Below, one piece after another: positions 1 to 64,000 of a DNA stretch of 64,000 nt. The position numbers and the translations under genes were made by a program. The DNA lies in NCBI RefSeq assembly GCF_033153115.1, contig NW_026889754.1:14632001-14696000 (forward strand). The letters are read 5' to 3'. Every line of letters starts with the position of its first letter. Position 1 is the stretch's first letter. This DNA is from Saccostrea echinata. Lineage: Eukaryota. The notes under the pieces were generated by a model that was given only the letters and a program-made list of their open reading frames with translations, was not told the origin of the DNA and did not search any database.

Positions 1-175
1 CAAATGGTATGTTTGGATTTTCCCATGAACGAGAGCAAAAGTTGTCATTATCCATGTATCTGAAAAATAGGTTGTATGATTACAGGGGTTATTTACAAAA
101 AAAAACATAACGTATTTACTTCATTCAGCAGTGGCAGTTGATTTGTCACATTTAAAATCATAAATTAGAATCAAT

Positions 176-1951
176 ATGCGAATTAGAAGAAATGCCAAAA
201 CAGTCACAGCTGGGGACATTAGAAACTGTGCACAAAATGATACTTTGTTGCAAAATTCTTACATGTTTATGGAAAATATAAGAGGTACTGTAGCTTATTT
301 TAGAAATCAGTTGTTCAATCTTTTGACAATGGTTAAAGCTTTAAGCCCTCCAAGCATTTTCATGACACTTTCAGCTGATGATTTGCATTGGCCTGAATTA
401 AGCATAACAATAAACAATATCAATTTAAACGAAGCTGAAACAAAAGGAAATTGTTTTAACACCATGAGGAAAGATCCTTTACTCACAGCTATACATTTTG
501 AAAGACGGTTCAAAGCTTTGAAGAAGTTTGTAATTAATGGAAAATAAAAACCATTGGGAGAAGTAACTGACTATTTTGCCCGAGTAGAATTTCAAAATCG
601 TGGAAGTCCTCATATTCACATGTTTTTTTGGATTAAGGGAATTGCCCAAAATACAAGCAAAGAAGAACTTATTCATTACATAAATTCTACTATTTGTACA
701 AGTATTCCCAGTAGAGAAAATGATCCTGAAATGAATAACCTTGTTCAGAAATTGCAAACTCACTCACATACTGCTTACTGCTGTAGAGGACATAAATCAT
801 CATGTCGATTTGGTTTTCCTAAAATGGTTTGCAATAAAACCAAAGTTTTTGGAAATGCAGATTTTTCCCATAAGAATAAAGGAAAATTTTATGAAACAAG
901 AAGAAATTCAAATGAATGTATGATTAATTCTTTCAATCCCACAATTTTAAGGCATTGGAGAGCTAATATGGACATACAATTAATTTGCAACGCGGAAGGT
1001 GCTGCATATTATGTTTGCAGTTATATTTGTAAGTCAGAACCAGATGAACTTAAACAGCTCTTGGAAATTTAATTCATCAAGTTTTTAAAGAAAACCCAAG
1101 TATACCTAGATACCAGCGTTTGTTAAAAATAGGATTGTGTGTTTTACGTCATCGTAGGTTGAGTAGTCAGGAAGCAGCGTATCGATTAAGTAATTTAAAT
1201 CTCATTCATACAAGTAGGAAATATATTTTTGTGAATACCATGCTACCTGAAAAACGTTTCAAATTATTGAGAAGTAAAAGAGAACTGGATAATTTACCAG
1301 ACGATTCAGAAGAAATATTTCATAATAACATGTTAGATTACTACAGATGTAGACCAAAGTCATTGGAAAAAAGTCTTATTATCAGTTTTGTGCATGGTAT
1401 GAGAAGTCATCAGCTCCAACAGAAAAAAGTCGCTTAGAAAGATTTTACATTGAACGGTATGACATCTGGTTAAAAAAAAAACCACAAAGGCTATTATTGT
1501 ACGTGTTCCAAATTTTCCAGTCAATAGTAAAGAGTACTTCTATGCCATGTTATTATTACTCTTGCCACATAGGAGTGAAAAAGATATATGTGAGCCATTT
1601 GATAATTACAAAGAAGCTTTTATTCATAAGCGTAAAAACTTTGATACATCAGTTAATCACACTTACTTCTCTTTTTCAAAACAAGTAGAGAATTTGATGA
1701 GAATATTGGAGGAGGGAGTTGAAAATGAATGCTATTCAAATGACAATGAGTCTGTGGATTATTTAACATTAAAAAATGAGATACTGGAAAAAACTTTTCA
1801 TTATTTAAGTGAAGAAGTTTTAAATAGAAGTTTTTCAAGTGAAGAAGATTCCATTAGTTGTGAAAATCTTCAGTATGATGAATTCCATGCACATTCAATG
1901 TACTGCACTATGTCCATCCAGGAGTTCAAAACTTTCAAATTCTCAACTTAA
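176..1951 (+). pseudogene. Helitron/Helentron Rep (HUH rolling-circle initiator) domain, frameshifted
   Basis: ORFs 176-547, 554-1072 and 1120-1437 carry FMTLSA..WPEL (motif 1), VEFQNRGSPHIH (HUH motif 2), CRFGFP, HWRANMDIQ and YVCSYICK (motif 3); multiple frameshifts. Confidence 0.9.
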
Positions 1952-1996
1952 AGTTATTAATTTTGTAAAAAAAAAAAAGCATATGAAGAAAAACAA

Positions 1997-4485
1997 TTGC
2001 CATTTCATCTCTTTATTACATGGGGAGCTGGTGTTGGGAAAACGTTTACAACAAAAGTTTTGATAGCATATCTTCAGTTATTCTGCTCTTCTCAATTGAA
2101 TACTAATCCTGTTGTTGTATGTGCTCCAACAGGAACAGCTGCCTCGCACATAAATGGACAGACTATCCATTCACTTTTTATGCCCCCGGATCGAAAGATC
2201 TCGGGGGTATATTGTTTTTGTCCTGTCTGTCTGTTTGTTTGTCTGTTTGTCCGTTTGTCTGTCTGTCTGTTGTCAACTTTAACCTTGCCCATAACTTTTG
2301 ATTGGTTGGAGCTATGACTTTCATATTTCACATGTGTATTCCTTGTGACAAGACCTTTCTTTGGGTACCATCACATTTGACCTTTTGACCTTGACCTTGG
2401 AGTTTGACCCACTTTTGCAAAATTTTATGAGACTTTAACCTTGGCCATAACTTCTGAACAGTTGGAGCTTGGGGTTTCAAACTTCACATGTGTATTCTTT
2501 GTGACAAGGCCTTCTTTTGGATACCAACCACTTTGACCTTTTGACCTTTACCTTGGACTTTGACCTACTTTTGAAAAACTTTAACCTTGGCCATAACTTT
2601 TGAACAGTTGGTGCGTAGGGTTTCAAACTTCACATGTGTATTCCTTTTGACAAGACCTTCCTCTGGATATCAACCACTTTGACCCTTTTGACCTTGACTT
2701 AGGAGTTTGACCTACTTTTGAAAAACTTTAACCTTGGCCATAACCTTTGAATGGTTGGAGCTAGGGCTTTCATACTTCACATATGTAATCCTTGTGACAA
2801 GACCTTCCTTTGAATACCAACGACTTTGAACTTTTGACCTTGACCTAGGAGTTTGACCTACTTTTGAAAAACTTTAACCTTGGCCATAACTTTTGAATGG
2901 TTGATGCTAGGGCTTTCATACTTCACATATGTAATCCTTGTGACAAGACCTTCCTTTGGATACCAACCACTTTGACCCTTTGACCTTGACCTAGGAGTTT
3001 GACCTACTTTTGAAAAACTTTAACCTTGGCCATAACTTTTGAATGGTTGGTGCTAGGGCTTTCATACTTCACATATGTAGTCCTTGTGACGAGATCTTCC
3101 TTTGGATACCAACCACTTTGACCTTGACCTTGACGTTTGACTTTTATTTAAAAAACTTTAACCTTCACCATAACTTTTGAACAGTTGTATCTAGGTCTTT
3201 CAAATTCCACAGGTGTTTTCCTCGAGACAAGATCTTTCTTTGGGTATCAACATTTTTTATCCTTTGGCCTGGATTTTGACTTGCATTTGAGAAACTTTAA
3301 CCTTCGACATAAGCTGCCATACGGGGGCATAGTGTTTCACAAACACATCTTGTTAAAATTCCTGTTGCACAGCATATACCATGTAGTTTGTCAGGGTTCA
3401 GTTTTAAAAAATTGAGAAATATTTTCTACATGTACACACTCTTATTATTGATGAAATAAGCATGGTTAGCAGTGATATAGTTTCTTTTATTGATAGAAAA
3501 TTAATAGAAATTAAAAGTAGCAATTTACCATTTGGTGGACTGAATGTTGTTGTGATTGGAGATTTTTTTTTTCAATTAAGGCCAGTGCAAGGTAGTTTTT
3601 ATTTTCAAACAATATACTCTAGAGTTTGTTTTATCCATTAATTTTGAATGAAAACATGAGACAGCACGAGGATGGTAAGTTTTATTCTTTATTAAATAGA
3701 GTCAGATATGGAATTATAACTGAATCAGATGAGCAATTATTAAAGACTAGACTTTTGCACTGCAATGAAAGAGACGTTTTGCATATATTTCCTACAAGGA
3801 AAAAAGTAGATGAACATAAAAAGGTTGAATGAATTGAATGACACAGTAATAGACATTAATGCTTTTCATTATTACTCACAAGAAGATAAATCGCCGCTTG
3901 CAGAGGTTAAAGAAAATTTCTTTGATTAAAACAGTAGATTAACAGGGGGACTGCCAACTGTTCTAAGATTATGCAAAGGAGCAAGAGTAATGTTGATCAG
4001 AAATATACAAACAGATACTGGTTTAGTTAATGGAGCAATTGGTACCATAGCTGATATTTGGCCAATATCACCAGAATTGTCTAATCCATCATTTATTTTT
4101 GTAAAATTTGATGATCCAAAAGTTGGAAATGTGTTACGTAATAAACTGGTTGAGCAAAGTTCTATTGCCATAAGTCCTGTTGAGCATCAATTTTTATACC
4201 ATGGCAGACATATTATAAGAAGGCAATTTCCTTTAGTCTTGCTTGGGCATCAACGATTCACAAGGTGCAGGGCATCTCTATTGATACAGCAGTAATTGAC
4301 ATTGGATCAGATATTTTTGATAAAGGAATGATTTATGTTGCATTGAGTAGAGTTCGTTCTTTAAAAGGCCTTTTTTGACAAGATTTAATCCATCCAAAAT
4401 TCAAGTACATGAATCTGTTATTGAAGAGTATTGTAGATTGAAAACATTGCTGAAAAAGGATACCAATGACCAGTGCAATAATTAA
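1997..4485 (+). pseudogene. Helitron Pif1-like SF1 helicase, interrupted by insertion 2176-3354
   Basis: GAGVGKT (Walker A), APTGTAA..GQTIHSL, then after the insertion IIDEISMVS, PFGGLNVVVIGDF, NENMRQ, GARVMLIRNI..GLVNGAIG, RRQFPL, HKVQG, YVALSRV; stops and frameshifts present. Confidence 0.92.
2176..3354 (+). mobile_element. Non-autonomous Helentron-type element (HINE/DINE-like) carrying a ~146-bp tandem array
   Basis: 5' palindrome atgcccccg..cgggggtat (2180-2210), (GTCT/GTTT)n microsatellite, ~7 copies of a ~146-bp unit, 3' sub-TIR cgggggcata and hairpin gtgtttcacaaacac; inserted at a TT site, and removal restores helicase TIHSLFKIPV. Confidence 0.88.
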
Positions 4486-4977
4486 CTGCTTTACATTGTA
4501 TTTAAATATTTTAGATAACAGTATGCGTACAACCTTGGTTACTAGTTATGTAAAACAATGTATTTATCATGTAGAATTGTAATAGGGGTGGCAATGAGTC
4601 AAATTTTTAGGACTTAAATTCACTGTTGATAAAAAGTTGAATTATTACTGTAGATTCCTTATTTTTCATAAATACTTCTTATAGCAAATGGGCTCTTCAA
4701 CAGCAAATCACAAGAATAAAAATTCGTAAATAGACAGTTAATCAAGAGTTTTAACATAGATTTCAACACCATAAAAATAAAGGCAAATAATTTAATTTCG
4801 CATGTGGTTCCTCTCGCGAAATTATGCCATAATCCATGCGTATATTTAGGAATCTACAGTATGATTTATTTGAATTTAAATTGACTTATTTTGTTTACAT
4901 ATCTCTACAAAATTAAACAATTTTTTGCATAGTTTAGAACATATAAAATCAAAATTTTCTTTTATGTGTATTTTTAG

Positions 4978-6366
4978 GATGAATCAATTTCTCTTGAGCT
5001 CTTGATACTAAAAAAATCCAAGACCATGCAATCATATAAAAACAAGCAAACAGACAGAGATATGACCTACTTTAACATTGTCGGAGCAAAAGGACAAAAG
5101 GTGTATTTTGGAAGAGTATATTTGAAGAATAAGTTTGACTTTGTTAAGGAGGGACTGAGCTTAAAGTTTAAGAATGTTGTGCCAAAAGGGGAGGATGCAT
5201 TTTGGGCAATAAGTACATCCACAATCAGTTATTGTGCGGTAGTGGAGACAATCATTGACAAAACATCACTTTGCCTTCCTGAAGATGAACCTCCAGAGGG
5301 GGTTCAAAAGCCAATAACAAATACAGTTTTAGAGTTGGTATTGAAGTAACATGGGGTAGTTAATTTTTATTGTTTGATAGCCCTTACCTTGTAAATTTTT
5401 GTATGCTTGCTGAATTCTATCCCAATACAAAAATATTAAACAACAATATATATGTACATATTAAGGGTGTGTATACAATTGTTAAAATTATATTTAGGTG
5501 TCTCCTTTACACATGAGAATGAATGGGACCCTCCCTGTTGGAGCAATGATGTTGAAAGATGGTTCATCAAAAGCAAAGGTGAAAATGCTGGCCACAATTT
5601 TTCTGTTGGAGATGTCTTGCAAGTGTCAGCAGTGTATGCAAAACTTTCCAAAACAACAAGCAATTAACAACATCTCCACATTCCAAATGTGAGGTAATAA
5701 TTTTTAATTTATCTTTAAATTTTTAATTATATTAAAAATTGTCATTCTTTTAAAAATTGGACATTAGTAACATGTGTAAGAATTATTCAAATATAAATGC
5801 TTAAACATCAAATCTTTTATTTTTTCAGTTTTTAGCAGACATCCCGGAAATCCAGATAAATGAATCCGATGCAGACACTAATGACCCTGATTTCGAAGAA
5901 AAAATTGATGAAGACATCATTAAGGAAATTATCCTTACAGACTTCATGAAAGTAGATTACTACAAATGTTGTAGTACCAAAGGTATTATTTTCTGAATTT
6001 GTGCACACAAGCATATAATAACTACATTTTATCTGTTAATTTTACTTTAACACACTATTGTTATTTGGTGTTTTTTTTCATATCTTTTTATCATGCAGAC
6101 AGAAGAAATATGTCAATGGGAAATGCCCTGTTTGCAGTGATGAACAATCCAATGAATATTCTTATAGGGTTGTCTTCCATTACTCTACAAACACCGAAAA
6201 AGACAAAAAGGTTTGTCTTTTCCCAGGCACTATCGAAAAAAATTTGAAGAAAAAATTGAATGTTTCATCAGCAGATGATGAAATTTCTTCCTTCATCCCT
6301 CAGTTACCAATCCGTTTCCGAGCATCAGTTAATGCAGCGAATACCATATATAATATCCAAGAATAA
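4978..6366 (+). pseudogene. Spliced RPA70-like ssDNA-binding protein (OB folds plus C4 Zn ribbon), probably Helitron-borne
   Basis: Predicted exons ~4978-5337, ~5498-5693, 5829-5982, 6092-6366; OB-like LKDGSSKAKVK..FSVGDVLQV and YYKCCSTK(A)CRQKK..GKCPVC..YSYRV..VCLF resembling RPA70 DBD-C; frameshifts, and the last acceptor reads AT instead of AG. Confidence 0.65.
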
Positions 6367-6494
6367 ACTGAGTGTTGAAAGATTTAAACACTTGGTACAA
6401 GGACACAAGAGATATATATCATGTAATCACTTGGATTTAGATGCAAATTTAAGGTTGTTTTTGATACGTGTGATTTTTTTTAATAGTTTTCATA

Positions 6495-9400
6495 TTAGGG
6501 TTCGCGTCTTGGTGTAAAATGTAACATAACTTTACACTTTTTGTAACATAACTTATCAGAAGTGTAAATTGTAACATAACTTGTGTAAAATGTAACATAA
6601 ATAGTGTAATTGTAACATAAGTATATTTGAGGTTAAAAAATCGATCTCTTTGATTTTACTGATTATTTTAACCCGAATTTACTCTGTTTTGAGATTTCTA
6701 ACCCTCTGGGTTTAAATTCAGCGTTCTATCTTTATTATTAGCTGAGATAGTACTAACTTATGTTACATTTTACACAATTATTTACCAAATATTTTTATAT
6801 CTTAAATCCCTAAATTTAAATAATTTAAGTATCTAAAATTAATTATTAAAAATTTTTATTTTGTTTTAGGGTAAAAATTATTGATTATTCCTAGAAATAA
6901 TTTTGATATATGACCTTAATGTTTATGTTACATTTTACACTTTCTAACCCTGGGGTTAGAACGAAATTATTGAAATTGATAGATTTTGACCGTTTAATGA
7001 TCTGGTTCACTTTTTATTGATATGTTTTACCCTGATAATGAAAGATGAAACAGGAAAGAACAAGTTTTGACCTTTATATTTAAATCACCATTAAATTATT
7101 TTTTTTAAATAACACAGTATTTAGAGTCTGAAATAATGAATATGTGTAGCATGAATAGGAAATACCTTGTTTCTAATTGTATTTGAAACAGACATCCTCA
7201 ATTATAGAGTAGATTTCTAGTTTCAATTTATATCCTCCACTTAAATATTCCAGGGTTTGATTGATTTATTCCTTTCTGTAAACTTATACAGATGCTATTC
7301 AAAAAATATATAAGTTAAACGTATAATCTTAGTCAATATGTTCATTTTATATAGCCCTTTGTTTGCTCACCTTTCCATTTAATGGTATATTTGTGGGAAA
7401 TATTTTGATCTAAACACAACAAAAGATCCAATGTATCAAGTAATAAAAATTTATTAATGAATTTCAATATATTAATTTTTAGAAATTCTCCCCAGACACT
7501 GTTCTCTTTACCTGAAAAAAGATACATAAATGAGATGATTTCATTTTGGAATCCTTGCTATCAAAGAAAACGGAAAATTTCAAGAACCAGTATAATTAAA
7601 GTACTGATATCTATGCTTACTTTTTTCTTAATCTTCTTTCAGTCCTAACTCTGTCTGCTATCCTTTTCCCGTAGGAATCCGGGTATACCTCCTTGATTCT
7701 TTCCACTATGCTCCTCCCCTCCTCAGTTTCTTCCAGTCTTTCAATTACCTGTTTATTTTTGATTGGTTTGGTTAAGTCTACAAAAGAAATTACATTGAAA
7801 ACAAATTATAATTGATATTTTACCGTATTCTTAAAAAAATATAGTAATAATGTTATTTCTTATACCTGGGGTTAGAAAGTGTAAAATGTAACATAACTAT
7901 TTTGTGAACTTTATGCACCTTTATGATTGCAAGAAAGTAGAATATGTTTTGAATTAACTAAATATACCTTGATTCCAACTGTTCGCAACACTTCGTTAGT
8001 CGAAAAATCATGTCGCAACTAAACAAGGGTCAATTAAGTGATTTCGACATGTCGCGACTCCTGATTGGCTCTTATTTTTGTCGATTACGTATCAATCCGA
8101 AATATTTTGCTTTATAAAAGTACAGTTTACTTAGACAAAGACGAAACTAACTTTACTTTATTCTATTTTACCGTATTCTTAAAAAAATATAGTAATAATG
8201 TTATTTCTTATACCTGGGGTTAGAAAGTGTAAAATGTAACATAACTATTTTGTGAACTTTATGCACCTTTATGATTGCAAGGAAGTAGAATATGTTTTGA
8301 ATTAACTAAATATACCTTGATTCCAACTGTTCGCAACACTTCGTTAGTCGAAAAATCATGTCGCAACTAAGCAAGGGCCAATTAAGGGATTTCGACATGT
8401 CGCGACTCCTGATTGACTCTTATTTTTGTTGAATACGTATCAATCTGAAACATTTTGCTTTTTTATAAGTACGGTTTACTTAGACGAAGGAAAATAAATC
8501 TTATTTCTACCTTAATTCTTTGTAACCTGAAGAAATGGAAAGAAAATGTATTTTTGTTGGGAAATTTTCACCTTAAATGCTCCTTACCACCGAGCAGGGG
8601 TCATTTTGAGAGAAGGTGACAATTATTTTTTCTAGATTCAGGTTATTAATATTAATTGAAAGTAGATTTTCCTCTAATATCAAATATAAATTAAATGATA
8701 AACAAAAATAAGCCAAAAAGGGAAATGTAAAATATGACTCTGGGGTTAGAAAGTGTAAAATGTAACATAAATCAATTTTTGAACTTTATGTCCTTATTAA
8801 ATAAAAAGAAAATAGAAAATGCATTGAAAAATCAAAATATACTATGTTTATAATTGTTCGCAGCACTCGGTTACTTGAAAAATCATGTCGCAACGTATTA
8901 AGAAAGACTTCAGTGATTTCGTCATGTCGCGACTCCTGATTGAGTCTTATTTTTGTCGAATACGCATAAACCTTATATTTTTTGCTTTAAAATTGTACGG
9001 TTTACTAATACGAAGGAAAATAAGTCTTATTTCTATTTAAAATCCCTGTATTTTAAAGAAATAGGAGGAAATTGTATTTTTGTTGGGACTTAGAAAAATT
9101 CACCTAAAATGCTGCTTACCTCTGAGCAGAGGTCATATAAAAGATAACTGAGAGATTCTGGTATTATATTTTTATTGTTTATCTTAAAGTAAAGTATTTT
9201 TTCCTAAAATATCTCTTTCAGATTGATTTATAAGAAAATAGGGCCCAAAAAGGAAATGTTACATTTTACACTTTTGGTTTTTGTCCATACTCAGTAACTA
9301 GGCCCTAAAGGTCATTTAGAAAACGCTACAGTTTGTGTTTGTCACCATAACAATGTCCTCTAAGAAGGGTTATGACCTACTTCTATATTTAGACCTAACC

Positions 9401-10163
9401 CCAGACCAAGACCAAACTCTCTTTATATGATATAAAAAGTTATGTTACATTTTACATTTTTCAAACCCTTGTTATTTTTTTGAGGATGCTCATAGCCATG
9501 AAAAATTATGCCACCTTTTTAGAGATTTAAAAATGCTTTTAGGACCCACAAAGAGTTTTCCTGTACCCCCAAAAATTACCCAGGGGGTTAGGATTAAAAA
9601 AGTGTAAAATGTAAAAAAGTTAGGGTAGTGGATATTTTTCAGAAAACCCATTTTTCGCGAATTTTAAGTTAGCTACACCCAAGAACACACTAAAATCTAC
9701 AACATTTCCAAAAATTATTGAAATCGGCCGGTTTTTAAGCATTTTATGGCATAAGACGTTAAGAATTTTCAAAAACATGAGGAAAATGTGGAGTTGGATA
9801 TACCCCCAGACATGAAATTTTTTATTCGATTTTTATGTGTTTTTTTTACAGCATGGGGTTAGAATAGGTTTTGAAACAAACCATTGAGGGGTTTAGCTAC
9901 ACTCCTAAACCCAATATTAAACCCGCTAACCCCGTTCGTTATCAAGACCAAATGACTTATGTTACAATTTACACTTTTGATTTTTCAGACCCTAGGGTTA
10001 CCTATTTAAACCTAGGGTTAGGTATAAATAGCAATTTATTTTAGTTAATTGGGCCGAAAACTACTAATTAATAATCTCAAATAATTCCTAAAGCACTTTA
10101 AAAATAATATAAAAAGTCTTAAAAATTATGTTACAAAAAGTGTCATTAAGACGCTAATTCTAA
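6495..10163. mobile_element. Putative non-autonomous DNA element with imperfect TIRs and dispersed TGTAAAATGTAACATAA motifs
   Basis: ttagggttcgcgtctt (6495-6510) vs aagacgctaattctaa (10148-10163); about 15 motif copies in both orientations; no ORF; no clear TSD. Confidence 0.5.
7821..9170 (+). repeat. Internal tandem duplication: near-identical 348-bp pair plus a diverged third copy
   Basis: taccgtattcttaaaaaaatatagt starts at 7821 and 8169; related copy from ~8741. Confidence 0.85.
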
Positions 10164-12002
10164 TTAGAGTCTTGTTAATTTTGTTTCCATTTCGAACTAT
10201 GCACAAGTTAAATATTGTTTGTACATACTTTTGTTTCTGGTTCTACTTTTTTTCTCTATACATTTATAATATTGTTATAACTGAATTTTAAAGCATTAAT
10301 TGGGAAAATTTAGCTTTGTACTTTAGGTATAATTTCTAATGAATCAACAAATTTGGCTTATAAATGTAACATAGTAAATTTTACAAAATTAATTTACAAT
10401 TTAACAAAATTTGATTTTACAAAAAGAATTATTTTTAATGCCTTTTTTGAAATATGTTTAAATTATTTATCTAACAATTAATGTTTAGACAGTAAAAAGG
10501 AAATTGTCTCTCAATATTTATTTTAGGAATTGGTGTCAATCCTCTGCCTCAAAGAGTGTCCGACTCGTATGTGTGATAATTGCGTTGAAGTTGTTTCAGT
10601 ATCATTTACGGAAATACTTATTCAATTCATAATTTTTTTTCTCGCTATTTCTAACATCTTTGTCAATGCGTATAAACTCGGGAACTGAGAACAGCTTCAC
10701 CAAATGCCTTAAAATTTTCGCTCCCTAAAATCAGTTTGTTTGAATACTTGTTTTAAAATTATTTTTATCCATAAATACATAATATATATTCATTTTTTAA
10801 AAAAATCACATATTTTGCTTTCGTGTTTAGAGAGCCACGTTCCACTGCCGAATTCATAGGAAATGTAATTAGAGTCATTTTCTTCTGGAATATCTCTAAG
10901 TCTCTTAATTTTTCTTTGGGTAGAGAAATGTTTAAGATATAAAAAAAATATATAGGTATAGATTATATTACCAATCTTTGAATTAATTCATGAATAATTT
11001 GAATTAATTTGTGCTTAAGTGTCATTATTTTTTCCTTTCTTTTAAAATACTGTAGAAGTAAGAATTTATTTAAAATAATGCAGAAGTAAGAATTTATTTA
11101 AAATAATGCAGAAGTAAGAATTGATCAAAATATAGTCGGTCTTCAATGATTGTTATTTCAAAATCAATTTTCAGAAGAACAGCCGATCAGGGTCAGATTA
11201 AACAGGGTATCCGGCCAGATTTATACACATTGAGAAGCGGGGTAAAATAATCAGTGTACAGTATATCGACTAGTTAGACAATAGACCTTAATTAGATGTC
11301 CCCACCAGTCCCCGGTCAATTAACAGGAAACTATACACGGGAACGTACAGTGACAGATTTTGATGATCTATTTTTTACAAAACTTAAAACTTACGCAAGC
11401 ATATAACAAATTAGAAATTATGATTGTACACAAAAAGACAATTATTTTGATACCCATGATGATATGATGAAATGTTACAAAAATATTTTATAACTTAATT
11501 GTTACGCAAAGATTGTCAAAAATCGTAAATATCCGCAGCATATTTACTAGTATAAGAACTATTATCTGTTTTTTTCCCAATCGTTCTCTTTCGATGATAT
11601 ATTCCTTTTTAATAACAAATTTTTGTTATATCTGTTGAATTTCAATCTTTTTATGCTTATAAATCTGCGAATAACAGAACGAGGAATTCAATTGCAAGAT
11701 GGTGCTCGTGAGGTGACAGGTCGATTTTTGGTGAGCGCGAGTTTGGAGATATTTAACAAAATATTGACTGATATGACAGAGAATTTTCTAACAGAGTGTT
11801 AAAATACCTTGAGGAGCGTCTTTACATTGTAAAAAACATAGTGAAAAATTAAGATTGGATCTAACTATCAGTGTTTAAAAGGAATATAAACATTCTATAC
11901 AGCCGAGTTTACTACAGTTTTTTTTTTTAACACCTCGATTCACCTATGTTGGATGACCTCTTTGTTTAAATTGTTTAAACTTTGTCTCCGCTACCCAAAA
12001 AC

Positions 12003-12846
12003 ATGCCAAATACCAGGAAAGGGTCTGAAAACAGTAAATCTGGGCCTCAAAAAAAAATGAAACGATTGTAGCAACAAACGACCTAACATTAGCGTCCCTT
12101 AAAACTGATTTACACGAAATAAAAGAATGCTTGCAAAAAACGGTCAAAACATGCGATCTCAAATCTATGGTGACGAATATTGTGAAGGGACTTTTAAAGA
12201 TTCATGAAGAAAATGCAGAAAAACGAGAAACACAATTAAAACAAAAAATTGATGGTCTAACAAAAGACGTTGATAGATTAACATTGGAAAATGAATCTCT
12301 ACGAGAAAAATTATGTGAAACAAATAAAAACAATAGAGAACTGCAAAAGGAAATGAATGAGCTAAGAGATCTTGCTACTTTTGCCACAGTGAAGGCCAAC
12401 TATAATGAGCAATACAGCAGAAAAACAATATTAAAATTTACGGTGTACAAGAGACAAAAGACGAGAATATTATCGAGGTCGTGAAATCTGTATTGAAAGA
12501 GAAGGGGGGTGTAGAGGTCAATGAATGTGACATAGTGGCAGTTCACAGAATACCAGGATCCAGGGCAAAAGCACCAAAACCTATTCTGTTGAAGATGAAA
12601 AATAACGACAAAAAGGCCCACATAATGCGAAAGCGATCAACGGTGAAGGACGCCCCTGGTAACGTTCGATTGGGCGACGACGTTACCAAAGAAAACAGCG
12701 AGTTAATTGCCCGCCTGTTGGATAATGAATGTGTAACGTCGGCATGGTACTTCAATGGATCGGTTTATGGACAGGTGAAGGGAAAACGAGTAAGGTTTGA
12801 TATTCTAGATGACATCGAATACAAGGTAAATAAGATCCGGGACTAA
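12003..12846 (+). pseudogene. LINE ORF1p (coiled coil plus RRM-like), frameshifted
   Basis: Heptad coiled coil in 12131-12484; EQYSR..; VAVHRIPG..PKPILLK; AWYFNGSVY in 12481-12846. Confidence 0.85.
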
Positions 12847-13130
12847 AAAATCCGACCGTATTCCCACTGACGTTAGTTGACAGTAATGTTTATCCGGTGT
12901 CATAAGCATTGACTTTTTTCCAAACAGTGACTCACTAGATCACGGTAGTCAACTTGTTTTTCTGTGGATTTTTTTTTTAACTGTTGATAATCATTATCTG
13001 ACTTACTGTATTGTTGCTTTTTCTGTGCTCTTTCTTTCTTTCTATCTCTATAGTAGACTTATATTCAATATCATGAGTTCACCTCCATGGTTCCGTTGGG
13101 TATCTAAACGTTTTTGCGTATTTATATCAA

Positions 13131-16100
13131 ATGGTTAAAATTCTATCAGTAAACTGCCAAGGTTTAGGTGATATTGCAAAACGCAAGGATGTTTTCAATT
13201 ATTTAAGAGCGTTGAAATATAACATTTTCTGTTTGCAAGACACACACTTTTCCTGTGATATCGAAAATGAAGTAAGAAATTTATGGGGATATCAGTGCTT
13301 TTTTAGCTCATATACTACAAACTCCAGGGGAGTTGCAATTCTGATAAATAATAACTTTGATTTTAAACCCCTTGCAGAAAAGGGTGATGTTGATGGAAAC
13401 TATATTTTGCTTAAAGCATGTATAGAGGGACATGAAGTATTGATATGCACTATATATGGTCCTAATAATGACACACCACTCTTCTAGGAAAACATACAAA
13501 ATCACATTGAGGATATGCACTGTAGTAATTTTATCTGGTGTGGTGATTTTAATTTAGTTTTAAACCCAGAATTAGATTATTATAATTATAAATCTATCAA
13601 TAATCCAAAGGCAAGAGAAAAGGTTTTGTAAATAATAGAAAATAATTGTTATATTGACCCTTTTCGACAATTACATGAAAATGTTCGTAGATACTCTTGG
13701 AGAAGAAAAACTCCTTTGAAACAAAGTCGTTTAGATTTCTTTTTAATATCAGAGTCCCTTTTGTCAGGTTTAGAAAAATGTACTATAGAATCTAGCTACA
13801 GATCAGACCACTCCATGATTTCATTGTCTATAGCCTTTAACGACTTCAAGAAAGGAAGGGGTCTATGGAAGTTTAACAACTCTTTACTTTATGATGAAAA
13901 ATATCTGGAATGCATCAAAAAAGTTATCTTAGAGGTTAAAAAACAATATGCAATTCCAGTATACAATTTTGATAACAAATAATATTTTAGATTCAGACAT
14001 TTTCTTCACTATTGATGATCAATTATTCCTTGAAACCCTGCTCTTTGAAATAAGGGGTTAAACTATTTCATATGCAACTTATATCAAAAAGAAGAATGAA
14101 AATAAGGAGAAAGAATTAATAGAAAATATTAGAACATTTGAAGAAAATGTAAGTGAAAATAATATCGATGAATTGTGTAGTAAAAAGTAAGAATTAGAGA
14201 ACATTCGAAAACATAAATTACAGGGTACATATATCAGAAGTAGAGCAAAATGGGTTGAGGAAGGTGAAAAACCATCACATTATTTTTGTACACTAGAATC
14301 CAGAAACTTTACTAGTAAGATCATACCAAGATTGGAGGATAATAATGGAAATGTTATTTATGACCAATCAGAAATTTTGAGGGAAACAAAATCATTTTAT
14401 GAACAGTTATATACAAAAAGTACAGTAAATACAAATATTGATTTATTCAGCAAGTTAAGCAATAAAGAAATACCTAAGCTTTCATGCAAAGAGTCAGAAT
14501 CTATAGAGGGCGAAATTACTATGGAGGAGGCCTCTTCTACGCTTTACAAAATGAAATCAAATAAATCCCCTGGATCGGATGGGTTTTCTGCTGAATTTTT
14601 CAAGATGTTTTGGAAATATATTAGTTTTTTTGTAGTTAGATCTATTAATTACGGATATAAGAATAACATTCTGTCTATTACACAAAGACATGGTGTCATT
14701 ACTTTGTTACCAAAAGGTGACAAGCCAAGTCAATACTTAAAGAATTGGCGACCTATTACTTTGTTAAATACCGTCTATAAAATTGCATCTGGGTCTATCG
14801 CTAACAGAGTAAAATGTTATTTAGATAAAATAATTAATCAAGATCAAACAGGCTTCATTTCCAATAGATATGTAGGAGAAAACACAAGGCTAATTTACGA
14901 CATAATGCATTACACTGAGGAAGAAAATATACCTGGACTATTACTACTTATTGACTTTGAAAAAGCCTTTGATACTTTATCATGGAGCTTTATACAAGGT
15001 GCACTTAACTTTTTTAACTTTGGTCCCTCAATTAAGAAGTGGGTATCGCTTTTTAATACAGACATTACATCTGCAATAAACCAAGGTGGTAATCTCTCTG
15101 ATAGAATTAACATTCAGAGAGGTTGCAGACAGGGCGATCCTTTGTCACCATATATATTTATTATATGTGCTGAAATTTTAGCAATCCAAATTAGATTAAA
15201 TAAAAATATTAAAGGTATTACTGTAAACAATATTGAAAAAAAGATTTCTCAGTTAGCTGATGATACATCAATCATTCTTGATGGTAGTAAAGAGTCCCTC
15301 ACACAAACATTGGAAACATTAAAGGAATTTTCAGAAATGTCTGGATTACATATTAACTATGCAAAAACTCACATAGTGTGGATAGGTTCTAAAAAGTTTA
15401 GTGATGAAATTTTATTGCCAAATTACAAACTTAATTGGGGAACTACCAGATTTACTCTTCTAGAAATACATTTTGATGTAGAATTGGATAAGATACAACA
15501 ATTAAATTATGAACCAAAATTAGTACATATTAAATCAATACTTAAACAATGGGAGAAAAGGTATTTAACTCCCATAGGGAAAATTACAGTCATTAAAACA
15601 TTAGTTTTACCATTATTAAATCATATTTTAATGTCAATCCCAAATCCTTCTGAACTGTATTGTAAGGAATTGGAAAAAATCTTCTTCTCATTTATATGGA
15701 ATAACTCAACGCATAGAGTAAAAAAAGAAGTAATTGTAAAAAAAATATGAAGATGGAGGTTTGAAAATGTTAAATCTGATGTCTTTTATAGCTTCCATGA
15801 AATTATTTTGGATAAGGCATCTCATCTTTACAAATAGGGGGATTGAACACCTCATTCCAAAATTCAATTTGAACAATTTTTTAAGTTGTGGAATTGAATA
15901 CACTACAACCTTCTTAAAAACATTGAAGAATAAATTTTGGACATGTTTTTAAGTCATGGATAATGTTACAAAACCTTGAAAAAAAGTTTGATGTTGCTGG
16001 TGACTCACCATTATTTTACAATCCACATTTACATATCGGTGGAAAACCATTTTATAATAAACAAATGTTTGACAGTAACATTAGACAACTTAATGATATC

Positions 16101-16897
16101 ATAAATGAGGATGGTTCACTCTTTACTTATGAGTGTTTCTGTAACACCTATCCAAATATAAAGATTAATTTTTTAGAATACAATAGTATTATTCATGCTA
16201 TAAAGGCTTGGATGAAAAATTCTGGTAAGGAAAAAACAATAAAAAAGCTCGCTAACCCATTAATTATGTCAAATATCTACACAGTAATGAAATGTAAAAA
16301 AAATCTAAATGCTATTATGAAATCCTTAATCAAAATTCTTCTGTTGCAGCAGGTAAAACACATTGGAGTGAGCTTCTAGAAATTGAAATTAAGGAATGGA
16401 AAAAAATTCACATAATACCCTTCAGAGTAACAAAAGACTGTAAACTCCAATGGTTCCAGTATAGGATTATAAACAAAATTTTAGCAACAAATTCATTCCT
16501 ATTCAAAATTAAGAAAAATGACTGTAAGTTCTGCAGTTTTTGCCACACCGAGGAGGAAACAATAGAACACCTTTTGTGGGAATGCAATAGTACACAAATT
16601 TTTCTAGAAGAATTTGTTCATTTACTTGAAGATAAGACAGGTCTAAAGATTAGAGTTACTAAGAAATCTTTTATTTTAGGCTTTATTGATGAAAACACTG
16701 ATGTTCAAAATGCTATTCTTCTTTGGCTTAAATATTATATTTATACTGCAAGATGCACCCAGAAACCTATTAATGTACATACTGCAATATCACAAATGAA
16801 ATTTCATTATGAAACACAAAAATTTATTTCTTATAAGAATGGTGGAAAGGAAAAGTTTGATACCCAGTGGAACAGGTGGAACCTACTATTCTGTTAA
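13131..16897 (+). pseudogene. LINE ORF2p (APE endonuclease, RT, C-terminal CCHC), with stops and frameshifts
   Basis: SVNCQGL..LQDTH, GDFN, SRLDFFL..SDH; KSPGSDG, WRPITLLN, DFEKAFD, RQGDPLSP, LADD; CSFC..ETIEHLLWEC. Confidence 0.95.
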
Positions 16898-17134
16898 CTC
16901 TCACCCTCTCTCTCTCTCTCTCTCATAAAATAAAAACACACTTCTGCTTCTGAAACTTGATGTATGTATATAACGTTATGTATGTTGTGTGAATAAAAAA
17001 AAAAAAAAAAAAAAAAGAACGAGGAATTCAGTTACTTAAAATAAAAAAGTTGTTTCACACCATCACACCGAACTCCGGTCCACGGCTAAGAAATATTAAC
17101 GTAATATAAAACTTTATCAAAATTTCTATTTTCA

Positions 17135-17176
17135 ATATATATATATATATCTAATATATATATATATATATCTATA

Positions 17177-17226
<50 letters not shown>
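17135..17226. repeat. (TA)n microsatellite
   Basis: Long TA dinucleotide run with few interruptions. Confidence 0.95.
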
Positions 17227-17233
<7 letters not shown>

Positions 17234-17353
17234 TCGTATTATTGATTAATAAATACAAACATCAGGAAAAAAAATACATGTAGGGTACCTGTAACCATTC
17301 CAAACAAGTTTTTTTTAATAATAAAGGTTTTATATTCCGCTTCAATTTCAACA

Positions 17354-17427
17354 GCCGCGATAGCTCAGTATTTAAAGCGTTCGCCCTCCAATCTAAAGGT
17401 CGTGGGATCGAATCCTGTTGGGAATGC
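17354..17427 (+). pseudogene. Degenerate tRNA-like sequence followed by an oligo-T tract
   Basis: tagctcagt A-box, ggatcgaatcc B-box-like, T run from ~17428; stems imperfect. Confidence 0.5.
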
Positions 17428-17580
17428 TTTTTTTTTTCATTTATTTTTTTTTTTTAAATTTTTTTTCTTTTACATTATTTTCACTGAATTAACAAATGTA
17501 TAAACTCGACATTTATAATTTTTGTGAAGAAATCATTATAAAAATAATATTTAACCCGTAAAAGCAGTTTTATCGACTGC

Positions 17581-17896
17581 GTAATGGTGACTTAATGGTG
17601 GCTTAAAGGTGGTTTAATGGTAGCTTAATGGAGTTTGGACATTAAGCACCTATAAGTCTGGCTTAATGGTGGCTTAATGGTGACTTAATGATTGTCTAGA
17701 AGCTACCATTAAGCACCTATAAGCCACCATTAAGCTACCTTTGAGCATCCATTAAGGACTTTGAGTTGGCTTAATGGTAACTTAATGGTGGTGTATTTAT
17801 TACTTAAATGTAGCTTAAAGGTGCTTAATGGTGACTTAAAGACGACCATTAAACCATCATTAAGGACCTATAAGCCACCATTAAGCCAAACTTAAA
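17581..17896. repeat. Array of ~11-bp TTAATGGTGGC-like units in both orientations (probable subterminal repeats of a DNA transposon end)
   Basis: Many cttaatggtgrc / ccaccattaag variants; ends just before the interrupted LTR resumes at ~17919. Confidence 0.75.
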
Positions 17897-18169
17897 GGAA
17901 GTGTTTCATCTTGTGGTATGTGTGTAGTTGTGTGAATCGAACTCTGCTTTGTTATATGTGATATTACGTGAATTACTTTTCAAATACAAACATTCACCTT
18001 TTATTGCTTAATTTCATTAAAATAAATTTTCATCACAAGTTCACTTGTGTTAATTGGTGGAGTATCCAAAGGGTAATTTACCCGGGGGTATTGCATTTCC
18101 TGTGCAATACCTAGATCTTGGTACCAAGACTCTTACCCGTGCAGTTAATTTCCCCAAAGTTGCGTAAAA

Positions 18170-19014
18170 ATGTCAAATTCATTGTGCTACCGCTGTGGAG
18201 AATTATTTTACAAAGGACATCTTATAAAATGCAAGGCAATGAACCGACAGTGCTTTAAATGTCAACAATTTGGCCATCTTTCTAAACAATGTATGAACTC
18301 TGACACAAAGCAAGTGACCATTCTTGTAGTGAAAAAGAAGTCAGTCCATAAGAAAGAACGCGACCAAAAACGCTGGAATGAGTTTCAGTCTAGACGCGTG
18401 TCTGCCATGGAATTACCATTTTACAGCATTGAATCTCAGACTGAATTTGTTTTCTCGATAAATTCCCCGTCTACAAAGCCTTTAGGTGACCAACAACGCA
18501 AGAGCACAACATTAACGGATAAAGTGCGGAATTTCAAGAAAACAATTGAGAGCCAGCAAGAACAACTTACAGCCTTATAGAGTAAACTCTCAGCTGCGTG
18601 GAAGAAAAACAAGGATGAAAAAGAAAGAAAATATTTGTTGATGACCTGGAAGACAAACTGAACGACGCGCGAACAAAGAACAAAGCTCTGGAAAAGAAGA
18701 TTGGAAGAATGGACACAGAAATTTCTGATCTGAGAGAAGCCCTTCGGTCCGTGTCAGATCGGCTGGTAGCAAAGGAGCGTCAGTTAAGTTTTATTAGGTT
18801 AGTGCCACCGGTACCCTGTGTTCCAGTTCCCATACAGAAGAAAAGCGTCGGCACCAACACAGATACTTGTAGCCCCAAACAAGTCAGCGACGCATCCACA
18901 CAAATGCCAGTTATGGAAGCGTACAGAACAGGAAAAATTTGGTATCCCCCAGGCCATCCTAACCATATAGAAGCTAAACAGTCCTCGCGGAAAAAAGAAA
19001 CCGAAACGTCATAA
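18170..19014 (+). pseudogene. Gag-like ORF with N-terminal double zinc knuckle and coiled coil
   Basis: CYRCGELFYKGHLIKC..CFKCQQFGHLSKQC then heptad-rich region; broken by stop and frameshift; no pol follows. Confidence 0.65.
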
Positions 19015-20818
19015 AGAACAACAGAATGCTGCGGCCCCTAACTACCCTGTATCACCATATCCTCATGTAGTGCGCACGTATCAACCTTCACAACAACAGC
19101 GCTTTTCATCCTGCCCCTGACAGCCTTCCATACCGACAGCAAATTATGTTCCCTTTTATGGATTTTGACTTTGAGCTCCGGAATATCAGTGACTTTGTAC
19201 ACATTGTTTAAAAATTTAGAAACATTTTAACCCTTGTCATATTTTTTTATTATTCAATAATTTCATATATAATTTGTAGACTCTGGGACAGAGTCTTACT
19301 TGGAGAGGGGAAGGATTGTCACATAGTAAATTTTACAAAATTTATTTACAATTTAACAAAATTTGATTTTACAAAAAGAATTATTTTTAATGCCTTTTTT
19401 TGAAATATGTTTAAATTATTTATCTAACAATTAATGTTTAGACAGTAAAAAGGAAATTGTCTCTCAATATTTATTTTAGGAATTAGTGTCAATCCTCTGC
19501 CTCAAAGAGTGTCCGACTCGTATGTGTGATAATTGCGTAAATGTGTTAATTGAAGTTTGAGTGAATGTCATGTGTTGTGTGAGATAGTCAGTTTTAGAAC
19601 CGCCGTGGACAATCCCGGACGTGAGTATTAGATGTACTGGACATTCCGTCATCAGGAAAACAAAGTTTTACTCTGGACTATTCCGAGTTTTAGAACAAAA
19701 ACGTGTGTGTGTGTAGTTGTGTGAATCGAACTCTGCTTTGTTATATGTGATCTTACGTGAATTACTTTTCAAATACAAACATTCACCTTTTATTGCTTAA
19801 TTTCATTAAAATAAATTTTCATCACAAGTTCACTTGTGTTATAAATACACTTAAATCTCTCAACATTTTTCTGCACCTTTTAGACTTATGGTGATTAATT
19901 TTGAATTTAAAAATCCTATTTGTTTGTCAACTTTAGAAACCAAAAATATAATTAAAAAAATTAAAAGGTCATGATTTAAATTAAAATAAGCTTAAATGAT
20001 TCCAGGTAGCTAATTTGTCCATTTGTTTAGTGATTATTGTGTCTCATTTTTTTTAATTTTTCAAACACATAAACCAATATCATTTATTGTTTGTTTAGTC
20101 TTCACTTTTGATGCATTGTTTAATTTAACAAAGTGCATAATAACTCTTTCTTCAACATATTTTTTTCAAAAATGGCATAATTTTTTCTATGAAATTTACC
20201 ATAAACGTTATGTATAATATGTACATCCTTTTATTTTTTCATTTAATTAAGTAGATGTAGTAGAATATACATGTATTTTACTCTTATAATTACTTTAATA
20301 ATTATGTACCCCTTTTACTTGACATATCTTTTGTGAATTTCAAAGTTTTGTCCATAAATGTTGCATATACTTAAATAATGTCCACTTTCTTCTTGTATTC
20401 AGTTTTTAATAAACTTTTTAGATTTTTTTTAATCGTATTTGTTTGTCTACTTTAAAGGAAAGTATTTAATTTGAAAGAAAATTTAATGGTATAATTCTGA
20501 TTAAAATAACGTGAAATGTTAGGCAAGTTTTCTATTCATAGAAATGTTCCTCTGTTTTCTTTTTAATTATTATTTTTACTTACAACAATTAGATCTATAT
20601 CAGAAGATATTATCTTATTCATTCTAAGTTGAGTTATTAAAAAGTGTTATGATTTGGTTAATCTGATATTGTTATCCGGAATTATGTGATCTTGTATTGT
20701 TGGTTCTGTGTTATATAATACAATAAAGTAGTTCTAAAAATGGCAGCCTTTTATTAAGCACGTGTTGTGGTCACTATCGTCTAGAAGGACATAACATTGG
20801 CGACGAGGATTGTTCAGG

Positions 20819-22289
20819 ATGGCAAAATTCGCAGCCATTGGTCGTATCGACATCTTCGACAACAGTGTCGAAACCTGGAACTCATACAGTGAGCGACTTG
20901 ACCAATATTTTGTGTGTAATGATGTCAAGAATGAAAAGAAAGTTCCTGCATTGCTAAGCCTCATAGGGGGTAAGACTTACCAGTTATTGAGAGGATTGAC
21001 AGCGCCGACTAAACCGGCAGACATGGAATATGACGCACTCGTGAAAATTTTGGGTGATCATTTGAACCCCCCTCCTGTAGTAATCTCAGAGAGATTTCGG
21101 TTCTACAAAAGAGACCAGCGGGAAGGTGAGTCTATAAGAGACTATATAGCAGATCTTAGAAGATTGTCAGAACACTGTGCATTTAAAGACAGTCTGAACG
21201 AATCGCTACGTGACAGATTAGTTTGTGGCCTTCGGAGCGAGGAATTCAGAATAAACTGTTAGCAGAAAAAGACCTAACATTAGAGAAGGCGACGCAGATA
21301 GCGCACGCCATGGAGACTGCATTCAAGGATGCAACAGAGCTGCAGTCCAAACATGTTGGAATGGTAAACAAGCTAGGGGTGAGACAGAAAAAGGGATACC
21401 ACTCTGCTGGAACTGGAGTAAAGTCGACACAACCCAACATGCCTAAGGTAAAACGAGGTACGAATTCAAAGAAATGTTTTCGGTGTAATAGTACAGCTCA
21501 TGATCAAAGTCAGTGTTATTATAAGGACAAACAGTGCTATAATTGTTCCAAAATTGGACATTGTAAAAAGGCGTGTAGGAAAACAAAGGAGGTACACAAT
21601 GTGGACTGGTGTGAGAATCTCATTGGATCATTAGATGTGAATTCAGTTGAAAAGACTCATTCTGGAGCAATCGTAGTCAATGCAAACATTGACGGTGTAG
21701 ATGTTGATATGGAACTTGACACTGGCGCAGCAGTTTCAGTGATGTCCAAAAAAAAGTTCTGTGAGTTTTTTTCCAGGAAGGATTAAGAACTCACCTGAAT
21801 CTAATATGTGTTTAAAGACATATACCGGTGAAATCTTGAAGCCTTGTGGAGTGGCACGTGTGACTGTGAGTCACAACAACCAGAGAAAGGATCTAGACTT
21901 GTACGTGATGCAGAAGGCAGGACCAACACTCTTCGGAAGGGAGTGGCTCCAGCAGATTTCACTTGATTGGCCGTCCATCAAGTCCATGTCGTGTGTGATA
22001 GACAAGATTACAGATACTTGTTCAGATAATGTGAAAGTGGACTTAAAAGACATGTTGGAAAAACATAGTTCAGTTTTCCAGAGTGATATAGGTACTGTTA
22101 AGGGTATTGAAGCTACACTCAACTTAAAGCTGGACGCTAAACCCAAGTTCTGTAAAGCTCGCTCTGTACCATATGCTCTCAAGCCTAAGGTTGAGACTGA
22201 ACTGGACAAACTAGTCAGAGATGGTATCATAACCAAGGTGGACTACAGCGAATGGGCAACGCTTATTGTCCCTGTTATCAAGTCTGATA
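20819..22289 (+). pseudogene. Gypsy gag, protease and start of RT
   Basis: FYKRDQREGESIRDYIADLRRLSEHC..LRDRLVCGL; CFRC..H..C..CYNCSKIGH; LDTGAAVS protease; frameshifts. Confidence 0.92.
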
Positions 22290-25191
22290 CAGTCCCTGAA
22301 ACGTTCTACTTTCCCACTTGAACGGTGAGCGAACGCTGAACGAACGGTGAACGAACGGTGAACGAACGCAGAGCGAACGGTTAGTGAACGATGTGTGAAC
22401 GCTGAACGCAACTTGGTGAACGATGTGTGAACGGTGAGCGAACGCAGAACGCGAACGGAGCGCAAACGCAAACGCAAAGTGAACGGTGAACGCAAGATGA
22501 ACGATTTATTCGGAATGCCTCTGATCTTTTCCTTGCATTGAAACTATATTCTATTGTATGTACGCCTGGTGCTAAAAAAATAAATGAATAATAAAGAAAT
22601 AAACAAATCAATGAAAAGTGTCCTAAGAAAGACGATACATGCACAATAAGTAAAATTATTAATTTAAGTTTCTTATAATATTTTCTGCACATATGTACGA
22701 TGTTTAAATTAAACTTTTTAATAAGACGATTTTTATCGCTGTAAAACATTGTAATTGTTACCGAACGCTGTAGTATTAAAGATAAAATCAATCTAGTTGT
22801 AAAATAAATATGTTTATTCTTATTTGATATATAAAATCATTACAAATAATATGGATTTTAGAAGAGCAAACTACGGACTTATAGAATGAATTACAACGGT
22901 TGTAACAACCATACATATATTTTCGTGCCAAGACGATTCCGTGTAAAATAATGAGAAAAAAAAATATTTTACAAAGGTATGTGGACGTATTGCATAAATA
23001 CACCCGTATTTTAAAACTTTAATGCAATAATATATTTATGAGTCAGTTTTATTTTTTATGATGATTTATTGAAAAGACTTCTACATGTATCTGTAGACAT
23101 TTCCCGGATGTGATTATACTCCGATAAGATGATACAAAGAGGCATTCATATTATTTGTTATATATTAAATTTTCACAACTTGATATTTAAATAATATGTT
23201 GTCATAGTTTTTTTTATTAAACAGACGAGAGAGAGAGAGAGATTCGGTTTTAGCCCCCCCCCCCCCCACCTTTCTCAAATGTTTGTACCTACATGTATAT
23301 CAAATAAAAATTCTTAATTTTTTTCTAAATATACCAGGCAATAAAAGAAACTATTTTTATCAACAAATCCATTTGTTTTACAGTCGTAATCGGTTTTTAT
23401 TTTCCTGCTTCAAGTTCACACGAAGTCCACGTGCTTGACCTGTCATTCAAAATCATTCAACACTGTGCAGGTGTGAAAGTCTCGTTGCACCGAAGGCAAA
23501 GTGTTAAGTATTTCTAAGAAGTTTTAACATTTTTTCTTATCATTTCTAGATCTGATTCCAACATTTCTAAAAAAAAAATAATAATAATAATAAATGAATA
23601 AAATACATTGGGAATAAACACTTGGAATGATTAAACCGCTTGAATTTGAAACCTACTCCCTGCCAATTTAAAATATCACCGCCGGCACATGTATATTTTG
23701 AACTACTATTGTTTAATGACTTTGTTTAGATGCATATTTGTTTTGAGACTGATGTTTTTGAGCTACAAAACACATTAACTTCTATTTAAATGTTAATTAA
23801 AATATACCGAAAATACTTACTAAGTAACCGATTTACGGGAAGGAGGGGGGGGGGGGCTCTTAATTATATCGAATGGCAAACATAAAAATATCATTACTGG
23901 AGAATCACTTTGGTTATATTAACGATAAGGCATTTCTCTCTCTCTAATTAAAGACTATAAAATATATGTAAAGTAGAAAAAAATTCTTTAATGTATTACA
24001 TTTTAATTTTTTTTTTTCAAACCACACTATCAATTTAATTCGCTCTAAAGATATTTAATCAACTGGATATCTGCAGTACTGTTTATAATCCTCGGAATTA
24101 GTTCTAACAATCTGGGGGAAAATATGTTAGAAATAAATATTTTCGTAATTCTGCTGAAGTTGGAAAATTAATTGACTTCGGTTATTATCTATCCATTAAC
24201 GATTTGTCGTCTTTAACATAACAACAAAATGTTGCAGTGCTTGAAGCATCTGTATATTGCCCATATTTAAGGTCAAGATCTAGTAAATGAAAAGAGCCTA
24301 CAGATTTCTCAAACTTGAGAAATAAATTCCTTTTATGATGCTTTATGACTAAAGCTCGGTCAAATAAGGTGTATCGGGGCATAATTTGTAGAAAAACAAG
24401 ACGAAAAATCATTTTGTAAACCGTAATTTTCAATGAAAAATTAAGAAAGCCAGTCATGAATATGGGAGTTTTTTCCATATCAGACAAAGGAAATGTATCC
24501 AGATTGTCTACAGTCTCTCAGAAAACGGTAATTTGTATGTTCTTAGCCTCTTCTTTAAAATAATGTAAAATTGAATATAGGTATCGGGATTACTTTTCAC
24601 ATGATTTCAAATTGAATTCCATTAAAATACTTTATTTTCTTCATTATTTTATTTGAGCTGTAAAGTACGGGAAATGGAAAGTTTAAATTGTTTATGACGT
24701 CATAATGGATCTAGCACCAAAAACACAGTCTAAAGTCATTTACTAGATCTTGACCTTAAATTTAATTTTTCAGCATCGTTCTACATAGGTACATACATGT
24801 ACTTATAACATCATTTATTTTCCAGATAAATTTAATAAATAACCTAACAGCTTAGTTAGAATAATAAAAATAAATATTGTAGATAATTTTTTCTTTAAAC
24901 ACGATATGTTAATTATTAAATTTGTAAATCCTTACTTAAATAAAGATAAGTCCACTCACTTCGGAGTTCCGAGTGACAGTAAAGACTGAACGATAAGTGA
25001 ACGCTGAACGCAAGGTGAACGCAAACTGAACGAACGAAGAGCGAACGCTGAACGCGAGCGCACGGTGAACGCTGAACGCAAAACTGTGAACGGAGAGCGA
25101 ACGGTGAACGCACGCTGAACGAACGGTGAACGCACGCTGAACGAACGGTGAGCGAACGGAAAAATGGGAAAGTAGAACGTTTCAGGGACTG
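22290..25191. mobile_element. Non-autonomous TIR DNA transposon with TA TSD (Tc1/mariner-like ends)
   Basis: Perfect 27-bp TIR cagtccctgaaacgttctactttccca; TA at 22288-22289 and 25192-25193; removal restores pol VIKSDKSVRICGDFK; GAACGCTGAAC-like subterminal arrays. Confidence 0.93.
24271..24755. mobile_element. MITE with TTAA TSD and GG..CC termini (Kolobok-type)
   Basis: 20-bp TIR ggtcaagatctagtaaatga / tcatttactagatcttgacc flanked by ttaa (24267-24270, 24756-24759). Confidence 0.85.
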
Positions 25192-27772
25192 TAAAAGTGT
25201 ACGCATATGTGGTGATTTCAAGGTGACACTGAATCCTGTTCTTGAAATCGATCAGTATCCTCTGCCCCGCATTGAAGACATTTTTGCAGCACTTGCAGGC
25301 GGTAACCGGTTCGCCAAGTTAGATTTACGACATGCATATCTGCAAATGAGAGTTAATGAGGAATCGTGCAACTTCTTGACAATAAATAAAGATAAAGGAC
25401 TGTACCGCTACAACCGTTTAGTTAATGGTGTGGCCTCAGCTCCTGCTATCTGGCAGAGGACAATCGACACTGTCTTACGGGGTCTTGCAGGCGTCAAATG
25501 TATCATTGATGATAAGATAATAACGGGCTCTTCTGAGGAAGAACACCTGAAGAATTTGGAAGCTGTATTAACACGACTGGATGAATACAACCTGCGTGTG
25601 AACTTGAAAAGGTATGAATTCTTTAGGGAACGTGTTTTTATTATTGTGGACATGAAATAGACAGTGAAGGTCTGCACAAAACACAATCAAAGATTGAAGC
25701 AGTTGTCGGTGCCCCGAAGCCCAAGAATGTTTCTGAGCTGCGATCATTTTTTGGGCATTGTTAACTATTATGCCAGATTTTTGCCTAACCTTTCAAGTCT
25801 TTTGTACCCATTACACCAGTTATTGTCCAAGAACTGGAAGTGGTCCTGGTCTAGCGAATGTGACAAGGCGTTTTCTGAAGTCAAACAGCTTATTACCTCT
25901 GATGAGATTTTGACTCATTACGACCCACAGCGAGAGGTGCGATTAGCATGTGATGCTTCACCTTATGGTTTAGGGTGTGTCTTATCCCAAGTCATGGTTG
26001 ACGGATCAGAGAGACCAATAGCATATGCATCTCGCTCATTGTCGTCAGCAGAGCGGAACTATTCACAGATAGATCGTGAGGCTCTGGGGATAGTATGGGG
26101 TGTGAAACGTTTTCATACATATCTATATGGAAGACACTTCACTTTATTGACGGATCATCGCCTTTTTGTGTCCATCTTCAATCCCAGCAAAGGTGTATCA
26201 GTCACCACAGCAGCACGCATGCAGAGATATGCTCTGTTCTTATCAGGGTATGATTATGACGTGTACAAAAACACCAAAGCGCATGGAAATGCGGATAGCT
26301 TATCTAGGTTACCACTGTCTGACTGTGAACCTGATGATGATTATCGAGATATTGACTTGATGTACCTTCCACAATTTGAAACATTACCAATCACTAGTGA
26401 CCGTATTAGACAGGAAATCGGACGTGATCATCTCACTGTGAAAGTATATGATTATACCATGAATGGATGGAACTTTTCAGTCAAAGCAGATGACAAGGAG
26501 TTGTATCCCTACTTTACGCGCAAGGACGAGCTAACTATTCACAATGGATGTTTGTTATGGGGAATGAGAGTTGTCGTTCCAACTAAGCTTAGGGGTCACA
26601 TACTGAAGGAGCTTCTTTTAGGTCATATTGGAGTAGTGAAGATGAAGGCATTAGCTCGAAGTGTGGTATGGTGGCCTGGGATCGATCTTGATATAGAGAA
26701 GATCACGAAAGCATGCTCAGGATGTCAGGAATTCAAGCGTGCATCTCCAGCAGCTCCGGTTCATCTGTGGGAGTGGCCCACTAAACCTTGGGAACGTATC
26801 CATATAGACTTTGCGGGGCCTTTTATGAACTCGATGTTCCTGGTAGCAGTAGATGCACACTCTAAATGGCCCGAGGTCATAATGATGCGCGAGACAACAT
26901 CCCACAAGACTATTGAGGTCTTGAGAAGTATCTTTGCTAGGAATGGTGTTCCTACGCTGTTGGTCAGTGATAATGGACCTCAGTTTACGTCAGACGAGTT
27001 TGGAATCTTTGTTCGTACCAATGGAATAAAGCATGTGACATCCGCTCCATATCATCCTAGTTCAAATGGATTAGCGGAACGTTTTGTACAATCTTTCAAG
27101 TCTGCAATGAAGTCAAGCAAGAAGGATGGAGGTTCTGTGGAAACTAAGTTATCTAACTTTTTACTAGCCTACCGCAACGCAGCACATTCAACTACTGGAG
27201 AGTCACCCGCAAAGCTATTAATTGGTCGTTCATTGCAGTCACGACTAGATTTGATAAAACCAGACATTGAACAATAAGTTAAAAACAAACAGTTTCACAT
27301 AGCATCTAAGAGGTCAAGTTCGTTGCGTGTGTTTGAACCTGGACAAAGAGTGATTGTTAGGGACTATCGTCACAGTTCGAAGTCGGACTGGGTACCAGGA
27401 ACCGTTCAAGAGCAGACGGGACCAGTTTCTTATAGAGTACAAGTTGGGGACAACACATGGAGAAGACATGTGGATCAGGATTCTTCACTAAAGAATCAGG
27501 GAGTTGTACCCAGTGATTTTGGGTAGTTTGTGTCACAGGTACCAACTCCTACTGCTGGTGCTAAGCTGTCTAGTCAGGAAGTCCTTCCGCAAAGTCCGAA
27601 TGTCAGTCAATCTAGTCCAGAGGTCTCCAACAGGAAGATAACTAATAGTCCTTTTCAGGAACAGAAATTTCCGCCAGAAGTTAGGACCGAGCCTACAACA
27701 CCGGCCCGACAAAACCCAAGACGAAATGTTGGACCGCCCAAACGTTTCAGTGATTATGTTACTTTCAAATGA
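25192..27772 (+). pseudogene. Gypsy RT, RNase H and integrase
   Basis: RICGDFK, YPLPRIED, KLDLRHAY, IIDD (degenerate YxDD), CDASPYG, TDH, HIG..C..C, HIDFAGP, SDNGPQF, NGLAER, GPVSY. Confidence 0.93.
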
Positions 27773-28119
27773 AATGTGCATTTTGTTTTGTATGATGGCA
27801 CAGTTATGGGGCACAATAATCCCCATGCCTTTGTGTTGACCAAGATGTCATTTTCACTTTGTATTACTGTATTGTGTTGCATGTATTGACCTGGTAAAAC
27901 ATGTCTATGAAGTTTAAAATTTGAGATGTGTGTATTGGCCAATTTTCATTCAGGTTCAGTTCTGATGTTCATTCTTATAGAAGTCAAAATTTAGGGGGGG
28001 GGGGGGGGGAGGTATGTTATGATTTGGTTAATCTGATATTGTTATCCGGAATTATGTGATCTTGTATTGTTGGTTCTGTGTTATATAATACAATTGTGAT
28101 GGTTTGGGCCGTGGATATC

Positions 28120-28193
28120 GGCCTGGGTAGCTCAGTAGGTAGAGCACCTGACTAGTGATGCAGGGGTCCCGGGTTCGATTCCCGGTCCAGCCA
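28120..28193 (+). ncRNA. tRNA-Thr(AGT)-like Pol III promoter module in the TRIM 5' LTR
   Basis: A box TAGCTCAGTAGG, D stem gctc/gagc, cctg/cagg anticodon stem with ctAGTga loop, T arm ccggg-TTCGATT-cccgg (B box); acceptor stem bulged; TTTT at 28198-28201. Confidence 0.75.
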
Positions 28194-28351
28194 TACATTT
28201 TCTCCTTTCCTGTTACAGATTTGGTGCCGTTGACCACCCCTGGACTTGCAGGTGAAAGTCCTGCCAGGGGCAAATAAGAACTTGGGTTGTGTCTTCGAGG
28301 GCGAAGACAAATTAAGGAGGGAGGAATGTGATGGTTTGGGCCGTGGATATC

Positions 28352-28425
28352 GGCCTGGGTAGCTCAGTAGGTAGAGCACCTGACTAGTGATGCAGGGGTC
28401 CCGGGTTCGATTCCCGGTCCAGCCA
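28352..28425 (+). ncRNA. Second identical tRNA-Thr-like module in the TRIM 3' LTR
   Basis: Identical to 28120-28193 (offset 232). Confidence 0.75.
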
Positions 28426-28959
28426 TACATTTTCTCCTTTCCTGTTACACAATAAAGTAGTTCTAAAAATGGCAGCCTTTTATTAAGCACGTGTTGTGGT
28501 CACTATCGTCTAGAAGGACATAACAAAAAGTACCATATTTGTTCTGGTTTGTAAAATGTATATTTTAATATTATCTGCAATATTTTTATGTGCTCTTCAA
28601 GAAATATTATATTTTCTCTAGTCAACATGTTTTTCTAATGATGCCATAATTATTTCATCTAGTCAAGAAATTTTTCACTTCAACCTGCAGTATTTTAACT
28701 CAACATTTTTTAAATTGTTTTATTTTTTTCTCATATGCAATTGATTTATAAAAATTTTTATGTCAGTTTTTATTTGTAATGTTTTTATTTTGAAAAATAT
28801 TCAGGTAAATTTTTGTTACTGTTTAATAATAAACTTTTGCATTCTCTGAAGTATTTGTTGTGTTAAACTTATTTACTACCATCATATACCACCATCATAA
28901 TTATACCTTACATTAAAGTATAATCAGAAGATTTAAATTTCATGGAAGTGCATATCAGA

Positions 28960-28960
<1 letters not shown>

Positions 28961-29011
<51 letters not shown>
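28961..29011. repeat. (TA)n microsatellite
   Basis: About 25 perfect TA units. Confidence 0.95.
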
Positions 29012-29013
<2 letters not shown>

Positions 29014-30249
29014 CTTAATCTCATAGTTAGCTTGAATATTTGTTTTGCGGCCGAATCTTGACGCTTGCGTCAAAGTTTTCTTGTTACACGTTAATAATGT
29101 AAAATTTCCGAATTGTTGAAGTACGTACTGATAATCTATCTCTCTTCTCATACTAGATAAGTCGTTCTCTAACTCGCTCGAGAAATTTCACTTCTGTAGC
29201 ACCTGGTGTATTTACATTCAAAGTCTATATATTGAAACAAGTATTAGCTTTCCTAAAAAGCTTGTCTGACTTGAGCAAATTTATTTTTACGCGAAAAATC
29301 AAGAAAAGTTAAATCCAGTTTAATCAACATGACTGTGAGTCATGAAATGAATTATGTTGTTAAGATACAACAAAAGTTCAATTCAGTGGCATCAACATAA
29401 AATAAAATTTGGACATGAATTTTATTCTTTATACATGCACTATATTAGGTGTAATTTCTTTTTTTCATGGACGTAGGAACCGGGGGGGGGGGGCGTGTCC
29501 CCCAATAATTTTGCCGATTTATACATTATAGGTATTTCATGCTTGAGTCCCCTAAATCATGTAAATATTAACTTCTGATAACTTTTTTATGCTCTATAAG
29601 GAATTTTACTTGATATTGCCCTCCCTAAACTGAAAATTTCTGAAATTTCTTCCAACGAGCCTGTTCATGTATATAAAGATATGACTAGTGCTTCAGAAAT
29701 AAAAAGTTACAACGCATAAAAATCTACACAATCTGAACAATTTTGATAATTAAGAAATATTTTATTATAAAAAGAAAAATAAACGTGTTACAAATGAGCT
29801 AACATCTTTGCATTTAGCAAAAGAATATTCAACATCTATCCTTCACTTTGATATGTTTTAACTATGAATAAATCAAACGTCTGCAAGTTATGAATATGTG
29901 TAGATTTATAAAAATACTAAAAGGTGGAGAGACTTAGTATGCAATCAAAATAAACATCCATTAGTTAATATGATAAAGATAATCGACAAGTGTTGACCAG
30001 CTTCATCCCTTCTGTTTTGCTGGACATGAATGATGCATTCGAGAAAGGCCAAATATTATGTAACCTGTAATGTAATGCCATCAGCTCCATTGCTCTGGCT
30101 GGTTGTTTCCTTTACTCCTCATGCTCACCAATTGATGGTTAAGATAGTATGAAGTTTCCAAGATCAAGTTATCACAAGAATTCTATTGAACGACTTGACC
30201 AACAAGCCTTGGCTAAATCTAGTATTGTCTGACGCCATGACGTCAGACA

Positions 30250-30313
30250 TCGCCGGTATATGGCTGAAATAGTGCCGATTCGGCGTAAAACATTAATCAA
30301 TCAATCAATCAAT
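30250..30313 (+). mobile_element. 5'-truncated SINE/LINE 3' tail with (AATC)n end
   Basis: 14-bp TSD catgacgtcagaca (30236-30249, 30314-30327); hairpin gccgattcggc followed by (caat)n. Confidence 0.8.
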
Positions 30314-30947
30314 CATGACGTCAGACAATCAAAACCGAGGTGGATATGTAATGATGTGTAATGTTTAGGCAGCCTCAACATAGCTGCGTAACATTAAATT
30401 TCAAGGTGAAGATATCCGACAGTCATCGATCTCATAAAAATCTAAAACCAACACAAAGTGGTGAAAAAGGCATTTAGCATGGAAACGGAAAATTCCAGAG
30501 ATGGTAGACAATTTGTTCAAGGGGAGCTCTCAGCTAAACGGTAATACGCTTGTGGTATTAAATAAACCGGTTGATCACGTGACTGGCACTTACAAATTTT
30601 TCAGAAGTTGCACGTAAATCGCCACTACCATCGGTTCATACATTCACGGTGAAAAGAACGCAAGGGAGATTGATAAATCGCTTCGGCGCAAGTGCATAAT
30701 ATAGCAGAGCAGCAATTTAAAACAAGATTGTTTGCAGTATGATATGTTGTTTATTACAATGAAAGATTATACAAGTACAAGATTATGTAAAACAGTATGA
30801 AATACATTACCTAAATTTAACATCACATGTAACAGCAGAATCTATCGTCATCATAAAATCAGATGATTACTGTATATATTAAATAATAAAATATTGTCAC
30901 AGGTCAATGATTTATGTCTCTTGACTTTAATTACAAATAACATCTCA

Positions 30948-31135
30948 CTCGCCTGCGTGGCGCAGTGGTTAGAGAGTCCGCTCTGGACTATAAGAGTCGC
31001 GGATGAAGGTGTTGATCCTTACGTCGCGGGTTCGAATACATTTGAATTTGAAGCCCTTCACCGGTATATGGTGACGTCTCTATATGAGTGAAAAATTCTA
31101 GAACGGGACGTAAAACAACATACAATCAGTCAATC
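30948..31135 (+). mobile_element. Internally deleted tRNA-SINE (long-variable-arm head joined to the common tail)
   Basis: tggcgcagtgg A box, gggttcgaat B box, tail gcccttcaccggtatatggtgacgtctc..caatc shared with other SINE copies. Confidence 0.75.
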
Positions 31136-32071
31136 CTTTTTTTAGTATTATTTATCATTAATCGCATATATGATTTTTTAATAAAACATAATTTGTATTT
31201 AATTTATTGATCAAATGGCATATGTCACTTATTCATATGAAAAAAATATCACTTGTGGAATTGCAAAGCATATCAAAGAATTTTCGTATTTGAAATTAAT
31301 AATTTTTTCTGCATGACAAAGTATAATTCAGAATATATCGGTAGTAGTTTCAGATTGAGATGGAATTATCTGTAGAAAAAAATTACATTCAGCTGCAGAG
31401 CAAATAATTAGCCACACGCACATGAACACCATTAGGGTCTTGGCTTATCTGCGGAAAAAGTTGATACATGTATTCTGCAAAATGGTTTACACTGTTTTGT
31501 GGAACATGTGCAAGTCCTCCAACTGGGTCTGCCTCAATAATCCTCTCTAAGGAACATGCGAAGAACACAATGTAATATAAGTTACACTACAAGTCTTGTA
31601 TTGAAATTTCCTCCAATTTATTTACACATACCTGTACTAAAATGCCTAAGCTGTTGAACATGTGAAGTTACAAGGACCTGACTAGTCTGTACAACTTGTG
31701 GAACATGTAGGCATGCTGCAACAGGGTTTACCTCCAAAATGCTTCCTTTGATATATGTGCAAAACAAAATTAATTGGGATTATGTTTATGCCTGCAACTA
31801 CTTCAGATACATATAATGCAAGTTATTTCGATGCATGTTAAATACGAATTAAACATGCCATTAAATGTTTTTAAAATAAAATAAATTAATAAATAGTATT
31901 AAATAAACTAATTGATTTCTATTGAACAGCAAGGGCAAGGGTCACCCAGGTGTAAATTTTACAATTAACTGTAATGTGATGTTACTGTGACGGTAGACCT
32001 AAGGACCATTATGACAATTTATTAAACAAAGGATCTTGGATCAGGCTAAACAAGAAATATTTGCTAAACGA

Positions 32072-32417
32072 TTGATTGATTGTTGTTCTACGTCCCATTC
32101 GAGAATTTTTCAGTCATATAGAGACGTCACCATATACCGATGAAGGGCTTCAAATTTTGACCTTTACTCGGCACTCAGGGCCATTGAGCAGTGAGGGATC
32201 TGTACCGTGCCAACGTCTGCCGTGATACGGGGCCTCGGTATTTAATATAAGGTCTCATCCGAAGGACCCGCAACTTTCACTTCAAGTGCCGAGCGCATGG
32301 CGAAGGAATAGTTGCTACCCATTTTTTAACGACTTAGCTCAGTCGCGGCCGAGATTCGAACTCGCGACCTCCCGATCACGAAGCGAGCGCTCTACCGACT
32401 GAGCTACCGTGAACGGT
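32072..32417 (-). mobile_element. tRNA-derived SINE (Meta/RUDI-like core), full length
   Basis: 12-bp TSD tttgctaaacga (32060-32071, 32418-32429); A/B boxes; (CAAT)n tail; similar to copies at 42530 and 62583. Confidence 0.92.
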
Positions 32418-34018
32418 TTTGCTAAACGAATATTCGAATATATTAAGACTGCTTTTTAAATAATACCTAGAATAAGTATTAGTAGACATTAGAAATTTAC
32501 TTACGATTTCTTTTTAAAATAAAAAGCAAAATTGTGAAAAATTGCCTTGAAATAGGTAAATAAAGCTTCCTGAGGTAGATTAATAAAGGTACGGTTGGTA
32601 ATTTTAGCAACGTAGCTAAATGTACCGATTGTACTGGACACAAGTGTAAACACAAGTGTAAAGATGAACTTCTACAATGCCCAAATTACAAATGTTACCC
32701 TGGCCTGGCAGAATCTAAAAAGAACAGGAGAGGTGAAGTACGTTACGTTTATTTGGCGGGTTTCAGCAACAATAAAAGTCTAACACAAGATATGCATTAT
32801 TATACATACATATACTCATTTAGTCTAGGGGATTTACAACTACTAATTTACTATGACATCAAAATATCACTGACTAGAATAAAACATGTGGCTAGTAGAT
32901 TCCGTTTGATAAGTTATCAATAAAATATTTTATAATACCATATCTTTATGTCCGAAACAGCCAAAACACATTTACATCTGTATTTGTTGACGTTTTGTCT
33001 CAAACCGGAAACAGATTACACTACTCTAAAACATGACTCTAATCCGTGCAACTCAACTAATTCCGGAAACAAATGAAATTGTATATATTCTTTAGAAAAT
33101 CAAATCTATATGTTTAGCAAATACTTTCTGTGATTATAACATAACAATTCTGTACATATAACCTGTTCACTATTGTTTAAACTCAAAATAAAGACTTTTC
33201 ACTGAACTCTACCCACGTGACTAGACCATGCTGCATCAAAATACTAACGAATACATTGAAATTCACCTAATCGCAATATTTTGAGAAACAAAATGTCTTA
33301 TATCAAACATATTATGTATCAAGAAAACAGTTACAAACATGTTAACATGTACAAATTTATGTTCTTACCTAAAAAGAACAGGAGAGGTGAAGTACGTTAC
33401 GTTTATTTGGCGGGTTTCAGCAACAATAAAAGTTTAACCCAAGATACCCCACATTCCGGATTTACACACATCCAAGAGTTATCTCTCTTTGATCATAAAT
33501 TCTATAACAGACTAATAGATTATACAAAAAAATGGGGGTGGCTGAAACCCAATATAAACTACGTCACACACTCCCCTACAAAATTGAATGTCGTCCCGAC
33601 ATTAACAATTACAATGAAACACTCTTTGTAATTAAAATAAAGCAACATTATCAGGCTTCTGTTTTCCACAGAACAGTATACTGTATTATCATTACATAGA
33701 CCCTTTAACAACATACATATGCAACTTGCTCTATTATACCCAAATGTCCACAACTGGCCAAATTGCAGACAACACTCTAAAATGTCTTAAGTATACATAA
33801 AGCTAGACACTAAGGTTACATTTACTCTGTCGCATACATGTACATGGCCCATATAACAACCATTAACTAATGAAATTTGACAATACTTGATAAATGCTAT
33901 AATTAGCATGTGATTCATATCACTCATGATATTATTAGATAAACATACATGTATTGATTTCACGAGGGCATTTGCCCTTAAAGCTGTAAAACATGACAGT
34001 CTACTAATATGTGAAAAT

Positions 34019-37000
34019 CTACACAAAAATTTCAAAATCTGGTTTAATGGTCTGCACATATGATGGTTTCCCTAACTGATCATATGTAAACTTCCTGGGA
34101 GGTTTGGTTGCTCTCCTAGGTCTTTCTGAATGATAGTCTTCAGTCTCGCTTGTTTGTTCAACATCTGGCTCCGCACATCTATCCTCAGAATTTGGGTCCT
34201 CCTGATCATCAGATTGTCTATCTGAGCTATGGGCTGACTTGAAACTATCACCAGAACTGTCAGAAATCACAACCCGTTCCTCAGAATGAGAGTCCCAAGG
34301 ATTCTCTACTTCAATTACCGAGTCCGAGCTATCATTTTCTGTAATATGCTGCTGAGGCACAAACGGTTCTGCATGTGGATTTAAAGAGACCCCTCCAAAA
34401 TCAATTGATCCATCAGAATCAGAGGAGCTGCCGTCAGCATCATAAACTGTCACTGGGACTGCAGGTTTAAAGGGTTGTTTAATCCGGCAGGTTTTTTTCT
34501 TCTCCTTATGTCCAGACTCTACGGGTAGAGAATTGCACTGCCTCAACAGGTTCCTGTGAAGTCTCCTGATACCACCCTGTCCTGACTTCTTCCTCACCTC
34601 GTACACTGGTGTATCCTCATTTACTTGCTTTAGTACCACATACACATCCTGCTCCCAGTATGACCTTAATTTCCCTGGCCCTCCTTTTTCCAACAGGTTC
34701 TTCACCAATACATGGTCTCCAGGATACAATCGTGCGCCCAATAGTGCCTTGTCATACTGACGCTTTCCCTTATCAGACATCTTCATTGCTTGCTGTGATG
34801 CAACTTTGTAAACCTCTTCCATGCGAGCTTTCCACTGAGTGACATACTGTGAGTAAGTCCGCTTTGATTCTGAATGCTGTAGCTCAGGAAAAACTAGGTC
34901 AATGGGCAGTGTTGAATGACGTCCGAATAACAAGAAGAATGGTGCATATCCAGTTGATTCATTCTTCGTACAATTGTATGCATGAACGACTTTGTTTAAA
35001 TGAGATTTCCAGTCAGATTTGAAAGATGGTTCTAGAGTTCTTAACATTTGTAACAAAGTTCTATTGAAACGCTCCACCTGGCCATTTCCTTGTGGGTGGT
35101 AGGGTGTTGTACGAGAGTGATGAATTCCACACAACTTCTGTAACTCAAAGAAAAATCTGTTCTCAAATTCACGTCCCTGATCATGGTGAAGTCTGCTAGG
35201 CATTCCAAACCTTAGTACAAACTCATTGAACACTTTTTCTGCTGCGGTCTTAGCCGATTTGTTCCTGGTGGCATACACCTGGGCGAATCGAGTATAGTGG
35301 TCCATCACCACAAGAATATATTCATATCCCCCTTTGCAGCGCTCCAAATGGAGGAAATCAATTGAGACCAGTTCCAATGGACAAGTCGTAGTTATCGGTT
35401 GTAGTGCTGCTTTGCGCGGAAGATGTGGTCTTTTGTCCTTGATACAACACCACTCCTGAGTGACACATCGCTCAATCTCTGAACCCATGTGCGGCCAGTA
35501 GAATCGATCCCTTGCGCTACTCAATACTCTCTCCGTCCCTAAGTGTCCTAAATCCTCATGTAAGGGCTAATTTCCTATAACATTTTGGAAGTACCAGCTG
35601 TTGTATTTGTCCTTCTCGAGGTAGTGAAATCTCCCTCCTAAGTAATCCATTGACCATCTTCAACTTTGGCCATTCTCGTAGTAAACACTTGGAAGTAGAG
35701 CTCCATCCTTTGGTTACTTCCTTTGACGGTCTTGTCCCCTTTTGTACAAAAGGAATTATAAGCCCAATATCTGGGTCCTTACTCTGTTCCTTTGTTAAGG
35801 TAGCACTGCTAATAGAAGTAAAGGTTCCACCCTGAAATTTCTCTTCCTCAGCTTCAGCCTCTTTAACTGGTGCACAAATACTGCTACAAACAGTGTCGTC
35901 TAATCTTACTGCTGTCACAATGGCATCAATGGTGTCAGGGGAACAACTTTCTGTAAACTTGGACACCTCAAGGGGCATGCGACTGCGTCACTGTTTTTCA
36001 CACCGGGCTTGTAGTGGATATGGAATCGGAAATCTGCCAACATGGAAACCCACCTTAATCTCGTAGTATCTAGTTTTGGGGCGGTGAATATATATCGCAA
36101 TGGGTTACAGTCACTGTACACTTCAAAATGAGTGGCACAGTAAAGGTAATCTCTAAATCGCTCTGTCACTGCCTATTTGAGTGCTAGGAATTCTAATTTT
36201 CCGGAGTGAAGGTGGTAGTTTTGTTCAGCTGGTGTCAGTGTCCTAGACGCATAAGCAACTACAGCCAGCTTGTCATTATCCTGTTTCTGATAAAGGATAG
36301 CTCCCAAGCCCATTTGTGATGCATCAATGTGGAGAGTATAAGGTTTGTTGAAATCAGGATAAGCCATCACTGGTGGGTGGAGTAGGACATCAATGAGATC
36401 CTCCAAGATACTCCGGTGTTCAGCTGTCCATGTAATCCGCACTGATGAACTCTTCTGTCCTGATTTCTGAGACTTGGTTTTCTTCTGCTTCTTCCCCAAT
36501 AAGGGTGCGTCATTGTCATCTTTCAGTAAATCGTAGATGGGTTTTGCTCTACGGGAGAAATTTGGGATATAACTCCTGTAATATCCGATAAAGCCCATCA
36601 CTTTCCGTACATCTCCAACTGTTTGAAACCTCTGATCCTTTAATTTCAACACTGCCTCCTGGTCATTTGGGTCTACAGTATGACCCTGTGTAGTGACTAG
36701 GTGACCCAAGTAACGGATCTGTTTCTGAAAGATATGGCATTTACTAGGTTTCAATTTCAGTCCCTTCTCCTTCATACGACGCAACACACACTGAAGGTCA
36801 TTCAAATGAGCCTCAAAAGAATTACTGTACACCAAAATGTCATCTAAGTATGGGAGGCAACACTTATCTCTGAGTCCTTCTAGAGCTTCATTCATGTATG
36901 CTTGGAATATTCCAGGAGCACCTGTGAGTCCAAATGGAATACGATTCTACTCGTACTGTCCCCATGGTGTCACAAATGAAGTGTACTTTCTGCATTCCTC

Positions 37001-38590
37001 TTTCACAAAACCCTGATGGTATGCTCTACTTTGATCAAGAAGTGAGAACCAGCGACTTCCTCCCAAGGAATAAAGTGCATCCTGTACTCGTGGAATTGGA
37101 TGTTGGTTGTGGACAGTTTTTGCGTTTAACTTCCTATAGTCAACACATAAACGGAGTGATCCGTCCTTCTTCCTTACACACACAATAGGACTAGAGTATG
37201 GGGATGTTGATCTTCGAATCCAACGTTTCTGTAACAAGTTGTCAATATAATCTTTAACTTCTTGGTAAAGAGGCCTCGGTACAGCCATGTAAGAACTATG
37301 CACTGGTTCTTTGTCCATCAGTTCTAACTCCAACTGCAGATCCACGGCACAACCGATATCATCATCATCACATGTAAACGCCTCACATTCCTCCCTCAAT
37401 AGCTCCTGGACTTTCTTTTTCTGGTCTGGGGTAAGGGAACAGTTTGAAAGATCAACAGGCGGATCCCACTTTTCACAATTTTTAGTACTCACTTTATTTA
37501 CTACTGTCTGAACACTATTAGATCCTGTAGTCTCAACGTGAATTGACGAACAAATCCTTTCAACATGTCCTAAGGGTGTTCCTTTTGGGAGGACAGAGTC
37601 CATTTTGGATGGATTAGACAACAACAATTTGACGTGTCTAGTACGCTTTGGCTTCACATCAATGAGCATTTCCTGTGATGTAACTCCATAGGCATCCAAT
37701 TCTTGAGACGGAATGAAGACAGCCTAAGTGCCATGCTGAAGTTGTCTGGTCTTGAATGGTACTTTGACGATTATCGACGACTGCCTTGGTACGGTTATAT
37801 TCCTGCGTCTTACCTTGACCATTCCCAGTATTTCGGCTTCCGTGTCTTTCAACTCCCGGTAGAGGGCGTTGACCTGAGCCTCATCAGCCGCTGGAAGAGT
37901 ACACTTTAACAAGTCAACAGCATCACTACTATGTACAGTTTGTAACAGGTGTTGTATAATATTATACCCAAGAATAGGTTCATTCATACCAGATACATTG
38001 GTGATCAGAAAAGGCACCTGAATTTCACTACCTTGTTTTAACAATTTCAAACTGACAGTAAGAACACCTTCAATAGGTATATCTGAGCCCGAGGCAGATA
38101 CTAATGAAAATTTCTCTGACTGTAAAAATTCTTCAACACTCTTAACACTTTCAACTACATCTGGACAATAATTCATGACCCATGACTTACTTAACAGTGA
38201 AACTTGGGCCCCTGTATCCCACAATGCTTTCACAGGTTTCTCATTCAATAATACACAAACATGACATGGCTTACTGACAAGTTTTACAATGTTCGGCCCA
38301 ATATCATAAACATCACCTTTGATTTCATTTACAGAAATTGTAGAAAAATTGTTAGGTTGACATTCAGCAAAAAATTTTGTGTTCATATATTTGACAGCAT
38401 TACAAATTTTCTTATGTTCAACCCAATGTGCTTTGTGACAATTTACACTACAATATGTGGCTAAATGACAACTTGTGCAAACTTTGATAGTTTCACTTGA
38501 CAATTGACGATGACATGATAAACAACTCTTGGGACATTCCATTTGCTGGGCCGCCAACTGTCCCTCTAAGACGACCCGCTGCGGTTTCCC
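34019..38590 (-). pseudogene. Gypsy pol: zf-MYND, protease, RT, RNase H, integrase (several stops and frameshifts)
   Basis: CLSC..CTSC..YCSVNC..HW..HKKIC; WDTGAQVS; LRLCVDYR; YLDD; IDAS; IDFL..DQGREF..NGQVERFN; GPGKL. Confidence 0.93.
38531..38590 (-). promoter_or_regulatory. -1 programmed ribosomal frameshift signal (slippery heptamer plus H-type pseudoknot)
   Basis: G_GGA_AAC in the gag frame, 6-nt spacer, stem1 GGGTCGTC/GGCGGCCC, stem2 GGGACA/TGTCCC; pol is in the -1 frame. Confidence 0.8.
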
Positions 38591-39795
38591 GACGGCTGAG
38601 ACTTCCTGTTTGGGCACTGTTGTCGACGATGACCGGATCCACCACATGTCCAGCAGTGGTCGCAACGCTTGCCGGTGGCTTGGCAGTCGGCACATCCTGG
38701 TCTGCTCCTTGCGTTTACTGGTTGCGTCCTCACATCACTTTGGGAATGTCCTACTAGTTCCTTCAGTTTATTCATCTCGAGCCGTAAAGATTTAATTTCA
38801 CTCGCAAGGTCATTTTTCACGGCCTCTTTCACAGAGTTGATCTCCAAGGTAGAGTTAATTTGAGACACCGAGTGTTTAGATTGGAGTTTGTTAAGTCTTT
38901 CACTCTCTTGTATAAGAATCTGATTCAGCTCATGCATGAGCTCTGCATCTGATATAGTCACTTTGTCCAAATGTTTCCTCATCTCATGTCGTAATGTTGT
39001 GTCCCGTAACCCTGTGTAAACTGTTCTTCTGAATAGACCAGCAACCAGTTCTGGACTGTATTTGAGTTCACTGTTGTCTTCCTGCGAAGCAAACAGAATC
39101 CGGTTCCTGAGGTCCATCACACGCAAAAGGAAATCATTAGGGTTTTCCTTCGGATTTTGGGTCGCGCTGGCAAGTTCACTGTACAACTCAGTAGCATTTT
39201 TTTCTGCATAGTGTCCTCTTAGAATACTCCTCAGAGTAGCCAGATTTATGTCAGGTCGTCCATCAAGGTAACTACGAAGACTCGAGGATGGAACAACTGC
39301 CTTGATCACCCCATCAATAATGTCAACCTCCGAATATCCCTTCTGTTTACCAGTTTCAATTTGTCGAATTAGGCTTGTGTAAGATATCCCTGCCTTACAA
39401 TCAACCTGGCCACTGATTTTAAAGTCCTTATGTAGCTTTACCGCTGTGGGATTTTCTTTCTTGACTTCTGGTTTCTTTTCTTTTACTTCTTCAGAAATCC
39501 CTGGAGACTTAATGTCCTTCCCACTTTCAGTTTCCGCTTTCATACCCACAGTTTTTTCAAGTTCTTTCTGAGCTGCCTCTGCTAAAGTATATTTTACTGA
39601 GAGCAATGTGGTTCCAGACTGTGCACCTTCCATCTCCTTCATGAAGAATTTATCTGCCTGCATAGCCACCACTAGTCGACCCTTGGAAGCGTCAACAGTC
39701 TCCCCGAATTCCTCCAGAATTCCTTTCAGTACGTCCAGTGGTGCCATCATCAGCTTTGATCTCACCTCCAACATTTCCTCTGTCAACTCTGCCAT
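38566..39795 (-). CDS. Gypsy Gag (PNMA-like capsid, C-terminal zinc knuckle), open 409 aa
   Basis: ATG just after the PBS; LASATQNPKENPNDFLLRVMDLR; CWTCGGSGHRRQQC. Confidence 0.9.
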   Translation of the reverse strand: MAELTEEMLEVRSKLMMAPLDVLKGILEEFGETVDASKGRLVVAMQADKFFMKEMEGAQSGTTLLSVKYTLAEAAQKELEKTVGMKAETESGKDIKSPGISEEVKEKKPEVKKENPTAVKLHKDFKISGQVDCKAGISYTSLIRQIETGKQKGYSEVDIIDGVIKAVVPSSSLRSYLDGRPDINLATLRSILRGHYAEKNATELYSELASATQNPKENPNDFLLRVMDLRNRILFASQEDNSELKYSPELVAGLFRRTVYTGLRDTTLRHEMRKHLDKVTISDAELMHELNQILIQESERLNKLQSKHSVSQINSTLEINSVKEAVKNDLASEIKSLRLEMNKLKELVGHSQSDVRTQPVNARSRPGCADCQATGKRCDHCWTCGGSGHRRQQCPNRKSQPSGNRSGSS

Positions 39796-42305
39796 GATAA
39801 GATCCCTGACGAGCCCCCAAAATGTTACCCTGGCCTGGCAGAATCTAAAAAGAACAGGAGAAGTGAAGTACGTTACGTTTATTTGGCGGGTTTCAGCAAC
39901 AATAAAAGTCTAACACAAGATATGCATTATTATACATACATACACTCATTTAGTCTAGGGGATTTACAACTACTAATTTACTATGACATCAAAATATCAC
40001 TGACTAGAATAAAACATGTGGCTAGTAGATTCCGTTTGATAAGTTATCAATAAAATATTTTATAATACTATATCTTTATGTCCGAAACAGCCAAAACACA
40101 TTTACATCTGTATTTGTTGACGTTTCGTCTCAAACCGGAAACAGATTACACTACTCTAAAACATGACTCTAATCCGTGCAACTCAACTAATTCCGGAAAC
40201 AAATGAAATTGTATATATTCTTTAGAAAATCAAATCTATATGTTTAGCAAATACTTTCTGTGATTATAACATAACAATTCTGTACATATAACCTGTTCAC
40301 TATTGTTTAAACTCAAAATAAAGACTTTTCACTGAACTCTACCCACGTGACTAGACCATGCTGCATCAAAATACTAACGAATACATTGAAATTGACCTAA
40401 TCGCAATATTTTGAGAAACAAAATGTCTTATATCAAACATATTATATATCAAGAAAACAGTTACAAACATGTTAACATGTACAAATTTATGTTCTTACCT
40501 AAAAAGAACAGGAGAGGTGAAGTACGTTACGTTTATTTGGCGGGTTTCAGCAACAATAAAAGTTTAACCCAAGATACCCCACATTCCGGATTTACACACA
40601 TGCAAGAGTTATCTCTCTTTGATCATAAATTCTATAACAGACTAATAGATTATACAAAAAAATGGGGGTGGCTGAAACCCAATATAAACTACGTCACACA
40701 AAATTATGACCAGGACGTTATAGCATTTTATATACCGTTATCCCCCCCCCCCCAACCTTGAGTGCAGGAGGGTAATGATTACTCAATTTCTGTTTTCCGA
40801 ATTATATTTTGTGACTTTTACCTCTTTCCAAAGGTCCTAGTTCCATTCCAAGAACATTGAAAAAAAATGCACAACAAAGGTGATGCAGCGTATAAAATTT
40901 GAAAATCCATTATTTTAAATATTTACCTATTGTCTTCAAGGAAGATTGTCCATCGGATCACCACAGTCATATCTTATCTCCTCCCCTCTATCAATATCCC
41001 CTTCTTGCAAAGAGGCAAACCCTGGGGTAGTTGTTAAACACTTTTAACTTCTCATAACAGCATTATTTTTGGGGTCGTCTATAGATGCATCATTAACGTA
41101 CTTTCCCAGCCTTTGGAAACTGTAAGATGCATCAATGCTTAAAAAAAAATAATGAAAGCAAAACGTACCATAAATAAAAAGTTTAAATTTACATATACAC
41201 AAAAGGATTTCTATGTCAGATGAAGTATTATTGCTGCAGGAACAATACAGGTGTTATGCAACATATATCACGATATTGTGGGCACAATATATGAATCGCA
41301 ATGTATTTTTCCCAAAAGATTTTGTTTCATACAAATAATAAAAATCCCCGCCACAGCATGATACGCCGTCAAAAATTGTTTAATTATCATAAATATTTTA
41401 GAGTGCAAGAAAATCATCTTATTATTTAGACTAAAAATGTCATCATAACACTCTGCAATTTGTTGTAAAGATACGAAAATTAAAATATAAAATATTATTT
41501 GATTATATAATTAGTTTCCATCACTTGTATATTATACAATTTCAAATTAGTTTCAATAAAATTATAAAATATCAAATTAGCTTTAAATAAATTATACATT
41601 ATCAATTTAGTTTAAACTACTTGACACTAAATTTATCTTGAAAGATTAGCGAACAAGAAAGTCGACTTTTGCACACGGCGAGCAGTTTTGACACTGTTTA
41701 CGGAAATAAAAGAAAATAAAGACAAGCATGCCATACATGTATATGGTTGTGTAGATAAATTATCGTAGAAGACAATGGTAATAAACAGTTTGCCAGAGCA
41801 TTTCCTCTGAAAGTGTACACGAGTGTGATTCTGGTGAGGGGGTGTGCTTCATGTAATTTCTTCATAAGCTTCATGCTACAAATTTTAAAGACTGAGATTT
41901 TTAACCGTACAATTTTCTCTGGTGAGGGGAGGGACTTTGTTTTTACATAGAGGCAATGACATTCGTGCAGATCGTGTATGGCGATAATCCGTATACACAC
42001 ACAGTATACATAGGAAGTCCATATTACCTGTGGGGACTTTCATACATACTTTTCTAACAGAAGATGACATTTTTAATCATAAGCTAGCTTATTGTGAAAA
42101 AAAAATATTATAGCATTATAAATGACTCTCAATTTTTATGTATTATCAAGCAAACAGCATATAGACCTCTATAAATACAGCGATATTTACAGCAATGTGT
42201 AGACACGAGTCTTGTCATGTAATGTGGGAAATTCTGAAATATCAATGTATGTGTATTTGATTTCAATTATTTATTAAAGTTGTTATATAGTGCCTAAAAA
42301 GGTAA

Positions 42306-42945
42306 AACAACAGGTGGTGGCCAATGGCCCTATAATTCCTAAAATGATGGGGACATTTTGAAATTTAAGGGACCTAGAGGAAATATATAATGGCAACACC
42401 CTTCATCGAAATCAAAAACTGATACACAGAATTATGAATCTTAAGTGTAGTGTACTTGTGTGCCAAGTTATATTGAAATCAGACCAAAACTGTAGGAGTA
42501 GCGATTTTGAAAAATTGTTTACAGACGGATTGATTGATTGATTGATTGTATATTGTTTTACGTCCCATTCGAGAATTTTTCACTCATATAGAGACGTCAC
42601 CATATTTCGGTGAAGGGCTTCAAATTTTGACCTATACTCGGCACTCAGGGCCATTGAGCAGTGAGGGATCTTTTTGTGCCAACGCCTGCCGTGACACGGG
42701 GCCTCGGTTTTTAAGGTCTCATCCGAAGGACCCGCAACTTTCATTTCAAAGTGCCGAGCGCATGGCGAAGGAACAGTTGCTACCTATTTTTTTTATCGAC
42801 TTAGGTCTGTCGCGGCCGAGATTCGAACTCACGACCTCCCGATCACGGAGCGAGCGCTCTACCGACTGAGCTACCGTGAACGGTGTTTACAGACGGACAA
42901 CTTACTATCGCATAAGCTCTTCTGGTCTCTGACCAGTAGAGCTAA
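42306..42945 (-). mobile_element. Short Helentron-type non-autonomous element (host of the SINE at 42530)
   Basis: Terminal palindrome agctcttctggtc/gaccagtagagct (42915-42943), cagacgga microsatellite remnant, aacaacagg..ggccaatggcc hairpin at the other end. Confidence 0.55.
42530..42884 (-). mobile_element. tRNA-derived SINE, full length
   Basis: 13-bp TSD gtttacagacgga (42517-42529, 42885-42897); (CAAT)n tail; A/B boxes. Confidence 0.92.
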
Positions 42946-43835
42946 TGAAAGTTTATGAATCGCTGATTTTAACATGAATTGCAAAATAAGTGTTGACTTT
43001 TTCAAAACAGAACAGTAATGCATGCTAAGAGATCGACAAACGGTACAAACTTTATACCAATAAACTTCGATTCCGGGTGCATAATAACAGCAGAAGAGTT
43101 CGAACTTAACGAGTGTCCAAAATACGTGTTAATGAATGCAATATTCAATAGGTCAAAGTTATAATTTTGTTTGATGGGAAAATACAATTTGTTGATGCAT
43201 GTTGTTGCCGTTGGTAGTTCCCCGGCATCTACAAAAGTGAGGGAGGGGCGGATGGAAAAGCCTAGGAGGGGTTCATTTTCGTATCAAGTAAAAAACGCCA
43301 TAATGCTCTCCATTTTTATGTTCTCCCTTCTTCCAGCTGTAATAACAAAGTTAAAAAAATAAGTTTTAAAAAATACATAAAAGGATCAGGAAAAAAAATC
43401 AGACTTGAACAAGTCTCTATGTTTTGGTGCTCTCATTTTAATAATGTAACATATTTGACATAAAGAAAGATGGGATTCACAAAGAAACATAATACGATAT
43501 TCAGCTATTCCATTGTATCTTTAAATTTCCTCATAAGTATATACCCGATATGGCTGAGAGGGCTTTGATTTTTCAAACATTGTAGTTGATGCTCTTTGAC
43601 TATCTTTGGCGTTTTATCCTGCGGCTGATTTATTTTTATCCTGGATTATTTATTAGTTTCCTCCTCCTCAGAGACAGACCATTCTGACAAAGGAGGGAGT
43701 GGTGGTGGGATTCTTTGGATTTTGTTTTCCTTTCCTTGAAGACTTTCGCACAACAACCTTTGGCCTTTTCTGACAGATTCCCCATCTTCAGTCTTTTTGA
43801 CTCACTGATTCATCATCTTCAATCTCGACTGTCAA

Positions 43836-43978
43836 GGTAGCTCAGTCGGTAGAGCTCTCGCTCCGTGAGTTATAATCTCGGCCGCGACTGACCCAAGTCG
43901 ATAAAAAAAAAAAAACAGGTAGCAACTGTTCCTTTGCCATGCGCTCGACACTTTGAAGTGAAAGTTGTGGGACCTTCG
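43836..43978 (+). mobile_element. 5' fragment of the same SINE family
   Basis: ggtagctcagtcggtagagc..ggccgcgactgac..ggtagcaactgttcc..gaagtgaaagttg matches the 62583 copy. Confidence 0.8.
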
Positions 43979-43981
43979 AGT

Positions 43982-44175
43982 AATCTAACAACCAAGCTTT
44001 ATGATAAACGTAATGACTTTAACTTTTCAATCGTCAACTTCCTTTACTTATGCAGCAATATACCTTCATCACCTGCATACGGGGTTTATATCTTTCAGTT
44101 GATTCGATACACAAGAGCATGCTCTACGTATGTAAAATTTCTAAAACGAGATAAATTAGTGACAAACAAGTTGAA
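43982..44175 (+). pseudogene. Penelope-like element RT C-terminal fragment
   Basis: TKLYDKRNDFNFSIVNF..SNIPSSPAYGVYIFQLIRYTRACS motif. Confidence 0.8.
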
Positions 44176-44189
44176 AAAAGTTCGTCATT

Positions 44190-46873
44190 GTTTCGACCAT
44201 GGAAATTCTTTAAAAGGTTTAGCAAGAAGCATGTTAGTTTCAGAGGGGATAAATCTTCTATCCAAGACATTTTTAAACAAGAGGCCCAAGGTCCTTAACG
44301 GTCACCTGAGTATAATACAACAATTTAGAAGTTAAATACACTGACAGATGAAGCTTTGTTGCCCTAAAGCAAGAGAAGTAGGAAGATCAGGATCAACAAA
44401 ATAATTAGTCTAGTATTCAGTATCAACTCATAACTTAAGTTCAAATCTGTCCCCCACTTAATATTATCACCATGCAGACTATTAACAAACTAATAGTGCT
44501 TTCTGTACTATTTTTAAACCCATATTAAGACCTCTTGCATTGACCTCTCTTATGGTCTTTGAAGAACTTTTAATAAGATAAGTTATTTTTGTCTCATTTT
44601 TATTTATCTATTACTTACAGGTCTGCCTGATTATTAAAACTAAGAAAGTACTTTTTGAATTATACGATAAACATTCTTGCATAATTATCTTATTCTATTA
44701 ATCTTTCAAATACATTATTTACAGTGATTAATTATCAAAGGTGAATGGAAAAGGGGAATAACTTCTCTCAGTAGAATATAAATTAATAGAGCCCCGTCGA
44801 GGACCAGAATGCTTAGACAAATTGTCCAGATGTTCAAAAATCTGGTAGAAATACACTTACTTATATCATTTAAACTTTTACTCAGTTTGCTTTCGATATG
44901 CCCAGAAGCAGAGAAGAATTTCACAGGTACAATGTATTTTCACTACAGATTCAACAAAGCCTTACCCTAACACCAGAACCCAAGACCAAAGGTCAAGAAA
45001 TTTACAAATTTGGAAGAGTTACCCTCATCATCATAACTATGGACTTCAAAGAATTAACACTTTTCCACTATATTATCAAAAGCCCCTCCCCCCCCCCCTT
45101 CCTCGTTATGCCAGAACCCCTGACCCTAGGACCACAAGATTTAAAAATTCTGTTCAAAGCTCCCATCTTCATCATAGCTAAGCAATTTATTTATCAGCTC
45201 AACACTAAGGAACAGACAGGATTAGTTAATGATTAATTAATAGAATTCATGCATTTTCACTATATAGTCAATAGAGCCCCCCTCCCCCCCCCCTCCTCAA
45301 GAACCCCAAAAACTGAGGCCATGTATCTAAAAATTTTGGAAGAGGCATCCTTGCCTATCATAATCATGCACTTAGTTTGTTTAAATAATATCCAGTAGCA
45401 AAGAAGAAGATTTTCATAGAATCAATGCATTTTCACTATATAATCAATAGAGCCCCGCCCTAAAACCGGAACCCCTGACCCTGGGGCCATGAAATTCACA
45501 ATTTTTAAAAAAGGCATCCTTATGCATCATAACCATGCACTTAGTTTGTTTAAATAATCTCCAGTAGCAGAGAAGAAGATTTTCAAAGAATCAATGCATT
45601 TTCACTATATAATCAATAGAGCCCCACCCTAACACCAGAACCCCTGACCCTGGGGCCATGAAATTCACAATTTTTGAAAAGGCATCCTTATGCATCATAA
45701 CTATGCACTTAGTTTGTTTAAATAATACCCAGGAGCAGAGAAGAAGATTTTCAAAGAATTAATGCATTTTCACTATATAGTCGATAGAGCCCCACCCTAA
45801 CACCAGAACCCCTGACCCTGGGGCCATGAAATTCACAATGTGGGAAGAGGCTCTCTTGCTCATCATAACTATGTACTTAGTTACTTAATTTAATACCCAG
45901 GAGCAGAGAAGATTTTCAAAGAATTAATGCATTTTCTCTAGATAGTTGATAGAGCCCCGCCCTAACACCAGAACCCCTGACCCTGGGGCCATGACATTCA
46001 CAATTTTGGAAGAGGCACTCTTGCTCATCATAACTATGTACTTAATTACTTTACTTAATACCCAGGGGCAGAGAAGAAGATTTTCAAAGAATTAATGCTT
46101 TTTCACTATATAATCTATAGAACCCCTGACCCTGGGGCCATGAATTTCACAATTTTGAAAGAAGCACTCTTGCTCATCATAACTATTTTCAAAGAATTAA
46201 TGCTTTTTCACTATATAATCTATAGAACCCCTGACCCTGGGGCCATGAATTTCACAATTTTGAAAGAAGCACTCTTGCTCATCATAACTATGTACTTAGT
46301 TACTTTATTTAATACCCAGGAGCAGAGAAGAAGATTTTCAAAGAATTAATGCATTTTCACTATATAATCAATAGAGCCCCGCCCTTACACCAGAACCCCT
46401 AACCCCGGGGCCATGAATTTCACAATTTTGGAAGAGGTACTCTTGCTCATCATAACTATGTACTTAGTTACCTTATTTAATACCCAGGAGCAGAGAAGAT
46501 TTTCAAAGAAATAATGCACTTTCACTATATGATCTATATAGCCCCACCCTGGGGCCAGAACCCCTGACCCTGGGGCCATGAATTTCACAATTTTGGTAGA
46601 GGGATCAATGCTTATTACAATGATGCCAACAGTTTGACTGCTTGATGTCCAGGAGTAAAGAAGAAGATTTTTAAAGATTGCATTATTTTTGGTGGTTTTA
46701 GCCCCACCCCTCAGGCCCCAGGGGGGCAGGGACCATGAAATTCACAATTTTTGTTCCCCTTCACCCATAGATGCTATATGCCAAATTTGGTTGAAATTGG
46801 TTAAGCGGTTTCAGAGAAGAAGCTAAAAATGTTCAAATGTTAACGCACGACGCACGCCGACGGACGAGAACGG

Positions 46874-46914
<41 letters not shown>

Positions 46915-47186
46915 ATTAGATAGAGTTTTTGGCAATGTAGCCTCAGGCGAAAGGCTTGTGCAGTCATTTTACAATGATTGCCAAAAAGAGGGTGAATCTA
47001 TTGTTGTATATGCTTCACGATTAGAAGACACTTTGTCAAAAGCCATACAATTTGATCATATAGGTACTGAAGCAAAAGATAGAATGTTTCGAAGCAAATT
47101 TTTGACAGGGTTATGTATTCAACAATTAAAAGAAAGTATAAGACATCTGTTTGACTCAATTAAAAATTTTGAATTCTTTTTTTGCT
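44190..47186 (+). pseudogene. PNMA-like Gypsy gag fragment split by the insertion 44276-46912
   Basis: SLKGLARSML before the insertion; LDRVFGNVASGERLVQSFYNDCQKEGESIVVYASRLE..SKFLTGL after it. Confidence 0.7.
44276..46912 (-). mobile_element. Non-autonomous Helentron-type element with a ~168-bp satellite array
   Basis: Perfect palindrome taggtcacctgagt-g-actcaggtgaccta (46881-46909), GACG microsatellite, ggggccatgaa units ~168 bp apart (45483, 45652, 45820...), sub-TIR ggtcacctgagt and aacaagaggccc end at 44276. Confidence 0.9.
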
Positions 47187-47346
47187 AGTTTATTCCTTGT
47201 TGGCACTGCCGTTGCATATATTTTAAAATGGTCAGTTATTACTACAATATTTTCAAACCGACCTTTTAACTTCTCTAATGTTAAAGAAATCAATGCACAT
47301 TATTTCTAAAGGTTTATTAGTTTGTATATTTACAAGATTAGCTCTA

Positions 47347-50300
47347 GGTAGCATCCACAAGTCAAATCACGTAATTACGTAACGCTATGTGACTCTTTAC
47401 AAAACGATGTTTTTTCAAACCCCAAATTTTACTGCTTTTTCCCTCTCAATGATTATAACAAGAATAGAGATATAACATAATTTATTAAACTTTGTCAAAT
47501 GCATTTTATTATATTGATTTACCTCTCCTATATATATATATTTACATCAAATCAAAAATCACGTTTGAATGCAAAACCTACACCTGAAATATAGTAGGTA
47601 GTAATTGTCGCGCTTTTTCATTCGGCTGTTTCCAGGACAACAAAGGTGCGTGAGAATTTTGTTTAATAAAAACAGACGCTGGAGAATTTGCAGAACAAAA
47701 TGATACCAAACAGTATATTACAGATGCAAATATTACCATGATAAAAGACTGCATAAAGTAAGTAGTTTTCAAACAAACTTTTCACACTTTTCTAGAACAG
47801 GTTGCATATGTGTTATAATATTATCCAAGGATATATTAGGGGGGACAACTCTTAAAAGCTTCAATATGGGGTACCCTATGGGGGATTTTCGTCTTTTAAA
47901 TGATATTATCGCCTCTTCAATAATGTTGTATAAGCAAATACTATAACAGAGTGTATTGCCGGGAGTTATTTTTTTTTTTTTTTTTTTTTGAAATAGGAAT
48001 TTAGAAAAATAAAATGATTAAATAAATAAAAAAAAAAGATAAATAAATATTTCAATACAATAAAAAAAATAATAATAATAATTTCATTCATAAATTCAAC
48101 AAATAGGAAGATGAAAAAAAAAATCAAATTGTGGTTTGATTATGAAAACTACACTCTTTGCTCATACACTAGTTGAAAAAAAAATGTGTGATAAATAAGA
48201 TTGAATCATTTTAAAAACACGGATTAATGAAAGATTAAATATGACACAGTTCAAGTATAATGCCAAGAAAAATCAAGATACAAGGTACTCATGGAAGTGG
48301 AACTTTTCAAACAGGAAACAAAAATCACATATAACAATACCTCAATTAGTGTCAGTCATCTAAAGGGGGGGGGGGGGTAGAGTAGATGACTTTTACTTGT
48401 TGAATTCATTCATAAAAAAAAATGTTTGTATTTTTCTTTTAAAAACTATATGTCTTGGACTTTTGAATGTAATTTTGGATTACATGCATTCTGAAAATAT
48501 AACGGAATTCACTTAAATGAAAAATACGAGCTGTATTTCATTTTAAAGTTGCAGGAATATGAAAACGCTCTGAGCACTTTGGTACAAACCTTAAAAATCT
48601 AAGGTCAATTTTTGCTAAATAAAGAAAACAAGTAAACAAATTATACATTATAAAAAAAATTTTTTAAACTAATAAAAAAATCAGGGGCATTGAAAAAACA
48701 TTATTGGGTAGGGGCACTTTTGACTGGTTTGTTGAAGTACATCAAACAGATCTATTCTTTGTTGTTTTGTATGCTGTAAGGGTCTTGGTAAATATAAATG
48801 TTGTAAAAACTATTAATACAGAAGAACGAAGAACAAACATTTTTAAGTACAAATGTAATATTTTTTTTTAGAACTTGGTGGAAAATCTATCTTATCGCTA
48901 TTATTATTCAACAAGCTGATCAAAAGATGTCCTGCACTACCCCTAGGATTTTAAATTCTGATGTCATAAGCTTTAAAAGAGCACATGGGGCATCCCAAAC
49001 TGCCCAGTGGATTGTATCACATTCTGATAATTGTAATCTGACATCAATAAAAGTGGCTATTGGTCAATTGTGGTCGGAATAAAAAAAAAACTCAGAAAGA
49101 ACGAATCTAAATCTGAAGGTAGCAGAAAGTTTACAGAGTTTCTAGAAACAGAATGTGCTCCTCCTAAAGTATTAAATACAGTGACTCCCAATATGCCGGA
49201 AGCTACATATCTGATCAGCTCTAGCGGTGATGCCTTGTCTACAGCAATGTCCATTGCTAACTCAGTGTTCATAGAAAACCAGAATCTGCTGAAGGAGAAA
49301 ATATCCTTAAGGTCTGAGTTGACTGAAACAATATCTAACATGCAGACGCTCAACATAAAATCGGAAGATGTAACAAAGCAAAATAGAGTGCTACATGAGA
49401 AACTGAAATCATCAAATCAAGCTGTCAAACGCACTAAACGGAGAGAGAACTACTGGAAAACTAAATGTACAAAACTGGGGACATCAGATGACACATCAAA
49501 AGAAGACTACCAACAACTTCTAAATGAGCTACAAGCTGAAAATGATCACCTCAGAATCACTGTCAATGAGCTTCAACATACTCTTAGGGAAAAGGATGAT
49601 GAGATTTCCTATCTCATGGAGCAGCTGCATGAGGGAGCTGACAATAAAGTCATCGGTCTATTTGACAAGAAAGAGAAAGCATTCACTCCAGAACTCCATT
49701 TCTGTGTGTACTCTCTTCTTCAACACAATGTCCCTTCAACACAAATTGGTAAGTATCTAAGAATGTTTGCAGTTCTGATTTGCTTTATTACTATATGCAT
49801 CAACATAAAGTAAATGTACATTTTACGTAGATTTAGGACCAACGATAGAAGTTTGTTTGAAGTTAGCAGGTAAAGAACCCAACCGCCTTCCATCTCCATC
49901 AACTGTTGCCAATATGAACATTCAAAGACTCTGTCTAGCCAAAAAACAACTGTAAGAAGAAATGTCAGAAAAACAACACAACTTTGCACACTGACGAAAC
50001 ATCAAAGGTTGGCATCAAGTATGGCGGATTTTCTGTTCGTGATGAAGAAGGTAATTATTTTGCATTAGGACTTCGTGAAATGACTACAAAATCAGCACAA
50101 AATACACTGGATACATTTAAGGGAATTTTACAGGATATTTCTGACACCAACAAGGAAACTTATAAGAATGCTGGAAACAAAATTCTTTGTAATATACAAA
50201 ATACGATGAGTGACCGTGCTGCTGCAGAATTGAAGTTTTAATGAGCTATTGGAAAGTTACAGAGCAGAGTTGCTGCCACAGATTCGGGTGTATTATAACA

Positions 50301-52423
50301 CAATGGATGATGTTGAGAAAGAAACAGTCAGCAGATTAAACAATTTCTTCTGTGGTGTTCATGGTCTAGTGCATATGGTGAATGCAGCTCAGAAAGGATT
50401 ATGTGAAGCAGAAAGGGGAATTTTGATGGAAATCCACCAATATTTGATGAGAATTTCTTCAAAATTGATGAATCAGGGTGTTTTCGCTTAATTAGAAGTG
50501 CAGGCAAGGCTTTTACAAGAAAAGGTGATGAAAAGTGCGGGTGTTATGGAGCCTTCCGAACATACATGCAGCCATTTCGTACTGAAAACAAAATGATATC
50601 ACTTCCTCTGCAACCTTTCAAAGGCCACAGGTTCAACATTTTATTTCAAAATGCTGCATACCTTTACTTCCTACATCCTCACATAACTGAATTACTGGAG
50701 AAATCAGATATTGAAAAGAAGACTTCTGAAGTCTGTTCTCTCAGACCTTTATGTCTCCTTTTATGTTGCTGGACTTAAAGCCTTGGGATTGATTTCAAAG
50801 ATGATAACTACACCCCTTTGGAATATTCTCGAGAACAAAGACACATCAATTGAAGACATGACACAAAATTATCTCCATTTATCTACCGACTTGGCTGATG
50901 CGACTGAAAATGTAGCTGATTTTATAACGGGAACCTTTCCAGCTTTAACAGGAGTAGACTTTAATGGCGACAGAATTTTTGAATTCCTAACCAAAGAGTC
51001 TAAGCATGATACTGATGTGGAAATTCTTCTACGTGTCTTACTACCATCAATCCGGAAAGTAGTGTTGCATGTCTACAAAGACCACTTGCCAGATGGTAAA
51101 TACGAAACTTTCACTGAGGAGCTCTCTCTGGCTACCAAGAGTGTTGACAAACATAACTCTTACTGCGAGCGACTATTTGCATACATGGACCAAATTCTAA
51201 GAGCTAAACCTAATATATCAGCTCTAGCTGTTGAGGCCTACACACTTTTCTTACTGAACAAGACATGCACATGGATAATTTTAAACAGAGAGGATATGGA
51301 AGACCTTATATCGGAAGCTAGAAAATCAGTTGCCACTGAAAGAAATTTTTTCTCACGAAGAAAAGGAGAAATTCAACGACAGAGAGAGGAGAAACAAGAA
51401 AAAGAGTTCCGAAAAAGAGCCGAAAAAAGAGAAGAAAACTAGTGTAGCTTGAAAAACAGAGTGATGACATTATTTTCTATGGTTTATGGAAATCAGCCCG
51501 TGAGTGTAAACTGCGAATAAAGGAGTTAAGTCGCACATCAGACAAAGTCAACGCCTTGAAAGCCCAGCTCGGGTACCGTAAAAATGTTTTAAAGCAGAAT
51601 GTTCTCGAACAGAAAGTTGCTCATTTTCTAGAAAGGGTCATGATGGAAAAAGACTAATATTGACACACAAGGAACTCATGTCAAATCTATTAAAAGTTCT
51701 AAAATCTGTTTAAATTGATCATGAAAATCAAATTACTACATATTTTTACATTGATTGCTTGTGCTTATATGTTTGTTTTTTTTGTTTTAAATAGTCTTAA
51801 AAAAACAATTGGAAGAAATTTCAGCTTTTGTATTTTTTTTTTTACACTTTATAAAAATGTCAAGTGCCGGAGAGTACTGGTAGGTACCATAAATTTAAAA
51901 CGTGTAATTTCCAACATTGTAAACAAGCAATACAGAGGAAAATTGGGTAATAGTTTAAGACTTCAATCACACATACACACACACCCACACATCAAGCTTA
52001 GAGTACATAAATTGATAATTTACATTTATCTGAATCCCGATCATTTTCAAACAGAGTTTGAAGTTTGACGTCATTTTTGTAAGCGTCATCGTTGGCGCAA
52101 TGATACGTCTTTTTACTTGTGGTAGAGGAAGTTAAATTACCTATAAAAACAATTAAATGTGGCATATCAGAAGTGTCTGCTACAAACAAACTTAAGATCA
52201 AAACTTGCAAAGTATTTGCAGTTCATTCAAAACCAATTACCTTAAAAAAAAAGTGGTCACAAAAACAGCACCAGCACTACTTTTTTGTAGTCTATTTTTA
52301 GTAACAACGTATGACTAGAAAACCAAAAGTTGTATTTTCTTTTTTTTACTTTCCATATGCTTTATGACAGTATATAATACGTGTGGTAAATATCAAATAT
52401 AAAAATTGACTTGTGGATGCTAC
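47347..52423 (+). mobile_element. 5.1-kb TIR DNA transposon (CxxH-type DDE; Kolobok-like)
   Basis: 18-bp TIR gtagcatccacaagtcaa / ttgacttgtggatgctac; TCTA (or CTA) duplication; internal transposase remnants. Confidence 0.8.
49070..51713 (+). pseudogene. DDE transposase with N-terminal coiled coil; intron 49749-49836
   Basis: LHTDETSK, MSDRAA, FFCGVH (CxxH), GHRFNILF, HNSYCERLF; GT-AG intron joins TQIG-PTIEVCL..LPSPSTV; multiple lesions. Confidence 0.75.
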
Positions 52424-54671
52424 TCTAAATTTTTCTGCTGTTTTTCGTCGAACACATCTACCACAGGTTTCAACTCTTTCTTTGATTTCTTTTTCCATAC
52501 TATTCTAGTAAAATCTATGTTTTCACAACCATAAAGTTTTTTCTCTCCCCTGGTGGCCAACATCATTATGAATACCTTTAAAAGCAACATTTCTGTAATG
52601 TGATGGTAAAACTAGTTGTTTGATGTTTTTTTCCATCTACCATTGTATGACGATAAAGATTTGATTAATAACCTTGCTGTCTCTGTGTATGGTTTTCTTA
52701 TCTATAAACAATGATGAAGATATCATGTATTTAAATAGTAGAAAAACCCCAGCACTTCCTGACGTTGTCAAGGCAGTACTAAATGACGTTGATCCACCCA
52801 TACTAACTAAACTTAAAGATATATCAATATTTCTAGTAGAAGGAAAATGGATAGCAGGTTCCATTTCTGTTAACAAAAACACCCTTGTATAGACAACAGT
52901 AAGTCATCGGTGCTAAAATAGGGGAAGAAGGGGTACTGATATATGGTAATTCATCCCGAAAAAAGCCTTTGAATATCGAGATACTTTGTTCACGTATTTT
53001 TTATTGCTTTATTTAACGTTTGTATTATCTAAAAAGCGGTTGAGAGTAAGTACTTCTTACACGTAACTTTAATTTGGCGGCTGTGGGGTCACAGCCTGCT
53101 TGAATAGGCTGACTATAGCCTGTAATTGCTCTTTGAACTCGGCGAAAAAATCCGAAATATAATTTCAGGCTTATTAAAATATCTCAGATGAACTCATTTC
53201 TGTATACAACTCAGGCTCAGGACATTGTTTCATACGACCTGTATTATAAAAGAATTCGAATTAAGGGTTAAAAATTGATTCAAACTGGCGTAACTCTGAC
53301 AATGGGGGCTATCATTCGTAATAATTAATCTCAAAATTTTTACCTCATTTTTTACCTCATTCATACTCTCATACGTATAATACTTGTAATGTATAATAAT
53401 TACAGCTTGTACAGAAGAAAAAAGTCGATCTCAGAAGTTTTAAATTGATAGAGTTCTGAAGGATAATATACAGTCCATTCTGCAGATCAGAAGAGGATAT
53501 TTGATCCACTGAGAGACGACGAAATGCTCTTCTAGTTGTGAATACATGTATAAAGATAAGAACTGATGTTTACAAAATTTAGATTCTTGTTACCATTTGT
53601 TCATGATTGTCATGCTGTCATTTTCTTGATAACAATTGCAAAGATGGACTGAAATGCCCAATCCCACCCATCCTCCCAAATAATTTCGTCATTATATACA
53701 ATTTGAAATTCAGTTAACCCTCCATATTCAATGCAGTCAGACTCCTCCATAATCCTAAAAAAATTGGACTGAAGAGGGGGAGGGGGGCACCGGCTAAGAA
53801 AGGGTAAAACACACTTTTATTTTATTATAAGAATGAAAAATGTAAATAAGAGTTACAGGCATAATTATCTCATACTCTTTTAAATATAACAACTCAGACA
53901 ACTGTTGGGTTCGATATATATTTCAATTACATGGTAAGATTAAAGTTGACCTGTAACAATAACAGTAATGAAAATAATTGAATACACTCTCACACCTATA
54001 TATCCACACATTAAATTATTTTAATATATTTTAGCTTTCCTGTTCTAATTTTCATTAGGTGGATTATTATTTTATTATATAATTAATGAATCTTAAAGCA
54101 ACGGTGGTAAAAGTTCTTACCGATTAGACAGTGATTAAATTGTCCTCATTATTAAATGAATGACTTTATGGAGAGGAAGAGGAATTCTCCTGGTTGTCCT
54201 AGGGTGGAGAGAATAAGTTAGGGTATTTGGGGCCACACATGCGCACCTAATACCAAAATGGTAAAACCTCACACACTCATTCAAAAATATCAACCAATCA
54301 TACTACTCCAAGTCTCACCCATTCTGACGCAAACTCCTTTGACCTTTCACACTCCTAAATCCACCAATGAGCATTCAACACCATGAATGAGATATTTTAT
54401 GAATAAACACATGGTAGATTCCAAAAGATTGTAAGTTACTATGGTATATAGATGAAAATGCTGATGAAGTATATTAGGTCATTAAATATTTTATCATATG
54501 TAATATTTATAAGAGTAATAATTTATTAATCCTTTGACATTCTTCCCCTTTTGCAGAAAAATGTCTCCTGGCATTTCAAATATGAAAAATCACATCTGAA
54601 ATAAAAGTAATTAGTTACTTTAAACTAATTACGTGACTCTTGATCATTGTAAACAAGATGTGTAATGTATT

Positions 54672-54961
54672 TGTTTGTTTGTTTGTTTAATGTCTCTCTC
54701 GAGAATTTTTCATATGGAGACGCCACCACTTGCCGGTGGAGGGCTGCAAATTTATACCTATGCTCGGCATTCAGGGCCATTGAGCAGTGAGGGATCATTT
54801 TCGTGCCAACACCGACTGCGACACGGGACCTCGGTCTATTCGGTCTCATCCGAAGGACCGGTCTCCACGTCCCGCAGTGGAATCGAACCCGCTACGTAAG
54901 GATCAGCTCCTTACTCCGCGACTCTAGAGCAGACGCTCGAACCACTGTGCCACACAGGTGA
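54672..54961 (-). mobile_element. tRNA-SINE with an alternative (Leu/Ser-type long-variable-arm) head and the shared core
   Basis: Head tggcacagtgg..gtaagga/tccttac..gggttcgattcc; core ggccattgagcagtgagggatc as in other copies; (AAAC)n tail; degenerate TSD gtaatg(t/c)att. Confidence 0.85.
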
Positions 54962-55769
54962 CGTAATGCATTAGTAAAATGAGTTGTAATGCTAATGATC
55001 AATCAAAAGAATAAGTATAGTCCAAGTATCCTCAAAACCAATACATGATTAGTATCATAAAATAAAATAATATAAGTAACTACCCTAAGCTACTCACTAA
55101 ATTAACAGTCATAAAACTATATTATACACCTACTGACCTGTATATCATATTTCAGTTCATCAATAAAATTAATTTAGTAACTCTTCTTAGCAAATTACAA
55201 AATTTAGGATCATAAAACTATATATAATACATATTTCATAACCCTGTGGCATTTTCCCACTATAAAGCTGAGCACACTGTTCCCCGACTACCCATTTACC
55301 TTGTACATTTCGCACTCGAATAGAGCGTCGCGGTTGTGCAGTAGACGGACTCGTTTCACGTTCAAGTGACGGACTTTGATTAACATTTGTATAATCTAAG
55401 CCCGAAATTGTGTTCGAATTATTACTTTGAATTCAAGATTCAGGATCAACAGAAGAAAATCAATCTAACTGTTGGATAGGTCTACTGACCTTGTTAGCGA
55501 TATTGAAAGTATGTTGATTTGGTCTACTGATATTACTCACATTGAAAGTGGACATTGCCCTAGAACCACCTGTTCCCATAAGTTCATTTGAACTATTGAG
55601 GTCAGTATTTTGATATACACCTGAAGTGTGTAAGACGTACCTTTTTTTAGAGTTGCAGGGTCTTGTTACATATATTTCTTGCTCTGAAATCGCGTCTTCT
55701 TCACTTACCCCACCTTTCCTCTTCGTCTTTTGCCTGGTATTTTTCTTTGTTATTAATCCTGAGCGGACT

Positions 55770-57506
55770 GCTCAATGTGTTTAGGAGAGACTCGAAAGAC
55801 AGTGTGGTGTTCAAGTTACTAAAGAATATGTGTGTGAAATTAGACGCCGACTGAACTGGTCAGCCAAACACCATGAAGTATGGGCAACTTATCTCCTACA
55901 AGAATGTAAAGCACAGACTAGACTGGTCCATTGCGCAGATGATAAACAAGGACTCATTTCAAGATGCCATCTTTGTAGACGAGTCTACAGTGGAAATGTG
56001 TTCCTCTGGACGCTTGTTTTTCTATCAACAAGGCTCCAACTTAGACCGCCTTCCAGCAAAGACTCCAAAGCCAAAGCATCTTACAAAGTTGGGAGGAATA
56101 TGAAATATATAGGAAGGACTGTCATTTGTGTATTCACAGGAATGATGGGCTATGAAATTTATCAGAAAGTCTTGAAGGATAACCTATCCTATTTGCTGCT
56201 GCAAAGTTCCCTGATGGTTTTAGACTCCATCAGGTAAGGAAACAAATTTTGAAGTGACAAGTTTTGCAGAACTGCAAGGCGAATTAGAGGGGGGGGGCTT
56301 CATTGAAATGTTGAATAATCTACTAAATGCACGATTCACCTACAGTTTATGTTATGCAAAAAAGTGGGTAACCTTTTTCAATACTTACAATAATTCTTGT
56401 GTGATTACTTGAATATTTGATTATCAGAAATGAGTTATAGGCTAAAATTCCTTCCTTTCATCAGAATAGAATCTCTACGATTTCTCTTCAACAACAGTAA
56501 AGCCATGTTTAGTCTTATTAATATTAAAACATCTTCGGGTAGTGTAGATTTAAGTTTGTTCAAATCATGATCCTTGGGGGTAGGCCACAACAGAAAATCA
56601 AAGGTTAACATAGGAATATATAGAGGAAATCTTTTTTTTAAAAAATGCCATGGAAAAATCCTCAGTTATTGTGCTTGTTCAAATTATGCATATGCCCCCT
56701 CCCCTGCACCACACGAGGGGGAGGGGGTTGGCTAGGACCACCTATATATTTAAACTTTTTAATACTGATCTCTGTTTAACTCCAGCCAGAGTGCTAGGTG
56801 AGGGATGTAGCCCATGAGCCTCTATTTTATATCTTGGCCCAATAATGCCAAGACTGCTTAGGTCAAGTAAAGTAAAATGCTTTAATCCAGACCAATTAAG
56901 TAATGCAGTTCATATATATTTCTGCATCTAAATGCATACTACTGCAGCAGTATAAAATGGAATTTGAACTTTGGTGTAGGGTCCTTAGTACATGTAATAT
57001 GAAATAAAATATTTCATCAGGGTAGTTAACTTATTTGCCCGTGATGATAAAAAAAAATGGTCATTTTACCTGGTTCAAGTAAAAGTTCAACAGTGATTCA
57101 TTTAATAGACATTCAAAATAAGATGTAGCAACTGAGCAATGCTTTCTTCTTTTCTATTTATCATGTTTATGCTACATGTATGTGGATCATTTTTGATCAG
57201 TTGAACGTATTTATTTTAAGGACAACGACAGAAAGCACACCAGTAAATCAACACAGCGGTGGATGCAAGATAACAGACTTGCAGAATCTACTTCCTCCCC
57301 TGATCTCAATCTAATTGAGAATGGTCTGCTTTGAAAACTTACTCAAAATCTGTTGTAAAACCTAAGAAGGGGGATGAATTGATGCAAGGAATTCGTGAGG
57401 AGTTTGGGAGATTTTAACATCAAAAAAGTGTGGGAGGTATATAGATCATGTTCTCAAAGTGATTCCACGTGTGATCCTGAACGCTGGAGGACCTACTCAG
57501 TTTTGA
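55770..57506 (+). pseudogene. IS630-Tc1-mariner transposase split by intron 56234-57220
   Basis: IRRRLNW, IFVDES, KPKH..GGI, RLHQ|DNDRKH, SPDLNLIEN, GGPTQF*; GT..AG boundaries; frameshifts. Confidence 0.85.
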
Positions 57507-58092
57507 AACAGTAGAAGAGGGATAAATTGGTACAAGGACTTTGGCAATTTGGGAGACTTGAACAGCTGAAAAAAGTTGGTGGTGTACAGTGATTGCATAT
57601 GATTCTGAATGGACCTTTACAGTTTCTAGTAAAGTTCTTACAGTTTTGTTTTTTATATTCATCAAGCGATGTATATGTTATCAATTCATTTTCAAGATCA
57701 AACTGATAATAAACATACATGTACATTATACATATTGTCCATTTGTGTCAATAAATAAACAATTTATAGAGTAAACTACTCAGCATAAAAACTGTCCACT
57801 GGTGTACTATGAATGTAAATATATATAAGCAAGTAAGTATTATCAATCAGTGTTAAAACTATTATTAAACACTGAATATATTGTCCATTGATGTCAACAA
57901 ATAAACGTTACCTATGGTAATCTACTTGACATAAAATCTGTCCATTGGTTATTATGGATTAAAACATACATTCAAGTTCATATTGTCCGTAAGTGTTGAT
58001 AAATAAACAAAGTTTCTATTAAACAACTGGTGCACAATATCGTAAAACTTTAACACATCACAACTATCCACATCACAACTGTCCACTAGCTT

Positions 58093-58600
58093 TTAAATGT
58101 TCTCAAAATATGTGAATGGTAATCTTTTACTTCTCATGCGTCGGAGTCCAGTGTTGATCCCAGATATAACTTCTTTAAGGTAGGCGTCATTGGATCCGTA
58201 CGTTTCTGTAACAGCATGCTCTATGGCATGGCGCCTTCTTGGAGATATGGCAAGCATATGTTTCCTATCGCCGGAGAAGTTTCTGCCAGCAAGCTGTTCT
58301 TTGCGGTAAATAATCTGGGTTAATATCCAGCAAAAGTTGGCCTTTGAACAGGCAGTGGACGATGCTGACATCAAAGTTTTTTGCCTGATTCTGAACTCGG
58401 CATCTTCTGTAGTTCCATCGACATCTTGTGGTCCACCTCTCTCTACAATTAGTCCATCAAAGCAGTTCAGTTTTATTGTCTTCTTGTTTGTGGATGGACT
58501 GGGGGAGGACTCCAGCATTGATGATGATAAAATGGCAGCAGCTTGAGATAAGATAATAGTTGATAATGAAGAAGCTGGTGGGGTGTTGCTGATACTGGTA
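58093..58600 (-). pseudogene. BEN-domain coding segment (C-terminal)
   Basis: SKANFCWILTQIIYRKEQLAGRNFSG..ISPRRRHAI..V..Y..INTGLR fits the BEN helical pattern; 5' part cut by the satellite element. Confidence 0.65.
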
Positions 58601-58603
58601 TCG

Positions 58604-59892
58604 GTCATATAAATTGAAAAGTAGGTCACGATGACCTACTTTTCAGTCGATCTATTCCGAAGACCCAAGATGCATCAACTGACAAAGTTTGATGATTCAA
58701 AGCCAATTAGTACTCGAAATATTTAGTTATAGTCATATAAATTGAAAAGTAGGTCACAGTGAACTACTTTTTTCAGTTGCACTCCAAGGACCCAAGATGC
58801 ACCAACTGACAAAGTTTGATGATCCTAAGCCAATTAGTACCCGAAATATTTAATTAAAGCCATATATTTTGAAAAGTAGGTCAGGGTGACCTACTTTTCA
58901 GTCGACCTACTCCGACGATTCTTAGCCAAATAGTACCCAAAATATTTAATTATAGTCATATAAATTGAAAAAGAGGTCTCTGTGACCTACTTTTCGGTTG
59001 ACGTCTTTTTGAGGACCCAAGATGCATCAACTTACAAAATTTCATGATCATAGGCCATAAAATGTCCAAATTATGCCTCTAAAACGCTTTGAAATCGAAT
59101 GCCTGTAAAGCTCAAAAAGTATGTCAGTGTGACCTACTTTTTAATAAATATGTTTTATGGTCCCAAGATGCATCATCTTACAAGATATAATGATTCTAAA
59201 CCTATTCGAATTAATGGCCTTAAAAGTTTTGAAAAAGATTAGCCATAACAGTCAAAAAGGTGTCCTACTTTTTAGTCGACGTACTTCGAAGACCCAAGAT
59301 ACATCAACTGACAAAGTTTGATGATCATTAGCCTTAAATTGTTCAAAATATGCCTCTAAATCATTTTGAAAAAGAATGGCCGCAAAATTTAAAAACTAGG
59401 TCACCGTGACCTACTTTTGAGTCAACATGATATGAGGTCCTTAGATGCATCAACTACAAGATTTGATGATCCTAGTCCTTATAGCAAACAAAATATCAAC
59501 ATTTTAATAAAATGTAATTTTTGTCAACTTTGAAGTGACCTTGAGACCATGCCCTTTGCCCCAGGGTGAGGTCTTGAACAATTTTTTAATCTACAACATA
59601 TCCTCATCCTTTTGTATAAGTTTGGTGATAATCTGGCCAGTGGTTCTTGCGAAGATTTTTTAGCAACCAGTACTTTTGTTTCTATTTTCCTAATTATCTC
59701 CCCCTGTTTAAGAGACACAACCCAAGTTTTAGTATAAACGGGAGCCCTTGGGCCAAGGATACCCTGTGACAATTTGACAATAATTGGCCAAGGGGTTCTT
59801 GAGTTATGGCCCATATTCTAAAAAGTTTACGCACACCGCACAAATGGCCATGGCATTAGCTCTTTAAGCCTTTGGCTCAGAAGAGCTAAAAA
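58604..59892 (-). mobile_element. Truncated Helentron-type element with ~96-146-bp palindrome-containing repeats
   Basis: Terminal palindrome ttagctctt..aagagctaa (59856-59889); about 7 units containing aaaagtaggtcac-g-gtgacctactttt; other end missing. Confidence 0.8.
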
Positions 59893-59898
59893 TACAGA

Positions 59899-60215
59899 CC
59901 TCCTCATCCACATTCCTCATTACTTGTTCTATAACTTTAACAATCTTAACTGCATCTTCCGTTTTGCTTAACATGTAATACATGTAGTTGTCTTGTGTCT
60001 AGGGTCTGTGATTCATTTGTTCTGTCAGGAGCTCCCTTGCACCTGGGTATCTGGATCTCATCTATAAAAGTCTATCTATCTATCGCTTTTTACCGAAGTG
60101 GCAGTGGCCTTCCTCAACTGTGTTGCAGAGATAGCCTTGGACAGCTTAACTGCCTTCCAAATTGATTTTATTGCTTTGTCAACGGTGGATGTATTAGGTG
60201 CAGAGGGCACATTAA
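59899..60215 (-). pseudogene. Tyrosine recombinase (Crypton-like) C-terminal fragment
   Basis: ISATQLRKATATS|MRSRYPGARELLTEQMNHRP*TQDNY..Y matches the TxLRKxxxT ... LxxxMxHxxxTxxxY box-II pattern; needs a 32-nt GT-AG gap. Confidence 0.55.
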
Positions 60216-60830
60216 TATAAAATATTTTAATGTTATAAAAATAAATTATAATTCATAAACCCATTGTAGATTAAGCCTGTTGTTCTACAAATCTTATCTG
60301 GAAGACAATTAATAGACTGTATCTGTGCTGGAGGTGTGTTCTACCAGATATTACAGGTACCTATACAATTATACATTTAACTGTTTTTGTTTGTTTCTTT
60401 TTTCCATTTTGATAATTTGTGTTTTACCTTACTGTATTTATTTTGAAAATCACTGGATAAAGAATTCAAGAACTTGTAGATTACTGCTTTTTGCGTTTCT
60501 TTTGCGTTTCAGTATATTTAAATAAGTTAGGTTAAACAGTGATTTATATAACAAAACATATTTATTTACAGTAAGTTGGTCATACACTGTGAACCAATCG
60601 AAGTTTCTCTCAGAGAAGTTGTGAGGGCGCATCAGGGGGAACATCTAAACTATACCTTGCAGCACGTTTTTGAAGCTTATGAACTAGCGCGCTTCATGAA
60701 ATATGCCTGCGTGACAAGTCTGTGTGATTTACACACCAATAACTCACACAAATCATTCTTTAAATAAATTTTTAAATATATTATACTAACTTTGGACGTT
60801 TACCTGTGAAATTCTTTATCTGTTTTTATT

Positions 60831-61584
60831 TAGCTGCAATAATGTAGCCCTCTCCGATTTTTTTTATCTGATATTTTCTGGAGAGGGCTACAATTCCACA
60901 ACATCATAATGGTGCAAATATATTTTTTAAATACGGGCGAATGCAGGCAAAATAAATTGTGTTTACATTCAACTTACTTCTAAAAAGGCGAAATTTTTAT
61001 TCACTGTCAACAACATACCCCGTTAAACGCGAAAACCTGATAAAATAAATCTGCTTGTTTCCCAGTCGCTCTCATCAGAAGCCATGACAGTTCTCGCGTG
61101 ATGCACTGAGACTTGCGCTTGAAAATTATAAATTACTTTGTAAAGTAGTTTTTCGGGGTTACTAAATGATTGTGCTGTATGGCATCACTAAATATTGAGC
61201 GATATTTTTGCCTTAAAATAAGTAATTCCTACAGAGATCCGCTCCCTAAAGATCCCTAGTCTCATTGGCTGTCCCAAAATAAAATCGATCAAGGTCAGTA
61301 AACATGGCGGATAAATTCAAGTTGTGATGTTGACATACACGAAAAATAACCGATATATGGATTGTTCTGTGTATGTTTGGATTGATTTATGTTTTGCATA
61401 ACTACATTTTTGGAGTTCAGGTAAGAAATGTTAATTAAATAGCCATTTACTGATAATTTAATCCGAAATCCGTGCGGGAGTGAATCACTCCCGCACTTGC
61501 ACCATTACGGAGATCCTAAGGAGTTGTAGCCCTCCCCCCCCCCCCCCCCAAAAAAAAAGGGAGAGGGCTACATTATTGCAGCTA
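60831..61584. mobile_element. MITE with 25-bp TIR and 9-bp TSD (Mutator/Merlin-like TSD length)
   Basis: tagctgcaataatgtagccctctcc / ggagagggctacattattgcagcta; TSD gtttttatt (60822-60830, 61585-61593). Confidence 0.92.
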
Positions 61585-62582
61585 GTTTTTATTATGCACT
61601 TCTTATTTAATTACTTGTGTCAGACTCTCTTTATATCTTTATTCCTTTGAAGCAGAATTAAGACATTCCAATTGACACTCAGAGACTCTGTCAAAAGAAT
61701 TGTTACTCATTAGGTGTTAATTCCTCGGGATTTGTTAATCTTGTATCAATAACTTTATTTGTACAATGACTTAATAATCTCTTTCATGTTCATTCTATCA
61801 ATGAAACACACCTGTCCTTCAATTAACTCAGCTAGTGTCATAAATCAATTATTGTCTATTCTTAATGGGCCCGATGCTCTACCGGCCACATCCAACTCGG
61901 TTAAGACTTGAAAGCTGTTGTTGAAATTCATGTTTATTGTTATTACCATCGTCCATAATAAATTCGGAAACCTGATTTTACCATTTCTCGGCCTTTGTAT
62001 TGGAAGACCGTAAGAAATACGGTACCTTTCTCGTTTACGTTTTATTACGGCTCCACAGCGCCACTATTGCATTAACCGCCAACACTCCTTCTTCCTCGTT
62101 TATGCTAAATAACAGATACAGTCCGTGAATTACTTTTACAACTAATAACAGAAATCTAACTGGTAAAAATTGGTGATAGAATAGGACGTTCCCCTTCGAG
62201 TTGTATCTTTTACTTCCCATGAGGTTCATTTCCCCACACATCAACGAAACTCACGATGGAATTTTACTTTTAATCAATATAGATGTTAACAAATTCTATT
62301 CGGCCACGGTATCTGTCAGTGTGCTTTAACTGTGATAATTATAGATATTATTCCAAAACCTGTCAAGCTCCTGATGAAAAGTCGTATTCAGGGAAATTGC
62401 GCGATGCAAGCAGAGCTCAGCCGTACTTAAACGGGAAACAAAGGCCAAGAAAATTATCATTCGACAATCTCAGACAAGTTGCTTTCCATAAATGTGAAGA
62501 TAGAACTTTGAAAGGACAGAAGAAAAACTTAACCACTCAAATAACAAGATCAAAGAATCACTTCAGAAACTTCGAAACACCG

Positions 62583-62920
62583 ACCGTTCACGGTAGCTCA
62601 GTCGGTAGAGCGCTCGCTCCGTGAACGGGAGGTCGTGAGTTCGAATCTCGGCCGCGACTGACCTAAGTCGATAAAATCTGGGTAGCAACTTTTCCTTCGC
62701 CATGCGCTCGGCACCTTGAAGTGAAAGTTGCGTGTCCTTCGGAGACCTTAAAAACCTAGGTCCTGTGTCACGGCAAGGGTTGGCACGATAAAGATCCCTC
62801 ACTGCTCAATGGCCCTGAGTGCCGAGTAAAGGTCAAAATTTCAGCCTTTCACCGGTATATGATGACGTCTCTACATGAGTGAAAAATTCTCGAATGGGGC
62901 GTAAAACAACATACAATCAA
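62583..62920 (+). mobile_element. tRNA-derived SINE, full length
   Basis: A box tagctcagtcgg, B box gttcgaatc, shared core and caatcaa tail; TSD tcgaaaca(c/g)cg. Confidence 0.9.
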
Positions 62921-63255
62921 TCGAAACAGCGAACAATTTTTTTTTATAGAAACAGCTAATCTCCGTTCAAAAGGCATGTTCCTTAAAAATTTCACAACAA
63001 TAAGGAGACATTCAAGACAGCTTAATCGGAATTATAAGTCTACAGTATCTATATATATGGCTTGTCCCTTAGTCAGGCATCGTCTAGCCAATAAAGTCTA
63101 CATTTCCGAGAATCTTGAAAATAATATTTAAAAATAATAAATTTGCTTTTCAGATATATCTGTGCCGAAAGAAAAGGCTTAGGTTTTCTAAAGAAAATCA
63201 AGACCAGCAAGGACATAGGCTTATTGTACACGGAGAGGGTGAGTTTATTGTAGGA

Positions 63256-63317
63256 GGACCGACTGCAAAGATTTGGGGGAAGCCGAGGACCGACTGCAAA
63301 GATTTGGGGGAAGCCGA
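63256..63317. repeat. 31-bp tandem duplication
   Basis: ggaccgactgcaaagatttgggggaagccga twice. Confidence 0.85.
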
Positions 63318-64000
63318 CGATGTTAATGAAGAATATACGTTTAAAATCGAGCAATTTCAGAGTAATTTTTTTTATTCTGTTGATCTAAATTTGTAGATTT
63401 TACGTTACTTGTTGAAGATTCCTACAAGCAGTTCATGAATCATCCAAGTGTAAAATTTCCCATTGCTTAATCGAAAAGAAAATTAAGTAGACATATAGAA
63501 AAAAAACCTACAAAGATTGAAATCCGTGGAATGAGTTGATGAGTCTATTTCTTTAATGACTAAACATGCATTTATGACAATTATTGTTAATTATTAGTTC
63601 ATTCCATCAGTTCACTGACCAGACTTGCACAGATGACAGTAAGATTTATATAATTAACACACAAGCTTGCATGTAGCCCAAAACTCGGTATTAGTCTTTT
63701 CGTCTATCTGTCCCCCTGTCTGTTTTAAGTCCCTCTGTCCAATTTGGTTCTCAGATTTCTTTTTAATCCCCGTCTATCTTCATAAACTCTTATTATATAT
63801 AAACGTTCTTATTCCACTAAGGCTTCAGGAATAGATTGCAGATTCTGAAAATGTGTTGAAGCTCTTGCGCCTTGGTTTCTTGTAAGTTTCAGCATAATGA
63901 TCATGGAGTGCTTTCATGGATTTTTAGAGAAGTGCATTTAAGAAAAGCTTTTGGTCTTGTTTTTTTTAGTTTCGTTTCATTCATCAGCACTGCTGCAAAC

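What the first reader, a model, noticed from the sequence alone, without database searches (positions are those of the whole stretch)
28095..28449. 355-bp LTR retrotransposon whose LTRs are built around a tRNA gene (SINE-like promoter on a TRIM chassis)
Seen: identical 123-bp TG..CA LTRs, CAAT TSD, tRNA-His PBS, PPT and no coding capacity. About 60% of each LTR is a tRNA-Thr(AGT)-like cloverleaf with intact A and B boxes. Known: plant Cassandra TRIMs do this with 5S rRNA. From memory, tRNA-containing TRIMs with 4-bp TSDs in animals have been named Helenus, so this may belong to that group (not verified here). Inference: a Pol III-driven parasite of Gypsy RT/integrase. Identical LTRs, and absence from the host's otherwise identical 5' LTR, imply very recent activity.
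Basis: partly seen in the sequence, partly recalled or inferred. Interest (0 to 1): 0.88.

Follow-up and report, generated by a model that had tools for sequence, protein, structure and literature searches.

The report
Helenus tRNA-LTR mini-retrotransposon, oyster genome
A 355-bp non-coding LTR retrotransposon whose repeats carry a tRNA-like Pol III promoter has recently inserted into another retrotransposon's LTR; it is real and young, but it belongs to the Helenus group already described in oysters in 2024.

Summary
There are two identical 123-bp TG..CA LTRs (28095-28217, 28327-28449), each with a tRNA-like unit (Rfam tRNA, 48.8 bits) that has intact A and B boxes. The 109-bp internal part has a tRNA-His PBS and a PPT, and the element is flanked by a CAAT duplication. 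The insertion splits the 3' LTR of a Gypsy element, whose otherwise identical 5' LTR keeps the empty site.

The genome holds at least 187 LTR/PBS junctions, more than 20 checked copies with their own perfect 4-bp duplications, tandem arrays, and copies 100% identical to this one.

It is a member of a published group. Kojima 2024 (PMC10886601) named these elements Helenus. His Helenus-2_SaGl (Saccostrea glomerata; LTR 123, internal 108, TSD 4, His PBS) is about 95% identical to this copy.

Three things are added here:
- an aberrant copy that carries 40 nt of the genome's own tRNA-His at the PBS, a fossil of priming by that tRNA;
- a candidate His-primed Gypsy helper;
- two internal hairpins that covary between Helenus families.

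The scan has noted the same kind of element on other pieces of this genome. Interest is low to moderate.

The parts
28091..28094 (.). left target-site duplication CAAT
   Evidence: the same 4 bp is present once in the empty site at 20721-20724
28095..28217 (+). 5' LTR, 123 bp, TGTG..TTACA
   Evidence: 100% identical to 28327-28449
28095..28120 (+). inferred U3 (upstream of the tRNA-like unit)
   Evidence: inference from the position of an internal type-2 Pol III promoter; not shown
28121..28193 (+). tRNA-Thr(AGT)-like unit in the 5' LTR; A box 28128-28139, B box 28172-28182, anticodon position 28154-28156
   Evidence: Rfam tRNA, 48.8 bits; ARAGORN, irregular loop
28198..28201 (+). TTTT run 5 nt after the tRNA-like unit; candidate Pol III terminator and R/U5 boundary
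   Evidence: at least 90% of 61 aligned LTRs agree with the window copy at each of these positions; its function is inferred
28218..28326 (+). internal region, 109 bp, no coding capacity
28222..28236 (+). primer-binding site TGGTGCCGTTGACCA, complementary to the 3' end (+CCA) of the genome's tRNA-His as 9 nt + a 1-nt T bulge + 5 nt
   Evidence: own tRNA-His gene, 7 copies; L061 fossil; Fig. S2C of PMC10886601
28237..28270 (+). hairpin 1, directly after the PBS (CCCCTGG..GCAGG-loop-CCTGC..CAGGGG)
   Evidence: the equivalent hairpin in the Helenus-1-like copy L059 has z = -3.2
28290..28309 (+). hairpin 2: 8-bp stem with an AGGG loop, 4 nt upstream of the PPT
   Evidence: z = -2.95; stems differ by paired changes in other Helenus families
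28314..28326 (+). polypurine tract AAGGAGGGAGGAA
   Evidence: every base agrees with the window copy in at least 90% of 33 aligned internal regions
28327..28449 (+). 3' LTR (tRNA-like unit 28353-28425, TTTT 28430-28433)
28450..28453 (.). right target-site duplication CAAT
20645..28525 (+). host Ty3/Gypsy element. 5' LTR 20645-20796. 3' LTR 28015-28094 + 28450-28525, split by the TRIM. 5-bp TSD AAAAG at 20640-20644 and 28526-28530. Its PBS region starts TTGGCGACGAGG, which is not the His PBS.
   Evidence: weak, sub-threshold gag and protease matches; RT, RNase H and integrase clear
20721..20724 (.). empty target site CAAT in the host's 5' LTR
   Evidence: the two flank matches overlap by these 4 bp

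Best explanation
This is a young copy of a Helenus-type TRIM ('TRIMp3'), a 355-bp non-autonomous LTR retrotransposon. It belongs to the same family as, or a sister-species version of, the published Helenus-2_SaGl.

Shown here:
- It has the full cis anatomy of an LTR retroelement: TG..CA LTRs, PBS, PPT and a 4-bp integrase-type TSD.
- It has spread to about 190 or more internal-bearing copies, plus tandem arrays. Many further LTR-core hits stand alone and may be solo LTRs.
- The family has been active from old times (intra-element LTR identity 88.6%) to very recently (100%).
- This copy inserted into an already resident Gypsy LTR.
- tRNA-His is the physical primer.

Inferred:
- The tRNA-like unit supplies an internal A/B-box Pol III promoter.
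- Transcription starts near the tRNA +1 position in the 5' LTR (about 28121).
- It must read through the weak T4 run at 28198-28201 and stop at the same run in the 3' LTR (28430-28433). That would give an RNA of about 313 nt, in which the tRNA-like unit is R, 26 nt upstream is U3 and the last 16 nt is U5.
- Gag, RT and integrase come in trans from a His-primed Ty3/Gypsy family. The best candidate is the family represented by L066.
- The two conserved hairpins next to the PBS and PPT are the likely cis signals for packaging or priming.
For: Anatomy.

Empty site in the host's identical 5' LTR.

Copies in the genome:
- At least 46 full-length matches, 4 of them at 100%.
- 21 of 26 inspected copies have perfect, different 4-bp TSDs.
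- 187 LTR/PBS junctions at 2 mismatches or fewer, against 0 in the control.
- Intra-element LTR identity of 88.6-100%.
- Arrays of the form LTR-I-LTR-I-LTR flanked by a single TSD (L003).

Published family (PMC10886601): definition and bivalve distribution. Helenus-2_SaGl has LTR 123, internal 108, total 354 and TSD 4. Exact 14-16-mers from this copy occur in its LTR and internal sequences. Read by eye, the LTR differs at 6 of 123 positions and the internal part at 4 of 109.

Primer: the genome's tRNA-His gene is known. In L061, a Helenus-2-type 5' LTR plus GATT is followed by 40 nt that match the reverse complement of tRNA-His positions 76 to 36 (37 of 40 identical), and then by LTR positions 41-123. 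The whole is flanked by the TSD CTTA.

Candidate helper, L066:
- 18-nt perfect His PBS.
- PPT and LTR start TTAAGGGGGGAGGAA|TGTAGTGA, against TTAAGGAGGGAGGAA|TGT(A/G)ATGG in the TRIM.
- LTR end TTCCGGTTACA, against TTCCTGTTACA.
- Protease, RT, RNase H and integrase in Gypsy order.
- At least 20 pol copies at 93-100% identity.

Hairpins.
Against: - No transcript evidence.
- A T4 run 5 nt after the tRNA-like unit in the 5' LTR should stop much of Pol III before the PBS. A full-length template therefore needs read-through.
- Within-family conservation of the A and B boxes is uninformative, because every position is at least 80-90% conserved in these young copies.
- The helper assignment rests on short motifs. 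The 5' LTR terminus is about as similar in the unrelated host Gypsy (11 of 14 positions).
- The inspected helper copy has broken frames and no clean TSD.
- The helper lacks hairpin 2.
- No autonomous element shares the TRIM's own PBS variant or hairpin.
- The PBS pairs with tRNA-His only as 9 + 5 nt around a bulge.
Confidence: 0.85

Rival explanations
1. It is a TRIM transcribed by Pol II or by read-through from neighbouring promoters. On this reading the tRNA-like unit is a relic of an old SINE insertion into the LTR, or serves another purpose such as structure or packaging, and is not the working promoter.
For: The T4 run directly after the tRNA-like unit (28198-28201) would end most Pol III transcripts before the PBS. 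This copy sits inside a Gypsy LTR that has its own promoter context. Kojima himself states that promoter function is unvalidated.
Against: The A and B boxes are the parts conserved across distant Helenus families, while the rest of the LTR diverges (PMC10886601 section 3.5). The elements stay within the length range of Pol III products. Cassandra, the 5S analogue, is reported there as transcribed from its Pol III promoter. A U3 of only 26 nt leaves little room for a Pol II promoter.
Confidence: 0.1
2. The element is mainly a vehicle that multiplies a working tRNA-Thr gene.
For: The Rfam tRNA score of 48.8 bits is above threshold. Kojima lists seven bivalve Helenus families that could encode tRNA-Thr.
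Against: There is a C-C mismatch at the second acceptor pair and an extra base in the anticodon arm. ARAGORN cannot assign an isotype. The anticodon position reads AGT here but AGA in the 95%-identical Helenus-2_SaGl, so the anticodon is not held constant.
Confidence: 0.03
3. It is not a retroelement but a local tandem duplication or short satellite that happens to contain a tRNA pseudogene.
For: Arrays of the LTR-internal unit exist (L003, L022).
Against: There are dispersed copies on many contigs, each with its own 4-bp TSD. A PBS and PPT sit exactly at the LTR borders. A precise empty site exists. An array (L003) is itself flanked by a single TSD.
Confidence: 0.01

Closest known systems
Helenus-2_SaGl (Saccostrea glomerata; Kojima 2024, PMC10886601, Data S1 and Table S1)
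   Same: LTR of 123 bp, internal part 108 versus 109 bp, total 354 versus 355 bp, and a 4-bp TSD. Same GATT spacer and the same unusual His PBS with an extra T (TGGTGCCGTTGACC). Same hairpin 2 and PPT, and the same LTR ends. About 95% identity read by eye (6 LTR and 4 internal differences).
   Different: In this genome the LTR core has T62/G66 in 90 of 100 listed copies, and none has the A62/A66 of the published consensus. The anticodon position therefore reads AGT, not AGA. The window copy also belongs to a small young subfamily (G at LTR position 4, A at position 43; 18 LTRs at about 12 loci). It is probably a sister-species version; the species name is hidden from me.
Helenus / TRIMp3 as a group (fungi, animals, Selaginella)
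   Same: tRNA-derived sequence with A and B boxes in both LTRs, PBS and PPT, no ORF, 4-bp TSD as in animal members, and Gypsy-type PBS relatives.
   Different: Nothing categorical. This report adds a primer read-through fossil, a candidate helper in this genome, and conserved internal hairpins that the paper does not mention.
Cassandra (plant TRIM with 5S rRNA in its LTRs; Kalendar et al. 2008, as cited in PMC10886601)
   Same: Same design principle: a small-RNA Pol III promoter inside the LTRs of a TRIM, and tandem arrays.
   Different: Cassandra carries 5S rRNA, not tRNA, is found in plants, and is 565-860 bp long. It has an independent origin.
tRNA-derived SINEs (SINE2)
   Same: A tRNA-like head with A and B boxes, and short non-coding parasitic RNA. 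The window itself holds such SINE heads at 32340, 42808 and 62586.
   Different: SINEs have no LTRs, PBS or PPT. They are copied by LINE machinery and end in a tail or simple repeat.
biv-TRIM (Satovic et al. 2019, PMC6934838)
   Same: A bivalve TRIM with solo repeats and tandem arrays.
   Different: biv-TRIM has terminal repeats of 202-218 bp, no identifiable canonical PBS and no tRNA-like LTR core. It is an unrelated family.

Membership tests
Helenus (TRIMp3) | TRIM architecture: two short LTRs around a short non-coding internal part, total length below about 1.3 kb | tested here: met
   123 + 109 + 123 bp; no Pfam match in any ORF
Helenus (TRIMp3) | tRNA-derived sequence with A and B boxes inside each LTR | tested here: met
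   Rfam tRNA, 48.8 bits in both LTRs; TAGCTCAGTAGG and GGTTCGATTCC read directly
Helenus (TRIMp3) | PBS next to the 5' LTR, complementary to a tRNA 3' end | tested here: met
   9 + 5 nt complementarity to the genome's own tRNA-His; the L061 copy carries 40 nt of tRNA-His at this site
Helenus (TRIMp3) | PPT next to the 3' LTR | tested here: met
   AAGGAGGGAGGAA at 28314-28326
Helenus (TRIMp3) | 4-bp TSD (animal members) | tested here: met
   CAAT here, with an empty site; 21 of 26 other copies have perfect 4-bp TSDs
Helenus (TRIMp3) | Transcription from the Pol III promoter | not testable with these tools
Also unvalidated in the literature.
Helenus (TRIMp3) | Mobilisation by a Gypsy-superfamily helper (animal members) | tested here: inconclusive
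   The L066 family shares the His primer, a near-identical PPT and the 3' LTR terminus, but shares no longer sequence and there is no functional test
Helenus-2_SaGl family | At least 80% identity over the LTR and internal part to the published consensus | tested here: met
   Exact 14-16-mers found in the Data S1 entries. A by-eye alignment of the printed sequences gives about 95%.
Cassandra | 5S rRNA-derived sequence in the LTRs | tested here: not met
   The Rfam scan of the region gives tRNA only, with no 5S match
SINE2 (tRNA-derived SINE) | Single tRNA-derived head, LINE-type tail, no LTR, PBS or PPT | tested here: not met
   LTR, PBS and PPT are present and TSDs have a fixed 4-bp length

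The most novel reading that the evidence does not exclude
The whole tRNA-like unit is the R region of a Pol III-made genomic RNA. That RNA exists only through read-through of the T4 run in the 5' LTR and ends at the same run in the 3' LTR. Two structured elements are the cis signals by which bivalve Helenus elements hijack Gypsy particles: a hairpin right after the PBS, and a purine-tetraloop hairpin (loops AGGG, AGGA or GGGA) just before the PPT. The stems of these hairpins change by paired substitutions between His- and Lys-primed families. The L061 fossil would then be the first direct trace of tRNA-His priming for any Helenus element.
Probability: 0.35. Interest if true: 0.45.

Novelty: already known. 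Interest (0 to 1): 0.28.

Why it matters
As a class, these elements show that LTR retrotransposons, like SINEs, can swap their Pol II promoter for a captured small-RNA Pol III promoter. They also inflate tRNA gene predictions in oyster genomes. That point was made by Kojima in 2024.

What this locus offers is a clean worked example:
- an insertion younger than a still-identical Gypsy LTR pair, with the empty site preserved 7.4 kb away in the same element;
- a small, very young subfamily (about a dozen loci) that suggests ongoing activity;
- a fossil cDNA that pins down the primer tRNA;
- a concrete candidate helper family.

Together these make Pol III dependence and trans-mobilisation directly testable in an oyster.

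Tried and rejected
- **Read evidence.** There is therefore no transcript or polymorphism evidence.
- **Helper search by shared TRIM-specific sequence.** Hairpin 2 with a non-TRIM upstream context gave only 2 variant TRIMs. The TRIM's T-bulged PBS with a non-TRIM downstream context gave 1 variant TRIM. No autonomous element shares these sequences.
- **Other His-PBS loci.** L068 showed no LTR pair within 10 kb. The L069 Gypsy family fits the TRIM's PPT and termini less well. None of the odd His-PBS loci holds a tRNA gene.
- **TSD of the L066 helper copy.** It could not be read cleanly, because the 3' LTR end is altered.
- **Cross-family covariation by tool.** The MAFFT alignment of Helenus-2-like and Helenus-1-like internal parts (A1) misaligns the 3' strand of hairpin 2, so I did not run the count of structure pairs. 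Covariation therefore rests on single-sequence folds and on reading the published sequences.
- **Solo-LTR ratio.** 256 exact LTR-core hits against 40 exact junction hits is not clean, because the core 27-mer is shared with at least one other published Helenus family (Helenus-4_CVi-type).
- **Not done.** I built no consensus of any element and singled out no copy as intact.

Full report

Yes. The stretch 28095-28449 consists of two 123-bp direct repeats that are 100% identical (28095-28217 and 28327-28449). They begin TGTG and end TTACA, and enclose 109 bp. CAAT precedes and follows the element (28091-28094, 28450-28453).

Each repeat holds a 73-nt tRNA-like unit (28121-28193 and 28353-28425):
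- Rfam's tRNA model scores it at 48.8 bits, against a gathering score of 29.
- ARAGORN finds it too, but reports a four-base 'anticodon', that is, an 8-nt loop.
- In the Rfam alignment the unit has a C-C mismatch at the second acceptor pair and one extra base in the anticodon arm. The anticodon position reads AGT (Thr).
- The A box (TAGCTCAGTAGG, 28128-28139) and B box (GGTTCGATTCC, 28172-28182) are canonical.

The internal part starts GATT-TGGTGCCGTTGACCA and ends AAGGAGGGAGGAA. The one ORF across the element (112 aa, minus strand) has no Pfam match.

**2. The empty site**

The element sits inside the 3' LTR of a Ty3/Gypsy element that spans 20645-28525.
- The host has 152-bp LTRs, a 5-bp duplication AAAAG, and RT, RNase H and integrase in Gypsy order. 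The gag and protease matches are weak and below Pfam's thresholds.
- The 80 bp left of the TRIM and the 76 bp right of it are each 100% identical to the host's 5' LTR (20645-20724 and 20721-20796).
- The two matches overlap by exactly CAAT at 20721-20724.

This is as clean a demonstration of insertion with a 4-bp duplication as sequence alone can give. It also shows that the TRIM arrived after the host, whose own LTRs have not yet diverged.

**3. Is it a family of mobile copies?**

The window's genome is 923 Mb in 425 contigs.
- There were 2473 first-look candidates. Of the 40 scored, nearly all were full-length. Four placements at three loci are 100% identical to the window copy.
- In 26 copies I inspected, 21 have perfect 4-bp duplications, all with different sequences (CTTG, TAAG, CAAG, AAGC, ATAT, AAAG, ATCG, GTTG, CATG, CTGG, TAAC, GGGT, AGCA, CATT and others). 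Three more match at 3 of 4 positions.
- The LTR/PBS junction occurs 187 times at 2 mismatches or fewer (40 exact, 0 in the reversed control). Many differences are CpG transitions.
- Identity between the two LTRs of a single copy runs from 88.6% to 100%, with a median of 94.7%. The family is therefore old and still, or very recently, active.
- Arrays of the form LTR-I-LTR-I-LTR exist (L003, flanked by one TAAG duplication; L022 with five or more LTRs).
- The window copy belongs to a small young subfamily marked by G at LTR position 4 and A at position 43. This subfamily has 18 LTRs at about 12 loci among 60 exact hits.

Conservation of the A and B boxes among these copies is real (at least 90%), but it is uninformative, because every position is about equally conserved in such young copies.

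**4. What is it called?**

Kojima (Biology 2024, PMC10886601) named TRIMs with a tRNA-derived sequence in their LTRs Helenus. He proposed 'TRIMp3' for TRIMs with a Pol III promoter. He reports 4-bp duplications for animal members and lists 51 families in five orders of pteriomorph bivalves. These include His-primed families and seven families with a tRNA-Thr-like unit.

His Table S1 gives Helenus-2_SaGl from Saccostrea glomerata as LTR 123, internal 108, total 354 and TSD 4. Exact 14-16-mers from the window copy hit that family's LTR and internal sequences in Data S1. His Fig. S2C shows the same odd PBS with the same GATT spacer.

Reading the printed consensus against the window copy, I count 6 differences in the LTR and 4 in the internal part, about 95% identity.

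The genome here is probably a sister species rather than S. glomerata. Among the first 100 LTR cores listed in contig order, 90 carry T62/G66 as in the window copy. None carries the A62/A66 of the published consensus. That difference changes the anticodon position from AGA to AGT. This argues against selection for tRNA function.

**5. The primer**

The genome's tRNA-His-GTG gene (seven identical 72-nt copies) pairs with the TRIM's PBS as 9 nt, a one-base T bulge, then 5 nt.

Stronger evidence comes from L061 (contig C10). There, a 5' LTR of this family plus the GATT spacer is followed by 40 nt that match the reverse complement of tRNA-His. The match runs from the CCA end to about position 36 (37 of 40 identical; the three differences are transitions). 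It lacks the T bulge and runs through the T arm into the anticodon stem. The sequence then jumps to LTR position 41 and runs to the LTR end. The whole is flanked by a perfect CTTA duplication.

The simplest reading is a cDNA in which reverse transcriptase copied the attached primer tRNA far beyond the usual 18 nt and stopped near position 37. Reverse transcriptase then switched template, and integrase inserted the product. The link to a modified base at position 37 is my inference from general tRNA knowledge. That tRNA-His was the physical primer follows directly.

**6. The helper**

The canonical His PBS (TGGTGCCGTGACCAGGA) occurs 92 times in the genome, against 0 in the control. Among the 30 loci fetched, several are other Helenus families.

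Seven to eight belong to one autonomous-type family. One copy of that family (L066) has the following features:
- 1201-bp LTRs that are 99% identical to each other;
- protease, RT, RNase H and integrase in Gypsy order, though in broken frames;
- an 18-nt perfect His PBS.

Its PPT and LTR start read TTAAGGGGGGAGGAA|TGTAGTGA, against TTAAGGAGGGAGGAA|TGT(A/G)ATGG in the TRIM. Its LTR end reads TTCCGGTTACA, against TTCCTGTTACA in the TRIM. At least 20 pol copies of this family lie at 93-100% identity, so its activity overlaps in time with the TRIM's.

A second His-primed Gypsy family (L069) fits less well.

Caveats: the motifs are short, and the 5' LTR terminus is equally similar in the unrelated host Gypsy. 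No autonomous element shares the TRIM's PBS variant or its hairpin. I rate this helper assignment at about 0.5.

**7. How it most likely works**

Shown: integrase-type insertion, tRNA-His priming, repeated amplification and recent activity.

Inferred:
- Pol III initiation driven by the A and B boxes, near 28121.
- A TTTT run lies 5 nt after the tRNA-like unit (28198-28201). At least 90% of aligned LTRs agree with the window copy at each of its four positions. A run of at least four T follows the unit in 6 of the 9 published bivalve Helenus LTR sequences that I saw.
- If this run is the terminator, most transcripts from the 5' LTR end as RNAs of about 80 nt. Only read-through molecules reach the same signal in the 3' LTR.
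- That would give an RNA of about 313 nt with R equal to the tRNA-like unit (about 80 nt), U3 of 26 nt and U5 of 16 nt.

This is the Pol III version of the retroviral poly(A)-signal problem, and the paper does not discuss it.

The internal part is almost fully accounted for by the PBS, hairpin 1 (28237-28270), a linker, hairpin 2 (28290-28309; 8-bp stem, AGGG loop; z = -2.95) and the PPT.

Hairpin 2 recurs in other families with different but still complementary stems and a purine loop:
- GGTCTTTGG-AGGG-CCAAAGACC in Helenus-1-like copies of this genome (L059; z = -3.5);
- GATCTTCG-GGGA-CGAAGATC, AAATTCG-AGGA-CGAATTT, AACTCG-AGGA-CGAGTT and GAGATG-AGGA-CATCTC in published His- and Lys-primed families (read).

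One published family (Helenus-4_MiYe) lacks it. I take both hairpins as candidate packaging or priming signals. This is inference.

**8. Limits**

- There is no RNA evidence. 
- The species name is hidden.
- I built no consensus and singled out no copy as intact.

**9. Verdict**

The feature is real and correctly interpreted, and it is a good textbook example. But it belongs to a published group, and in effect to a published family. The scan has also flagged the same kind of element on several other pieces of this genome.

Novelty: already known. The new points are modest: the primer fossil, the candidate helper, the hairpins and the terminator logic. Interest: 0.28.

Noticed in passing
L061:1386-1620 (G000:C10, about 1364927-1365161): An aberrant Helenus-2-type copy. 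A 5' LTR plus GATT is followed by 40 nt of reverse-complemented tRNA-His (positions 76 to about 36), then LTR positions 41-123, flanked by the TSD CTTA. It is a fossil of reverse transcription reading through the primer tRNA.
   Followed up: yes
window 22500-25100: The host Gypsy element is interrupted between protease and RT by about 2.6 kb of low-GC (25-32%) sequence. It has no plus-strand ORF and no Pfam match. It is probably another nested insertion, although the host's LTRs are still identical.
   Followed up: partly
window 32340-32414 (-), 42808-42880 (-), 62586-62660 (+); shared body at 32070-32201, 42540-42671 and 54666-54797: tRNA-Thr(CGT)-like units followed by a shared non-tRNA body. 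These look like copies of a tRNA-derived SINE, not Helenus, since no LTR pair, PBS or PPT is seen. A tRNA-Ser(AGA) call lies at 54869-54959.
   Followed up: partly
L066 (G000:C1:10778000-10787999), element from 990: A His-primed Ty3/Gypsy family with 1.2-kb LTRs and at least 20 pol copies at 93-100% identity. It is the candidate helper of the TRIM. The inspected copy has several frame breaks and an altered 3' LTR end.
   Followed up: partly
L003:1501-2087; L022:733-1855: Tandem arrays of the TRIM. L003 has 3 LTRs and 2 internal parts, all identical, within one TAAG duplication. L022 has 5 or more LTRs.
   Followed up: partly
L029 (G000:C30:3180063) and L030 (G000:C27:2850647): Two TRIM copies on different contigs share the same flanks and the same TSD (CATG). 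This is either a duplicated segment or an uncollapsed haplotype.
   Followed up: no
genome-wide, e.g. G000:C18:1565513 and 1565756: A Lys-primed Helenus family with the junction ACATTTGGCGCCCAACGTACAAA (as in the published Helenus-4_SaGl) has 35 exact hits. These include pairs spaced 243-244 bp apart, i.e. arrays.
   Followed up: no
window 45237-46690 and 2275-3306: Tandem repeats with periods of about 165-169 bp and about 146 bp.
   Followed up: no
window 28121-28433 (fold): In the predicted 313-nt RNA, the pyrimidine-rich trailer and U5 of the 5' end pair with the PPT and U3 of the 3' part (z = -2.9). This would bring the two ends together. It may simply reflect purine/pyrimidine tract complementarity.
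   Followed up: no
They were left out of all later searches.
   Followed up: no
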